Source: Aulosira sp. ZfuVER01
Lineage (GTDB): Bacteria > Cyanobacteriota > Cyanobacteriia > Cyanobacteriales > Nostocaceae
DNA: 64,000 nucleotides
Direction of reading: 5' to 3'
Assembly (NCBI GenBank): GCA_034530615.2
Contig: JAVRCV020000083.1
Coordinates: forward strand, 55,978-119,977
The notes under the pieces were generated by a model, which was given only the letters and a program-made list of their open reading frames with translations, made no database searches and had not been told where the DNA came from. Positions 1 to 64,000 of this stretch are shown here, in pieces. Numbering within the stretch: the stretch's first letter is position 1; every line of letters starts with the position of its first letter. Both the position numbers and the translations under genes were made by a program.

Positions 1-311
1 AAAAACATGAAGGGCCAGAAGATTGGTCTGCGGTTCTGCGGTGCTCTAAGCCAGAATTTATCATGGTTGAAGGACATCCCGTGCTTTTACCTGTAGACAA
101 GTCCCATCACGCCAATATTACAATTATCCGAGCGATTTTTAGTATTGATGGTAAGTCCTTAACTCTGTTTCTCAAGGACACAACTTTTGATGATGACCCT
201 TTTTTTTCAGGCTTTGTGGCAGTTTGCGATCGCGTGGTCGGTGAAGATTTCTTTGTAGCAATTTTATACCACGAATGGTTTGTAATTGAGCGATCGCCCG
301 TTTTAGAATAA
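1..311 (+). CDS. Hypothetical protein, 5'-truncated by the window edge
   Basis: Frame of ORF 63..311 stays open back to base 3 (KHEGPEDWSAVLRCSKPEFIMVEGHPV...); stop TAA at 309-311. Confidence 0.65.
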   Translation, partial: KHEGPEDWSAVLRCSKPEFIMVEGHPVLLPVDKSHHANITIIRAIFSIDGKSLTLFLKDTTFDDDPFFSGFVAVCDRVVGEDFFVAILYHEWFVIERSPVLE

Positions 312-364
312 ATCTTGAGTTCTCGCACTAGTTTACTGAGTGTCAGTTGTGCTTGGGGAAGATA

Positions 365-760
365 ATGAGCCAAGATTCCGAAAATACTTTAAAAGTTGCC
401 CAGCAGGGATTTGAATATTTTACGCATGGTTTAGCAACAGGCGAATGGCAAGAATTTCTAGATATGCTTACAGAAGATTTTACCTTTTGGTTTCCCATAG
501 GTAAATTTCAAGGTTGGAATGAAGGGAAAGAACGAGCTAAAGAGTTTTTTCAGTATGTTACTGTATGTTTTAATCCTGGTATAAAACTGACTTCCCTAGA
601 CCGAGTTACTAGTAACGAAACGACCGTTGTCTTTCAGTTTCGGGATGAAGGACTGTTACTAGGACAACCTTATCAAAATCGGGTAGCAGTTTCCTTTAAT
701 GTGCGTGGCGACAAAATTTGCGCCTATCGGGAATACTTTGGTAGCGATGGTAAACCTTAA
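365..760 (+). CDS. SnoaL-like/NTF2-fold (ketosteroid isomerase-related) protein
   Basis: ATG at 365 (MSQDSEN...); NTF2-type pattern FLDMLTEDFTFWFP...G...YQNRVAVSFNVRGDKICAYREYF. Confidence 0.8.
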   Translation: MSQDSENTLKVAQQGFEYFTHGLATGEWQEFLDMLTEDFTFWFPIGKFQGWNEGKERAKEFFQYVTVCFNPGIKLTSLDRVTSNETTVVFQFRDEGLLLGQPYQNRVAVSFNVRGDKICAYREYFGSDGKP

Positions 761-1221
761 TTATTCTCCAGATTTGGTTGATTAATTTCTTTGCTTTTAG
801 CCTCTGCGGCTTGATACGCATCTAAGTAATTTTGGCCACCCAACATCACATCACCATAATACTCATAAGGTGCGTCGCCATAGATTGGTAAGGGGTCATC
901 TTCGGGATAATCTTCTTTGGATTCTTCGATAATTGCTTTTAGTTGCTTGACAGTGAAGCTTTCTGCTGGATAGTAGTAAAGCTGCTGAGTATTCTTTTGC
1001 AGATGTGGTAGGTTGGGATCGACAATAGACTCGTCTAATTCAATCCAAGCGTGTTCAACAGGTCGGTATGGCTGACCAGGAAAAACTAAAAATCCCTGGA
1101 CATACTTTGCTTTCTCTGTCGCCAGTGCTGCTTTATAAGCATTATCAAAGGTTTTTTTGGCTTTGCTTTTGATGCGTTGAGAAATTTCAACCGAAAGCGC
1201 TTCATCCAATGGTTTATTCAT
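757..1221 (-). CDS. Conserved hypothetical protein
   Basis: Acidic ~154-aa ORF with HAWIE motif; ATG at 1221 preferred over TTG at 1230. Confidence 0.7.
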   Translation of the reverse strand: MNKPLDEALSVEISQRIKSKAKKTFDNAYKAALATEKAKYVQGFLVFPGQPYRPVEHAWIELDESIVDPNLPHLQKNTQQLYYYPAESFTVKQLKAIIEESKEDYPEDDPLPIYGDAPYEYYGDVMLGGQNYLDAYQAAEAKSKEINQPNLENN

Positions 1222-1556
1222 CGATGGCAATGAGTCAAGCAGCTACTCCAACATCCTACCACTCGTAGGGATTTGAGTTGCTACAGTTGCATAATTAAAC
1301 CCTTTGTTATCGACTAATTTCTCTGTTTTGCTTTCTCTGTAGCCACTTCAGGCTTAACGTTTCCGTGTTTCGTGTAGTCTGTAGCAACTTCCGTTAATTA
1401 TTTCATTAAGCATATTGCCCTCCTATAATTCTCTTCTGGAGGGGATTTTATTACTTAAATTACCTCTTGCGATCGCCTGAATATATTACTAACAACTTGG
1501 GTTACTATTTTGGGTTACGATATTTCATTACTTCACAAAATTGTCCTGCTCCCACC

Positions 1557-4500
1557 TCATTTTAAATTAGTATTATCAGCTTTGTAATCGTTGATAAATA
1601 AGCGTAGTTGTTTTTCCTGAAAATTTCTAGCCAATTCACCGACTCGTTCCGCAAAGGGAATATATTTTGCATCTAAATCTTTTAAACGTTCAACTTGTTG
1701 AGTGACAGCTTTTAGATTACCTCTCATTACCAAATCATATAAAATTACAATTTCTTCATCGGGTGGCGGCACTAAATCATAAGTATTATCTAATGGCACG
1801 GATTGATTTACCTTTTTATCAAGGTGAGATGACTGTTGATATACCCAAGATATCCCTAAATGTTTTTGTAGCAATCCAAATAATTCAGCAGCCTGTACGG
1901 GTTTGGGTAAAAAAGCATTTGCACCAACATCCAGACTTTTATGCTGGTCAGCTTCAAAGACACTGGCTGAAGAAACAATAATGACTAAATCTTTAAATTG
2001 AGATTGAGAGCGAAGAAGGCTTACTAACTCAAAACCGCTCATACCAGGCATGACTAAATCAGTGATAATAGCATGAAATTGGCAAGAATTAATTTGTGTT
2101 AAAGCTTCCTGAGCATTAGCAGCTTCTAAAACTTCAAAACCCAAGGGTGCTAACAAATTAACCAGCACAGCTCGATTTTTCCAACGATCGTCGATTACGA
2201 GAATTTTCAGTTTAACTCCCTGATAGCCAGCAATCGCTGATTGTGGCTCAATTAACGATTCCCATTCACTCGCAGACGACAAGTCTATCTCAAACCAAAA
2301 CTGGCTGCCACTATTTAATTGACTGTTAACTCGAATATTACCACCCATCATTTCGACAATTTTTAAGCTAATTGCCAATCCCAAACCCGTTCCTTCTGCC
2401 ATCTTCTCGGTATGGCCTACCTGTACAAAAGGCTGAAAAATTTTCTGCATTTGCTCTTCACCAATGCCAACTCCGGTATCTTCAATTTGAAAGCGGATAG
2501 TGTTGATCGTGTTCAATAGCTGAGGGCTGGGTTCTAAACTTACTGATTTTATGAGTTGAACGTTAAAAGTAACACCCCCGCGATCAGTAAATTTGACTGC
2601 ATTACCCAAGAGATTTATTAGCACTTGTCTTAAGCGTTTTTCGTCTGCTTGGACGTTAGTGGGCAAAGAAGGATCAAATTGGCAAGTAAAACTGATGGCT
2701 TTTTGTTTGGCTTTGAGGTGAAATATTTGGCTAACTTCCTCTAAAAATGCCCAAAAGTGAAATTGTTTGGCGTTAATTTCTATTTTCCTGGCTTCGATTT
2801 TAGAAAAATCGAGAATGTCGTTAATCAAAGTGAGCAAATGAGAACCACATTGATGAATTATTTCCACACTGCTCAAATCTGGAGAGCTTAGATTTTTTGA
2901 GCTTGTCAGGATTTGAGCGTAGCCTAGGATTCCGTTAAGGGGTGTGCGAAGTTCATGGCTCATATTTGCCAAAAATTCGCTTTTGGCTTTGTTAGCAGCA
3001 TCGGCAGCTTCCTTGGCTACTTGCAATTCTATTTCTGCTTGTTTGCGATCTGTAAGATCCGTGTGAGAACCGACCAAACGTAGGGGTTGGTTTTCTACAT
3101 CCCGCTCCACAACCCGACCTCGCGATAGTATCCACCTGTAGCGACCGTTTTTGTGTCGCATCCGAAATTCCCAACTGTAAGGTTCGTTACTTCCACTGTT
3201 TAAATACTCTTCTAAAGAGTCTAATACTGGGTGCAAATCATCAGGGTGAACTAGTGTTTCCCAAGAGCTAAATAGGTTGGGAATTTCGCTGTCTTGATAA
3301 CCCAGCATAGCTTTCCATTGGGGTGAAAAATAGATGGAGTTGGTTTTAATATGCCAATCCCAGATCCCCTCATTAACACTTTCTAGAGTTAATTGATATC
3401 TCAGTTCGCTTTCTTGGAGTATTTCTTGTATTTGTTGGCGATCTCGTATTTCTTGCTTTAAGGCTTGAGTTCTTTCTGATACTTTTTCTTCTAAGGAGCG
3501 TGAGTAATCTTCTAATTGTTCATAAGATTGCTTGAGTTGCTGACTCATGAGATTGAAAGAAGTAGCTAAGGCACTTACTTCTTTAATGGAAGAAGTGGTT
3601 GCTGTTTGCTCAAATTTACCATCAGCGATCGCCCTTGCAGCTACACCCAAACGCCCAATAGGTAGAGCTATCCGCTGAAAAATGAAAATTCCCGAAGCAG
3701 TTGCCAAAAATAGCGCTAAAAGACACAATAAAATCGTTATCTGTCTGCTCGCATTAATTTGTTCCATAAAATCATTTTCTGGAACGGCAATAATAATTAA
3801 CCAATCAATATCTTTACTGTCTTTAAAAGGCACAATTTGTACGAATTTTTTTTGCCCATTAAGTAAAAATTCTAATTGTTGAGAATTTTGAATAGAATTG
3901 AGATTTTTAAATCGCTCTATTAAATATTTGGCAGTAGCTTTGGTTAAAACATCTTTACTATCTGTGGCTAGAAATCTTTGCTTATTTCGGTATGGTTTTT
4001 CTGATGTGGAAGTAGCCACCAACATTCCATTTTGTTCAATAATAAAAGTCTGTCCAGTTTTGCCAATTTTTAAAGTTTGCAAAAACTTCCCAATCAGGGA
4101 TAACCGTAGGGTTGTTAACAAGACACCAAGAACTTTTCCATTTTTATCAAAAACAGGCTGGCTTGCCGTCATTAGAGGTGTAGGAATAAGCTCACCAAAA
4201 TAAATTTTACTCCAAGTTTGTTTGCCAGTTTTTATGCTCTGTTTGTAAGTTTTAAGTTTTCGCAGATCGAAATTTTCAACTACTTTAATTAATTTGAGTC
4301 TTTCTCCTTGACTACCAGCAAAATACATAGATATTTGATTCGGCTTGGTATTACTTGATGCTTGAATTACTAGCTTTCCTTGACCGTTACTATGAATAGC
4401 TATACCTTTACCTTTTTCATTGATCGCTACTATGCCATCTACAGTATTAAAACGATGTTTTTGTTGCCAAATATAACGCTCCCATGCTGTCAGGTCTTCC

Positions 4501-4763
4501 ATGCTCAATTGACCCAGACTTACTGCATCAGCATTAATTTGATTAACTAAATGAGGTGTAGCAAGATAGGTATGCAAATTTTGCTCAATTCTTATGGCGA
4601 TTTCGTCACGCAGTTGTGTTGCAACATTATTAACTGCTTTCTGTCCATTTTGTAAAGAAAAATATCCTGTTAATCCCACTGCTGCAAAGATTTGTAAAAC
4701 AAAAGGAAGAATTAAGGCATTACGTAACGGAATTTTCCGGGATATGGAAACATTTGTACACAT
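1557..4763 (-). CDS. Membrane hybrid sensor histidine kinase (Cache-like sensor, HAMP, PAS, HisKA, HATPase, REC)
   Basis: Two TM helices; PAS (GIWDWHI...HPDD...WILSRG); H-box FLANMSHELRTPLNG; N-box NLLGNAVKFT; G-boxes DTGVGI and GTGLGL; receiver ITDLVMPGMSG. Confidence 0.92.
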   Translation of the reverse strand: MCTNVSISRKIPLRNALILPFVLQIFAAVGLTGYFSLQNGQKAVNNVATQLRDEIAIRIEQNLHTYLATPHLVNQINADAVSLGQLSMEDLTAWERYIWQQKHRFNTVDGIVAINEKGKGIAIHSNGQGKLVIQASSNTKPNQISMYFAGSQGERLKLIKVVENFDLRKLKTYKQSIKTGKQTWSKIYFGELIPTPLMTASQPVFDKNGKVLGVLLTTLRLSLIGKFLQTLKIGKTGQTFIIEQNGMLVATSTSEKPYRNKQRFLATDSKDVLTKATAKYLIERFKNLNSIQNSQQLEFLLNGQKKFVQIVPFKDSKDIDWLIIIAVPENDFMEQINASRQITILLCLLALFLATASGIFIFQRIALPIGRLGVAARAIADGKFEQTATTSSIKEVSALATSFNLMSQQLKQSYEQLEDYSRSLEEKVSERTQALKQEIRDRQQIQEILQESELRYQLTLESVNEGIWDWHIKTNSIYFSPQWKAMLGYQDSEIPNLFSSWETLVHPDDLHPVLDSLEEYLNSGSNEPYSWEFRMRHKNGRYRWILSRGRVVERDVENQPLRLVGSHTDLTDRKQAEIELQVAKEAADAANKAKSEFLANMSHELRTPLNGILGYAQILTSSKNLSSPDLSSVEIIHQCGSHLLTLINDILDFSKIEARKIEINAKQFHFWAFLEEVSQIFHLKAKQKAISFTCQFDPSLPTNVQADEKRLRQVLINLLGNAVKFTDRGGVTFNVQLIKSVSLEPSPQLLNTINTIRFQIEDTGVGIGEEQMQKIFQPFVQVGHTEKMAEGTGLGLAISLKIVEMMGGNIRVNSQLNSGSQFWFEIDLSSASEWESLIEPQSAIAGYQGVKLKILVIDDRWKNRAVLVNLLAPLGFEVLEAANAQEALTQINSCQFHAIITDLVMPGMSGFELVSLLRSQSQFKDLVIIVSSASVFEADQHKSLDVGANAFLPKPVQAAELFGLLQKHLGISWVYQQSSHLDKKVNQSVPLDNTYDLVPPPDEEIVILYDLVMRGNLKAVTQQVERLKDLDAKYIPFAERVGELARNFQEKQLRLFINDYKADNTNLK

Positions 4764-5032
4764 AAATTTTTGGGAAAAATATATTTCTTTATAGCCTAAA
4801 ACAATAAACCATTGCTGATTATCCTCATGTCAACTATGATAGTCTTTGCAGTTATGTTAAAAATAAAATACTAAAGATAATAATACGTAGTTTTGGTTGG
4901 GTTCTACTGTATATCTTTGAGGAAGTTTTACAGAATTATATCTCTTTGCATAATGGATAGATAGTTGCTAAAAAGCGCAGATTAATTATTATTTTAGCTG
5001 TTTAAAATCATTATATTTTATGAACAAAAGCT

Positions 5033-7903
5033 TTGTACAACGCCTTACAAAAACTATTAAGTTTAAGCACTGTACTTTTAATTTTTATTTTCCCTTTTGG
5101 ACTAGTAGTTTATCAATTAATTGCGGAAATTGACAGTAAAATTGACTTTGCTAAAAAAGAAAAATTAGGATTAAGTTATAACTATCCTCTAAAAAATTTA
5201 TTGGTAAATATCATTCAGCACCGCACACAAGTTAATCAGTATCTAAATGGCGATCGGTCTTTAGCCCAGGCGATTGCTACTGAAACAGACAATATCGAAA
5301 CTGCTATCCAAAACTTAAATACAGTAGAACAGCAGTTATCACCTCAACTTCCAACCAGCCCACAATGGATAACAATCAAAACTTCTATTAATAACAAGTG
5401 GCAGCAATTAAAAGAGCATAAATTAAATTTATCTCCTACCCAAAGCTGGCAAGAACACACAGATATTATTAATGATATCTTAGCTTTAATTGCCCACGTT
5501 GGAGATGTTTCTAATCTGATTCTCGATCCAGCTTTGGATAGCTATTATTTGATGGATACAGTTGTTAATCAGCTGCCAACTACTATAGAAAATACTGCTC
5601 AAGCTAAAGATATAGGTACAGAAGTCGCTCTGAAAAAAAAGATTACAGAGAGTGAAAGAGCGAAACTTTTAATTTTTCAGAGTTTAATTGCTCCACCTTT
5701 ACAAGAAGTACAAAGAGGCTTAAAACTTTCTGCTAGTAGTAATCGGCAAATTCAGCCCCAGTTATCAACTAGCATTAACGAAAATTTTGGCAATATTAAA
5801 AAATTTATTGATTTATTAAACAAAGAAATTATTAATAGTAAGAGCATTAATTTACAACCCCAAGTATATAAATTTGTAGCCCAAAATGCTTTAGAATCGC
5901 AACTCAAACTTTATGATACAGCTTTTCCACTTTTAGATATTTTATTGCAGCAGAGAATTACCCAGCTAGTTATTAGAAAATATCAAATAATCGGATTTGG
6001 ACTGCTAGTTTTAGTAGTAATTATTTATGTTTCGATTACATTAGAAAATAACCGCAAAAAAGAACAGAAATTTGCTAAAGAATTGCAGGTTGCTGAAGAG
6101 AAATTTCGCAGCATTTTTGAAAATGCAATTAACGGTATTTTCCAAATTACACCAACAGATCAATATCTCAGTGCTAATCCAGCTTTGGCAGAAATTTATG
6201 GTTACAATTCTCCTGGTGAATTAATTGCAAATTTGCACAATATTAAGCAACTTTATGTAAATCCTAGCCGCCGAGAAGAATTTGTCAAAATTATAAGCGA
6301 TCGCGGCAGCGTCACCGATTTTGAATCTCAAGTTTATCGCCAGGACGGTAGTATTATCTGGATTTCAGAAAATGCCCGCGCTATTTCCAATGAAAATGGC
6401 AATATTCTTTACTACGAAGGCACAGTATCCGATATTACTGAATACAAACGTGCCGAACAAGAAATTTATGCTGCCAAAGAAGCCGCAGAAAATGCAAACC
6501 GTGCTAAAAGCGAGTTTCTGGCTAACATGAGTCACGAACTGCGAACTCCTCTTAACGGTATCTTAGGCTATGCTCAAATCCTTAAGCGTTCCCCAGAATT
6601 AGGAGAACACCAACAAAATAGCATCAATATTATCTACCAGTGCGGTTCCCACCTCCTAACATTAATTAACGATATTCTTGACATATCTAAAATAGAAGCG
6701 CAGAAAATGGAACTATACCCTATAGATTTTCATTTACCTGCTTTTCTGCACGCAGTTGCAGAAATTTGCCGCATTCGTGCCGAACAAAAAAGTCTTAAAT
6801 TTAGCTACCAACCAGATCCAGATTTACCCCTTGGCATTAATACTGACGAAAAACGCCTACGACAAGTATTAATTAATCTCCTGGGCAATGCCATTAAATT
6901 TACAAAAATCGGAGAAGTAAACTTTAGCGTTACTTTAATTGAAAAAACAGTTAATCTTGACCATCAAATTATCTATAAAATTCGTTTCACCGTTAAAGAT
7001 ACAGGAGTTGGTATTCAGCCAGAAGAAATAGCCAGAATATTTTTACCTTTTGAACAGGTTGGTTCTCGTAAAAATCAAGCAGAAGGAACTGGCTTAGGAT
7101 TAGCAATTAGTCAAAAAATTATTCAATTAATGGGCAGTACAATTCAAGTCACTAGTCAATTACAAATGGGCAGTGTTTTTTGGTTTGATTTAGATTTACT
7201 AGAAGCTATTGACTGGGTAAATACAACTTCTACAAATGACAAAGGTAAAGTCATTGGATTTGAAGGAAATGTCAAAAAAATTCTCGTGATTGATGACCGT
7301 TGGGAAAATCGCTCAGTTATTGCAAATTTATTGACTCCTCTAGGATTTGAAGTAATAGAAGCAATTAACGGTAAGACTGGATTAGAAATAGCAATTCAGA
7401 CCAAACCAGATTTAGTAATTACAGATTTAGTTATGCCCGAAATTGATGGATTTCAACTTATGCAATACTGGCATAAAAACCCACAATTAAAAGATATAAA
7501 AATTATTGCTTCTTCCGCCAGTGTATTTGAAACAGACCAAAGTCAAAGTTTACAAGCTGGAGCAGTAGATTTTTTAGCAAAACCCGTCCAAGCGGAAGAA
7601 CTGTTAGAAAAGTTAGCATTGCATCTACAAATTGAGTGGATTTATCAACCTGAATCATTTACAGCGTTAGACATCAAACTTGCTCCTGAAGAAATTGTCC
7701 CTCCCCCAGATGAAATATTAGAACAACTGTTGGATCTAGCATTACGAGGTAATTTAAAAGAAATTATCAAACAAGCAGAAGAATTGGAAAAAAATGCCCA
7801 AAAATATTTGCCATTTGCCTTAAAATTAAAGCAGTTAGCTAAGGAATTTCAAGAGAAGAAAATCTTAGAAATGCTTAATAAATACAAGCAAATAAGTTTA
7901 TGA
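5033..7903 (+). CDS. Membrane hybrid sensor histidine kinase (helical extracytoplasmic sensor, PAS, HisKA, HATPase, REC)
   Basis: TM helices flank a helical domain (SNLILDPALDSYYLMD); PAS (FRSIFENA...WISENAR); H-box MSHELRTPLNG; GTGLGL; receiver ITDLVMP; start uncertain. Confidence 0.9.
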   Translation: MYNALQKLLSLSTVLLIFIFPFGLVVYQLIAEIDSKIDFAKKEKLGLSYNYPLKNLLVNIIQHRTQVNQYLNGDRSLAQAIATETDNIETAIQNLNTVEQQLSPQLPTSPQWITIKTSINNKWQQLKEHKLNLSPTQSWQEHTDIINDILALIAHVGDVSNLILDPALDSYYLMDTVVNQLPTTIENTAQAKDIGTEVALKKKITESERAKLLIFQSLIAPPLQEVQRGLKLSASSNRQIQPQLSTSINENFGNIKKFIDLLNKEIINSKSINLQPQVYKFVAQNALESQLKLYDTAFPLLDILLQQRITQLVIRKYQIIGFGLLVLVVIIYVSITLENNRKKEQKFAKELQVAEEKFRSIFENAINGIFQITPTDQYLSANPALAEIYGYNSPGELIANLHNIKQLYVNPSRREEFVKIISDRGSVTDFESQVYRQDGSIIWISENARAISNENGNILYYEGTVSDITEYKRAEQEIYAAKEAAENANRAKSEFLANMSHELRTPLNGILGYAQILKRSPELGEHQQNSINIIYQCGSHLLTLINDILDISKIEAQKMELYPIDFHLPAFLHAVAEICRIRAEQKSLKFSYQPDPDLPLGINTDEKRLRQVLINLLGNAIKFTKIGEVNFSVTLIEKTVNLDHQIIYKIRFTVKDTGVGIQPEEIARIFLPFEQVGSRKNQAEGTGLGLAISQKIIQLMGSTIQVTSQLQMGSVFWFDLDLLEAIDWVNTTSTNDKGKVIGFEGNVKKILVIDDRWENRSVIANLLTPLGFEVIEAINGKTGLEIAIQTKPDLVITDLVMPEIDGFQLMQYWHKNPQLKDIKIIASSASVFETDQSQSLQAGAVDFLAKPVQAEELLEKLALHLQIEWIYQPESFTALDIKLAPEEIVPPPDEILEQLLDLALRGNLKEIIKQAEELEKNAQKYLPFALKLKQLAKEFQEKKILEMLNKYKQISL

Positions 7904-9732
7904 CAAATTTAATTACTTACTCAAATACGATTTTAGTCGTGGATGATATCCCTGCTAATTTAGCAATATTAGCAAGTTTTCTCAGTGAAGCTAATTTTGA
8001 AGTTTTGGTAGCTCAAGATGGAGAAAATGCTATCCAGAAAATAAATTATGTTACTCCTGACTTAATTTTATTAGATATCATGATGCCGGGAATGGATGGA
8101 TTTGAAACTTATGAAAAATTAAAAGAAAATTTTTTATTTAGGCAAATACCAGTAATTTTTATTACTGCACTTTCAGAAACTAATTATATTGTTAAAGGCC
8201 TATCATTAGGAGCGGTTGATTATATTACTAAACCTTTTCAAAAAGAAGAAGTTATAGCACGAATTAAAACTCATTTAAAACTGCGACATTTAACTAAAAT
8301 TCTCGAACATAAAAATCAGCTTTTAGCGCAGGAAATTACCGAACACTCAGAAGCTCGTGCTACCTTAATAAAGCTAAATCAAGAATTAGAAATCAGAGTC
8401 AAAGAACGAACAGTAGAACTTTCTCAAACGCTGCAAGATTTGTATAAAAGTCAAGCTCAATTGGAGCATAATGCCTTTCATGACTCCTTAACAGGTTTGC
8501 CAAATCGAGACTGGTTGATTAAAAAATTGCAGGAATTAATTACTGCGAATTTAAGTTATTCTGTTTTGTTGATGGATTTAGACCGCTTTAAAATTGTCAA
8601 TGATAGTTTAGGACATTTAGCAGGAGATGAATTATTAAAGTGTGTAACAAATCGTATCAAACAATGTTTAACATCTTCTCAAACAGCAACACGCATGGGA
8701 GGGGATGAATTTGTAATTTTAGTAGAAACAGAAACAGCAATTTTAGTTGCTAAAAAACTATTAGAAGAGTTTAAATTGCCCTTTAATTTTAAGGGGTACG
8801 AATTGTCTATAGAAGCGAGTATTGGCATAACTTATAGCGAAATGGGTTATCGAGAACCGATGGATATTATTAGAGATGTCGATATTGCCATGTATCAAGC
8901 AAAAAAACAAGGAGGTAGCATTTATCAGATTTTCAATCCGCAGATGCAAGCAGAGGTGAACGCACGTCTGCAACTAGAACAAGACTTGCGAAAAGCGATC
9001 TTAAAAAAAGAATTTTGCTTGTATTATCAACCCATTATTTCTCTCATCACTGGAGAAATTAAAGGGTTTGAAGCCTTAGTACGCTGGAATCATCCCCAAG
9101 GAATGATTTCCCCCGATCGATTTATCCCTATTGCTGAAGAAACAGGATTAATTAATCCTTTAGGTTGGTGGATTTTACGCGAAGCTTGTAGCCAGTTACG
9201 AAATTGGCAAGAGCAATTTTCTGAGCTTCATTTAAAAATGAACGTTAACTTTTCTCCCGTTCAATTCCAGCAAGTGAACTTATTTGAAAAGATTGTAGAA
9301 ATTTTACAAGAAACTGGTATCGCTAAAAATACTTTAGATATAGAAATCATTGAAACTTGTCTATTAAAAACCGAAACCTTCAATTTTCAACTTCTTGAAC
9401 AAATCGGTATTGGTTTATGTATGGATGACTTTGGCACTGGTTATTCTTCTTTAAGTATGCTGCGAAAATTCACAATTAATACCTTAAAAATTGACCGTTC
9501 TTTTGTAAGAGATATAACAACAAATAGTAACGATACATCTTTAATTGCCACAATTATGTTATTAAGCAAAAGTTTAAATATAGAAGTAGTTGCAGAAGGT
9601 ATTGAAACTCAAGAACAGCTAGAAATTCTTCGAGAACATGGTTGTATTTGGGGACAAGGATATTTCTTTGCCCGACCTTTAGATAGTCAAAAAGCTACAC
9701 AATTTTTAATGCAAAAATTAGGAGGAAATTAA
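7900..9732 (+). CDS. Response regulator diguanylate cyclase/phosphodiesterase (REC-GGDEF-EAL)
   Basis: Receiver LLDIMMPGMDG; DLDRFKIVNDSLGH and RMGGDEF; EALVRW, DDFGTGYSS, KIDRSF, AEGIE; ATGA overlap with the upstream kinase. Confidence 0.93.
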   Translation: MTNLITYSNTILVVDDIPANLAILASFLSEANFEVLVAQDGENAIQKINYVTPDLILLDIMMPGMDGFETYEKLKENFLFRQIPVIFITALSETNYIVKGLSLGAVDYITKPFQKEEVIARIKTHLKLRHLTKILEHKNQLLAQEITEHSEARATLIKLNQELEIRVKERTVELSQTLQDLYKSQAQLEHNAFHDSLTGLPNRDWLIKKLQELITANLSYSVLLMDLDRFKIVNDSLGHLAGDELLKCVTNRIKQCLTSSQTATRMGGDEFVILVETETAILVAKKLLEEFKLPFNFKGYELSIEASIGITYSEMGYREPMDIIRDVDIAMYQAKKQGGSIYQIFNPQMQAEVNARLQLEQDLRKAILKKEFCLYYQPIISLITGEIKGFEALVRWNHPQGMISPDRFIPIAEETGLINPLGWWILREACSQLRNWQEQFSELHLKMNVNFSPVQFQQVNLFEKIVEILQETGIAKNTLDIEIIETCLLKTETFNFQLLEQIGIGLCMDDFGTGYSSLSMLRKFTINTLKIDRSFVRDITTNSNDTSLIATIMLLSKSLNIEVVAEGIETQEQLEILREHGCIWGQGYFFARPLDSQKATQFLMQKLGGN

Positions 9733-9738
9733 ACATTC

Positions 9739-11127
9739 ATGAAAAACTTATCATCATTTAGCAAAAATACCATCTTAATAGTAGATGACAACCCTACAAA
9801 TTTAGGTGTAATATTTAATGTTTTAGATGAATCTGGATTAGAAGTTTTAGTAGCTCAAGATGGTGAAAGTGCGCTGCAAAAAATAGAATATGTTGTCCCA
9901 GATTTAATTTTATTAGATATTATGATGCCAGGAATAGACGGATTTGAAACTTGTTCTCGGATCAAAAATAATCCGTCAACTTCAGAAACTCCTATCATTT
10001 TTATGACGGCTCTTGGTAACACCGAGCAAAAAGTCAAAGGTTTGAGTCTTGGCGCTGTAGATTATATTACTAAGCCCTTTCAAAAAGAAGAAGTATTAGC
10101 TCGAATTAAAGTTCATTTAGATTTGAGAAATTTAACCAAAGATTTGGCTAATAAAAATCAATTACTCCAAGAAAAAATTGCAGAAAAAACTGTTTTAGAA
10201 AACACCTTGCAGCAATTAAATCAAGAATTAGAAAACCGAGTTGAAGAACGAACATCTGAACTAAAACAGGCTCTACAAAACCTACAGCAAATTCAACTTC
10301 AGTTAATTCAAAGCGAAAAAATGTCCTCTCTTGGTCAACTGGTAGCTGGAGTTGCTCATGAAATTAATAATCCAGTAAGTTTTATTCATGGAAATTTGAA
10401 TCATGCTGAAACTTATATTCAAGATTTATTAGATATTTTTCAACTTTATCAGCAAAAATTACCCTCTCCAGATGCAGAGATTACAACTCGTGCGGAGGAA
10501 ATAGATTTAGAATATTTAATAGAAGACTTACCACAGATAATTTCATCTATGAAGGTGGGGGTAGAAAAAATTCGCCAAATTAGCATATCTTTAAGGACTT
10601 TCTCTCGCGCTGATAGTACATCAAAATTGGATGCTAACCTGCATGAAGGAATTGATAGTGCATTACTAATTATGCAACATAAATTAAAAGGTAATGATAA
10701 ATGTCCAAAAATAGAAGTAGTGAAAGAATATGGAAATTTACCTTTGGTGCTGTGCTATCCTGGACAGATGAATCAGGTATTTATTAATATTATTGCCAAT
10801 GCCATTCATGCCTTAGAAGATGCTTCCCAAAAACGCACATCAGAAGAGATGAAAGCGAATCCAAATCAAATTATTATTCACACTGAAATTAATCACAGCC
10901 GAAATAGTGCCATCATTCGGATAAAAGATAATGCCTTGGGAATGCCGGAAGAGGTGCGCAGTAAAGTATTTGATTATCTATTTACAACCAAATCTGCGGA
11001 AAAAGGTACTGGACTAGGTTTATCCATTAGCCGTCAAATTGTTGTCGAAAAACATAATGGTCAGCTAAGTTGCTTTTCAGAAGAGGGTGTTGGGACAGAG
11101 TTTATTGTTGAAATTCCTGTAGGGTAG
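9739..11127 (+). CDS. Cytoplasmic hybrid kinase (N-terminal REC, coiled coil, NtrB-like HisKA/HATPase)
   Basis: Receiver LLDIMMPGIDG; QSEKMSSLGQLVAGVAHEINNP; NQVFINIIANA; GTGLGLSIS; GGAGG at 9721-9725. Confidence 0.92.
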   Translation: MKNLSSFSKNTILIVDDNPTNLGVIFNVLDESGLEVLVAQDGESALQKIEYVVPDLILLDIMMPGIDGFETCSRIKNNPSTSETPIIFMTALGNTEQKVKGLSLGAVDYITKPFQKEEVLARIKVHLDLRNLTKDLANKNQLLQEKIAEKTVLENTLQQLNQELENRVEERTSELKQALQNLQQIQLQLIQSEKMSSLGQLVAGVAHEINNPVSFIHGNLNHAETYIQDLLDIFQLYQQKLPSPDAEITTRAEEIDLEYLIEDLPQIISSMKVGVEKIRQISISLRTFSRADSTSKLDANLHEGIDSALLIMQHKLKGNDKCPKIEVVKEYGNLPLVLCYPGQMNQVFINIIANAIHALEDASQKRTSEEMKANPNQIIIHTEINHSRNSAIIRIKDNALGMPEEVRSKVFDYLFTTKSAEKGTGLGLSISRQIVVEKHNGQLSCFSEEGVGTEFIVEIPVG

Positions 11128-11319
11128 CCGTATCCAGTATCCGTATCCCCGATTGTACCGCAATAATTCATCTAACGCGGGTATAGAACCGAGTGGTGCG
11201 ATTCGGAGTGAGTAAATCACGGTAGCCAGTCCATCAATAAGCTCATACTGCCATCAGAGTTGAACACTCGATCGAATAAATAGAATCAGCCTTTGGGGCA
11301 CAGCTACAATAATTGTGGT

Positions 11320-11472
11320 TCTAATCTAAATTCAGCCAATATGCGATCGCGCAAGTTAGTATAGTTGCACCGTGCCAAAATTAGCTTAAACTGCCCAATG
11401 GAAGCTTCTATCGCCCTGTAAAGTGCGATCGTTGTTAATCTGCATATCTTCACTTTGGGATGATTCGGTCAT
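11320..11472 (-). pseudogene. Frameshifted N-terminal remnant of a cyanobacterial ATPase-WD40/TPR repeat protein
   Basis: Minus strand reads MTESSQSEDMQINNDRTLQ, then after a frame change AIEASIGQFKLILARCNYTNLRDRILAEF; resembles, from memory, the N-terminus of large Nostocales WD40/TPR proteins. Confidence 0.5.
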
Positions 11473-11878
11473 AAGCTAATTGACATCTAGTTTTATGAGC
11501 AGGTTTTGACGTTGAGCGATTTTCTAGTACTACAGTACTGAGTACAAGTTTTTCTAGAATATAAATTAATCATTAAAAATATTTTTCGTAAACTTCTGTT
11601 AATGATTACAATTTATACCCAAAGATATATTGTCGGGGAAAATTTTATTTATTTTAATAAAATCAAGGTCTTTATGTTTGCTATTCTAAGCTTGAGCTAT
11701 TTAATTCCTCTCTTATTAGAAAAACCTTTATATCTATACATTTGGGTTAATCAATAGTATTTTTACAAGTCAAATAAGACTTATGCAGACCATCTACTGC
11801 AATTACAAGTAAGTTATAAATAGTAAGAGTGTTATCTTTAATGCAAGGTCATTTACTCAATTTTTGAGGAAAAAAACT

Positions 11879-12961
11879 ATGACTGCAACGCTCTTAGCAG
11901 GTAGTTCTATCGAGTCTTTCTTAGGTAATGAAGCAGAAGAACTGCTGACCTACAAAGCAAAAGTTTCTCAAGATTTATTACATTTACCAGGGCCAGACTT
12001 TATAGATCGAGTTTGGATAAACAGCGATCGCAATCCTCAAGTATTGCGTAATCTCCAACAACTTTATTCTACTGGTCGTTTAGCAGATACTGGCTATCTC
12101 TCCATTCTCCCGGTAGACCAAGGTATTGAGCATTCAGCAGCCGCATCTTTTGCGCCTAATCCGATATATTTTGATCCAGAAAATATTGTGAAATTAGCAA
12201 TAGCTGGAGGTTGCAATGCTGTTGCTACAACTTTGGGAGTATTAGGGAGTGTTGCGCGGAAATATGCCCATAAAATTCCCTTTATAGTCAAATTAAATCA
12301 TAACGAACTGTTGACTTTCCCCAATCAATTTGACCAAATATTGTTTGCTGATGTCGAACAAGCTTGGAATTTGGGTGCAGCAGCAGTAGGCGCAACGATT
12401 TATTTTGGTTCGGAACAGTCTACCAGACAAATTCAGGAAATTAGCCAAGCTTTTAAATATGCCCATGAACTTGGTTTAGTAACTATTCTTTGGTGTTATC
12501 TACGGAACAACGCCTTTAAACAAGATAAAGACTATCATGTTGCTGCTGACCTCACCGGACAAGCAAATCATTTGGGCGTAACAATTGAAGCCGACATTAT
12601 TAAACAGAAGTTACCAGAAAATAATAATGGTTACGGCGCTGTAGCTAAAGCAACTGGTAAATCTTATGGTAAAACCCATGAGCTAGTTTACACAGAGTTG
12701 ACAACAGACCATCCAATTGATTTAACTCGTTACCAAGTACTTAATTGCTACTGTGGACGTGCAGGATTAATTAACTCTGGTGGCGCTTCTGGTAAAAATG
12801 ATTTTGCAGAAGCAGTTCGCACAGCTGTGATTAACAAACGTGCCGGTGGTACAGGATTAATTTCTGGGCGCAAGGCTTTCCAACGTCCATTTGAGGAAGG
12901 TGTGAAACTTTTCCACGCCATTCAAGATGTTTATCTATCAAAAGATGTGACACTAGCCTAA
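11879..12961 (+). CDS. fbaB: Class I fructose-bisphosphate aldolase (DhnA/FbaB type)
   Basis: [27 protein letters not shown] (Schiff-base Lys), [13 protein letters not shown] at 11879. Confidence 0.93.
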
Positions 12962-12990
12962 TGCTGTAAAAATAGAAAAATTAAAGAACT

Positions 12991-13018
12991 AGGTGGGCTA
13001 TTTGTCCACCTTTATTTT
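12991..13018 (+). terminator. Probable intrinsic terminator after fbaB
   Basis: AGGTGGGC-tattt-GTCCACCT hairpin followed by a T-rich tract. Confidence 0.55.
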
Positions 13019-13095
13019 ATTCTCTATTTCTCTTAACTCTGTGTTCTCTGCGCCTCTGCGGTTCGTATCAAAAACGTAATTTATACATATCTCAA

Positions 13096-14706
13096 CTAAC
13101 CACCGTAAATCCTCTTTTCATAACCTATCCATTCTTTCTCCCGTAACAAATACTTTTGAATTTTACCTGTGCTAGTTTTGGGCAGAGTAGTAAATTCAAT
13201 CGTAGTAGGACATTTAAAAGCAGCAATTTGATGGCGACAAAAATGGATTAATTCTTGTTCTGTAACTTGCATTCCCTCTTTGAGAGTAACAAAGGCCTTG
13301 GCCACTTCTCCCCGCTTGGGATGCGGTACGGCAATAACTGCACACTCTAACACGGCTTCATGGCGGTAAAGACATTGTTCTACTTCAATACTAGAGACAT
13401 TTTCCCCGCTAGTAATGATGATATCTTTCATGCGATCGCGCACCTCAATATAACCATCCGGGTGCATCACCGCTAAATCACCGCTATGAAACCATCCGCC
13501 TCTAAATACCCTTTCAGTAACTTCCAGGTCATTATAATAACCTGTCATCACCATATTTCCTTGCATTACCACTTCCCCCATCGTTTGTCCATCAGCCGGG
13601 ACATCATTCATCTCTCGATCTACCACTCGCAAACCATCTGCACTTATATAAGGTACGCCTTGACGTGCCATAAGTTTTGCTTTTTCTTCAATCAGTAAAT
13701 TGTCCCAATCTGATTGATATTCGCAAACTGTATAAGGGCCATAAACTTCCGTCAAACCATAAACATGAATAATTTTTGCACCAATTTCGGTAATTTTGGC
13801 AATCAATGTTGGCGAAGGTGGTGCGCCTGCTGTAGTGATAGTTAAAGATTTTTCTAAAAATTGGGGACAGTCTCGATTATTAACAAGAGAAATTAAAATT
13901 ACAGGTGCAGCATTTAAGTGAGTTACTCCCTCTTGTTGAATTAAGTGCCAAACATTAGCAGGGTTAAACTTACGCAAACAAATATGAGTTCCAGCAATAG
14001 CAGTTACTGCCCAAGTAAAACACCAACCATTGCAGTGAAACATGGGCAAAGTCCAGAGATAAATTGAATCAGGCGTTAATGTTGTTTCAATTATTTCTCC
14101 TAAAGAGTTAATATATGCGCCTCGGTGAGAATACATTACACCTTTGGGTTTACCAGAAGTTCCACTAGTGTAATTAATGGAAATTGTCTCCATTTCATCT
14201 GTAATTACCCAAGGTAAAGGGGTCGGATTACCAGTTTTGAGAAATACTTCATAATCCTCTCCAGCTAAAGGTTCAAATTCTTCTAAATCGCTGATATTTA
14301 TGATATGTTTGACAGTTTCTAGACTATTTTGAATAGGTCGAATTATATTTGCTAACTCTGTATCAACAAAGAGAAATTTTGCACCGCAATCATTCAAAAT
14401 GTAAGCAACTTCTTGGGGTGCTAACCGAGTATTAATAGATACTAGGATACCCCCAGCTAAAGGCACAGCAAAATGGGCTTCTAACATAGGGGGAGTGTTG
14501 AAACAAAAAAAAGCGACGCGATCGCCTTTTTCAAGTCCAGCATGACGTAGCGCTGAGGCTAGACAATTTATCCGATCTGCAAATTCGCCGTAAGTGAAGC
14601 GTTTTTGATTATATATAATAGCGGGTTTATGACTATAGACTTTAGCATTGCGCTGAATAAATGTTAAAGGTGTGAGAATGCTGCGGCAAACTGCTTCAGG
14701 GTTCAT
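13096..14706 (-). CDS. Acyl-CoA synthetase / AMP-dependent fatty-acid CoA ligase
   Basis: YTSGTSGKPKG, LPMFHCNGW, YGLTE, SGDLA, DRMKD, PKTSTGKIQK; ATG at 14706 preferred because the longer track start runs into a repeat element. Confidence 0.9.
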   Translation of the reverse strand: MNPEAVCRSILTPLTFIQRNAKVYSHKPAIIYNQKRFTYGEFADRINCLASALRHAGLEKGDRVAFFCFNTPPMLEAHFAVPLAGGILVSINTRLAPQEVAYILNDCGAKFLFVDTELANIIRPIQNSLETVKHIINISDLEEFEPLAGEDYEVFLKTGNPTPLPWVITDEMETISINYTSGTSGKPKGVMYSHRGAYINSLGEIIETTLTPDSIYLWTLPMFHCNGWCFTWAVTAIAGTHICLRKFNPANVWHLIQQEGVTHLNAAPVILISLVNNRDCPQFLEKSLTITTAGAPPSPTLIAKITEIGAKIIHVYGLTEVYGPYTVCEYQSDWDNLLIEEKAKLMARQGVPYISADGLRVVDREMNDVPADGQTMGEVVMQGNMVMTGYYNDLEVTERVFRGGWFHSGDLAVMHPDGYIEVRDRMKDIIITSGENVSSIEVEQCLYRHEAVLECAVIAVPHPKRGEVAKAFVTLKEGMQVTEQELIHFCRHQIAAFKCPTTIEFTTLPKTSTGKIQKYLLREKEWIGYEKRIYGG

Positions 14707-14757
14707 GGCTAATGCTAATAGTGAACATTCACAAAGGAGCATACCATAATAGGACTT

Positions 14758-14853
14758 ATACCAATTCAAAATTCAAAATTCAAAATTAAGAAAGTGAGAC
14801 TCAGCATAGGTTTTAGAGTTTGAATCTGTATCAGATTTTTCGTAAATTGGTAT
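14758..14853. mobile_element. ~96-bp MITE-like element with ATACCAATT terminal inverted repeats, containing an (AAAATTC)n heptamer run
   Basis: ATACCAATT at 14758 and AATTGGTAT ending at 14853; similar ends at 24452-24543. Confidence 0.55.
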
Positions 14854-14927
14854 TACGCAACTGGTACACTAAATAAGTCCAGAGTCTAGAATTTCTTGAC
14901 CATTGACCCTGGACTTTTGACTATTAA

Positions 14928-15596
14928 CTATCTAACGTTTCTCACCAAAAAATTTGGTTGTCCACAACTCTTTTGAGAACTCTTCAATATTTCTGCGCTA
15001 CAAGTACCTGGTTTACCATCTTTAGAGTAGCAAAAGAAAACTTCTTGCAAAAACCTTCCTGACCCAGAACAGTAAGGCGCTATGCCATCAGCAACTAATT
15101 CACTATTAGAACTTACAAATGTATTTTTTAGTCCTTTAATTGTAGTACGGAAGGGTTTGCTTGGACGATTATAAGCTGTGGGGATAGCAACAGATTCTTT
15201 TAACTGTTTAGAGACTGTTAGATATTCTTGTGGTGTTTTACCAGAACAAGTACCATGTTTTTCCCATTCATGGTCAAAAAGTTTGTCGCTGGGGTACAAA
15301 CCTACAAACTGCTGCTTTAATTCTTTGGGTAATTTTTCAGTAGAACAGTTAGCCGGATAACCAGTTTGGTACTGAGGCCACAAACCATGTAATACAAAAC
15401 CGAGTTTCTTACCTGACTTGCACTGCTGGCGATCGCGATCGCCATTTGTTGCACAATAATCTGGAGACCACGATAAAGTCAGTACGTAAAAATCAAACTG
15501 GCCGGGAGTTCCACGATTTTGGGCACTAACGGCGTTAGGGATAGCAAAGCTGGTAATGGCTAAGGAAGATGCTACCAGGATTTTCTTGATCTGCAT
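14928..15596 (-). CDS. Secreted ribonuclease T2 family protein
   Basis: Signal peptide (…AVSA); CAS I FVLHGLWP and CAS II FDHEWEKHGTC; multiple Cys. Confidence 0.93.
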   Translation of the reverse strand: MQIKKILVASSLAITSFAIPNAVSAQNRGTPGQFDFYVLTLSWSPDYCATNGDRDRQQCKSGKKLGFVLHGLWPQYQTGYPANCSTEKLPKELKQQFVGLYPSDKLFDHEWEKHGTCSGKTPQEYLTVSKQLKESVAIPTAYNRPSKPFRTTIKGLKNTFVSSNSELVADGIAPYCSGSGRFLQEVFFCYSKDGKPGTCSAEILKSSQKSCGQPNFLVRNVR

Positions 15597-15680
15597 ATTT
15601 ACAGTCAGTCTTTGTGTAATTCAAGTTACGCCCTATACATTAACTCAGTTCAGTAAAAAATATAAAGTTACTGAGAAATT

Positions 15681-15810
15681 GCGTAGCGTAGCCCGTCGCA
15701 GACATAAGGGACTGACGTTAGCGCAGCGTAAAGCCTTCGGCATAGCTTCGCTTAGAGCGACGTTCGCGTAGCGTCTCCCTTTGGGAGAAGGAGCGTCACC
15801 CGAAGGGCAG
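15681..15810. repeat. Composite of small dispersed GC-rich palindromic repeats (SDR-like)
   Basis: 15756-15807 matches 28345-28396 at 49 of 52 nt; internal hairpins such as TCTCCC-ttt-GGGAGA and CCC-GAA-GGG. Confidence 0.75.
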
Positions 15811-15867
15811 AAGTGGTAAAATTTTTATGATATTACCTTCTGCCTCCTGCCCTCTGCCTTTGTAATA

Positions 15868-17376
15868 TCACCTCATATCGTAACCAAACAAATTCGGGTC
15901 AACTTCACCTAACTGCAAATCTGCCAAACCATACTCAGCCCAGCGTCTATCAACCATCGCCGCCACATTTGGATCTGACTCTAGGGGCGCACCCCATTCA
16001 TGGTCAGTTTCTGGGGGGATTTTGGTGGTAGCATCAATTCCCATCCGCCCACCTAAACCAATTTTCTCACTGGCAAAATCTAAAGTATCAAAGGGTGTAT
16101 TCGGCAAAATAAACACATCCCTTGTAGGGTCAACTTTAGAACTAATTGCCCAGACAACTTGACGCGGATCGCGAATATTGATGTCTTTATCGACTACAAT
16201 CACAAACTTGGTGTAAGTAAATTGTGGTAAAGCACTCCAAAACGCCAAAGCAGCTCGTCGTGCTTGTCCGGGATATGCTTTATCAATGGAAATAATTGCC
16301 GCTTTGTAACTCAAAGCTTCCATTGGGAGGAAGAAATCGACAATTTCTGAGACTTGTTGCCGCAGAATCGGGGTATAAATCCGATTGAGTGCGATCGCCA
16401 TCATCGCTTCTTCTTTGGGTGGACGACCGCTAAATGTTGTTAAGTAAATCGGATCTTTACGGTGTGTCATACACTGAAAGCGAATCAAAGGGGAATCCTC
16501 GACACCGCCGTAATAACCCATGTGGTCGCCAAATGGCCCATCTGGTAAGACTTCACCTGGTGTAATTGTCCCTTCTAAAACAAATTCTGAATCGGCGGGA
16601 ACTTCCAAATCTACGGTTTTGCACTTTGCTAACTGCACCCCAGAACCGCCGTAAAGTCCAGCAAACAACCATTCTGATAAATCTACAGGTATGGGTGTAG
16701 CAGCTGCCATGATAATCAAAGGATCTACACCAAGTGCGATCGCAATTTCTAATTTTTTCCCATTTTCTGCGGCTTTACGCAAATGTCTCGCCCCGCCCCG
16801 TACCGATAACCAATGTACGGTCATCGTATTTTGAGATTGTAGTTGCAGACGATACACACCCACATTTGGCGTACCTGTCTCACAATCCTTTGTAATTACT
16901 AGCCCTAAGGTAATAATCTTCCCTGCATCCCCTATATAAGGACGTATCAACGGTAACTTATTTAAATCTAAATCCTTCCCTTGAACCACCACTTGTTGAC
17001 AGGCGGGGAAAAAGTCTCGTCCTGGTTTAGCTTTCACCACATCAAACAGGACTTTCCCAAAATCTATGGCTTGGGAAATCTTCTTCGGTGGTTTTGGTTG
17101 TTGCAACATACTCAGCTTTTTACCCAGAGTTTCCAACTCCTCTGGATGCTGCATATTCATCGCCCAGCATATCCTTTCCACAGTTCCCATCAAATTCACG
17201 GCTACCGGGAAGGATGCGCCTTTAACATTTTCAAACAATAAACCCGGCCCACCTTGTTGCAGCATCCGGTTAGAAATCTCAGCAATTTCTAAATCTGGGT
17301 CAACTAAAGCTGAAATCCGCTTTAATTGTCCCCTTTCTTCCAGAATTTTGATAAATCCCCGCAAATCTCTCGCCAT
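15868..17376 (-). CDS. ubiD: UbiD family decarboxylase (4-hydroxy-3-prenylbenzoate decarboxylase, plastoquinone pathway)
   Basis: MARDLRGFI, NVGVYRLQ, DGPFGDHMGYY, GRPPKE, VVDKDINIRD, GIDAT. Confidence 0.93.
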   Translation of the reverse strand: MARDLRGFIKILEERGQLKRISALVDPDLEIAEISNRMLQQGGPGLLFENVKGASFPVAVNLMGTVERICWAMNMQHPEELETLGKKLSMLQQPKPPKKISQAIDFGKVLFDVVKAKPGRDFFPACQQVVVQGKDLDLNKLPLIRPYIGDAGKIITLGLVITKDCETGTPNVGVYRLQLQSQNTMTVHWLSVRGGARHLRKAAENGKKLEIAIALGVDPLIIMAAATPIPVDLSEWLFAGLYGGSGVQLAKCKTVDLEVPADSEFVLEGTITPGEVLPDGPFGDHMGYYGGVEDSPLIRFQCMTHRKDPIYLTTFSGRPPKEEAMMAIALNRIYTPILRQQVSEIVDFFLPMEALSYKAAIISIDKAYPGQARRAALAFWSALPQFTYTKFVIVVDKDINIRDPRQVVWAISSKVDPTRDVFILPNTPFDTLDFASEKIGLGGRMGIDATTKIPPETDHEWGAPLESDPNVAAMVDRRWAEYGLADLQLGEVDPNLFGYDMR

Positions 17377-17514
17377 TGTTTTTGTAAAGCTGAATAATTA
17401 AGAACTGTGAAGCGCTCTCTTATATTATTAGCCATTCTTTGCTTGTTATTTTGGCTCGCGATCGCCACTGCGAAAATTCCCTGGTTCCGCCTGTCCGTCT
17501 GAGGTTATGCCGTA

Positions 17515-17555
17515 CTTAACGACAACTTAACCTATTTCTTTACTTTTCTTAACTA
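17515..17555 (+). promoter_or_regulatory. Putative Pho (SphR/PhoB) box: YTTAAYYW-type repeats at 11-bp period
   Basis: CTTAACGA at 17515, CTTAACCT at 17526, degenerate CTTTACTT at 17538, CTTAACTA at 17548; CACAAT at 17565-17570. Confidence 0.55.
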
Positions 17556-17576
17556 CTGATGGCACACAATTTAGTT

Positions 17577-17703
17577 ACCCTAAATAGGGATAAAGCATTA
17601 TTTATTACAAATAAGCGCTAACCTGATCAAACATGGCCAGAATATACGACACTTCCCTGGCAGGCGGTTCTTGAAAGTAACCTCTGCTGGGTTTATTTAT
17701 TTT
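17577..17703 (+). ncRNA. Candidate small RNA
   Basis: Follows the Pho-type box and -10-like hexamer; 5' hairpin CCCTA-aa-TAGGG; ends in a + strand-specific terminator; no long + strand ORF. Confidence 0.4.
17656..17703 (+). terminator. Orphan intrinsic terminator
   Basis: 13-bp stem (17656-17669 with 17679-17691) containing three G-U pairs that form only on the + strand, followed by TTTATTTATTTT. Confidence 0.6.
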
Positions 17704-17798
17704 CTGCTTTACTTGTGCCAGAAAACACATTTACTTCTGGAGCAAGTGAATAATATGAATATTTGTGAATTTGCGATCGCAACCGCCAATCCACAGCC

Positions 17799-18500
17799 CT
17801 AAGCAAGATGACGATACGTAGTGAAAGGTAATCCAGTCCGCTGTTTCACATCAATTAATGATTTGTATTCACCTCGTTGTTGCCTTTCTGCTATGATTTT
17901 TTCTGCGATCGCTGCATCTAACCCACAAGCAATCAATTCTTGAGTTGAATATATATTTATTCTTTTCCAAGAAACATCAACTTCTTTTTTGTAGTTGTAG
18001 CTAAAGGTAATCAGTGGTGTAATGCGAGCCACTTGTTTTTCAGGAATTCCTGCAATTTCTATCAACTCTTCTACATGGGTGAAAATATATCCCTCATTCA
18101 GAAGGGACTCAATATTATTGGCATAGACTATAGGTAAACCTAAATAGTTGACTAATTCATTCTTAGAACATTCATTAATATCTAACTTGTCACGATTTGC
18201 TGCAACTAACTTGGCTAGATCGGGTATTTCTGGTAGGGGTAAAGTTTTTGGATAAGTTTTAGCTAAAAAACTTTTTTTTATATAAAATGTCGTAGCAATT
18301 TGAGCTATCCAAATCAAGCCTGCTAAACCACTTGAAGACAGAAAAAAACTCAAACTAACTATCCCAGCACCTAGAAAAATCCAAGATTTAGTCTGAGATT
18401 TATAACCTGCATAAATAATAGTAAAACCCCCAAATGTCGGAATTAAGGATAACCACATCCAAGAAGGGGTTTGTTGAAACCAAGAACTAGATTGTGACAC
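17799..18500 (-). CDS. Membrane-anchored helix-hairpin-helix (ComEA-like) protein
   Basis: N-terminal TM helices; two HhH-type repeats (LDINECSKNEL...FTHVEELIEIAGI; RINIYSTQEL...AEKIIAERQQRGEYKSLIDVKQRTGL). Confidence 0.8.
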   Translation of the reverse strand: MSQSSSWFQQTPSWMWLSLIPTFGGFTIIYAGYKSQTKSWIFLGAGIVSLSFFLSSSGLAGLIWIAQIATTFYIKKSFLAKTYPKTLPLPEIPDLAKLVAANRDKLDINECSKNELVNYLGLPIVYANNIESLLNEGYIFTHVEELIEIAGIPEKQVARITPLITFSYNYKKEVDVSWKRINIYSTQELIACGLDAAIAEKIIAERQQRGEYKSLIDVKQRTGLPFTTYRHLA

Positions 18501-18523
18501 GGTAAATCAAGTGTTGATTTTTT

Positions 18524-18865
18524 CTACAGAGATTTTAAAAGTTTTTGCCGCTTTTCTTCATATTCTTCTGCTGTAATTACACCAGAATCGTAAAGATTTT
18601 TCAAATCAGCTAGCGCACCTGTTGCATCTTTAGCAGATATCGCTCCTCCTGCACCAGATTTACCTTGATTGTATTTAGCATTAAAATCTACATCTGACAT
18701 AAAAATGAGCAGAAAAAATTCAACAAATGCTATGACTGCTGGAATAAATGTCCAACAAAACAAAAGATACAAAATACCCGCAACATTTTCACCTAAATAA
18801 AATTTATGAATTCCCAGCCCACCACAAAAAAAGCAGAGTAGCACTGCTGTATTTTTACTCTTCAT
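18524..18865 (-). CDS. TM2 (NINE) domain protein with C-terminal SHOCT domain
   Basis: GGLGIHKFYLG...LYLLFCWTFIP (TM2); LADLKNLYDSGVITAEEYEEKRQKLL (SHOCT). Confidence 0.88.
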   Translation of the reverse strand: MKSKNTAVLLCFFCGGLGIHKFYLGENVAGILYLLFCWTFIPAVIAFVEFFLLIFMSDVDFNAKYNQGKSGAGGAISAKDATGALADLKNLYDSGVITAEEYEEKRQKLLKSL

Positions 18866-18913
18866 AAGTAACTCCTTATTTGAAAATTTACTAATTTAAA
18901 ATTTACGCGAAAA

Positions 18914-19129
18914 TTACCACTTTTTTTGTGGTTTGTTATTAAGTTTGTTGGTCATGAAATAAATTGCTAGTATACATAGTTGAGATTCAAGTAAAACTAA
19001 GTAGCCTTTAGCTATATAGTTAAATTCTAGTTGGGAATTAAAGTAAAAAATCAAACTACCAATTGCCATATATAGCAGCAGACGTAACCAATTAAACTTC
19101 AGCCTTAGTCTTTGTTTATTTAACTGCAT
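18914..19129 (-). CDS. Small hypothetical membrane protein
   Basis: 71 aa with two hydrophobic segments; co-oriented 48 nt upstream of the TM2 gene. Confidence 0.55.
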   Translation of the reverse strand: MQLNKQRLRLKFNWLRLLLYMAIGSLIFYFNSQLEFNYIAKGYLVLLESQLCILAIYFMTNKLNNKPQKKW

Positions 19130-19785
19130 CAGACTATGAGGTTATCTTGAGAAATAATTGCATGAAACAAAATAATTTATAGGTCACTCAACCCTTGCTT
19201 AACTCAGTAGAAATTCAATCATAGTTTGATGCAATTTTAATCTAACAGTAAGTTTACTGCCTCAATATATCTACTGAAATAATTTTAATTTCAAAATGTT
19301 ATGTACGTATAGTTTCTGAGGATTTTAGCAAATATTAAATTGTGAAATTATCCTAATTTTCAATCTAAACAAAAGAAGTATTTATAATTCCAGCAATTCT
19401 GTTTTAAGCTGTACATTAATTGCCTTAAGCTAGAAGCTGCTGGCTCTAAATACAAAGCCTGACTAACCTGGCTAATTATACGTATCTTTATATCAAAATT
19501 GATGTTAAATAATATTAGTCATTTAAAGCTTAATCATCTTCATCTCTATCAAATAAATATATGTTAATGTACTTTAACATAATGTTGCATTTTGATAATA
19601 CCTGTAACATTCATCAGCAACTGATTTTGTATATTGGTTTTATTTAAGATAAATTAGAAATTGTTGACTTAATTAAGTATATTTAATTACAATTAATAGT
19701 AAAGTGTAGCCTATAATAAGGTTCACCAAAAGAAAACTCTTGGCAAATAATATCAAGTAATCCACAAAGAATTGGGATAGAACTT

Positions 19786-20145
19786 ATGAACGCTAGAATT
19801 GTTGCTCTGTTAGCAATTATGGCAGCTTTTGCAAGCTTAGTAAGCCCGGTTCAAGCACAGTCATCAGAAGCATCAAACCAAAATCCACAACAATATTCCC
19901 TATCTGGTGATTCTTTAACCGGAATTAATAATCGAAATTCTCAGCAAGACTTTAATAGCTTTTTTGAGCAAAAGAACCCCGTAATTGTTCCTAACGTAAA
20001 TAAAGTAAACACTAACATTTCCAAAGATTTGCAGATGCAAGAATCTTTATCAGCACCTAACAGTTCTGTTTACTTTGTACCTGTTCAGTCTTTTAATGGT
20101 AATGACGGAACCCAAGTGCAATTTGATTTGGGTAATAGTCAATAG
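19786..20145 (+). CDS. Hypothetical secreted protein
   Basis: Signal peptide ending VQA; polar, low-complexity mature region. Confidence 0.7.
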   Translation: MNARIVALLAIMAAFASLVSPVQAQSSEASNQNPQQYSLSGDSLTGINNRNSQQDFNSFFEQKNPVIVPNVNKVNTNISKDLQMQESLSAPNSSVYFVPVQSFNGNDGTQVQFDLGNSQ

Positions 20146-20225
20146 GTCATTGGGCAAGAAGGTAATAGGAGGCAAGGGCTAAGAGTGAATACTCATTTAT
20201 CATTTCTTCCTCTGCTTCCTTGTCC

Positions 20226-21416
20226 CTATGTCAAGCAAAATCTTTGAACAGCCTCAACTAATTGGTCAATTTCCGATTCTAAAGTAAAGTAATGGACGCA
20301 GGCGCGGACACAATCGGGATCGCGAATTTGCCGAATGAATAATCTTTCTGACTCTAAAAATTGCACTAATTTCAAAGTAGTTTGAGGTTGTTGGTTAGTC
20401 AGTTGAAACGAGACTAAACCACTTTCGGGGGGAGAAGTCCGCAAACATTGGATATTGGGTAAAGCCGTCAACTGTCGCCACAGGTATTCGCTGTGGCGAC
20501 AAATTTGCTGATAGCGTTCCTCTGGCGATCCCCATTGCTGATGAATAGCGAGCGCCTCTCTTAAACCAACATACAATGGATAATCTGATGTCCCGACTTC
20601 GTAGCGTTGTCCGTCTTGATTCCAATCTATAGGTTTGCCGCGATCGTCTAAGATTACACTACGCCAACCAACAAATGTCGGCTTCAAGCTAGCTTGTGCT
20701 TCTGGGCGCACATACAAACCACCCACACCCGCCGGGCCGCATAACCACTTATGACCGGTGAAAGCATAGAAATCTACTCCCAATGCAGTTAAATTTAAAG
20801 GCATTGCCCCAACAGATTGGGCAGCATCTACCAAAAGTAGAGAATTATTATTCCTACATACTTCCGTAATTTTGTCTAAAGGTAAAAGTTGACCTGTGTT
20901 CCAAAGGATGTGGCTTAAAGCTACTAAGCGAGTTTTGGGGCGTAAATTTTGAGCGATCGCTTCTACAGGATCGCCTACATTTAAAGTATCCATCAGGGGA
21001 CAAGTGCTAACTTCCACACCGAATCTGCGTCCAATTTCTTGGGCGATGGCGATGATCCCTTGATGTTCGCAATCAGAAAGCAGTATATGGTCGCCAGCTT
21101 GCCACTCAATACCCCACATGGCAATATTGCAACCAACAGTAACATTCTCTGTGAGGGCAATCGCAGTTAATGGTACATTCAACTCAGATGCGATCGCTTC
21201 TTTTGTCGCTTTAACATTTAATCCAATCCAACGACCAACCTCATTACCAAAAGGGCCGAGTTGTTGAATATGAGTTTGAGTTTCAGTGATGGCATCCATT
21301 GTCCCTTGAGCCATCGGGCCTTGACCCCCATAATTAAAATATGCTTTATTCGCTAAAGCTGGAAACTGCTCTCGATAGCTATGCAAACTCTTTTGTGTGG
21401 TAGAAAGACTGGTCAT
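20226..21416 (-). CDS. Class V PLP-dependent aminotransferase (cystine/cysteine C-S lyase type)
   Basis: YFNYGGQGP, SHILWNTG, VDAAQSVG, FTGHKWLCGP (PLP Lys), RACVHYF. Confidence 0.9.
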   Translation of the reverse strand: MTSLSTTQKSLHSYREQFPALANKAYFNYGGQGPMAQGTMDAITETQTHIQQLGPFGNEVGRWIGLNVKATKEAIASELNVPLTAIALTENVTVGCNIAMWGIEWQAGDHILLSDCEHQGIIAIAQEIGRRFGVEVSTCPLMDTLNVGDPVEAIAQNLRPKTRLVALSHILWNTGQLLPLDKITEVCRNNNSLLLVDAAQSVGAMPLNLTALGVDFYAFTGHKWLCGPAGVGGLYVRPEAQASLKPTFVGWRSVILDDRGKPIDWNQDGQRYEVGTSDYPLYVGLREALAIHQQWGSPEERYQQICRHSEYLWRQLTALPNIQCLRTSPPESGLVSFQLTNQQPQTTLKLVQFLESERLFIRQIRDPDCVRACVHYFTLESEIDQLVEAVQRFCLT

Positions 21417-21564
21417 ACTAATTTTGGATTAAACTGGCAAAAATAGTGCTTTATACTTTGAAATTAAAGATTCTGAATTATTGTGCATCATTGCACGCAA
21501 TCCCAAGGCATTATAGTGATTTGGCTTACTCCCAAAAAGTACTAATTCTTGCTAGCTTAAAGGA

Positions 21565-23073
21565 ATGTTAATTAATGCCGATCTGTTACTGCAATATCAA
21601 CGCTGTAAGCGCCGACCTTTTTTAGATAGTCACGGTGATAAAAACCAGCGAGATACTCCCAATGAGTTGCTGCTAAAACTACAACAGGACAAAATCGCTT
21701 ATCAAAAGAGTATTTTGGCTAATTTGTCTTACCATTACCCTGATTATCCCAAAAGAGACTGGGAAGCCGGACAAGCAGCAACTTTAGAATTGATGCAGCG
21801 TGGGGTTGAGTACATTCGTCATGGAATATTGTTAGTTAGTTATGACGATTGGGTAAACATAGAAGGTGAAAATTTCTCTACCTCCCCACATTATCAAAAA
21901 TATACCCTACTCAGCCGTCCAGATTTACTTGTGAAGCAGCCAGGACAATCTCGTTTTGGAGATTGGATATATGTACCGGCAAATCTGGAAATGGGTAAGC
22001 GTCCCAAGCAGGAGTATCAAGTTGGAGTTGCATATCATGCGCAAGCCTTGGCGATTGCGCAGGAAGCCGCACCTCCAACAGGTTTGCTGAAATTGCGTAC
22101 CAGAGAAAGCACTTATGCAGTGGATTTACTGAAATGGACGCCACAAATGCAGCTGATTTTGGCGGAGTTAATTCAAGCTTTAGAGTCACCTGATGGTGCA
22201 GAAGTATTTATTTCTCGACAAAAATGCAATCTTTGCCACTGGTATAGTCAATGTTATGCGATCGCTCAATCAGAAAAACACCTTTCTCTTTTACCAGGCG
22301 TCACACCAGTTCGCTACACTCAACTCCAAGCACTGTCTCTGACTACACTAGAATCTGTTGCTAGTACCAGCCCCACCATACTGGAAAATCTCCCAGGTTT
22401 CGACAATGAAGTAGCACACAAATTAGTCATACAAGCTCAATCTGTACTACAAAGTCGTCCGTTTATCTTACCCTATCCCCCACCAATAGAAACTATTACC
22501 TTCACGGCTCCCATCGAGATTTATTTTGATATCGAAGCACAGCCAGACTTAAATTTAAATTATCTATTAGGGGTTTTAGTAGTCAACAGACAAACCAACA
22601 CAGAACAATTTTATTCCCTACTAGCCGAAAGACCAGAAGACGAAGAATTAGTTTGGCGACAATTTCTCGATTTAGTCTGGCAATATCCCGAAGCGCCAAT
22701 TTATCATTTTTGTGCCTACGAATTTGATACAGTCAAACGTTTGGCAAAGCTGTACCAAACTCCGTATTCTTCAGTCCGCCCTGTGCTAAATCGATTTATC
22801 GATGTGTATGAACAATTAACCCAAAGCGTCGCATTACCCATAGAAAGCTATGCCCTGAAAGCCATTGCTCGTTGGTTAGGATTTGAATGGCGCGACAAAG
22901 AAGCTAGCGGAGCTAAATGTATTTACTGGTATGACTTGTGGCTAGAAACAGGCGATCGCACTTTATTGGAGATAATTCAACGCTACAACGAAGACGACTG
23001 CCGTGCCACCCGCAATGTCAAAGACTGGCTCGTACAATTTTTTCAGGAAGAATATTATTTGCGGCCTGCTTAA
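21565..23073 (+). CDS. TM0106 family RecB-like putative nuclease with C-terminal RNase H-like domain
   Basis: YQRCKRR, RPDLLVK, CNLCHWYSQC, YFDIEA, YALKAIA, YNEDDCRAT. Confidence 0.88.
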   Translation: MLINADLLLQYQRCKRRPFLDSHGDKNQRDTPNELLLKLQQDKIAYQKSILANLSYHYPDYPKRDWEAGQAATLELMQRGVEYIRHGILLVSYDDWVNIEGENFSTSPHYQKYTLLSRPDLLVKQPGQSRFGDWIYVPANLEMGKRPKQEYQVGVAYHAQALAIAQEAAPPTGLLKLRTRESTYAVDLLKWTPQMQLILAELIQALESPDGAEVFISRQKCNLCHWYSQCYAIAQSEKHLSLLPGVTPVRYTQLQALSLTTLESVASTSPTILENLPGFDNEVAHKLVIQAQSVLQSRPFILPYPPPIETITFTAPIEIYFDIEAQPDLNLNYLLGVLVVNRQTNTEQFYSLLAERPEDEELVWRQFLDLVWQYPEAPIYHFCAYEFDTVKRLAKLYQTPYSSVRPVLNRFIDVYEQLTQSVALPIESYALKAIARWLGFEWRDKEASGAKCIYWYDLWLETGDRTLLEIIQRYNEDDCRATRNVKDWLVQFFQEEYYLRPA

Positions 23074-23239
23074 CAAGACTCAATAGTCTATAGTCTACAG
23101 TCCCAAGAATGATTCGCGATCCTCATCGCAGAGGATATATAGCGATCCTAGTTCCTTACTCAGCACTCATCACTTTTAACTCAGCACTGTTTGGGTGATA
23201 TTGTGTTTGGTGACTTTGACAATTTAGCGATCGCTATCC

Positions 23240-24424
23240 ATGCAGCTCATCAAAAAACTCTTGACTTGGCCAAGAATTATTTATCTTATTATTCCCATAC
23301 TAATTATCAGCTTTTTATGGAGCAACTTTGTATCGGGCGCTGTAACAGTTAGTGGTATAAAGTTTATCGGACAAGCTACTCTTCCCAAAGGATTAACCTT
23401 CCAAAAAACGCCTGTGGGAGGTTTATCGGGAATTACCTATGACGCCAAAAATGGCCTTTATTATGCCATTTCTGATGACCGCAGCGAAAAAGCTCCTGCC
23501 CGTTTCTACACTCTCAAAATTGATCTGAGTAAAGGTTCGCTGAAAAATGGTGGTGTTGTCCCTGTTGGTGTAACCACGCTGTTAAATGAAAATGGGGAAA
23601 AGTTTGCTCCCAGTAGCAGCGATACAGAAGGGATTGCTTTAACTAGCAACAAAACTGTCTTTGTTTCTTCTGAAGGTGATGTTAGGCAATTAATTAATCC
23701 TTTTATTCAAGAATTCTCCCTCTCTACTGGTAAGGTAATCACAACACTACCCATACCAGAAAAATTTTTGCCCGATAAAAATGGTCAGCATGGTATCCGC
23801 AACAATTTGGCTTTTGAAAGCCTTACCATCACACCTAACGAAAAGAAACTTTTTACAGCTACCGAAAATGCTTTAATTCAAGATGGTACAGAAGCTCAAC
23901 CCAATACCAGCACTCCCTGCCGGATTCTACAATATAACTTGCTGAACAAGCAGCCAGAAAAAGAATTTCTCTATCAAACTGAACCAATATCACCCTTTTT
24001 AAATTTTACTGGCAAATTTGCTAGTGGTTTACCTGATTTAGTTGCCCTCGATAATCACGGAAGTTTCCTAACTTTAGAAAGGTCTTTTACAGGTTTGGGC
24101 TTTGCTATTTTCCTGTTCCAAGTTTCTTTAGAGGGTGCTGATGATATTCATCATATTGATAGCCTTTTAAGTATTAACTCCCAAAAAATTAAACCTGTTC
24201 AGAAAAAGCTACTGTTAGATTTGAGAACTCTAGAGGTATTGCTAGATAACATTGAAGGCTTAACCCTTGGCCCTATATTACCTGATGGTCAACGCTCATT
24301 AATCTTAGTCAGCGACAACAATTTTAATTCTTTGCAACGTACACAAATACTAGCCTTTAAGCTAAAAATCGAGTCACCTTTTATCAGGCTCTTGCGTCGT
24401 TTCATCCCAAATCTTAATCGCTAA
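23240..24424 (+). CDS. Esterase-like activity of phytase family protein (exported beta-propeller)
   Basis: N-terminal hydrophobic segment; GGLSGITYD, ISDDRS, DTEGI, NLAFESLT, LER, DNIEGL, VSDNNF. Confidence 0.88.
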   Translation: MQLIKKLLTWPRIIYLIIPILIISFLWSNFVSGAVTVSGIKFIGQATLPKGLTFQKTPVGGLSGITYDAKNGLYYAISDDRSEKAPARFYTLKIDLSKGSLKNGGVVPVGVTTLLNENGEKFAPSSSDTEGIALTSNKTVFVSSEGDVRQLINPFIQEFSLSTGKVITTLPIPEKFLPDKNGQHGIRNNLAFESLTITPNEKKLFTATENALIQDGTEAQPNTSTPCRILQYNLLNKQPEKEFLYQTEPISPFLNFTGKFASGLPDLVALDNHGSFLTLERSFTGLGFAIFLFQVSLEGADDIHHIDSLLSINSQKIKPVQKKLLLDLRTLEVLLDNIEGLTLGPILPDGQRSLILVSDNNFNSLQRTQILAFKLKIESPFIRLLRRFIPNLNR

Positions 24425-24451
24425 CTTCTACAGGAATAATCTAGTAGGTTG

Positions 24452-24543
24452 TACCAATTTGAAAAAAGAATGTAACGTTAGGGGCGCAAGGCTTGGCGCC
24501 CTTAGAGATCATTGATGCGTTGCAAAGATTTTTTGAACTGGTA
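24452..24543. mobile_element. ~92-bp MITE-like element with TACCAATT-type ends enclosing a REP-like hairpin
   Basis: TACCAATTTGAAAAAA...TTTTTGAACTGGTA; internal TAGGGGCGC-aaggcttg-GCGCCCTTA. Confidence 0.55.
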
Positions 24544-24878
24544 TTATTTTGTATAATTAAAAGCCTAATACTATTCTAAAAATAAGTATTTTTGCTCTTA
24601 CAGTATATTTACTGAGAAAATCAGGCAAATGTATTATGTCGATTTGCGGATTCAGTGTAAATTCTCATACGGTTTGCGTAATAAATATGTTACACCATGT
24701 TTAAGAACTGTTGCAGATAACTTCCCCATAATTTTATTAAAAATTAAACAAGTTTTGTAGTAAATTTCACCTCAGATGATTAACTCTCTAAAATTATTAA
24801 TCTTGTTTATAGATAAAATAAATCTTTAAGGAGAGTTATTTTAATAACTTTCTGATTTTATTTTAAATAAATAATTTT

Positions 24879-26498
24879 ATGGTGCAGAATCCAATTCCGA
24901 ATCTAGTCAATTCCAAAACAGAATTAGATATTTATATTGGGAAAATCTTAAATAATCGTTATTTAATCCGAGATTTGATTGGCAAAGGCGGAATGGGTAG
25001 AGTTTACCTAGCAGAAGATGTTGCCAAAGGTGGAATGGCAGTTGCAGTCAAAATTCTCTCGCTGAGTCTGGGTAGTCAGCAAATGTCCCAACGCTTTGCT
25101 AGAGAAATTTTTATTGGCGCTCAATTAGGACGGAAAAGTAAAAATATTGTTCGGGTATTTAGTTATGGTGTAACTGAGGAAAATATTCCCTTTTATGTCA
25201 TGGAATATCTCCAAGGTAAAAATCTCAAACGTATTCTTAAAAATCAAACATTATCTCTGCCCAAACTTTTAGATATTTGCAATCAAATTTGTTTAGGCTT
25301 ACAGTGTGCCCATCAAGGTATCATCCTTAAAGGTGAGAATTTTCCTATTGTTCATAGAGATATTAAACCTGAAAATATTTTCCTCATAGAAGATATCAAA
25401 AAAGAGAATTTAGTCAAAATTCTAGATTTCGGCATTGCTAAATTTTTAACAGAGCGTAGTGGGATGACTCTCACTGATTCTTTTATAGGTAGTTTACCTT
25501 ACTGTTCTCCAGAACACATGGAAGGACGCAAACTCTTAGATGTGCGTTCTGACATCTATAGTTTAGGAATCCTGATGTTTGAAATGCTGGCTGGAAAACA
25601 TCCATTTCAAACTACAAGTAACTCGTTTGGTAGTTGGTATCAAGCTCATCACTTTCAAACTCCACCTACATTTGGGGAAGTCAATCAACAATTAGTCATA
25701 CCCCAAACATTGCAAAAATTGGTGATGAGTTGTTTAGCTAAAGAAGTAAGCGATCGCCCACAAAATATTCAAGAAATATTAGAAACTTTAGAACAGGTTA
25801 AATTGCAACTTGAGCGTAGTGCTGCTATTAGTATTAGCGAAGATTCTCAAGAGCCTACGCTACAAATAGTACCTGTAACATCATTATCAGAAAAAGAATG
25901 TTTACAGAAAACTTGGCCGAAGAATAGACCAATTGCGCCAATTGGTTTTCCTTATTTATTACATACATTCCAAGGAACAATCCCAACTTTTTGGGCTATG
26001 CTACCCAAAGCAGAAATTACCAAATTTTTAGATAAAAAGCATAGTACAGAATTTATTGCTAAAATGAATATTTATCCAATGGTGCTCTGGATAACAGCAT
26101 TATATAATTCCCAAATATCTCAAACAAAGTGGCTTTCTTGCTTCTTAGACATGAATGATAGCCGTGGGCAAAAAATCATGCGAAGTTTAGCAGAAGTTGG
26201 CTATTATCATTTGTTATTCTTTTCTATCGAAGAACCACATAATTGCACTCATGTAATGACATTGACTCTGACTGCTAGCCAGCGCCAGCAACTAACAGAT
26301 TGGTTAGCAATGAATCCTACTTCCCAGGAATTTATTTCTACCAAACAAGCAAAAATTATTTTGAAAGCAGAGTATGAAAGACTCAAAACAGGAATAGTAC
26401 GTAAATTAGTAGCTGCTCCAGAAAAAAAAGAAGTAGGTTTAAAAGCTTGGGCATTTAAAATATATTATTACTTTATCCAAGTTATTTTACGTCGTTGA
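24879..26498 (+). CDS. Hanks-type Ser/Thr protein kinase (SpkA-like, soluble)
   Basis: GKGGMGRV, VAVK, HRDIKPEN, DFG, YCSPE, DIYSLG; C-terminal domain starting WPKNRPIAPIGFP. Confidence 0.92.
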   Translation: MVQNPIPNLVNSKTELDIYIGKILNNRYLIRDLIGKGGMGRVYLAEDVAKGGMAVAVKILSLSLGSQQMSQRFAREIFIGAQLGRKSKNIVRVFSYGVTEENIPFYVMEYLQGKNLKRILKNQTLSLPKLLDICNQICLGLQCAHQGIILKGENFPIVHRDIKPENIFLIEDIKKENLVKILDFGIAKFLTERSGMTLTDSFIGSLPYCSPEHMEGRKLLDVRSDIYSLGILMFEMLAGKHPFQTTSNSFGSWYQAHHFQTPPTFGEVNQQLVIPQTLQKLVMSCLAKEVSDRPQNIQEILETLEQVKLQLERSAAISISEDSQEPTLQIVPVTSLSEKECLQKTWPKNRPIAPIGFPYLLHTFQGTIPTFWAMLPKAEITKFLDKKHSTEFIAKMNIYPMVLWITALYNSQISQTKWLSCFLDMNDSRGQKIMRSLAEVGYYHLLFFSIEEPHNCTHVMTLTLTASQRQQLTDWLAMNPTSQEFISTKQAKIILKAEYERLKTGIVRKLVAAPEKKEVGLKAWAFKIYYYFIQVILRR

Positions 26499-26601
26499 AA
26501 CTTGACCAGATATATTGAGAATATTTAATATTAATAAATTATCTTATTTTAAATATGTTAATCTTTAGATTGAAATTGGAGAGTATGAAGAGGTTGTAAA
26601 A

Positions 26602-28170
26602 GTGAACCAAAGCTCATTTGCATCTCCAAAAGGTACAGGTTTACTTGCCAATCGTTATAAATTGATAAAGGTAATTGGCAACGGAGGCATGGGCAAGGTT
26701 TTTTTAGCAAATGATATTTTGCTAGGAGGAATACCAGTTGCGATAAAATTCCTCACGCAAACTGTTGCCGATCCAAAGATGCAAAAAGATTTTGCTAGAG
26801 AAGCTCTAATGAGTGCAGCTTTGAGCCAAAAAACTATACATATAGTCAGGGCGTATGATTATGGTGTCAGTGAAAAAGGCAACCCGTTTTACGCCATGGA
26901 ATATTTATCTGGCAAGTGTTTAAAGGAATTAATTCCCGTAAATTTATCAATGTTTATGACTTTGACACGCCAGATTTGCTTGGGCTTACAATGTGCCCAT
27001 CAAGGCATAAACATGGACGGTAATATTTATCCGCTAGTTCATCGAGATATTAAACCAGCGAACATATTAGTTATTCCCGATCCCATATTAGGTCAGTTAG
27101 TAAAAATCCTAGATTTTGGGATTGCTAAATTTTTAAATTATGCAACAACCATCAGCACAAATAAAGGATTTCACGGCACATTACCCTACTGTTCGCCAGA
27201 ACAACTAGAGGGAGGAGAATTAGATAGCCGCTCCGACATTTATAGCCTAGGCGTGATGATGTTTGAAATGCTCACAGGTGAAAAACCTTGGCAACCAGAA
27301 ACCGATCATTTTGGTGCTTGGTATAAAGCACATCACTTTGAAACACCAAAAGCGATCGCACAGGTTAAACCTCATCTACAATTGCCACAAGAATTAAACG
27401 ATCTAATTATGGCTTGTTTGGAGAAGCAAGTCAGCGATCGCCCGCAAAATATGGCTCAACTGCTACAAGTTTTAGAAAATATCAATCGGTCTAATTATCT
27501 CAGCTTGCCTACAAATGAGAGGATAGGGGAAGTGAGCCGTAAAATCCAAGTAGAATCCGCCAATAAGAATTCCTCAAATCTTCCTCTCATCTCTGAGTTA
27601 CCTGTAACTGTAGAACAAACTTGCTGGAAACTTACCTGGCCGGAAAACAAACCAATTCAAGAAATTGTTTTTCCCCAGCTTTTAGATATCGAAGCAAAAC
27701 CTGTAGCATCAATATGGCTGATGTTGTCCAAACAAGAGATCAAACAACGTGCCATTTCTATCCGTTACAACGAGTTTCTCTTCATCACATCTCCTCACCC
27801 CATGCTGCTGTGGCTGACAGTCCTGTACAATCGCAAACTCGGCCCTAAGTGGCTACCCTGCTATCTCGATATGCAGAACCCGCAAAATCATCAGCTGGTG
27901 TCTTCCTTGGCAGAAAATGAACGCTACCCGCTAATTTTATTTACTCTCGAACCACCTCACTCCTGTGCCAGCGTTATCAGCAGTTACATCGAGCCTACGC
28001 AGCGGCAAATGTTGAAAAGTTGGGTAAAAAAGAGTCAAAGCCTACCACCCTCTTCTCAGTGCCAGTTGAGCAAAAACATCTTAAAGCAGCAGTATCGGCA
28101 AATGCAATCTCAAATACAGCAGCATCTGGCATCAATGCCGCAGCCTATAGCATCAGGCGCTTTGGGATGA
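26602..28170 (+). CDS. Hanks-type Ser/Thr protein kinase, tandem paralogue of the preceding gene
   Basis: GNGGMGKV, VAIK, HRDIKPAN, DFG, YCSPE; C-terminal domain WPENKPIQEIVFP; GTG start. Confidence 0.92.
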   Translation: MNQSSFASPKGTGLLANRYKLIKVIGNGGMGKVFLANDILLGGIPVAIKFLTQTVADPKMQKDFAREALMSAALSQKTIHIVRAYDYGVSEKGNPFYAMEYLSGKCLKELIPVNLSMFMTLTRQICLGLQCAHQGINMDGNIYPLVHRDIKPANILVIPDPILGQLVKILDFGIAKFLNYATTISTNKGFHGTLPYCSPEQLEGGELDSRSDIYSLGVMMFEMLTGEKPWQPETDHFGAWYKAHHFETPKAIAQVKPHLQLPQELNDLIMACLEKQVSDRPQNMAQLLQVLENINRSNYLSLPTNERIGEVSRKIQVESANKNSSNLPLISELPVTVEQTCWKLTWPENKPIQEIVFPQLLDIEAKPVASIWLMLSKQEIKQRAISIRYNEFLFITSPHPMLLWLTVLYNRKLGPKWLPCYLDMQNPQNHQLVSSLAENERYPLILFTLEPPHSCASVISSYIEPTQRQMLKSWVKKSQSLPPSSQCQLSKNILKQQYRQMQSQIQQHLASMPQPIASGALG

Positions 28171-28254
28171 CACGAAAGGGAGCAGGGGAGGATGAGGTAG
28201 ATGAGGGGGACAAGGGAGACCACGGAGACAAGGGGGAAAAGAAATTTTAGATTT

Positions 28255-28490
28255 TGCGAAAAGTTGCGTGCGGTGAGTCCAGTCCTGTTCGGCGAAGCCG
28301 TTCCCAAAGGGTAGGCGGGTTTCCCGCCGTAGGGAACTGGCGTTAGCGACGTTCGCGAAGCGTCTCCCCTTGGGAGAAGGAGCGCCACCCGAAGGGGGGT
28401 TCCCCCCGTTGAGCAACGCCAGTTGCTTTAAGTCGGGAAACCCGACGCCAGTTGCTACAACGGAGGGAACCTCCGCAACGCACTGGCTCA
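28255..28490. repeat. Large nested array of small GC-rich palindromic dispersed repeats
   Basis: Contains the 52-nt unit shared with 15756-15807, ACGCCAGTTGCT twice, and hairpins GGCGGG-tttc-CCGCC, TCGGG-aaa-CCCGA and CGGAGG-gaa-CCTCCG. Confidence 0.75.
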
Positions 28491-28503
28491 ACTTTTCAAG
28501 ACA

Positions 28504-28606
28504 GATTTTGGATTTTAGATTGAATCCAATCCAAAATCGCAAATCCAAAATCCAAAATTGTTTCCAATGCCCAATGACCAATGCTCAGTGCCCAATAACC
28601 AATGAC
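28504..28606. repeat. Short tandem heptamer repeats (STRR-type), partly inverted
   Basis: GATTTTG/CAAAATC units followed by CCAATGC/CCAATGA units. Confidence 0.75.
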
Positions 28607-28631
28607 TTCTAAATTTCTCTCTTCTAGATAC

Positions 28632-28660
28632 TTGACAAGTCGAAAAAAAATGCACATAAT
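28632..28660 (+). promoter_or_regulatory. Sigma70-type promoter of tRNA-Asp
   Basis: TTGACA (28632-37), 17-nt spacer, CATAAT (28655-60). Confidence 0.75.
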
Positions 28661-28678
28661 AACAAAGTTGCCAATTAA

Positions 28679-28752
28679 GGGACTGTAGTTCAATTGGTTA
28701 GAGCACCGCCCTGTCACGGCGGAAGTTGCGGGTTCGAGCCCCGTCAGTCCCG
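28679..28752 (+). tRNA. trnD: tRNA-Asp (GTC)
   Basis: Acceptor stem GGGACTG/CAGTCCC, D-arm, anticodon arm CCGCC-CTGTCAC-GGCGG, T-loop GTTCGAG; CCA not encoded. Confidence 0.97.
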
Positions 28753-28924
28753 TAGAAAATTGATGAGTTATGAGTGCCAAGTCCTGAGTAGATCGGGGTA
28801 AGAAAAGGGGATTTTCAATGTTTACTTGAAAATTTATTTCTACTATACCCATTGAGCGATCGCCTAAAACTCGGCATTCAAGGCTTGTTATATTAATCAT
28901 GCTTTGAGAAAGAGAGAAAGAACT

Positions 28925-30370
28925 GTGACCGTTAGAGTCCGTATTGCTCCAAGTCCCACGGGAAATTTACATATTGGTACAGCCAGAACGGCTGTGTTTA
29001 ACTGGCTATTTGCCCGCCACCACGGTGGGACGTTCATTCTGCGCATTGAAGACACAGACCTAGAGCGATCGCGTCCCGAATACACAGAGAATATCCTCGA
29101 AGGGCTGCGTTGGTTGGGACTGAACTGGGATGAAGGCCCATTTTTTCAATCTCAACGCCTGGATCTCTACAAACAAGCAGTAGAAAAACTGCTAGAACAA
29201 GGATTAGCTTATCGCTGCTATACCACTTCTGAAGAACTAGAAGCTTTGCGGGAAAGCCAGAAAGCTAAAGGGGAAGCACCACGCTATGACAATCGTCACC
29301 GCAATCTCACTCCAGAACAAGAAGCCGCTTTCAAAGCTGAAGGCCGTAGCTTTGTAATTCGCTTCAAAATCGAAGATGAGCGTGAGATTGTATGGCATGA
29401 CTTAGTAAGAGGAAAAATGTCTTGGCGAGGTAGCGATCTCGGTGGTGATATGGTCATCGCCCGCGCTTCCGAAGCAGGTGTTGGTCAACCACTGTACAAC
29501 TTTGTCGTTGTGGTTGACGACATAGATATGCAAATCACCCATATCATCCGGGGAGAAGACCATATAGCCAACACAGCCAAACAAATTCTCTTATACGAAG
29601 CTTTGGGGGCGAAAATACCAGAATTTGCTCACTCACCGCTAATTTTGAACATGGAAGGGCGCAAACTCTCGAAGCGGGATGGTGTTACTTCCATTTCTGA
29701 CTTTAAAAATTTAGGCTTCACCCCCGAAGCTTTGGTTAATTACATGACTTTGTTGGGTTGGTCGCCACCAGACTCTACTCAAGAAATATTCACCTTAGAA
29801 GCCGCAGCTAAAGAATTCAGCTTTGAGCGTGTCAATAAAGCAGGTGCAAAGTTTGACTGGGCAAAATTGGATTGGTTAAACAGTCAGTACATTCACAGTA
29901 CCTCAGTAGATAAGCTGACAGATTTAGTCATACCCTATTGGGAAGAAGCAGGTTTTAAATTTGATGGCGGACGAGATCGCACTTGGTTAGAGCAACTAGT
30001 AGCTTTAATTGGCCCGAGCCTGACGCGCCTCAAAGATGCTGTAGCTCAGAGCCAACTGTTCTTTACTGATACAGTTGAATTTAGCGAAGAAGCAAGTAAA
30101 CAATTGCAGCAAGAAGGTTCTGCGGCTGCGCTCCAAGGCATTCTTACAGCTTTAGACAATCAAGAGCAATTGCCAGAAGCCACCGCGCAAGAAATTATTA
30201 AACAGGTGGTAAAAGCCCAAAATGTGAAGAAAGGGTTGGTAATGCGATCGCTCAGAGCCGCCTTAACTGGGGATGTTCATGGCCCTGACTTAATCCAATC
30301 TTGGTTACTACTTAACAAAATTGGTTTAGATCGCTCACGCTTAAGTAAAGCTATAACCGCAGGCAGTTAA
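28925..30370 (+). CDS. gltX: Glutamate--tRNA ligase
   Basis: [13 protein letters not shown] (HIGH), LRIEDTD, RGEDH, KLSKR (KMSKS); GTG start at 28925. Confidence 0.97.
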
Positions 30371-30394
30371 CTCCTGTCTTGGGGAATATTTTAG

Positions 30395-30430
30395 ATTAAT
30401 AGAGGCACACCTAAGTGTGCCTCTATTAAT
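30395..30430. terminator. Perfect 16-bp hairpin after gltX
   Basis: ATTAATAGAGGCACAC-ctaa-GTGTGCCTCTATTAAT. Confidence 0.65.
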
Positions 30431-30606
30431 AATTAAGAGCAGCCACAAGAATTGTGAGCCGTGGCACTAAATACAAACCCAGTTCCTGGGAAACTAAATC
30501 AACCCTTCGGCGTGCATCTTCCAAAAGTAGTTAATTATTCTATTTTTGGGAACTTGGTGTGTAAAATTCATGTCATCAACTCCACTTAGATAACCATGTA
30601 ATTAAA

Positions 30607-31101
30607 ATGCCGAAAAGAGCGCTCAATAAAGGGATAAGATTATCATTAGTGGTATTTACACTCTTCGTCACATCAATCACTCATGCCGGAGCGGATGTGC
30701 CAGCAACGCCAGCAATATTTGGAGACGCCACCATCGGCAAGAACTTTTCCCCAGATCCCTTCACTGTTCGGGGTATGAGTGGCGGCTCAGTCTCTGGGAA
30801 CCAAGTTGCGAAGAGAACGGAAACTGCCACTGGCCCATGCACGGGATTTGTTGATGAAGCACCAGACCATAAATTGGAATTAACAAATAAATTTGATTAC
30901 TTGAAGCTGCAAGTGCAAAGTCCTGAAGATACTACGCTTATAGTCAAAGGCCCTGGTGGCACATGGTGCAATGATGAGTTTGATGGTAAAAATCCAGGCA
31001 TAGTTGGTGAATGGCTTCCAGGGACTTACCAGATTTGGGTTGGTTCCTATGTTAAAGGCAAGTATTTCCCTTACACACTCCAAATTACAGAAGTTAAATG
31101 A
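30607..31101 (+). CDS. Exported hypothetical protein (PPC-like beta-sandwich)
   Basis: Signal peptide; CTGFVDEAPDH...DTTLIVKGPGGTWCNDE...GTYQIWVGS. Confidence 0.75.
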   Translation: MPKRALNKGIRLSLVVFTLFVTSITHAGADVPATPAIFGDATIGKNFSPDPFTVRGMSGGSVSGNQVAKRTETATGPCTGFVDEAPDHKLELTNKFDYLKLQVQSPEDTTLIVKGPGGTWCNDEFDGKNPGIVGEWLPGTYQIWVGSYVKGKYFPYTLQITEVK

Positions 31102-31635
31102 GATACTTGCAACCTCCAATACATCAGCCTCAGAGCTAGAATTTCAGCATCCAAAATTGGGTATCCACAATAGGATAGAGGGGTAGAGGAATGGCAATGA
31201 CTGAGAAAGCAGGCTTTATTAAAGCTTCCTCATCTTGACTTTCCCCAGCCCTCTTGTTTTTTGTGGTGCAATTTTGTATTAAAATTAAGTTAACTTTAAT
31301 TAAGATTCGTGCTGTCGTTATAGATTTGCTGTAATGACCTTAGAGCTTGTATAGCCATGCACGTAAAACATCAGATTAAACAAAATGGATTTATCAAGAT
31401 CCGTTTCCCAGCGATTCAGCAACCAAGAAAGGATGGATGATGACAAAAAAGTTTTAAATTCCAAGATTAAACGCCCTCTGGGGAGCGTAGCCAAAAGCTA
31501 GCGCCGCTAACAGGGTAAGTTAGGTTGAAAAATTTTATACTTTTTACTCCACTCTCATCTTGAAATAAACAGGGTGATTGCATCATTCGGTTGCTAAAGC
31601 TGATGAATTTTATTGGCATCTAGAGGCAGATTAAG

Positions 31636-33522
31636 ATGAAATTTTCTTGGAAAGTCCTGTTACTTTGGACATTGCCTGCTTTGGTAATTGGCTTTTTCTT
31701 TTGGCAAGGGGCATTTGCTAGCGCTCCTGCTGACATGACTAAGAATGCAGCCAATACCCGCATGACCTATGGTCGCTTTCTGGAATATTTGGACGCTAAT
31801 CGCGTCAGTAGTGTAGATCTTTATGAAGGCGGCAGAACAGCAATTGTCGAAGCCGTGGATCAAGATATCGAAAATCGCGTCCAACGGTGGCGGGTAGATC
31901 TGCCTGTTAACGCACCGGAGTTAATCAGCAAGCTTAAAGAAAAAGGCATTAGTTTTGATGCCCACCCCATGCGCAATGATGGTGCTATCTGGGGACTGCT
32001 AGGCAATCTCGTTTTTCCGATTTTATTGATTACCGGATTGTTCTTTTTGTTCCGTCGCTCTAGCAATCTTCCAGGCGGACCAGGTCAAGCAATGAACTTC
32101 GGTAAGTCAAAAGCTCGCTTTCAAATGGAAGCTAAAACCGGAGTTAAATTTGACGACGTAGCAGGTATTGAAGAAGCTAAAGAGGAACTACAAGAAGTTG
32201 TCACCTTCCTCAAACAGCCAGAAAGATTTACTGCTGTAGGCGCACGCATTCCCAAAGGGGTGCTGTTAGTTGGTCCTCCAGGAACCGGTAAAACTTTACT
32301 AGCAAAAGCGATCGCCGGTGAAGCTGGTGTACCTTTCTTCAGCATTTCCGGTTCAGAATTTGTAGAAATGTTCGTCGGTGTGGGTGCATCCCGCGTGCGC
32401 GACTTGTTCAAAAAAGCTAAAGACAACGCTCCTTGTATCATCTTTATTGATGAAATTGACGCTGTAGGTAGACAGCGGGGTGCTGGTATCGGTGGTGGTA
32501 ACGATGAGAGGGAGCAAACCCTCAACCAACTACTCACCGAAATGGATGGTTTTGAAGGTAACACAGGCATCATTATTATTGCTGCCACCAACCGTCCCGA
32601 TGTATTAGACTCAGCATTGTTGCGTCCGGGACGCTTTGACCGCCAAGTAACCGTTGATGCACCAGACATCAAAGGACGTTTGGAAATCTTACAAGTCCAC
32701 GCTCGGAATAAGAAATTAGACCCCAGTGTATCCTTAGATGCGATCGCTCGTCGCACTCCTGGTTTTACAGGTGCAGATTTAGCCAACTTACTCAACGAAG
32801 CTGCTATTCTCACCGCCAGAAGACGGAAAGAAGGAATTACCCTCAGCGAAATTGATGATGCTGTAGATCGGGTAGTTGCTGGGATGGAAGGTACTCCCCT
32901 GGTTGATAGCAAGAGCAAGCGCTTGATTGCTTACCACGAAGTTGGACACGCTTTAGTGGGAACTCTGTTAAAAGACCACGATCCAGTACAAAAAGTTACC
33001 CTCATTCCTCGCGGACAAGCACAGGGTTTAACTTGGTTTACTCCCAACGAAGAACAGGGTTTGATTTCCCGTTCCCAACTGAAAGCGCGGATTACTGGTG
33101 CTTTGGGTGGACGCGCTGCGGAAGAAGTAATTTTTGGACCGGCGGAAGTTACCACTGGTGCAGGTGGCGACTTACAACAGTTGTCGGGAATGGCTAGACA
33201 AATGGTAACTAGGTTTGGGATGTCAGATTTAGGCCCCTTGTCCCTGGAAAGCCAACAGGGAGAAGTGTTCTTAGGTCGTGACTGGACAACCCGATCTGAG
33301 TATTCCGAAGCGATCGCATCTCGGATTGATGGTCAAGTGAGAGCTATTGTAGAAGACTGCTACGAAACAGCCAAGAAGATGATTCGTGAAAATCGTAGTG
33401 TCACAGATCGTTTAGTCGATTTGCTCATCGAGAAAGAAACCATTGACGGCACAGAATTTCGTCAGATTGTGGCTGAGTACACAAACGTACCTGAGAAACC
33501 TCAGTATGTACCACAGCTATAA
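31636..33522 (+). CDS. ftsH: ATP-dependent zinc metalloprotease FtsH (FtsH2-type)
   Basis: Two TM helices, [11 protein letters not shown], Walker A GPPGTGKT, Walker [17 protein letters not shown] zinc motif. Confidence 0.97.
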
Positions 33523-33542
33523 TTAGTGATTTAAAATTCCGC

Positions 33543-33580
33543 AAATGGGTATGGTTAGCTAACCATGCCCATTTTTATTT
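33543..33580 (+). terminator. Intrinsic terminator of ftsH
   Basis: AAATGGGTATGGTTA-gc-TAACCATGCCCATTT followed by a T tract. Confidence 0.75.
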
Positions 33581-33694
33581 ATCTTGTAGGTAATCCACAA
33601 AGTTTGATTTGTGTAGTTGCGACTTCATTAGTTCAGGATTCAATTCCACTAAAATCAAAGCAGAAACGATATGCTAAAAAACCTTTAACAACAA

Positions 33695-34087
33695 ATGTCC
33701 GCCAAAAAATTAGAGGCTTTAATCAGCAAAACTGTAAAGAAGGTAATCAAAAAAGAAATAGGTAAACTAAAAGAGAATAATTTACCGATTGTCTCAAACC
33801 AGAAGCATTACCCATTAGACAATTTTGTAGAAAATGTTGCCGCCTGGGAAGACAAAGGCGCTACAGAAGAAATTATTGATGATATATATACCAGTCGTTA
33901 CGTCAGTTTACCTTCAAAAGAAGACGCAGAACTTGAGCGTAAGTTGCGAGAACTAAAATTTAAACAAGAACTTAGGAAAGATTGGATATCATTTCTTTTG
34001 AGAGAAGTAATAGTATATTCTGCTACTGTGATTTTTATATTTACTGTTACTGGTTTTTATCTATTCACTCTGATTACTAAGTATTAA
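33695..34087 (+). CDS. Hypothetical protein with a C-terminal membrane helix
   Basis: 130-aa ORF; charged N-terminus; WEDKGATEEIIDDIYTSR motif; hydrophobic C-terminus. Confidence 0.6.
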   Translation: MSAKKLEALISKTVKKVIKKEIGKLKENNLPIVSNQKHYPLDNFVENVAAWEDKGATEEIIDDIYTSRYVSLPSKEDAELERKLRELKFKQELRKDWISFLLREVIVYSATVIFIFTVTGFYLFTLITKY

Positions 34088-34655
34088 TTGGTGTGTATTG
34101 CCATTATTAGCGTTATATTTATTGTAAGTAATCAATCATGAAAGATGATTATCCTATGAAATCAAAGTTGCCATTAAGGGTTTCAAAGTAGGTTAATACC
34201 AGAATTAGATATCAATTTATTAGTACGTTGTGTTTTAATGCCTTCAATAATTGAAGCTAGGACAGAGTTTATCCAAGGAATTCGGCAGTAGTTTAGCCAT
34301 TCTCATATCTCTGTGCCTCTGTAGTTAGATAAATTACTTTTGAACCGCAGAGAGAAAAACAGATTTTATTTGGTGATCGTGCGATCGCGCTTCAGCAACG
34401 TCAAGGATGCTCGCACTGCAAGCAGTCTCATCCACAACATTAATATAAGTATTTTTTCGTAACTATTTTTACAGGCGACGAAGCAAACTTGCTGAAAGTA
34501 GACTCTTGTGTATATCCAGGAAAACTTTACTGGATATAACGGCTACTTTGATGGGTAACTCTGCAAACAAGTATCATGCTTGCTTTGCTTCATGGCAATT
34601 TTCCTGTCAGGGTGTTGAATTTCTCCATTCGCAAGTTTGATGGAACTTTAGAAAT

Positions 34656-35246
34656 ATGATCGGGCTTTTAATATTTTTGGTTGTTGTAATTGCCACCGTA
34701 GTTGTCATTATCATTAGTAGCTACAACGATTTAGTCAAGTTTCGCAATCGCTACAAAAATGCTTACTCCCAAATTGATGTGCAATTACAGCGTCGCTATG
34801 ACTTAATTCCCAATTTAGTGGAAACTGCTAAAGGTTACATGAAACATGAACGGGAAACCCTGGAAGCAGTGATTGCAGCCCGGAATTCTGCGGTGAATGC
34901 TAGCAGCCGTGCTGTGCAAAACCCTGGCGATCCGCAAACGATGCAGCAGTTGGGTAATGCGGAAGCAGCGCTGACGGGTGCGTTAAGCCGCTTGATGGTA
35001 CTTTCGGAAGCGTACCCTGAACTCAAAGCCGATCGCTCAATGAGTCAGGTGATGGAGGAACTATCTTCTACAGAAAACCGGATTGCTTTTGCACGTCAGG
35101 CTTTTAATGATGCTGTGACACTCTACAACACTAAAAGCGAGTCTTTTCCCAGCAACTTAGTGGCACGTAGTTTTAACTTTACTAATGCTGAGTTGCTGCA
35201 AGAAGCCACACCAGAAATGAAAACTGCTCCCCGCGTGTCTTTTTAG
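34656..35246 (+). CDS. lemA: LemA family protein
   Basis: N-terminal TM; YNDLV, SQIDVQLQRRYDLIPNLVETAKGY, EAYPELKA, ENRIAFARQAFN. Confidence 0.93.
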   Translation: MIGLLIFLVVVIATVVVIIISSYNDLVKFRNRYKNAYSQIDVQLQRRYDLIPNLVETAKGYMKHERETLEAVIAARNSAVNASSRAVQNPGDPQTMQQLGNAEAALTGALSRLMVLSEAYPELKADRSMSQVMEELSSTENRIAFARQAFNDAVTLYNTKSESFPSNLVARSFNFTNAELLQEATPEMKTAPRVSF

Positions 35247-35252
35247 GTGTCT

Positions 35253-37172
35253 ATGAATTTCTTTGAACATCAGGATAAAGCACGCCAAAACACGCAACAA
35301 TTAATCGGGTTATTTGCCCTGTCGATCGCAGTTATGGTTGTGGCGATTTATATTGCTGCGTTATTTCTGTTTCGCATGGCTCCCCGGGTTTGGTGGCATT
35401 CAGGATTATTTCTGTCCGTGGCTGGTGTCACCATTATTGCGATCGCTCTCGCAAGTTTGTATAAAATTTTATATCTGCGGGAGGGAGGCAGTATTATTGC
35501 CCAGGAGTTGGGAGGACGGCTCCTGCTACCAGAAATGGCAGATGAACAAGGGCGACAACTGTTAAATATTGTCGAGGAAATGGCGATCGCTTCGGGTATT
35601 TCTGTACCAGAAGTCTATCTCCTAGAATCAGAACACGGTATTAATGCTTTCGCTGCTGGGTTTTCACCTAACGATGCTGTAATTGGAGTTACCCGTGGTA
35701 GTTTACAACATCTGAACCGAGATGAATTACAAGGGGTAATCGGTCATGAATTCAGTCACATTCTCAATGGAGATATGCGGCTGAATTTGCGTTTGATGGG
35801 ACTGCTACACGGGATTTTATTTATTTACTTAGCCGGGGAATTGCTGTGGCGCTGGCGCGTTCGCAGTAGCTCTAGCGAAGATAAAGGTTTGCCTCTGTGG
35901 GCATTTGGTTTAGCACTGATGGCAATTGGCGGTATCGGATTACTCTGCGGTCGCCTAATTAAAGCCGCAGTCTCTCGTCAAAGAGAATTTCTAGCTGATG
36001 CTTCGGCGGTACAATTTACTCGCAACCCCGATGGCATGACTGGAGTACTGCAAAAACTCCAACAGATGGATTCACGCTTGATTACACCAGGTGCAGAAGC
36101 CGCCAGCCATATGTTCTTTGGCAATGCTCTCAAACCTTCCTTTTGGGAAGATATGTTTGCTACTCACCCACCCCTTGCAGAACGTATCCGCCGTGTTGGG
36201 GGTTTAAATGCTCGCGATTTAGCTGCAATGCCATTGCCTATGCGTAATCAGCCGCACTCTCAGGATGGGTTAGCAATGGGTTTTGCTGGTGGTGGAAATA
36301 CTACAGCATTTACGCCAGAACAAATAGTCAAGCAGGTGGGAAGCGTTGCACCAGAGAATTTTGCCCATGCTCAAGCGTTGTTGGCACAGTTACCAGAAAC
36401 TCTACGCTTGGGTGTGCGAGAACAGCAAAGTGCAACAGCGATCGCTTTTGCGCTAGCTTTAGATACAGAAAATCCCCAGGTGCAAGAACGCCAAATCGCT
36501 TGGTTAACACAAGTGCAGCCTGCTGAGTTGGTAGAGAAAACCCTGGAATTTAGTAGGGAAGTCAGCCAATTAGATCCCAACCTGCGCCTACCTCTTGTCG
36601 ATTTGACAGTACCTGCATTACGGCAAACTTCCGCTAAAGAATGTCAAAGGTTGTGCAAATGCGTCCAAGGTTTAGTGACAGCTAGAGGAAGTTTATCTCT
36701 GTGGGATTTTGTGTTGCAACTAGTACTGTGGTATCGACTCCAGCCTTGTATCAATCCCACGTCAACCACAACAGTAGAATTCACCTCTATAGAACAGATT
36801 TGGCCAGATAGCATATTAGTGCTGTCAGCACTAGCACGAGTGGGACAATCTCAACCTGATGAAATCGCTTATGCTTTCCGTTCTGGTGTTTTTCGACTTC
36901 CGGGAGCCGGACAGCAAGAAAAACCAGATGCGCCTGTTGCTTGTAACTTTGCCGATATCAAGAAAAGTATTGAGCGCCTCCGGCTTGCTAGTCCTAAACT
37001 TAAGCAAGTTCTTGTTGATGCCTGCGCTCACACTGTACTCCTAGATAACAAAGTTACTCCATCAGAGGCAGATTTGCTGAGAGCGATCGCTATGACGCTA
37101 GATTGTCCCATACCCCCATTTTTAAATTCCCAACGAGGTTTTCCCAAATCTAAACAATCTTCTGCAAAATGA
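35253..37172 (+). CDS. M48 (HtpX-like) membrane zinc metallopeptidase with a long C-terminal extension
   Basis: NIVEEMAIASG, NAFAAG, HEFSH (HExxH), SRQREFLADA, THPPLAERI; 6 nt after lemA. Confidence 0.9.
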   Translation: MNFFEHQDKARQNTQQLIGLFALSIAVMVVAIYIAALFLFRMAPRVWWHSGLFLSVAGVTIIAIALASLYKILYLREGGSIIAQELGGRLLLPEMADEQGRQLLNIVEEMAIASGISVPEVYLLESEHGINAFAAGFSPNDAVIGVTRGSLQHLNRDELQGVIGHEFSHILNGDMRLNLRLMGLLHGILFIYLAGELLWRWRVRSSSSEDKGLPLWAFGLALMAIGGIGLLCGRLIKAAVSRQREFLADASAVQFTRNPDGMTGVLQKLQQMDSRLITPGAEAASHMFFGNALKPSFWEDMFATHPPLAERIRRVGGLNARDLAAMPLPMRNQPHSQDGLAMGFAGGGNTTAFTPEQIVKQVGSVAPENFAHAQALLAQLPETLRLGVREQQSATAIAFALALDTENPQVQERQIAWLTQVQPAELVEKTLEFSREVSQLDPNLRLPLVDLTVPALRQTSAKECQRLCKCVQGLVTARGSLSLWDFVLQLVLWYRLQPCINPTSTTTVEFTSIEQIWPDSILVLSALARVGQSQPDEIAYAFRSGVFRLPGAGQQEKPDAPVACNFADIKKSIERLRLASPKLKQVLVDACAHTVLLDNKVTPSEADLLRAIAMTLDCPIPPFLNSQRGFPKSKQSSAK

Positions 37173-37180
37173 AGAATATA

Positions 37181-37210
37181 TGTAGAGACTGTATATGTAA
37201 CGTCTCTACA
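37181..37210. repeat. REP-like palindrome
   Basis: TGTAGAGAC...GTCTCTACA, directly after the M48 stop. Confidence 0.6.
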
Positions 37211-37382
37211 TGGTTTTGGGTTTGACGCTTGTTCATCGGTGAGACGTTAAGATAAAGTAAGTTTCGTCAATCAGTCAAAATACTTTTACAATTAAAAAAG
37301 AGAGCTTCTGATACTGCGAATATCCTTAGCTCCCAAAAATCAATACACTTGATGTAAAGCTCTGTTGTAAATCAGCAGAGCT

Positions 37383-37553
37383 TTACTTTTTATCATCCTT
37401 ATCATCGTGATGTGTAGCTAGAGTAGCTAATACTTGTACCGCACCAGGAATAATCATTCTTGATTCATCCTCAAGATTTGGCGTAAATAAAGCCACAATA
37501 CTAGCTACTAAAACCATTGTTACTACAAACAAAGCGTAATTGATTCTGTTCAT
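37383..37553 (-). CDS. Small membrane protein (56 aa), absent from the ORF track
   Basis: MNRINYALFVVTMVLVASIVALFTPNLEDESRMIIPGAVQVLATLATHHDDKDDKK*; TM helix and charged tail; hairpin at about 37358-37382 just downstream. Confidence 0.5.
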   Translation of the reverse strand: MNRINYALFVVTMVLVASIVALFTPNLEDESRMIIPGAVQVLATLATHHDDKDDKK

Positions 37554-37860
37554 TTTTTTAATATTGAACTACAAAATAATATTAACGATTCTTGCTATAA
37601 AATAGAAATTTTTATGAGAGTAAATATCAAATTTTTACATTACAATATAAATACTTTACAATTTCTTTATATATTTGCTATAATACAGCATACAATCTAA
37701 ACATTTTTATCAAAAAACGCTGTAAAGCCTGATATACAAGTACTATTGACGACTTTAACACATATAAAAATATAGATTTTTAAATAGTTAAGATTAATTT
37801 GAAATAACTAAAATAGATGTTTTTGAAAAAATTGGCGACATTAAATATATGTATGAGTAA

Positions 37861-37976
37861 TTTCAAAAAAAATGTGAGATATAAACTGGTTTACAAAGAC
37901 CCTTAAAAAAAGTGACTTTTCAAAAAAGTTGGTGAGATATAAACTGGTTTAGAAGGATACTTGAAAAAGTGACTAT
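37861..37976. repeat. Two-copy 58-bp direct repeat
   Basis: GTGAGATATAAACTGGTTTA identical at 37874 and 37932; each copy followed by AAAAAGTGACT. Confidence 0.8.
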
Positions 37977-38470
37977 TTAACTAAATTAGTCTAGTTTGAC
38001 TTATATTAGTCAAGCATGGGTTATGAAATTATTTCAAACTAGTCAAAAAGCATAGAAAGGTCACTTGTAAGAGTTTGATGGATAAAATAGTATATTTGTC
38101 AAGATTTTCGATAAAAATTTTTCCTTAGTTCAACCCACATCCCTTGGTAGGTGAGATAAGCAGAGGCATAATTTCATACTTTATCCTTCACCTGCCTCTT
38201 GAATTTTGACTACCCTAACGAAAGGATGTGCAATTCCAATGGGTAACAGCCGATCAAAATTTTTTATATCAAAACAATTTGCTGGGAACTGTATCCGGGT
38301 AAGCTTCCGTCATAGGCGGAAGTATAAGTTAATCGTGAGGAGTGGTGAGTGATGAGTTATTAACTCGAAACTCCCCAAAATATCTGTGCCTGCTCCCGTA
38401 TACTTCCCCTTCTCATTCTGGTATAAGGTGGTTAACAATGGGTTGAATGTTTTTGAAATAATTCAACTTT

Positions 38471-38725
38471 ATGCCTAGAACTCCGAATGAATACGCAGTA
38501 CACCTTCTACTAGAAAGTGGCCATCGCGAAGAAGTACGTTTTCCTACTATTCAAGAGTTTCAGAAGTGGTATAGCGGCGAACTTGTGCCAAAGTCTGCTT
38601 CTAATGACTTTATTAGCGTGCCGATCAAGAATATTCAAGGGGAGTATATGGTAGTACGCCCATCTCGCATTGTCGCAATCCGGGTAGAACCAATTTTTAG
38701 CTCTAGTGTTGAAAGATACGATTAA
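38471..38725 (+). CDS. Conserved small cyanobacterial hypothetical protein
   Basis: 84 aa, MPRTPNEYAVHLLLESGHREEVRF...; 3 nt upstream of mltA. Confidence 0.75.
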   Translation: MPRTPNEYAVHLLLESGHREEVRFPTIQEFQKWYSGELVPKSASNDFISVPIKNIQGEYMVVRPSRIVAIRVEPIFSSSVERYD

Positions 38726-38728
38726 ATA

Positions 38729-39982
38729 ATGAGAAAAACCCTTGCCTTGCTTTCCTTAAGTCTAGGAATTGCCTTTGTAAATACACTCTGGTCAGCTGTT
38801 GCTCAGGTTCCTGATTTACCACCCCCAGTACAGACTAATCCTGGGATACCTATACTAGTACCGCCAAATGCTCCTGAGGTACAGCCACCTCTCAAAATTA
38901 CTGACTTAGGAAACTGTACCCCTAGCTATGCTTGTTTGGGTTGGGATGAGCAAATTTGGGGTAGCAAGGGTAAACGCGGCGATCGCCAAGCGCTTTTAGC
39001 AGCAATTGATAACAGCCTACGTTATCTGGAAAAGGATAAGGCGATCGCTGCTTATCAACAATATCCAATTAAGGAAATTACGCTGGATCGAGTACGTCGG
39101 AGTTTGGTACGCTTCCGCCAGTTGGTGGTCAAATCTAAATCCCCAGCCCAACTACAAGCTGCTGTCCGCAAAGAGTTTGTGTTTTACCAATCCGTAGGTA
39201 ACGACGGCAACGGTACTGTTAAGTTTACCTCTTACTACGAGCCTGTTTATCTAGCTAGCCGTGTACGAACTTCAGAATATAAGTATCCCCTTTATCGGCT
39301 ACCAGCAGATTTCGACCAATGGGCTAAACCCCACCCAAAACGCATTGATTTGGAAGGTCAAGATGGGTTGCTGGGGGATAAAAGCCAGTTGCACGGTTTA
39401 GAGATGTTGTGGTTTCGCGATCGCCTAGACGCATACATGATCCATATCCAAGGTTCTGCCCAAATTCAGTTAACTGATGGTAAAAAAACCTCTGTTGCTT
39501 ATGCAGGTGGCACTGATTATCCTTGGACTAGTATCGGAAAAGAACTGGCGAAAGATGGCAAACTTCCACTAGAGGGATTAACACTACCAAAGTTGGTTAG
39601 TTACTTTAAGCAATCTCCGCAGGAGTTGAATAATTATTTACCTCGCTGGGAGCGCTTTGTCTTCTTCAAAGAAACAAGTGGTACACCAGCTACAGGTAGT
39701 ATTAATGTGCCAGTTACACCAGAGCGTTCCATTGCCACCGATAAATCTCTCATGCCTCCAGGCGCTCTAGCGTTAGTTTATACTGCTATTCCCTATCCCA
39801 ATACTGTTGGTAATCTAGAGTTTCGTAATGTTAGCCGCTTTGTACTAGATCAAGACACAGGTAGCGCCATCAAAGGCCCAGGTAGGGTAGATTATTTTAT
39901 GGGAACCGGCAAATTAGCAGGCGATCGCGCTGGTATTACCGGCGGTAATGGTTCACTATATTATTTACTGCTCAAAGAATAG
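38729..39982 (+). CDS. mltA: Membrane-bound lytic murein transglycosylase A (MltA + 3D domain)
   Basis: FTSYYEP, HIQGSA, RFVFF, SIATDK, DQDTGSAIKGPGRVDYFMGTG. Confidence 0.92.
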   Translation: MRKTLALLSLSLGIAFVNTLWSAVAQVPDLPPPVQTNPGIPILVPPNAPEVQPPLKITDLGNCTPSYACLGWDEQIWGSKGKRGDRQALLAAIDNSLRYLEKDKAIAAYQQYPIKEITLDRVRRSLVRFRQLVVKSKSPAQLQAAVRKEFVFYQSVGNDGNGTVKFTSYYEPVYLASRVRTSEYKYPLYRLPADFDQWAKPHPKRIDLEGQDGLLGDKSQLHGLEMLWFRDRLDAYMIHIQGSAQIQLTDGKKTSVAYAGGTDYPWTSIGKELAKDGKLPLEGLTLPKLVSYFKQSPQELNNYLPRWERFVFFKETSGTPATGSINVPVTPERSIATDKSLMPPGALALVYTAIPYPNTVGNLEFRNVSRFVLDQDTGSAIKGPGRVDYFMGTGKLAGDRAGITGGNGSLYYLLLKE

Positions 39983-39989
39983 ATATTGA

Positions 39990-40130
39990 GCATGAGGCAT
40001 GGGGCATTTCTTCCCCTGCTTCCCGTGCTTCCCCTGCTTCCCACACTCCCTTGTCCCCCCTTCGGGTTCGCCAGTCGCCTGCGGAGGGAAACCCTCCCGC
40101 AGCGCTGGTCTCACCTTGTCCGCCTTGTCC
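39990..40130. repeat. Pyrimidine-rich short tandem repeats flanking an SDR-like hairpin
   Basis: CTTCCCCTG-like units; GCCAGTCGCCTGCGGAGGG-aaa-CCCTCCCGCAGCGCTGG. Confidence 0.65.
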
Positions 40131-40131
40131 C

Positions 40132-41001
40132 TTAATAAGGTGGATAACCAAAATCATCTTCATCAGCGTAAATATAAGAACTAGAAACCCCTGCCATTTC
40201 TACCTTAGGCGTTTCTATTTTCACTGTTTCCTTACCAAATTCTTTGTAATCTTCAAAAGTCTTACAGATGATTGTCGATTCAGGTGAATCGGAAGCTATT
40301 AAATATTGTGTTAATGTCCCAACTGTTGGATGTTTAAAATCCACAGTAGAAGCAACCAGAACTGTATTTGGTTCAATCCCTCTTTCTTCACACTCAATTA
40401 TCGGAGAAAAAATTCCATGAGCGTGGAATAGCGGGCCTTTGGGTGTCAGAGGTTGCTTTCTGTATCCGGCATAAGCCTTTTCTAATTCAGCAACGAAACC
40501 ACTCACAACTTTACCTTGTTGATATTCGCAGTAGGTTTTACTGAAACTTGCTCCAGCTGCACCATTTAGAGTTAATTGTAGTGGTGTTTCATGTAAAAAC
40601 TTTTTATTTTCTCCAACTAGAAAAATTAAATAGCGAGTAAAAGTTTTAAATTTAAGTTTATCTGCTAAAAAAGCATCGTAATTGTCTTTGAGTGTACCCA
40701 ATTTAAGACCAGTTTCTCTGTCTTTCACAGACAATGGCCCGCGACGCACTATTACTAAGTGTGGAGTACTAGTAATAAATACAGTTTCCGATCCGGAGCT
40801 AAATTCATGCTCCACCTGTTGCCAATTATCGTCTGGTTGAAAGCCCACAGCCTGGGCATTATCCAGCTTCACAGCCAAACCATAAGACTGGATACCATCT
40901 GTGCCATACCGAGGATTAATCATCTGACACCAGGGGATGACTTGAGAAGGGGGTGCATTAAATTTCTCGTCCTCAAAGTCGAACTTAGCAGATGCTTTCA
41001 T
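40132..41001 (-). CDS. Conserved cyanobacterial hypothetical protein (DUF5895-like)
   Basis: 289-aa ORF with PWCQMINP and FLHETPLQLTLNGAAGASF; family name recalled, not searched. Confidence 0.75.
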   Translation of the reverse strand: MKASAKFDFEDEKFNAPPSQVIPWCQMINPRYGTDGIQSYGLAVKLDNAQAVGFQPDDNWQQVEHEFSSGSETVFITSTPHLVIVRRGPLSVKDRETGLKLGTLKDNYDAFLADKLKFKTFTRYLIFLVGENKKFLHETPLQLTLNGAAGASFSKTYCEYQQGKVVSGFVAELEKAYAGYRKQPLTPKGPLFHAHGIFSPIIECEERGIEPNTVLVASTVDFKHPTVGTLTQYLIASDSPESTIICKTFEDYKEFGKETVKIETPKVEMAGVSSSYIYADEDDFGYPPY

Positions 41002-41608
41002 CGTTTTAGGCTATCGAAAGTGTTTTGCTAAACAAGTGTATCAGTAGTCAACAGTCAACAGTCAAGAGCTAAGGGTGAAGGGACAAATCTTTAATTTTGA
41101 ATTGTTTGTTCCTCGAAAGTTCCGTTCTTCCTTGGCGTTCCAATACTCCACAGGAGAACCTGTCGGGTAGGGTGTACCCAGGATTTATCTCCTTGTTTTC
41201 CTTGCTTCCTCTGCTTCTTGATTAATCTGTTCTCAATCGATAATACTTTTGTACCACCTATCTAGTATATCGGGTCAATCCTCAAGATCTCTGCTTCCAA
41301 CCCACTACATAAGCTTTTGTTAGCAAAACTCAATAACATTTGCTAATGATTTACCGCGATCGCTTATTTTGCTGAATTGATGCAGGACTTACGGACTGTG
41401 CAAATTAATCATGCTGTCGTTTAAGACTTTTATTAATCATTGTTTGATACTAAATAAACCATGAAAAATAATTTAGTTCAAAAATCACAGAAATTAAAAT
41501 TTATTTATGCACAGATTATGAATATGCAAGGCAGGAAAGTCGGGCATTCATAAAGGTATTAAGCTATGAACATTTTTCAAACTCTATGTGAAAGAGTACT
41601 AGAAAAAA

Positions 41609-41824
41609 ATGCTGGTAGCGAGGGAGAATAGGCAAATGATTTTTGGGAAAATTGAGAGAGAATTGTTAGATATAGAACTTCATCCAATCTGTTATAAGAC
41701 TAAATTACCAGAGAAATTACAGTTATTGGTCGATAAAGAGCAAGGTAAGTGCGATATTTGGGAATACCAAAAGAATGATAATTTTCATGCGAAACCAAGC
41801 TATGCTAACGCTAGCGATCGCTAA
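41609..41824 (+). CDS. Hypothetical protein or frameshifted remnant
   Basis: 71-aa ORF; an upstream ATG at 41566 (MNIFQTLCERVLEK) would join it if one A were removed from the A7 run at about 41603-41609. Confidence 0.35.
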   Translation: MLVARENRQMIFGKIERELLDIELHPICYKTKLPEKLQLLVDKEQGKCDIWEYQKNDNFHAKPSYANASDR

Positions 41825-42339
41825 ACTCATACCAGTAAGTAATGGCTGATAATTCAATACAGTTCAGACAACAATAATTAACAACCAATGGATGAGGCAG
41901 TGCATTGAGTAGCCACTGTCTTGATGTTAGCGTAGTGGTGTTTGCCTCTTCCTCTCAGCTTTTGTCATACTTTGAATATATGTAACTCATTTAATGAGTT
42001 GAGTAGCAGGGATGCCGATTATTGATTTAGAGATGCACATAGCTGACATCTCAAACCAAATCCGCGTCTTAAACTTAGTATCAAATGTTGAACTACGTTT
42101 GAGTAAGTCTTACATAACTACTAACTAAATCTGTGACGTACTTGATTCTTTTTTTGGTACTTTACAGATGCAGAGTGTAGCCTTGCAATCATTTTGATGC
42201 TTTCAGATTTTTTCCGTTGATTGTTGCTTTGTTCCCCTACTTAAGTATCTTTAGGAAAACATCTACAGATGTTTCAGCAACCTAAGTCTACTGCGTAAAT
42301 CCATCATTAATTTCTTTCACTTAGCAAGAGAAGGAACCA

Positions 42340-43407
42340 ATGGCACACCTGTTTGAAGCATTCAGTATTCGTGAAGTTAGCTTTCGCAACCGCATTGCTG
42401 TTTCACCTATGTGTCAATATTCCAGTACTAATGGTTATGCGAATGACTGGCACAAGGTACATCTAGCTTCTCGTGCAGTTGGTGGTTCTGGTTTAGTGCT
42501 AACAGAAGCCGCCGCCGTAGAGCCTCGTGGACGCATTAGCCCCCAAGATTTAGGAATCTGGTTAGATGAACACGTTGAAAATTTAGCCCAGATTGTGGAA
42601 TTAATTCATAACTTTGGTGCTGTTGCTGGTATTCAACTTGCTCATGCAGGTAGAAAAGCAAGCACTGCTAAACCAAGCAAGGGAGGGAAATTTTTGGATG
42701 AAAATCAGGAGGGTTGGCGTCCTCTAGTTTCCAGTAGTGCGATCGCATTCAGCAAAGATAGCCCCATCCCAGAAGCCTTAAGCCTTGAAGGTATTCAACA
42801 AGTTACAGATGCTTTTGTCCAAGCTGCCAAACGTTCTTTAAAAGCTGGCTTTAAAGTAATTGAAATCCATGCTGCTCACGGTTATCTGTTGCACCAGTTC
42901 CTCTCTCCACTGGCTAACACTCGCACAGATGATTATGGTGGTAGCTTTGAAAACCGTACCCGACTGCTTAGAGAAGTCGTTCAGAGTGTACGAGAAGTGT
43001 GGCCAGAAACACATCCATTATTTGTACGGATCTCTGCCACTGATTGGGTAGATAAGGGTTGGGACATTGAGCAAACTATTGCTTTAAGTGACAAACTCAA
43101 ATCTTTAGGTGTAGATTTGATTGATTGCTCTTCTGGTGGGATTATACCAGGCATCAACATACCACATAAACCTGGTTATCAAACTCAGTTTGCCGAACGC
43201 ATCCGCCGTGAAGCAAATATTGATACAGGCGCAGTCGGCTTAATTACATCTCCCGAGCAAGCAGACCAAATTATTCGTACAGGAAGCGCTGACATAGTAC
43301 TGTTGGGACGTGAATTACTCCGCAATCCTTACTGGCCACACTTGGCGGCTAAACAACTAGGACACGATAAGCTCTGGCCAGTTCAATACGATCGAGCTTG
43401 GCTTTAA
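42340..43407 (+). CDS. NADH:flavin oxidoreductase / old yellow enzyme (NamA/YqjM-like)
   Basis: RNRIAVSPMCQYS, QLAHAGRKAS, EIHAAHGYLLHQFLSP, YGGSFENR, GRELLRNPYW. Confidence 0.93.
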   Translation: MAHLFEAFSIREVSFRNRIAVSPMCQYSSTNGYANDWHKVHLASRAVGGSGLVLTEAAAVEPRGRISPQDLGIWLDEHVENLAQIVELIHNFGAVAGIQLAHAGRKASTAKPSKGGKFLDENQEGWRPLVSSSAIAFSKDSPIPEALSLEGIQQVTDAFVQAAKRSLKAGFKVIEIHAAHGYLLHQFLSPLANTRTDDYGGSFENRTRLLREVVQSVREVWPETHPLFVRISATDWVDKGWDIEQTIALSDKLKSLGVDLIDCSSGGIIPGINIPHKPGYQTQFAERIRREANIDTGAVGLITSPEQADQIIRTGSADIVLLGRELLRNPYWPHLAAKQLGHDKLWPVQYDRAWL

Positions 43408-43429
43408 AAAGGTATTTCTAATGAGAAAG

Positions 43430-43670
43430 CAGGGGAGTAAGAGGAGACAAGGAGGAGCCACTGCGTTGGACGGGTTTCCGAGGCAGTCGCTTGCGGGGGT
43501 TCCCCCCGTTGTGCGGACTGCCGTCGGCTTAAAGCAAGTGGCGTGACAAGGGGGACAAGAGAGATGAGATAGGGAGGGGAGTGTGGGGAGAGAGGAGAGA
43601 AACGAACCACACTTTCTTTATTAGCTCCCCCGTCTTCCCCATCCTCCCACACTCCTTGTTTGCCCAATGC
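43430..43670. repeat. Nested SDR-like hairpins within purine/pyrimidine-rich short tandem repeats
   Basis: GAGCCACTGCGTTGGACGGGTTTCCG[AGGCAGTCGC...GGACTGCCGT]CGGCTTAAAGCAAGTGGCGT; the outer unit resembles the reverse complement of units at 28416-28489. Confidence 0.7.
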
Positions 43671-44097
43671 CCTCTTTCAAGAAACATGAAAATTTTAACC
43701 CCTTCTGCCCTCTGCCTTATTTCAGGCTATTCCCAATAAAGAAATTTTCATCCGTCCTGGTGTACGCCGAGAATGATGGCTACTTGTATCATATCTGTTC
43801 ACTAACTGTCATTATGAACTTTGTGATTGCTTGCCAAAGGTCGCAATGACATATTAAGGGTGATTTGCTGTATATAGTATTTTTTAGTAAAAATACTGAA
43901 TAGTTAGTGTTATTAATTATGCGATGTAAATATTAAAACATATTTTTACGGAGCAGATTTTTATTAATGTTTTGTATGAAAAATTAATATTTTTTTGATT
44001 TTTTTATCTAGATGTCAGGAAATGCTGAGATGCTGAGAATTTAGTTTGTTGATCTGAGCTATTCAGAGGTTAATGGCAGAGGTTCAACAGGCAAATC

Positions 44098-44111
44098 GTA
44101 TATTCCGATAC
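44098..44111 (+). promoter_or_regulatory. NtcA-binding site upstream of amt1
   Basis: GTA-TATTCCGA-TAC, exact GTAN8TAC; -10-like GACAAT at 44135-44140. Confidence 0.7.
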
Positions 44112-44603
44112 AGAATTATGATTTTGGTAACATAGACAATCAATCAAATTTATGAATGTGTTCATAAAAAGTTTGTTTACGGGGATAACTTACTTCCTGT
44201 AAAGCAGCTTTTATGAGTTCCAAACGCCAAGTTTGTAGAGCGCAAAGTTGTGTTATGGAGATGGATCTCTACTTTCTACAATGTTTTTAAATTTGTAATG
44301 GAGATTGATTGACGATTGCAAAAGCATCATAGTTAAAAATTAAAGATTCAGTGAACATGGCTGGACTGTTTGCAAAGCTAAATAAGAATTTTTTCTGAAG
44401 CGTTAGCCTAAAATTTGGCAAATTATTTACAAAAGTAGCAATAGTTTCTTAAACTTTTATTTAGGTTATTTTGTTTTCTGGGTGGCAAAACAAATTACCT
44501 AAACGATCAATATCAAAAACGACTTGATTAACATTCAAGCGTTAGTTTTGTCTACTTAGATATTGAACCATTAATCATGGTTGGGAGTAAAATGTTCAAA
44601 TTC

Positions 44604-46190
44604 ATGCACAAACAGAAATTAAGAACAAAAAATAGGCGTAGGTCTGTAAAGGCTTACTCTAAAACTTCACAATCTAGATCAATAATTCAGGTAATTAAGC
44701 GACTGTCTCCAAATTGGCAAGCCTGCTTATCTTTAGCTGCTCTGATTGTCTTAGGATGGAGCTACGCAGCATTTGCTCAAGCTCCATCTGCTGGGCCAAC
44801 AACTGCGGAACTAAAAGTTGCTATTGATACTTTATGGGTAGCGATCGCTGCCTTTTTGGTATTCTTCATGAATGCTGGTTTTTGTATGTTAGAAACCGGC
44901 TTCTGTCGTCAAAAAAATGCTGTTAACGTTCTTGCCAAAAACTTAATTGTATTTGCCCTATCTACATTCGCGTTCTGGGCAATCGGTTTTGGGTTAATGT
45001 TTGGCGATGGTAATGACTTTATAGGACTTAATGGGTTCTTCCTCGCAGGAGCAGATAACAGTCCCGCAACCGGAGATGCCTACAAAGGTATTTTTAGCGC
45101 TCTCAATTGGACAGGGGTTCCTTTAGCAGCTAAGTTTTTATTTCAGCTAGTGTTCGCAGGAACAGCCGCCACAATTGTTTCTGGTGCAGTTGCAGAACGA
45201 ATTAAATTTGTTGACTTTTTAATTTTCAGCCTCTTACTCGTAGGTATTGCCTACCCGATTACCGGACACTGGATTTGGGGTGCTGGTTGGCTGGCTGATA
45301 TGGGTTTTTGGGATTTTGCTGGTTCTACAGTAGTTCACTCGGTTGGTGGCTGGGCAGCTTTGATGGGAGCAGCATTTCTCGGGCCGCGCATTGGTAAATA
45401 TCAAGATAAGCAAGTTGTAGCCCTACCCGGCCACAACATGAGTATTGCTACTTTGGGCTGTTTAATTTTGTGGTTGGGCTGGTTCGGTTTTAACCCCGGT
45501 TCAGTGATGGCGGCTGACCCAGGCGCCATTACTCACATTGCTTTAACAACTAACATGGCAGGAGCAGTTGGTGGGATTGCGGCTACAGTTACAGCTTGGC
45601 TGTACTTAGGCAAGCCAGACCTTTCGATGATTATCAACGGCATTTTGGCTGGCTTGGTTGGTATTACTGCATCTTGTGCTTACGTTAACATTGGTAGTTC
45701 TGTCATCATTGGCTTAGTTGCTGGAGTAATAGTAGTTTTCTCTGTTCCTTTCTTTGATAAGCTCGGCATTGATGACCCAGTAGGAGCAACCTCTGTTCAC
45801 TTAGTTTGTGGTATCTGGGGAACTTTAGCCGTTGGTCTGTTCGCTGTTGGGCCTGGTGGCTATCCTTGGCTCGTTGACTTAGCAGGTAAACCAATAGGCC
45901 CACATGGGTTATTGTTCGGTGGTGGTTTCGGAACACTAATTCCCCAAATAGTAGGTATTCTCTCTGTTGGTGGTATCACTGTACTTCTTAGCAGTATCTT
46001 CTGGTTGGCACTGAAGGCTACTTTAGGTATCCGGGTAACTCGCCAAGAAGAGTTGGAAGGTTTGGATATCGGCGAACACGGTATGGAAGCCTATAGCGGA
46101 TTTATCACTGAAACCAGTACAGATGGATTTTCTCAAGGTTATAGTTCTGGAGATATTCCACAAGGTAGTGACATACCAAATACCCTTTAA
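44604..46190 (+). CDS. amt1: Ammonium transporter, Amt1 type
   Basis: [64 protein letters not shown]; alternative starts at 44577 and 44592. Confidence 0.93.
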
Positions 46191-46208
46191 GCTCACCCTA
46201 AATTTGTC

Positions 46209-46237
46209 AGCAATAGTTTTTACTGTTGCTCTTTTTT
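46209..46237 (+). terminator. Intrinsic terminator of amt1
   Basis: AGCAATAGT-tttt-ACTGTTGCT followed by CTTTTTT. Confidence 0.65.
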
Positions 46238-46347
46238 AAATTTAGAGTTTTTTAGTTGTATCTCATAAAAACCCACTCCTTTGGCTTTCATAGTCATACA
46301 GGAGATGGGATTTTTATTTCAAATTTTATAACTCATAATTCGCTCAA

Positions 46348-46671
46348 ATGATTAAGTCCTTATTTTATTTTTTATCGGCTGGTTTATGTGAAATTGGAGG
46401 TGGTTACTTGATATGGTTATGGTTACGAGAAAATAAGTCTATTTGGTGGGGAGTATTAGGTGGAATAGCCTTAGCTATCTATGGCATGATAGCTACCCTC
46501 CAACCTGCAAATTTTGGCAGAGTTTATGCTGCCTATGGTGGTGTATTTATTATGATGGCGATGCTTTGGGGATGGAAGGTAGATGGTGAAGTTCCAGACA
46601 GATACGACCTAATAGGAGGCTGTTTAAGCTTGGTTAGTGTTTTCATTATTATGTATGCACGCAGAATATAG
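46348..46671 (+). CDS. YnfA/UPF0060 family small membrane protein
   Basis: AGLCEIGGGYLIWLWLRE, FGRVYAAYGGVFI, PDRYDLIG. Confidence 0.9.
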   Translation: MIKSLFYFLSAGLCEIGGGYLIWLWLRENKSIWWGVLGGIALAIYGMIATLQPANFGRVYAAYGGVFIMMAMLWGWKVDGEVPDRYDLIGGCLSLVSVFIIMYARRI

Positions 46672-46762
46672 CGGTTCTCGTTTGGATGCAATACACAAGA
46701 GGGTACAGCATGGCTGTGCCACTACGAATGGTCTGTATTCTATGCAATTAAGAATCGCTATA
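46667..46762. mobile_element. 96-bp MITE-like element with TATAGCG-type terminal inverted repeats and an internal REP-like hairpin
   Basis: TATAGCGGTTCT...AGAATCGCTATA; internal GGTACAGC-atg-GCTGTGCC; its left end contains the ynfA-like stop codon. Confidence 0.6.
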
Positions 46763-47172
46763 TAGGCAAGGCTGACTTGCAGGAGATCCCATAACAATAA
46801 ATTTACAAACCTTGGATCTAGCAAGAGTTATGTGTTAGGTGGAAATTAAATGATGACATAAATGTGCAACTTCGCTGTTAAACCTAATGAGAAAGTTTCC
46901 GATTTATCCAACTCTTACTTTTGACTTAGTTTGTAATACTAACTAGCTAATACCATAAAAAGTGAAAATTTTTGTAGTATTTCAACAAAATTATATGAAC
47001 CAAATATAAAAAATGTAATTTTGGTATCTTTATATAATTATTCAATATTTGCCATATCCTATTAGTATTATATTTTTATAAACCTTTCTAAATAACTGAA
47101 GTTGAATAGCTTCTTAGGCAAAATAGAGTATAAAAAAATACTCTACTGTCTGAGCAAGACACTCAAAAATGT

Positions 47173-48612
47173 TTGGTGTTCAGGGACAAAAAAGTGTTGA
47201 AGAAAGTTGTCATGATTGGGGCTATGGCCCTATTGCTGCTGGGGGGACCGCTGACGGGCAATGCCCTAGCCCAAGCGGCTGCTACTCCTCCACCTGCTGC
47301 CGATACTGGAGATACAGCATTTATGCTGATTTCAGCAGCGCTCGTTCTGCTGATGACACCAGGATTAGCATTTTTCTATGGTGGGTTTGTGCGATCGCGT
47401 AACGTCCTAAACACATTGATGATGAGCTTTGTGTTGATGGCGATCGTGGGAGTTACCTGGATTCTGTGGGGTTATAGCCTTTCCTTTGCACCGGGAACGC
47501 CTTTCATCGGTGGATTGCAGTGGTTAGGTTTGAATGGTGTGGGTTTAGATGTCACTGGTTATCTTAAAGGCTCCAACCCACCTGAGGTTGTTTCTTATGC
47601 TGGGACAATTCCCCACCAGGCATTCATGATCTATCAAGCCATGTTTGCCATTATCACCCCAGCCTTAATTTCCGGGGCGATCGCAGAACGGATGAGCTTT
47701 AAAGCTTATGCTCTATTTGTACTGCTGTGGTCAACCTTTGTTTACACGCCCCTAGCTCACATGGTATGGGCTAAAGGCGGATTTTTGGGCTTGTACGGTG
47801 GTTTGGGTGCCCTTGACTTTGCTGGTGGTACAGTAGTCCACATTAGTTCGGGTGTTTCTGCACTCGTAGCTGCGATCGTTCTTGGCCCCCGAAAAAGCCA
47901 TCCCGATCGTCTCAGCCCTCCGCACAACGTTCCCTTCATTTTGCTAGGTGCTGGCTTACTCTGGTTTGGCTGGTTCGGCTTCAATGCTGGGAGTGCCTTA
48001 TCTGTTGCTGGTGGCACTTCGGGGAACTTGGTAACAAATGTAGCCACAACAGCCTTTGTAGCCACTAATACAGCAGCAGCCGCAGCAGCATTAATGTGGT
48101 TAATTTTGGAAGCAGCTTTACGCGGTAAACCGACAGCAGTCGGCGCAGCTACAGGAGCCGTTGCTGGGTTAGTGGGGATTACTCCAGCAGCAGGATTTGT
48201 CACCCCCCTCTCAGCTATTTTTATTGGCTTCCTCACCGCTTTAGTTTGCTTTTATGCGGTGAGTTTCAAGCACAAATTACAAGTTGACGATGCTTTAGAT
48301 ACTTACCCTGTGCATGGCGTTGGTGGTACAGTTGGCGCTATTCTCACAGCTATCTTTGCAACTGTAGAAGTCAACGCAGGTGGTAAAAATGGTGTGCTGA
48401 AAGGTAATTTTGGCGAACTAGGGGTCGAACTAGCTGCCATTGTGATTGCCTATGTGATTGCTGCGGTGGGCACTTGGATCATTCTGAAGATTATTGATGC
48501 TACAGTCGGTCTGCGCGTCAAGGAAGAAGCTGAATACCAAGGTTTGGATATTAACGAACACGGGGAAGAAGGTTACAACTCCGAGTTTAGCGATCGCATT
48601 AACGTTCCCTAG
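47173..48612 (+). CDS. amtB: Ammonium transporter, AmtB type
   Basis: DTGDTAFMLISAALVLLMTPGLAFFYGG, YQAMFAIITPALISGAIAER, DFAGGTVVH, LWFGWFGFNAGS, DDALDTYPVHG; start uncertain. Confidence 0.93.
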   Translation: MVFRDKKVLKKVVMIGAMALLLLGGPLTGNALAQAAATPPPAADTGDTAFMLISAALVLLMTPGLAFFYGGFVRSRNVLNTLMMSFVLMAIVGVTWILWGYSLSFAPGTPFIGGLQWLGLNGVGLDVTGYLKGSNPPEVVSYAGTIPHQAFMIYQAMFAIITPALISGAIAERMSFKAYALFVLLWSTFVYTPLAHMVWAKGGFLGLYGGLGALDFAGGTVVHISSGVSALVAAIVLGPRKSHPDRLSPPHNVPFILLGAGLLWFGWFGFNAGSALSVAGGTSGNLVTNVATTAFVATNTAAAAAALMWLILEAALRGKPTAVGAATGAVAGLVGITPAAGFVTPLSAIFIGFLTALVCFYAVSFKHKLQVDDALDTYPVHGVGGTVGAILTAIFATVEVNAGGKNGVLKGNFGELGVELAAIVIAYVIAAVGTWIILKIIDATVGLRVKEEAEYQGLDINEHGEEGYNSEFSDRINVP

Positions 48613-48694
48613 TAATTAGAGAATTTTGCCATCAATCGCTTGTCCAAGTCCTGTGGGCTATGAAGCGTGAGCAATTGTATCTCAACAACTCCTA

Positions 48695-48736
48695 GCCCTC
48701 TGAGTGTTTGCCTTACATAGGCAATCTTCAGAGGGC
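48695..48736. terminator. Long hairpin downstream of amtB
   Basis: GCCCTCTGA...TTGCCT-tacat-AGGCAA...TCAGAGGGC. Confidence 0.5.
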
Positions 48737-48940
48737 AGTTGTGTTTTTACCAAATTTATTGTGCTACTGTGCTGACAAAAGTCTCGCAAGTGCAAAATCT
48801 ATCTAATCTCAGGGTGAGAATGTGCAAAAATATTCGTTTTGTTACCCAAACTGGGAATACAGATAAAACTCAACAGCAACTTCTAAACGGATTTATATTA
48901 AAGTTCTTCACCCAAAAATTCAAACTTTAAACATACTTTT

Positions 48941-49870
48941 ATGAACCAATTGTCTTCTAAAGATTGGATGTTGATTAAACACCAAATAACTCCTTATTTA
49001 TTTTTGCTACCTGCCTTACTAATTTTGGGATTAACTGTCTTTTGGCCTGCTTGGCAAGCATTTTACCTCAGTTTTACGAGCTATGAAGATCTTGCACAGC
49101 CACCACAATGGATAGGTATTACTAACTTCCTCAAGCTTTGGCAAGATGCAGTTTTTTGGCAAACTTTAACAAATACTTTCTTATATCTTGTGGGTGTAGT
49201 GCCAATTCTCGTAATTGCTCCTTTAGCTTTGGCAATTTTAGTCAATCAAAAATTAGGGGGAATGAATTGGTTTAGGGCTGCATATTATACCCCAGTGGTA
49301 ATTTCAATGGTTGTTGCAGGAATAGCTTGGAAATGGCTGTATGCAGAAAATGGCTTACTTAATCAGTTTTTTAAAGCTGTGGGTATTTTCCCAGAAGGAA
49401 TTCCCTGGCTAACTAGCCCCAGCAAAATTTTTGGCATTTTGCCTATTTCTTTGGCAAGTGTGATGGCTGTTACTGTGTGGAAAGGTCTAGGCTATTACAT
49501 GGTAATTTACTTAGCAGGTTTACAATCTATTCCCGCTGATGTATATGAAGCCGCAGCAATTGACGGTTCAGATGGTATCCGCAAACATTGGGATATTACT
49601 ATACCTTTAATGAGACCTTATCTAGCTCTAGTAGCGGTAATTTCAGCAATTTCTGCTACCAAAGTATTTGAAGAAGTGTACATTATGACCCAAGGAGGGC
49701 CACTTAATAGCTCAAAAACAATTGTTTACTATTTGTATGAGCAAGCGTTTAGTAATTTAGAAATTAGTTATGCTTGCACAATTGGACTAGTGCTATTTTT
49801 AATAATTTTGGGTCTATCAGTTTTGCGATTAGTTATAGATCGTCAAGGCAATGACAATATCACAATTTAA
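48941..49870 (+). CDS. Carbohydrate ABC transporter permease (CUT1, LacF-like)
   Basis: YLFLLPAL, TVWKGLGYYMVIYLAGLQSIP, EAA motif YEAAAIDGSD, MTQGGP. Confidence 0.92.
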   Translation: MNQLSSKDWMLIKHQITPYLFLLPALLILGLTVFWPAWQAFYLSFTSYEDLAQPPQWIGITNFLKLWQDAVFWQTLTNTFLYLVGVVPILVIAPLALAILVNQKLGGMNWFRAAYYTPVVISMVVAGIAWKWLYAENGLLNQFFKAVGIFPEGIPWLTSPSKIFGILPISLASVMAVTVWKGLGYYMVIYLAGLQSIPADVYEAAAIDGSDGIRKHWDITIPLMRPYLALVAVISAISATKVFEEVYIMTQGGPLNSSKTIVYYLYEQAFSNLEISYACTIGLVLFLIILGLSVLRLVIDRQGNDNITI

Positions 49871-49991
49871 GTAGATCGGTACAATTCAAGATAACTAGTT
49901 AGGACTATCATTTGTCATTGCTAAATATTTCAAGAGTGTTTTCCCAGTAGTTCTAACGATCTACCTAGTTTAGGTTTAGAAGTTTCAATGT

Positions 49992-50092
49992 AGGGGAGCC
50001 AGTCGTATAGAACTGGCGTTGTGTTGTTGTGCAGCGCAACGCACCGTCAATAGTTCAGGTGCGTTAGCATACGGCATAACACACCCTACTGG
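49992..50092. repeat. SDR-like short hairpin plus a REP-like element
   Basis: GAGCCAGT-cgtatag-AACTGGCGT; AACGCACC...GGTGCGTTAGCATACGGCATAACACACCCTAC. Confidence 0.5.
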
Positions 50093-50194
50093 CGAATGGC
50101 TTTTACAGACAGATAAATATCGGTGTTTATCTGCATGCATCTATGGTTTCTTTTGGTCTTATCTGGATTTTTGCAAGAGTTCTAATACCTAGAT

Positions 50195-50983
50195 TCAATT
50201 AATGACAGTGAAGACACTTTGAATAGCTTTGACACGTCTTCTTTGATCTAACGCTATACAAGACCAACGCCAGCGTTCTGTCATTAAAGGATACGTCTGC
50301 AAGCGACTTTGGTAATAAGTGTTATTTGGGTTGGCACAAATACCAAACAACCCTCTATAAACACCTCTTTCCAGATTTATGTTTCCTGCTGACAGTTCCC
50401 CTGATTCATCACGAAAAGCCTCTACCCGTGCCCACAAAATTGCTTCATGACCTTGCAATCCCCGGTTAAGTGCAGCGCGATAAGCAGCGGGAAAAGCATC
50501 GCTGACTCTGGGAGATGCTTGATTCCATAAATCAGTTGCGTTTACAAATGCTTCTAAATAGTGTTCGGGATTTAGCCCTACACGCTTCATTCTTTGGATT
50601 AGGCGAGGAATACGGCTTTGCGTGCGTTGTAGACATCCAGCATCAGCATTTGCCAAATTAGAACCACCTCTTCCTTGATCTGAACACCAACCTCTATTTA
50701 TCAAGCCATTACCCGGATCAATATTTTGAAAATAGTTCTGGGTTTTGCTGCCATCAATCTCACAATTTCCCTCAGCTATGCAAATAGCCAGTACCCCAAC
50801 AGAAGAATTATTGGCAAATAGAGAGTCGAGTCTTCCAGAATATGAGGCGCTAATTCCTGAGATAGACTCTACACTACTAGAGACTAATTTAATGGTCGGT
50901 GCACTAATTACAAAAGCACTAACAATGGTTAACAATAGGGTGCTGAGTAAATCCCAGACAATCCCTAACAACGAACGGTTCAT
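50195..50983 (-). CDS. Hypothetical exported or membrane-anchored protein, possibly lysozyme-like
   Basis: N-terminal hydrophobic helix; AICIAEGN...YFQNIDPGNG...NATDLWNQASP...DQRRRVKAI. Confidence 0.7.
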   Translation of the reverse strand: MNRSLLGIVWDLLSTLLLTIVSAFVISAPTIKLVSSSVESISGISASYSGRLDSLFANNSSVGVLAICIAEGNCEIDGSKTQNYFQNIDPGNGLINRGWCSDQGRGGSNLANADAGCLQRTQSRIPRLIQRMKRVGLNPEHYLEAFVNATDLWNQASPRVSDAFPAAYRAALNRGLQGHEAILWARVEAFRDESGELSAGNINLERGVYRGLFGICANPNNTYYQSRLQTYPLMTERWRWSCIALDQRRRVKAIQSVFTVIN

Positions 50984-51465
50984 TCTGACATTAATTACCT
51001 ATCTGAACAACAAAGAGAATATTAATTTTTCGGCAATCACCTCAGTTTATGAAGAAAGGTTAAGAGTTAAGAACACACTACTTATAAACAAAAAAAACTG
51101 CTGAAACAACAGTGGCAAGATGCAATCAAATGTAAAATTTCTAGAAACCTTTTTTCTTCTACGGAGTCTGCTGAATCATCCACACTCTCTAATTCATACA
51201 GTAGATAAAGCAGAAATAGTTACCTGATGACTCCAGAATTTTTCGTATTCCCAAAGTGAGAGTAAATTTATGCCTATTGTGTGTTGTATGTTCTATTTTT
51301 TATAATTAATTACTGCTATTTGAGTATGCTAATTTCAGGAAATATTGAACAAGAGGATTTTATTTGAGCCAATTCTTCTCAAATTTGTCACAATAGAATT
51401 TACCTGCAAAAGTACCTTTTGCAAGGAGTCTCATCTCTATCTCACTAAACAAAGGTAAAAGTATC

Positions 51466-51744
51466 ATGCAGACAACTTTAGAAGTAGTTCAGGCTGCTGT
51501 TAATGCTGCTCAAAATGGCACAAAAACTCTTGAGCAAGCCATTCTTGAAGCTATTACTGAAGCGCGTACAACTTGCGATCGCAACGGCAGCGATTCTACT
51601 AATTGTGCTGTAGCATGGGAAATTGTGGAAGAATTGCAAGCCCAAAAAGCTCATCAACAGCAAGCAAAAAAACGCAAAACCGATTTAGAAAGATACTGTG
51701 AGCAAAATCCACAAGCAGTTGAGTGCTTGATATACGATGTTTAA
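51466..51744 (+). CDS. cp12: Calvin cycle regulatory protein CP12
   Basis: N-terminal Cys pair (TCDRNGSDSTNC), AWEIVEEL core, C-terminal pair YCEQNPQAVECLIYDV. Confidence 0.92.
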   Translation: MQTTLEVVQAAVNAAQNGTKTLEQAILEAITEARTTCDRNGSDSTNCAVAWEIVEELQAQKAHQQQAKKRKTDLERYCEQNPQAVECLIYDV

Positions 51745-51795
51745 AAAGGGTTAAGGGTCAAAGGTAAACAATCTTCAGTTATTTCTCCCTTGTCT

Positions 51796-52608
51796 CTATT
51801 TCAAATTAGCCACAGCTGATTTTGTAATGTGCTGAATTGCTTCTAAATCGGGCGATGGTGTTTCGCTATCCATTCTCAACCATAAAAGATATTCGATATT
51901 TCCAGCAGGCCCGGTAATTGGCGACCAAGTTAAACCTTGGTATTTCCAACCTAATGCTTCAGCCGCTTGTAATACATGGAAAATCGCGTCTGCTTGGTCG
52001 TTTGGGTCGCGCACCACGCCTTTTTTACCAACGCGAGATTTACCGACTTCAAACTGTGGCTTGACTAATAATACTGCTTCGCGGGGTGGTTGAGTTAGTT
52101 GCCACAAAGCAGGCAATATCTTAGTTAAGGAAATAAACGATACATCTACAACTGCTAAATCAGGTATTGAGTCAGCTTCACTATACAATTGCTGTGGTTG
52201 TAGTTGTCGCAGATTGGTGCGTTCCCGCAAAATCACCCGCGAATCATTGCGCAACCGCCAGTCAACTTGTCCATAACCGACATCAATACCATAAACTTGT
52301 TTGGCTTGAGCTTGTAGGAGGCAATCGGTAAAGCCACCTGTAGAAATCCCACCATCTATACAAATCCGCCCTTCGACAGGAATTGCAAAGATTTCCAAAG
52401 CTTTGGCAAGTTTCTCTCCACCTCTAGAAACAAAGCGCGATCGCTCTTTAATATGTATTTGAGATGTAATATCAACTTCTGTTCCAGGTTTATCAACAAC
52501 CAGCTGATTAACGCTGACTTCCCCCGCCTGGATGAGTCGCTGTGCTAAGGCGCGGGAAGAACACAAGTTTCTTTCTACTAAGAGTGTGTCGAGTCGTTGT
52601 TTAGCCAA
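51796..52608 (-). CDS. tlyA: TlyA family rRNA 2'-O-methyltransferase (S4 + FtsJ-like)
   Basis: KQRLDTLLV, FVSRGGEKL, DGGISTGGFTDCLLQ, DVSFISL, VKPQFE, SPITGPAGNIEYL. Confidence 0.93.
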   Translation of the reverse strand: MAKQRLDTLLVERNLCSSRALAQRLIQAGEVSVNQLVVDKPGTEVDITSQIHIKERSRFVSRGGEKLAKALEIFAIPVEGRICIDGGISTGGFTDCLLQAQAKQVYGIDVGYGQVDWRLRNDSRVILRERTNLRQLQPQQLYSEADSIPDLAVVDVSFISLTKILPALWQLTQPPREAVLLVKPQFEVGKSRVGKKGVVRDPNDQADAIFHVLQAAEALGWKYQGLTWSPITGPAGNIEYLLWLRMDSETPSPDLEAIQHITKSAVANLK

Positions 52609-52685
52609 TCTTTACTTCCACCAATGTTTGTGCTTCCTAACCCATTTATTCGTAATCCTGAATTTTTACCTTTTTAGAATCTTCT

Positions 52686-54869
52686 TCATTGGGTTTCTTC
52701 ATTCTCATCATAATTAAACATTAAAACAAATTTTTGTTTTGGTAAAACTAACATAGGTAGATATATAGGATGTCCATCCCATCTCTTAATTTTTTCACCT
52801 TTTTGGTAGCAAATAATTAAAGTTGGGACATCTGGAAATTTCTCTTTTGCTTCTAATGACCACCTACCCGATCCAAAGCCAAACATCCATTCAAAAGGTT
52901 CTTTTCTTGTCATATCTAATCCTTGATTATTATTTTTTTCACCTCTACGAACATTTAAACGTCCTTTTTCCATACCCTTTGATTTCATATCTTTTAACCC
53001 TTTAATAATCCGTTTATATTCCCATTTTTCTGAGGAAACATAATGACTTTTTGTATAACTAAGAATTTTAATCATAAAATCTATATCTATTTCTGCATAT
53101 AAATTATTATCTTGGTAATTCATTAAAAGTTTTTCCATCTCTTTAAAATTTTCGGAAATCTCTTCTTTTTTATAGGCTGGATTTTGAGGAAAAATTAATG
53201 ACCCTGGTACTAATACATCAATAACTGAAGGGTCTAAAACGCCAGAACGAGTTGGTTTGAGATTTCCTCCTATCCAAACGGGTTGAAGTTTTATATTATG
53301 AATATCGTCTCCAATCGCTTGGCGCATAGATTCATCCGCTTCGTGAATAGAACGAAAAGCATCTAATATATGTTCCGGTAAAAAGAGACGAGTAACATCT
53401 TTTAGATGTGAACGATAACCATACATTCGAGCGTGTTGATGAACTGTGTCCATCATTTTTTGTTTTGCATCACGCCCATAATAAGTTACCATTAAGCCTT
53501 CGATTGTCACACCTCTTCCTAACCTATTTCCTCCTATTAATATATTCATGCCAGGATTATAATTAGGCTCTTTTTCAGGATTATTAGCATTAATTATTTT
53601 AGGAATTGCACGTCTTAATTGAATTTTTAACTCGTCTATCAATTCATTAAGTGGAGGTAAATCAATAGCAGTTTTATTTAACTCTTTATAAGCTTCCTCT
53701 AACCATTTTATTGCTTTTTTGTTTTCCGTTGCCGAACTTTTACCTCTAACTGCTTGATCCAAATTAATTACAAATTGGCTAATAACCTTTTCTAGGACAC
53801 TATGTATATCTTGCTTATAACAAATATGAGCTAGAAAAGAATATTTAGCATCTTCTTCGCCAGAAGATAACATTTTGTAAGTTGAACCAAGAAAGAAGCA
53901 ACATAGTGCAAGCCTTAAACCTTCAGGGATAATCCACTGATTACCAGGATTAATTGAACCTTTCTGTTTTTTCAAGTCATCAATTTCTTCAGCATCTACA
54001 ATACAGTAATATTTACTGTTATCAACAAAAAATAACTCCCCTCCCATATAACTACCTCCAGGTTTTGGTAATGCTGCACAAAACTGCGGCTTACAAGGAT
54101 GAGAGAGCTTTTGTAATAATAAACTTTGGGGAGTAGCTGTAATTTGAATATAAATATGATTAGCTACTTCTTGACGAATCTTACCTATTTTTTCAAAAAT
54201 TGTACTATCAGATATCGTCGCTTTCCCTTGTTTAGCTTGTTTAGATTCATTTGTATTTAAACTAGCATTATCTGCTTCATCATCAAAAATCAAAGTAGGA
54301 ACATCTTTAACCTTGGCTGTTTTTAAAACCTTGAGTAAATTATCCAAATGATGAACATTTTTTGTTGAGACTAATACAATTCCTGTATCTTTTATGTATG
54401 GTACAACTTTAGTTTTTGCAAAACCTATAGGATCTTTTTTCCATGCTTCCCAATCAAAAAAAACAGGGCCTCCTTGAACTTGATTGTTAAAACGGTTAGC
54501 TGTTTGTTTTCCTAACCATGTATTATCAGAGGTTAAAACAATAAAACAACGAAAATTGTTTTCATGAGCTAATGCTAAAGTTGCAATAGTGGTGTTGGTT
54601 TTACCACTTTGCACTCGACCATAAATTAGCCCTGTTGTACCATTGGGGATAGGGTCGTTTCCTTTATAATGTTGACTCACCAAACCTGTACTATTTTTTC
54701 CTACATCACCATAACCAAAATTTTCTGAATAAACATTGACACAGTTTTGAACAATGTCAATAGCAGTCTCTTTTAGTTGATTAGCTTCTTTTTCTCCAAT
54801 TTTTTTCCCTAATCTATTAATTAATTTATCAATACAAGAACCATTAATCTTAATAAGAGTGTTTGTCAT
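52686..54869 (-). CDS. Z1-domain protein with SF2 helicase-like ATPase motifs
   Basis: Walker A GRVQSGKT, Walker B LIFDDEAD, motif III ITATP, YMGGELFF, IGGNRLGRGVTIEGL, DTVHQHARMYGYR. Confidence 0.88.
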   Translation of the reverse strand: MTNTLIKINGSCIDKLINRLGKKIGEKEANQLKETAIDIVQNCVNVYSENFGYGDVGKNSTGLVSQHYKGNDPIPNGTTGLIYGRVQSGKTNTTIATLALAHENNFRCFIVLTSDNTWLGKQTANRFNNQVQGGPVFFDWEAWKKDPIGFAKTKVVPYIKDTGIVLVSTKNVHHLDNLLKVLKTAKVKDVPTLIFDDEADNASLNTNESKQAKQGKATISDSTIFEKIGKIRQEVANHIYIQITATPQSLLLQKLSHPCKPQFCAALPKPGGSYMGGELFFVDNSKYYCIVDAEEIDDLKKQKGSINPGNQWIIPEGLRLALCCFFLGSTYKMLSSGEEDAKYSFLAHICYKQDIHSVLEKVISQFVINLDQAVRGKSSATENKKAIKWLEEAYKELNKTAIDLPPLNELIDELKIQLRRAIPKIINANNPEKEPNYNPGMNILIGGNRLGRGVTIEGLMVTYYGRDAKQKMMDTVHQHARMYGYRSHLKDVTRLFLPEHILDAFRSIHEADESMRQAIGDDIHNIKLQPVWIGGNLKPTRSGVLDPSVIDVLVPGSLIFPQNPAYKKEEISENFKEMEKLLMNYQDNNLYAEIDIDFMIKILSYTKSHYVSSEKWEYKRIIKGLKDMKSKGMEKGRLNVRRGEKNNNQGLDMTRKEPFEWMFGFGSGRWSLEAKEKFPDVPTLIICYQKGEKIKRWDGHPIYLPMLVLPKQKFVLMFNYDENEETQ

Positions 54870-54878
54870 AAATTTATA

Positions 54879-55343
54879 TTATGCTGATAAAACTACACTT
54901 GGCCAATTATTTTGGGGTATTGTATACTCTAAAGGAACTCGTCCTGTACCTTTAACATAATAACTACCTCTTAACTCTCTTTTTACAGAAATACGTTGTT
55001 TAGCCAAACCTTCACTAGAATTAATAATTGTCCATAATTGTTCTTCCGATAGACAGCAAATACCATCTCGATGGCAAATCAATGCTATAAACATTTGGAC
55101 ATCAGGATAACTGTTGTGGAATTCTTCTACTGCTATTTCTTCTTGTGCACTGAAGCTAAATGACCAAGAAGAATTTGGTTTTCTGGATATTTTGAATAAG
55201 ATAGCAGATTCTTTATTTATATTTTTTATAAAATAAAGAGATGGATGAATAGAAGATAAATAACTTATAGATATATAAGATGTTCCTTTAAGGAGCCGAA
55301 GAAAAGCTGCGCCATGCAAAAATTCTAGATCGTTAATACTCAT
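54879..55343 (-). CDS. Hypothetical protein, possibly restriction-endonuclease-like fold; operonic with the Z1 gene
   Basis: 154 aa; EFLHGAAF...ILFKISRKP..SWSFSFS..E...FIALIC..DGICCL; stop lies 9 nt before the Z1 start. Confidence 0.75.
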   Translation of the reverse strand: MSINDLEFLHGAAFLRLLKGTSYISISYLSSIHPSLYFIKNINKESAILFKISRKPNSSWSFSFSAQEEIAVEEFHNSYPDVQMFIALICHRDGICCLSEEQLWTIINSSEGLAKQRISVKRELRGSYYVKGTGRVPLEYTIPQNNWPSVVLSA

Positions 55344-55716
55344 GAAACTATTAGCAAGTAGAAATTAAATATTATGTTATATATTTTACAATAAAATTTT
55401 AAGTATGCTTTTAGAAGCTAAGATATTCGCTTGTTTATTTGTATTCAAAAAAGTAACCATACTCTGCTAATGAAGCTAGAGCGCGATGTATTGAGTTTTT
55501 TTGTCTGGAATGGACTAGTACAGCTTGGCACAAAGAATACCAAGTTGCAAAAGTTAGTCTTGCTTGGAAACAAGATCTTTCTTGGAGAGACTACCGAGAA
55601 ATAATATGCTCAAAGATAACTTTGGTATGAGCAAACTCTGGAAACCAGATAAAAAATTTAGCTCTGTGAGTAGAAATGTAAATATAATTACAAAAGTTCA
55701 TATATAGGAACAGAAC

Positions 55717-56196
55717 ATGGCTAAAACAACTTCTTTTGCGATTCTTGCACCTGTTCCGGAGATGCACTTGCTGTCTGCATTAGAGACAATAGACAAACTA
55801 GAAAGCGAATTAAGCGATGAAACTATCAAAGTCGCTTTTGGTAGCATGGCGTTTGAAGTATTCCGCAAAGCCGATGAATTACGTGGAGATAAAGAAGTAG
55901 AAGTATTAATTTATGCTTCTGACTGTATAGATCAACCATTAAACTCGGAAGCCTCTTGGCAGGCTTTATATATTGGCCATGCAAATTCTCGTAATGGAAG
56001 ATATCCGGGTAAATCTAAGTTTCGCCCGTCATCTACGGCAACTGATAAACCTACTTGGGCAGTTTTTTGGGAAGTACAACAGTTAAAACGGCTGAAAACA
56101 CCAATTGCCATAGCTACTCTCAAAGCTTTGGGTAAAAAGACCAACTATGCTTCTCGATTCACCCCTGAAGGCCCGTTGCTCATCGAATATTACTAA
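55717..56196 (+). CDS. Hypothetical protein, possibly PUA/ASCH-like fold
   Basis: 159 aa; AGGA RBS; AILAPVPEMHL...VAFGS...VLIYAS...FWEVQQLKRLKTPIAIATL. Confidence 0.75.
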   Translation: MAKTTSFAILAPVPEMHLLSALETIDKLESELSDETIKVAFGSMAFEVFRKADELRGDKEVEVLIYASDCIDQPLNSEASWQALYIGHANSRNGRYPGKSKFRPSSTATDKPTWAVFWEVQQLKRLKTPIAIATLKALGKKTNYASRFTPEGPLLIEYY

Positions 56197-56549
56197 TTTT
56201 TTTACTGATTTTGACTATGAACTTTTGAGGAAAATTTGTAACGTCAGTACCCTCAAAAGTCAAACAATTGTGGATTTTAGATTGATTCAGAGATAAATCT
56301 GCTTGCTCTGTACCATCAAGGAATTATTGGTAATGTTCAAGATTATTTAATTTTTAGCATAATTGCTCATTGGCACAAGCAATATTATTTTAATGTTTAA
56401 ACTCAAGCTTGGTAATAGTGAAGAAAAATTTCAAAAGATTGTTTATTTCGCACTTCTCTGTTTATTAAAAAAAGCGATCGCTTTTCCTAAGATTTTTTAG
56501 CGATCGCCGTTGATATTTTTCAGGGTAGACATTTGCCTACCCCTAATAT

Positions 56550-57059
56550 CTAGATATCTGTCTCGCTCAACTCACGAGTGATATGGTCAAATGGTTCATC
56601 TACAAAGGCTGCATTAGCTACACCTGCTGCTGCCATTTGTTCTTTGACAAGTTCTTTCATAATTTGAACACCACGAACTGTTGGGCCAATAGGAACTCCT
56701 AAAGAATTGTAAGTTTCTCGTAGCCCTTGCAGCACTCGCTCATCCAAGACATTGGTATTACCCGCAACCAGCGCGTATGTAGCATAGCGCAAGTAGTAAT
56801 CCATATCCCGCAAACAAGCTGCATAACGACGAGTTGTATAAGCATTGCCACCAGGGCGAATCAACTCTGGCAGTTCTTCAAATAATTTAATACCAGCCTG
56901 CTTGACAATTGCAGCAGCATTGGAATTGATTGTTGCCGCAGCTTGGACTCGTGCGGTACCACTTTCAAAGTAGGATTTTAAGCTGTCGAGTGCATTCCGG
57001 TCAAAATACCGTCCAGCTACGTCATAATTCTTAATTAAACTTGTTACTGCATCGCGCAT
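56550..57059 (-). CDS. apcF: Allophycocyanin beta-18 subunit
   Basis: MRDAVTSLIKNYDVAGRYFDR, RPGGNAYTTRRYAACLRDMDYYLRY; 169 aa from ATG at 57059. Confidence 0.95.
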   Translation of the reverse strand: MRDAVTSLIKNYDVAGRYFDRNALDSLKSYFESGTARVQAAATINSNAAAIVKQAGIKLFEELPELIRPGGNAYTTRRYAACLRDMDYYLRYATYALVAGNTNVLDERVLQGLRETYNSLGVPIGPTVRGVQIMKELVKEQMAAAGVANAAFVDEPFDHITRELSETDI

Positions 57060-57277
57060 TCTGGTTTCTCCCAATCATTACTATCTATGGTTTGATATTT
57101 ATTTGGCTGCTTTCATCCACAGTCATTTTTTGTGCCAATTACAATATGGATTTCGGCACAAAACAATCTATCCGCTACTTAAGGATTCTATGCCAAAGTT
57201 GCCCCCTATGAGATGATATGTTTGAGTTTTGTACAGATGTTAGGGAAAGGTTAAATAACCTCAAAACTAGAAGATCT

Positions 57278-57320
57278 GTAACAAAAACTACAAATTTTCT
57301 TAATCTCCTATCCTTAGGAT
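57278..57320 (+). promoter_or_regulatory. NtcA-activated glnA promoter
   Basis: GTA-ACAAAAAC-TAC (57278-57291), 23 nt, then TAGGAT -10 (57315-57320). Confidence 0.85.
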
Positions 57321-57416
57321 ATTCCAGGTGTGTCACAATTGGGTTCAGCTCAGCAGGGTCAGCAAGCTTTGAAGATTCTAGATTGAGTTTATTTAATTGG
57401 CAGAGAAGGAGTAACA

Positions 57417-58832
57417 ATGACAACCCCACAAGAAGTCTTGAAATTGATTCAAGACCAAAAAATTCAGATGATTGATCTGAAATTCATCGATACACCAGGG
57501 ACATGGCAGCACCTCACCGTGTACTACAACCAAATCGATGAAAGTTCATTCACTGATGGCGTACCCTTCGACGGTTCCAGTATCCGGGGTTGGAAAGGCA
57601 TCGAAGAATCAGACATGACAATGGTCCTCGATCCAAACACTGCCTGGATCGATCCGTTCATGAAAGAGCCAACACTAAGTATAATTTGTAGCATTAAAGA
57701 ACCCCGCACAGGCGAATGGTATAACCGTTGCCCCCGCGTGATTGCCCAAAAAGCAGTAGACTACTTAGTTGCTACTGGACTTGGTGACACAGCTTTCTTT
57801 GGTCCAGAAGCTGAGTTCTTCATCTTTGATGATGCGCGTTTTGACCAAACTGCCAACGCAGGTTACTACTACGTAGACTCCGTAGAAGGGCGTTGGAATT
57901 CTGGTAAAGATGAAGGCCCCAACCTCGCTTACAAGCCACGCTTTAAAGAAGGTTATTTCCCAGTTGCGCCCACGGATACTTTCCAGGATATGCGTACTGA
58001 AATGTTGTTAACAATGGCGGCTTGCGGCGTACCCATTGAAAAACAACACCACGAAGTTGCCACTGGTGGTCAGTGCGAATTAGGTTTCCGCTTTGGTAAG
58101 CTAATCGAAGCTGCTGACTGGTTGATGACTTACAAATATGTCATCAAGAACGTTGCCAAGAAATATGGCAAAACCGTCACCTTCATGCCAAAACCAATTT
58201 TTGGTGATAACGGTTCGGGTATGCACTGTCACCAGTCTATTTGGAAGGATGGCAAACCTCTATTTGGCGGTGATAAGTATGCTGGCTTGAGTGACATGGC
58301 ACTGTACTACATTGGTGGTATTCTCAAACACGCACCAGCGTTATTGGGAATCACAAACCCCACCACCAACTCTTACAAGCGCTTAGTACCTGGTTATGAA
58401 GCACCAGTAAACTTGGCTTACTCCCAAGGGAACCGTTCGGCTTCTGTCCGCATTCCTCTGTCTGGTACTAACCCCAAAGCCAAGCGTTTAGAGTTCCGTT
58501 GCCCAGATGCTACCTCTAACCCCTACTTAGCATTTGCTGCCATGCTTTGTGCTGGTATTGATGGCATCAAGAATAAAATCCATCCCGGCGAACCCTTAGA
58601 TAAAAATATCTATGAACTCTCTCCAGATGAGTTGGCGAAAGTTCCTTCGACTCCAGGTTCTCTAGAACTGGCATTAGAAGCCTTGGAAAACGATCACGCT
58701 TTCTTGACAGAAAGCGGTGTATTCACAGAAGACTTTATCCAAAATTGGATTGAGTACAAGCTAGTTAACGAAGTGAAGCAGCTACAACTACGTCCTCATC
58801 CCTACGAGTTTTATCTGTATTACGATTGCTAA
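57417..58832 (+). CDS. glnA: Glutamine synthetase type I
   Basis: [71 protein letters not shown]. Confidence 0.98.
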
Positions 58833-58852
58833 TTGCAATAACTATCGTTAAA

Positions 58853-58955
58853 AGGCAGGAGGTGAGGCAGCCCCCGTCTTGGCGGTTCCCGTCGTTAGCG
58901 CTAGCAGTAGCGAGGAACGAGCGTCTGGGGGACTGCCGAACCCGAAGGGCAGAAG
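58853..58955. repeat. Nested SDR-like palindromic repeat in the glnA 3' region
   Basis: GGCAGCCCCC...GGGGGACTGCC encloses CGTTAGCG...GAGCGTC; ends in CCCGAAGGG as at 15799 and 28388. Confidence 0.65.
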
Positions 58956-59021
58956 GGAAGAAAGCTGATGAGATAAGTTTTTCTACCTTTTGCAACTTAA
59001 TATTTCTTGCTGCTAATTTTT

Positions 59022-59050
59022 AAGCCACCCTAGGAGGGTGGCTTTTTTTT
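59022..59050 (+). terminator. Intrinsic terminator of glnA
   Basis: AAGCCACCCT-agg-AGGGTGGCTT followed by a T tract. Confidence 0.8.
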
Positions 59051-59073
59051 AGAGTTAATCACGGTATGGATGC

Positions 59074-59104
59074 AAAACCCCCTTCAAAATTAAGGGGGCT
59101 TTTA
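59074..59104 (-). terminator. Probable terminator of gifA
   Basis: AAAA-CCCCCTT...AAGGGGG-CTTTT hairpin between the convergent genes. Confidence 0.55.
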
Positions 59105-59180
59105 TGAAGGCTAAGACACCTGATTTACCATTCATGGTGTATAACTATTCTCCTTCAACTCAGCTAATAGTGCTTGCAGC

Positions 59181-59381
59181 CTAACTCATACCCGCGTGGC
59201 TGCTGCCATACAGTGTCCGTGCAGCCTGATCTACCTTTCCTTGAATGGGGTTCCAGTAGTGGGACATTTCTTCAGGAAGACCGAGTTCTTGTGCACTACG
59301 CATCAGCATCGATTGTTGGCGTTTCTTGACTTCTTGATATTGACGCACCATGATTGCACGAGATTTTTCTTGAATAGACAT
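59181..59381 (-). CDS. gifA: Glutamine synthetase inactivating factor IF7
   Basis: MSIQEKSRAIMVRQYQEVKKRQQSMLMRSAQELGL...YWNPIQGK; convergent with glnA; GGAGG RBS. Confidence 0.92.
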   Translation of the reverse strand: MSIQEKSRAIMVRQYQEVKKRQQSMLMRSAQELGLPEEMSHYWNPIQGKVDQAARTLYGSSHAGMS

Positions 59382-59440
59382 AACTTAGTCCTCCCTAATT
59401 TTTTACTTATAGTTGATTTGATTTAATCTCCTCTCTAATT

Positions 59441-59472
59441 AATATAGCAAACAATTCTGTAACCAATGTTAC
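59441..59472 (-). promoter_or_regulatory. gifA promoter with an NtcA site in a repressing position
   Basis: GTA-ACCAATGT-TAC at 59459-59472, only 12 nt upstream of TATATT (-10, minus strand, 59441-59446). Confidence 0.8.
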
Positions 59473-59932
59473 AAAATGAGCTTTTGCAATAAAACTTAAT
59501 ATTGATGAGTAGCTTTGTTGGGAGAAACATCATTTTTTATGTGGCTGAAATACTTATTGAGCTTAGACATCTGGCTTTGGGATGCTCTAAAAGCAAGAAG
59601 TACACTTGCCTTAAGGTCGATTGCTTATTCGTTACACTTTTTTATATTTGAAAGGTAAAAGTCTCAGAAACCTCAAAACTGTGATGTAGAGTTCAAAATA
59701 CCCTACAGAAATCGGCTCTTCTGGTGTCTAAAAAATTCAAAAATCTTTTATTCTGGGTTTCTACAGGATTTTGAATGGTATTTTTTGATAGCGATCGCCA
59801 AATACGGGCAACTCTCTAACTCTGTCTATCAGAGTATTTTTTTGAGTGCGGCAGTGCGAGTGTACTAGTGAAGGCTAACTACGCTACCATCAAAAACAGA
59901 TGAAAACAGAGTTTATAAAAGTTCATAAACCT

Positions 59933-60826
59933 ATGACAGTTATTTACCCACGGAAATTTCAAAATGCGATGAGTGCGAGAGATATCCTGCAAAGGGTAGT
60001 GCGCGATCGCGAAATCCATCTAATTACCCTCAATCGCTACCGTTACAGCGAACAACGCAGTTGCAAAGACCTAACTGAGGTAATTGAACAACTAGATGGA
60101 CAGCCCAAGGAACTAATCAAGGATTTGTCCCACCATATATCAGATGAAGCTCGTCATGCCATGTGGCTGACTGATTTACTCATAGATTTGGGCGCAAATA
60201 TTGGCAAGCCACCGGGTTCTTCCTACATTGATGAATTTGATCGTCTGATAGACCGAGAATCTTTTAATGAAAACAGCAACGTAGAAGACGGTATGATTGC
60301 GGCGTTAGCAGCGATTAATATTACCGAAAAGCGGGGTTGTGAGTATTTCTCTGCCCACATCTACGCCTTGAAAAAAGCACCACAAACTGAAGAAAACATC
60401 AAAATCCGCGAAACCATTGAAAAAATCCTGCCAGAAGAAGCCGGACATGTCCGCTGGGGTAATCGCTGGTTAGCACAAATCGCAGATAAAAGTCCAAAAC
60501 ATCGGCAAAAAGTTGAGCAAGCCAAGCGCAAGTATGCCGCAATTGAACAAGCAGCATTTGAGTCAGGTATGGATATAACTTTAGGCGCAGAATTGCGACG
60601 GGTTGCCAACTTAGTAGAAGTAGCAAATACCATGCCGATGTGGCAACGTCCCCAGTACCTTATGGAACGTTTACCGCAAACGTTGCTAGCACCTGAATTG
60701 CAGTTACTCAGGATTGAGGCAGCGCAAAGGACTTGGCAGCGCGATCCTCAAGCATTCATGGAGAAATTTGTCCCCATGTTCCTCAATAGTATTCAGAAAC
60801 AGGAGAAAACGGAGACTAGAGATTAG
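59933..60826 (+). CDS. Ferritin-like di-iron domain protein
   Basis: Paired ExxH motifs DEARH and EEAGH, plus YSEQ and ITEK carboxylate helices. Confidence 0.8.
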   Translation: MTVIYPRKFQNAMSARDILQRVVRDREIHLITLNRYRYSEQRSCKDLTEVIEQLDGQPKELIKDLSHHISDEARHAMWLTDLLIDLGANIGKPPGSSYIDEFDRLIDRESFNENSNVEDGMIAALAAINITEKRGCEYFSAHIYALKKAPQTEENIKIRETIEKILPEEAGHVRWGNRWLAQIADKSPKHRQKVEQAKRKYAAIEQAAFESGMDITLGAELRRVANLVEVANTMPMWQRPQYLMERLPQTLLAPELQLLRIEAAQRTWQRDPQAFMEKFVPMFLNSIQKQEKTETRD

Positions 60827-60900
60827 GGACAAGGAGGACAAGGGGGACAAGGGGGACAAGGGAGAAATAACCAATGCCCATGCCCCATACCCCATGCCCT
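60826..60900. repeat. Short tandem repeats (GGGGACAAG nonamers and CCCATGC-type heptamers)
   Basis: GGGACAAGGAGGACAAGGGGGACAAGGGGGACAAGGG; CCAATGCCCATGCCCCATACCCCATGCCC. Confidence 0.75.
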
Positions 60901-61711
60901 AATCTTGCTGATACGCAAATTTATAACCGCCCCAAAGAGCAAGAGCGATCGCTATTACTAATAAAATCGGGATGCTATACCAAGGAAACTCAGATAATGA
61001 TGAATGAGCTACGGCTCGCAATCCAATACTGGTATAGGTTAAGGGTAATAGGTAAACGATGACTTTGAGGGCGGTTGGCAATGTGCTGGGGTCAAAGAAG
61101 GTGGCTCCTAAGAAAGACATGGGGATAATCACAAAGTTGTTGTAAAATCCTACAGATTCGAGCGATCGCACACTCAATCCCACAATCACCCCCAACCCAG
61201 CAAATACTGTACAGTTGAGTACCAGTAACAACAGAAACAGGGGATGGAGAAAATGCCAATTTCCTGTTAACAGCAACGCCACCAAAATTACAGAACCAGA
61301 AGTCATCAATCCCCGCACTACTCCCGCCAGCATTTTCCCCAGGTGCAATGCTAAAGGATGTATGGGAACTAACAAAAATTCTTCAAATGTCTTAGCAAAT
61401 AACCTCTCGCCACAAATTGAAAATGTCGTACCACCAAAGCTGATAGTCATTGAAGATAACGCTACCATCCCCGGCAAAATAAATTCTAAATAGTTATTAT
61501 AGTTACCACTAATTCCTGAACCGGAACTAATCGAACTACCTAAACCAAGACCAAAAGCTAATATATATATCAGCGGTGATACTAACCCAGACGCCGCAAT
61601 TTGCACTAATCTAATGCGTAAATCAAGCCAGTCTCCCCAAAAAATTGTGAGGCTATCAGCTAGGAGAATTTGCAATTGCGAAGCTTTAAACCCTTTGCCC
61701 CTGAGTAGCAT
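60899..61711 (-). CDS. ABC-2 type exporter permease
   Basis: Six TM helices; YLEFILPGMVAL, GERLFAKTFEEFLLVPI, FLGATFF, LPLTY. Confidence 0.88.
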   Translation of the reverse strand: MLLRGKGFKASQLQILLADSLTIFWGDWLDLRIRLVQIAASGLVSPLIYILAFGLGLGSSISSGSGISGNYNNYLEFILPGMVALSSMTISFGGTTFSICGERLFAKTFEEFLLVPIHPLALHLGKMLAGVVRGLMTSGSVILVALLLTGNWHFLHPLFLLLLVLNCTVFAGLGVIVGLSVRSLESVGFYNNFVIIPMSFLGATFFDPSTLPTALKVIVYLLPLTYTSIGLRAVAHSSLSEFPWYSIPILLVIAIALALWGGYKFAYQQD

Positions 61712-61792
61712 TTTTGTAGTTACATCTTAAGAATATATTAATTGTTTACTTTACATTTCTTGATGTGTACTTAGCAAGTCTAGTTAGCTGTA

Positions 61793-61825
61793 AGATTTCC
61801 GAGTTTTCTAAAAAGTCGGAAATCT
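61793..61825. repeat. Palindromic dispersed repeat
   Basis: AGATTTCCGA-gttttctaaaaag-TCGGAAATCT. Confidence 0.55.
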
Positions 61826-62238
61826 GAATTTCTTGCCAAGATGACTCAAGCAATCATCTCAGCAGTTTGATTCAGAGATATTCAAGTCACTACCCGTCAA
61901 ATCTCGCATTGATAATAATGATAATTGCCAATACGGAGTGACAACCTTATTTTTAGTTACTTCAGTTTTCGTAAATCCAACTAAAATAAAATACTTCAAA
62001 GTATCTTCAAACTTACCTTACAACGCTGGCTTGAGATACTTTAAAAAAAATAAACAGTCTATGAATCTTGACTAGAGACAAGATAAAGTGAGACGCAGTA
62101 TACATCCATATAACGATAAAAGCAACTTAGAAGAAAGTTAATAGAGATGTATAATGAGCGCGTCTCCTCCTTTATACATAAAAATATAAAGTTTAAAGCT
62201 GGCTGAATTTCTGTTTTCTGTACCCTAATAAGGAGCAT

Positions 62239-64000
62239 ATGTGGCAAAAAGAAACAAAAGATAGTGCAATAGTCCGTCTGGCATTACTGCTGGCCATAGG
62301 AACTATGCCTATGACAACAAATCTCTTAGTGCCAACACATATACTGGCACAATCTGCAACTGATGCTCCCTCGTTTCCACTGCCAACAACATTGGAGAAT
62401 GGGACTACAGTGCGGATTGATGGTTCAAGTAGCTTGAGTGCAATTAACCAAAATCTGAAACAAAGTTTTGAGCAACAGTTTTCTGGTACGAAGGTTGAAG
62501 TTGCAGCTAACGGCACTGATGCAGCACTAAAAGCTGTACTAGATGGGAAAATCGATATAGCAGCACTCGGTCGTGGTTTGACCCCAAAAGAACAAGCACA
62601 AGGTTTAGAGCAAGTGCGCTTGCACCGAGAAAAAATTGCCATCATTGTGGGTGCTGATAATCCTTTCAAGGCAAGTTTGACTGCTAGGCAATTCGCCAGG
62701 ATTTTCCGAGGACAAATTACAGATTGGTCGCAACTGGGAAGAGCTAAGGGTAAAATTCGAGTTATCGATCGCCCGACAAGTAGCGAAACGCGCAATACTT
62801 TCCGGAGTTATCCAGCTTTCAAGTCTGCTAACTTTGCTACAGGCTCTACGGCAACTCAAGTAGCTGATGATAACACCGCAGAAATCGTCAAACAACTAGG
62901 TAAGGATGGAATTAGCTACGCCTTAGCCAATCAGGTATCGCAACTACCAGGAGTGCGAGTTCTCCAGGTACATCAAACCTCACCCACAGATGCTAAATAT
63001 CCCTTCTCCCAACCTTTAGTTTACGTCTACAAAAAAAGTCCTAGCCCTGGTATAGCGGGTTTTCTCGGCTTTGCGATCGCACCACCAGGACAGCAAGCCA
63101 TAGAAGCAGCCAGAACAGCTGAAGCAGCTGCGATCGCCCAAGGCGGATTGACAGCATTGGCTACAACTCCTACCACTGCCCCCACACCTGAGGCGACCAC
63201 TGCTGCTACTACTTCTCCCACACCTGAGGCGACAACTGCTGTTACTACCTCCCCGACAGCAGAGGCTATAACTACTACTACAGATAGTAATGTAACTACT
63301 GCCCCGAACGACTCTTCGGCAAATCCTGCGGCCAATGACAATGCAACGATGCAAAAGGAAGCACCATTTTGGTTACTATTGCCGTTGTTGGTTATAGCTG
63401 TCTTAGGTGGATTGTCTTATTGGTGGTTTCTGAAAAGACGCCCACGGGCAGTTGAGGAGGCAGATAAAGATTCCACTATATCACCAGCAACACCAGCCAT
63501 AGCTAGTGGCGCAGGCGCAGCCATATCATCTGGGTTTTCTGACACAGGATTAACTGATGAGACAAGAAATAACGCCGACACCGCATGGGATACAGAAGCA
63601 CCAGCAGCAGTTGTAAATACTTCTTATCCACAGATGGCGGAAGTGCCTACAGCAGCAGCTACTAGCGAATTGCCAAAGGCTGAAGTACCACCTGCAACTT
63701 TAGATAATTCAGAAGTGCCTATAGTTGCATCTGATGTCCAAAATTGGGGCGAAGCACAACCCCAAGGTGAATCCAACATTGCAGAAGATAATAACTCAAT
63801 TGGTAGTGCAGCTTTAGCAGCAGGTGCAGGACTAGCAGCAGGTGCCGCTACCTGGTCTACGATTAGTGGTACAGAGTCAAATGCTGAAGATAGTAGCAAT
63901 CCTGTAGGAAATAGCAATTATTCTATATGGGATACACCAGAGTCTGAACTGCCAATCATTGAAACAGCCGCAACAATTCCCGATTTACCCGATGTTCCCG
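62239..64000 (+). CDS. PstS-like substrate-binding domain protein with Thr/Pro linker, TM helix and long acidic tail; 3'-truncated and absent from the ORF track
   Basis: AGGAG RBS, ATG at 62239, open to the window end; VRIDGSSS, GTDAALKAV, GQITDWSQLG, RPTSSETR, YPFSQPLVYVY; TM FWLLLPLLVIAVLGGLSYWWF. Confidence 0.88.
   Translation, partial: MWQKETKDSAIVRLALLLAIGTMPMTTNLLVPTHILAQSATDAPSFPLPTTLENGTTVRIDGSSSLSAINQNLKQSFEQQFSGTKVEVAANGTDAALKAVLDGKIDIAALGRGLTPKEQAQGLEQVRLHREKIAIIVGADNPFKASLTARQFARIFRGQITDWSQLGRAKGKIRVIDRPTSSETRNTFRSYPAFKSANFATGSTATQVADDNTAEIVKQLGKDGISYALANQVSQLPGVRVLQVHQTSPTDAKYPFSQPLVYVYKKSPSPGIAGFLGFAIAPPGQQAIEAARTAEAAAIAQGGLTALATTPTTAPTPEATTAATTSPTPEATTAVTTSPTAEAITTTTDSNVTTAPNDSSANPAANDNATMQKEAPFWLLLPLLVIAVLGGLSYWWFLKRRPRAVEEADKDSTISPATPAIASGAGAAISSGFSDTGLTDETRNNADTAWDTEAPAAVVNTSYPQMAEVPTAAATSELPKAEVPPATLDNSEVPIVASDVQNWGEAQPQGESNIAEDNNSIGSAALAAGAGLAAGAATWSTISGTESNAEDSSNPVGNSNYSIWDTPESELPIIETAATIPDLPDVP
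63178..63275 (+). repeat. In-frame 36-bp tandem repeats encoding a Thr/Pro/Ala linker
   Basis: PTPEATTAATTS PTPEATTAVTTS PTAEAITTTT. Confidence 0.7.

Follow-up and report, generated by a model that had tools for sequence, protein, structure and literature searches.

The window analysed here, a 64,000-nt stretch of Aulosira sp. ZfuVER01 DNA, carries three ORFs between a tlyA-like gene and an apcF-like gene (Table 1). The ORFs of the preliminary description were confirmed, as was the 9-nt interval between the stop codon of the small gene and the start of the motor gene. In blastn comparisons with five empty-site loci of congeners, the match extended to ~52609 and resumed from ~55654-55674. The AT-richness originally ascribed to all three genes applied to the motor and small genes, whose GC content of 0.32 lies in the lowest 1.2% among 2846 ORFs of at least 300 aa, and not to the 159-aa gene, whose GC content of 0.41 equals the genome mean. 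The HIP1 motif was indeed absent between 52444 and 56474, which is only mildly unusual, since 161 HIP1-free gaps this long occur among the genome's 7542 and together hold 10.6% of its bases. No defence genes were found beside the window copy of the pair. A promoter scan gave hits at chance level (16 against 16.9), and a single RNA run covered a small share of the region, with contigs representing only tlyA, apcF, and glnA of a relative.

Table 1. Features of the tlyA–apcF interval and its flanks
Feature	Position	Strand	Description
tlyA-like FtsJ/S4 methyltransferase	51796..52608	-	left core flank; Pfam FtsJ + S4
accessory cassette extent	52610..55650	no strand	DNA missing from empty-site congeners
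motor ORF, 727 aa	52686..54869	-	DEAD-Z1-C helicase-like, putative CglI H / NgoAVII N subunit family
small partner ORF, 154 aa	54879..55343	-	unnamed, predicted PD-(D/E)XK fold, non-canonical active site
hypothetical protein ORF, 159 aa	55717..56196	+	genus resident; neighbour outside module
apcF-like phycobiliprotein	56550..57074	-	right core flank; Pfam Phycobilisome

By its sequence, the 727-aa protein belongs to the CglI/NgoAVII H-subunit family and represents a DEAD-Z1 motor of full length. It matched Pfam Z1 at residues 318-540 (E 5e-54) and PADLOC Helicase_II with 312 bits (E 1.2e-93), residues 58-715 aligning with positions 23-616 of the 621-position profile. The motif set noted earlier was recovered in full (GRVQSGKT at residue 84, DDEAD at 196, TATP at 244, GRGVT at 451, and QHARM at 478), together with an H-x7-H sequence at 348-356 that resembles an H/H motif, and the motifs are retained in 49-52 of 52 intact copies. 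A PDB sequence search with the motor returned only a RecA Walker-A match.

The small partner had been called nuclease-like, and structural models bear out the fold. The AF2 model (pLDDT 90.9) aligned with the Hjc structure 2wcw at Z 10.4 and an rmsd of 2.7 over 117 residues, and with I-Ssp6803I at Z 8.7; two independent models had best Z values of 10.4 and 9.7, both to Hjc, over 114-117 residues. Foldseek gave a probability of 0.99 but an E value of 0.01. The best folds were junction resolvases (Hjc) and RecU-like proteins, while the modification-dependent enzyme NhoI reached only Z 5.3-6.2. On these models, the protein is predicted to have a restriction-endonuclease-like PD-(D/E)XK fold. Pfam, PADLOC, and NCBIfam gave no family match for it, and Atlas leads (NmeDI_C, PDDEXK_14, SopA), with a score of 0.78, fell under the threshold and were dropped. 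When active-site positions were assigned solely from predicted strands and the consensus motif, the canonical E...PD...(D/E)xK residues were not found, S35 and L49 occupying the expected D and D/E positions. E7, K51, and D93 are conserved; among 135 sequences of the small family, K51 is present in 100% and E or D at position 7 in 67%, with S/G/N/A at position 35 and Y/L/F at position 49. The two canonical metal-binding acids are missing family-wide, so cutting is conjectural; D93 and E68 would be the candidates for migrated acids that complete a metal site. Hjc resolvases and I-Ssp6803I are its closest solved folds (Z 8-10), but the small protein differs from them in its low identity (9-15%), its replaced catalytic acids, and its obligate motor neighbour. 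A complex prediction for the motor and the small protein scored 0.00 and gave no verdict, speaking neither for nor against binding.

The two genes are adjacent in 39 of the 44 loci found through the motor and in all 20 genomes found through the partner. In 31 of the 44 motor loci, apcF adjoins the motor or the partner, the pair having kept to one chromosomal site across many genera. The pair also occurs on two cyanobacterial plasmids, and no others came up when plasmids were searched using three distantly related small proteins; no small-family relatives were found in viral contigs (three alignments) or phage records. Presence is patchy (59/301 family genomes, or 20%; 7% of order genomes; 2/14 congeners), and the motor is broken in 17 of 76 cyanobacterial loci, a combination that resembles defence-like turnover; both genes are intact in 51 of the 76. 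The dN/dS values for the pair across 23 loci (0.19 and 0.20) indicate purifying selection.

A motif scan of the 76 cyanobacterial loci found no methyltransferase beside the pair, the single methylase-like ORF (L016) lying beyond tlyA, and the two C5 enzymes of the genome are on other contigs than the pair. The absence of a DNA methyltransferase partner holds at this locus, and the pairing and locus surveys agree with the earlier proposal of a methylase-free module, in that the Z1 ATPase and the small gene form a conserved accessory unit. Across families, the motors share 58-89% identity, and none of them comes with a methylase.

Of 80 metagenome loci with a distant relative of the small gene, 65 have this relative immediately behind a Z1 gene. 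These unnamed operons comprise a methylase, a 620-aa Z1 motor, and the small gene, some with a MORC/GHKL ATPase; they share the small-protein family and its atypical site with our pair, and a Z1 motor is always adjacent where DNA is available. They differ in their reversed order (motor then small), their distant motor clade, and an amino-methylase (FxGxG...SPPY order), present in 25 of the 28 loci where the motor is complete and 1.6 kb of upstream DNA is covered, or 25 of 29 informative loci when L095 is included. Because the motors of the methylase-linked genes belong to a distant clade (23-28% identity), the mechanism of these relatives need not carry over. The atypical active site is common to 34 methylase-linked relatives and thus did not follow methylase loss. 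Beyond the cyanobacterial clade, methylase-free pairs occur in 4 of the 29 metagenome loci and in genome G700, where five methylase queries gave no match. Intermediate small-protein relatives are 33-45% identical, for example a protein of Archangium violaceum.

According to PMC5861437 and PMC4267653, CglI, NgoAVII, and BceSIV consist of an M subunit, a PLD-B3 R subunit, and a DEAD-Z1-C H/N subunit. Like the CglI H subunit, our motor has a Q-variant Walker A, DDEAD, motif III, an H/H-like motif, motif V, and a short QxxR motif VI, as defined in PMC5861437, and it is 27-28% identical to the motors of dcm-PLD-Z1 plasmid operons. Unlike CglI/NgoAVII, the pair lacks both the PLD-B3 R subunit, whose position is taken by the 154-aa gene with its predicted PD-(D/E)XK fold, and a linked C5 methylase, and the motor has ~75 extra N-terminal residues. 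Among plasmid records, the best non-cyanobacterial match to the motor was that of Rhizobium gallicum plasmid pRgalR602b (31% over residues 3-556, N-terminal extension included), although its place in the motor tree, built with FastTree only, is unsure owing to a long branch. This Z1 motor accompanies a C5 methylase and Vsr, without a nuclease gene, and differs from our pair in having these two genes and in lacking a small-family gene. The Rhizobium methylase was 25-28% identical to the host C5 enzymes, no closer than to others.

The Mza system, a set of five genes (MzaABCDE) including a MORC-type ATPase, methylase, and nuclease genes, had been offered as a point of comparison and did not prove to be the nearest system, with MzaC scoring 90.7 bits against a cut-off of 1500 and Helicase_II scoring far higher. 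The likeness to Mza and other MORC-Z1-PD-(D/E)XK operons lies in the Z1-domain SF2 ATPase and this weak MzaC match; unlike in Mza, the neighbourhood of the pair contains neither a MORC ATPase nor a methylase, nor any larger PD-(D/E)XK protein, the flanks being tlyA, the 159-aa gene, and apcF. In the literature searched on Z1/DEAD-Z1 proteins, restriction, and defence, consisting mostly of non-subscription texts without supplements, the pair was undescribed and the characterised DEAD-Z1 enzymes were PLD-partnered only; the alignment in Figure S5 of PMC5861437 may include such proteins.

The best reading is that the pair branched off, without a methylase, from a restriction-like family that is itself unstudied, and a defence role by one mechanism or another is probable. 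To the complete scheme, in which two subunits descended from restriction-modification systems act against foreign DNA with the help of ATP and rely on a borrowed self-mark, we assign a probability of roughly one in three. The small protein would replace the R subunit, binding a short DNA target and switching on the DEAD-Z1 motor. In PMC4267653, the ATPase of the CglI motor alone is not detectable, and the R protein on unmethylated sites activates it, even when nuclease-dead. The activated motor would translocate double-stranded DNA, and the complex would either cut it through the atypical site (E7/K51/D93, perhaps E68) or block its use. In the cyanobacterial clade, the self-mark would most likely be host-made, for example Dam-type GATC methylation inside HIP1, and this borrowing is the most conjectural part of the scheme.

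Cyanobacteria have HIP1-linked GATC and CGATCG orphan methylases, as described in PMC4390886 and PMC13756078. Six host methylases were found in 33, 25, 27, 5, 35, and 29 of 38 carriers; C22, C8 (896 aa), the broken gene C28, and Type I methylases stand outside this set of six. The Dam-family methylase, surveyed in carriers only, was present in 35 of 38 at E 1e-50, with matches 43-50% identical to the query. None of the host methylases surveyed in the 38 carriers tracked the cassette, and the two that were checked in non-carriers were equally common there (32/36 and 30/36). The methylase family of the distant relatives occurred in 4 of 38 carriers only. The best match to it in this genome, C22, is a 731-aa methylase that carries a long C-terminal extension and is encoded on another contig; it was rejected as the partner.

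These surveys also fit a possible alternative to which we give limited credence, namely methylase-independent defence, in which modified bases (Type IV-like, as first suggested) or branched or replicating DNA would be sensed by the Hjc-like partner, with the motor taking part in the processing, so that no self-mark is needed. The 76 loci without a linked methylase, the rarity of the relatives' methylase family, the lack of a tracking host methylase, the resemblance to junction resolvases, and the recurrence of methylase-free pairs in unrelated hosts all favour it. However, the module has no modified-base reader, the NhoI match is low, most distant relatives keep a methylase, and a common fold proves no function. 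Modification-dependent action may occur, while the linked methylase of the relatives points to unmethylated targets.

A role of the pair in DNA maintenance (branch processing, recombination, or repair) is unlikely; in that case the motor would work with a structure-binding partner devoid of nuclease activity, and some Nostocales would have domesticated the two. The shared chromosomal site, purifying selection, and an Hjc-like fold without canonical acids would suit such a role, but the low frequency in the order and family, frequent breakage, and plasmid copies do not, and a DNA methylase was adjacent in all five other Z1 loci inspected on plasmids. Decay of a restriction-modification system that lost its methylase and survived only through partner inactivity is quite unlikely. 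Many truncated copies, the 12 of 14 congeners without the cassette, and the absent canonical acids could be read in this way; against it stand the loci with both genes intact and motor motifs kept, the dN/dS of ~0.2, the similarity of methylase-free motors across families, and the atypical site of methylase-linked relatives.

A three-gene system with the divergent 159-aa protein as a PUA-like reader of modified DNA is highly improbable, for although the gene is adjacent here and in L001 and one Atlas cluster has 31% of members with PF24405, it is present in 14/14 congeners, 12 of them without the pair, and in only 6/38 carriers, has ordinary GC content, and PF24405 had no match in the genome at E 1. 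It was found in 1 of 44 motor loci and occupies the site in all five congeners without the pair that were examined. The preliminary view of one three-gene island thus gave way to a two-gene unit, and the PUA-like label of the 159-aa protein was left without HMM support. No modified-base reader domain (PUA/SRA/EVE) was found within the module, the 159-aa candidate not co-occurring with it.

How a methylase-free pair discriminates self from foreign DNA is a testable question, and the two-gene version offers the simplest form for tests. If DEAD-Z1 motors have a second, widespread family of partners whose chemistry is atypical, the range of ways in which these motors work would be broader, and the pair could hinder the transfer of DNA into Nostocales in a manner so far overlooked. 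A more elaborate version, which we consider doubtful, envisages a family of restriction-like defence modules in which the small protein is an Hjc-fold loader of the motor without classical nuclease chemistry; the cyanobacterial branch would have shed its methylase and use the HIP1/GATC host methylome as its self-mark, and one sub-branch would couple a MazF-type toxin to the motor by way of a fused tail resembling an antitoxin. If this were true, HIP1 methylation would serve directly in immunity. Some relatives, in a further point for the main scheme, have a motor with a fused tail that resembles the small gene located ahead of a PemK toxin gene.

The three ORFs described between tlyA and apcF were recovered at the same coordinates (see table), and every motor motif quoted in the preliminary description was found in the 727-aa protein. 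The AT-richness reported for the stretch held for the motor and small genes, whose GC is 0.32, within the bottom 1.2% for the 2846 long ORFs of this genome, but not for the 159-aa gene, whose GC of 0.41 equals the genome mean. The HIP1-free stretch is real, a 4.0-kb gap between HIP1 sites spanning the locus, but little distinctive, since 161 of 7542 gaps are equally long. The 262-aa ORF had no match in Pfam, PADLOC or NCBIfam.

Features of the locus and of a nearby ORF (window positions)
Feature	Position	Strand	Remark
Motor gene, 727 aa	52686-54869	minus	
Small gene, 154 aa	54879-55343	minus	9 nt upstream of motor gene
159-aa gene	55717-56196	plus	
262-aa ORF	50195-50983		also seen at this site in retrieved locus L001 and in congeners

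The neighborhoods of homologues indicated a unit of two genes, the motor and the small gene. A motor search of species-representative genomes returned 44 loci, 39 with the small gene directly upstream of the motor; of the other five, three begin so near the end of a contig (123 bases or less) that little flanking DNA is left, one has a deletion and one is a fragment. Conversely, the small gene was present in 21 of 301 sampled genomes of the order and adjoined the motor in all 20 besides the source genome. Two plasmids also carry the small gene beside the motor.

The motor matched Pfam Z1, and the PADLOC model Helicase_II covered residues 58-715 (E 1e-93), scoring far above MzaC; the module is not Mza. 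PMC5861437 defines the H subunit of CglI as a translocase on dsDNA of the DEAD-Z1 type, its hallmarks being a Walker A variant with glutamine, the DDEAD sequence, an H/H motif and a motif VI of the short form QxxR. Counterparts of all these motifs are present in our motor and are retained in 49-52 of 52 intact copies. According to PMC4267653, the motor by itself shows little if any ATPase activity and is activated by the R protein, even a nuclease-dead one, on unmethylated sites. The pair may work by analogy with CglI, yet it falls outside that system, as the R subunit and methylase of CglI are absent.

The 154-aa protein received no family name from Pfam, PADLOC or NCBIfam, and no paper on its family was found in the literature searched. 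Its predicted structure was confident (pLDDT 90.9) and aligned best with Hjc resolvases (Z 10.4, rmsd 2.7 over 117 residues) and also with I-Ssp6803I; a second model, of distant relatives, gave an agreeing fold. A profile search collected 455 representatives at E 0.001, and in an alignment of 135 members K51 never varies while G11, W60, D93, G94, R122, Y128 and G132 are each conserved in more than 90%. At the positions where the PD aspartate and the (D/E) of (D/E)xK would fall, as inferred by placing the PD-(D/E)XK motif on the predicted strands, the 135 members carry S/G/N/A and Y/L/F respectively, and cutting is only a putative activity of the modeled protein.

A search with an 18-sequence sub-alignment of the small family found 216 metagenome loci, the best 80 of which gave the following figures. 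By a strict rule the small gene lies behind a Z1 gene in 65 of the 80; of the remaining 15, three have a motor with an overlapping or uncalled ORF, three have no motor despite upstream DNA, and nine have about 300 bases or less upstream. Where the motor is complete and 1.6 kb of DNA precedes it, which holds for 28 loci, an amino-methylase with FxGxG before SPPY is present in 25 (25 of 29 including locus L095), and six of these metagenome loci additionally encode a MORC-type ATPase. Their motors, of about 620 aa, are only 23-28% identical to the window motor and lie further from it than a Rhizobium motor (254 bits) and CglI-type motors (205 and 169 bits). A FastTree tree, with long-branch warnings, keeps the two small-partnered motor clades separate, so the small family serves two motor lineages. 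In a 1.75-Mb complete genome (L168:10269-12801) the small gene lies head to head with a Z1 motor gene that encodes 644 aa and belongs to the distant clade, with no methylase found within 20 kb. A Rhizobium gallicum plasmid (L067:6498-10220) has Vsr and a C5 methylase flanking a Z1 motor and no evident nuclease gene, and in L111, L116 and L117 a motorless small-family gene adjoins a recombinase-like ORF.

A motif scan of 76 cyanobacterial loci, including a few genomes represented twice, revealed a single methylase-like ORF, beyond tlyA in locus L016. It belongs to a common C5 type whose distance from the small gene is 7-10 kb in genomes G393 and G436 but large in G357 and G463, a pattern read as local synteny. 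In line with the preliminary description, the pair carries no methylase of its own. Among 38 carriers, picked by a full-length small gene with motor integrity checked for about half, only four have the methylase family of the distant relatives. Six methylases of the source genome had 33, 25, 27, 5, 35 and 29 matches in these carriers; none tracks the cassette, and the Dam family alone is near-universal. The source genome also encodes a 731-aa amino-methylase near an integrase-like ORF (L152:6087-8282), its 300-aa C-terminal extension nuclease-like by eye, a Dam-family gene with two stops lying tail to tail with a PDDEXK_11 gene (L189:4877-6105), and an intact second Dam-family gene on contig C15. 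Orphan GATC and CGATCG methylases linked to HIP1 are described in PMC4390886 and PMC13756078, and the cassette may borrow a host mark of this kind.

Our leading reading, at a probability of roughly 35%, is a module derived from restriction systems: the small protein would recognize DNA and, once bound, switch on the motor, self DNA being protected by host methylation. A defense triggered instead by DNA modification or structure is a more doubtful candidate, and a role in DNA maintenance seems unlikely. A decaying remnant is less likely still: the atypical site recurs in 34 small-family relatives having a methylase and is therefore a family trait, not decay following methylase loss. The three-gene system with a PUA protein proposed in the preliminary description is very improbable, as the 159-aa gene occurs in one of 44 motor loci and six of 38 carriers but in 14 of 14 congeners, 12 of them without the small gene. 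Five pair-less congeners keep it between apcF and tlyA, where their blast-level match to the window runs until ~52609 and resumes at ~55660, the cassette DNA missing. The 159-aa gene is therefore a resident neighbor outside the module, and its PUA label, which Pfam does not confirm, is a weak lead.

Of 301 genomes of the family, 59 contain the small gene, many of them as a fragment; among the 76 loci, 51 keep the whole pair intact and 17 have a broken motor. Median dN/dS at 23 loci of the apcF site was 0.19 and 0.20 for the pair versus 0.09 for apcF and 0.07 for glnA. The site is a hotspot, with relatives holding XisH/XisI, DUF29 or a 14.5-kb integrase-bearing element. In genome G417 (L184:2030-16177) this element, which bears an IS-like gene besides its phage integrase, fills the interval from tlyA to the 159-aa gene.

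An acidic tail, found in 18 of the 120 best motor homologues (P0245, P0246 and 16 others), extends Z1 motors to about 770 aa; both the tail and a toxin gene are absent from the window copy. In five loci of other families (L046:1791-4443, L051, L052, L053 and L054) the tail ends the motor, which overlaps a PemK-like toxin gene, and in L031 and L035 it is a separate 80-aa ORF before PemK. The tail resembles the small gene preceding PemK/MazF toxins; its gene position suggests an antitoxin, possibly as a motor-antitoxin fusion guarding the system. Locus L019:6653-9214, from the same genome as L064, encodes an 853-aa in-frame fusion of small-protein residues 3-116 and motor residues 77-726 with the tail, probably a deletion product.
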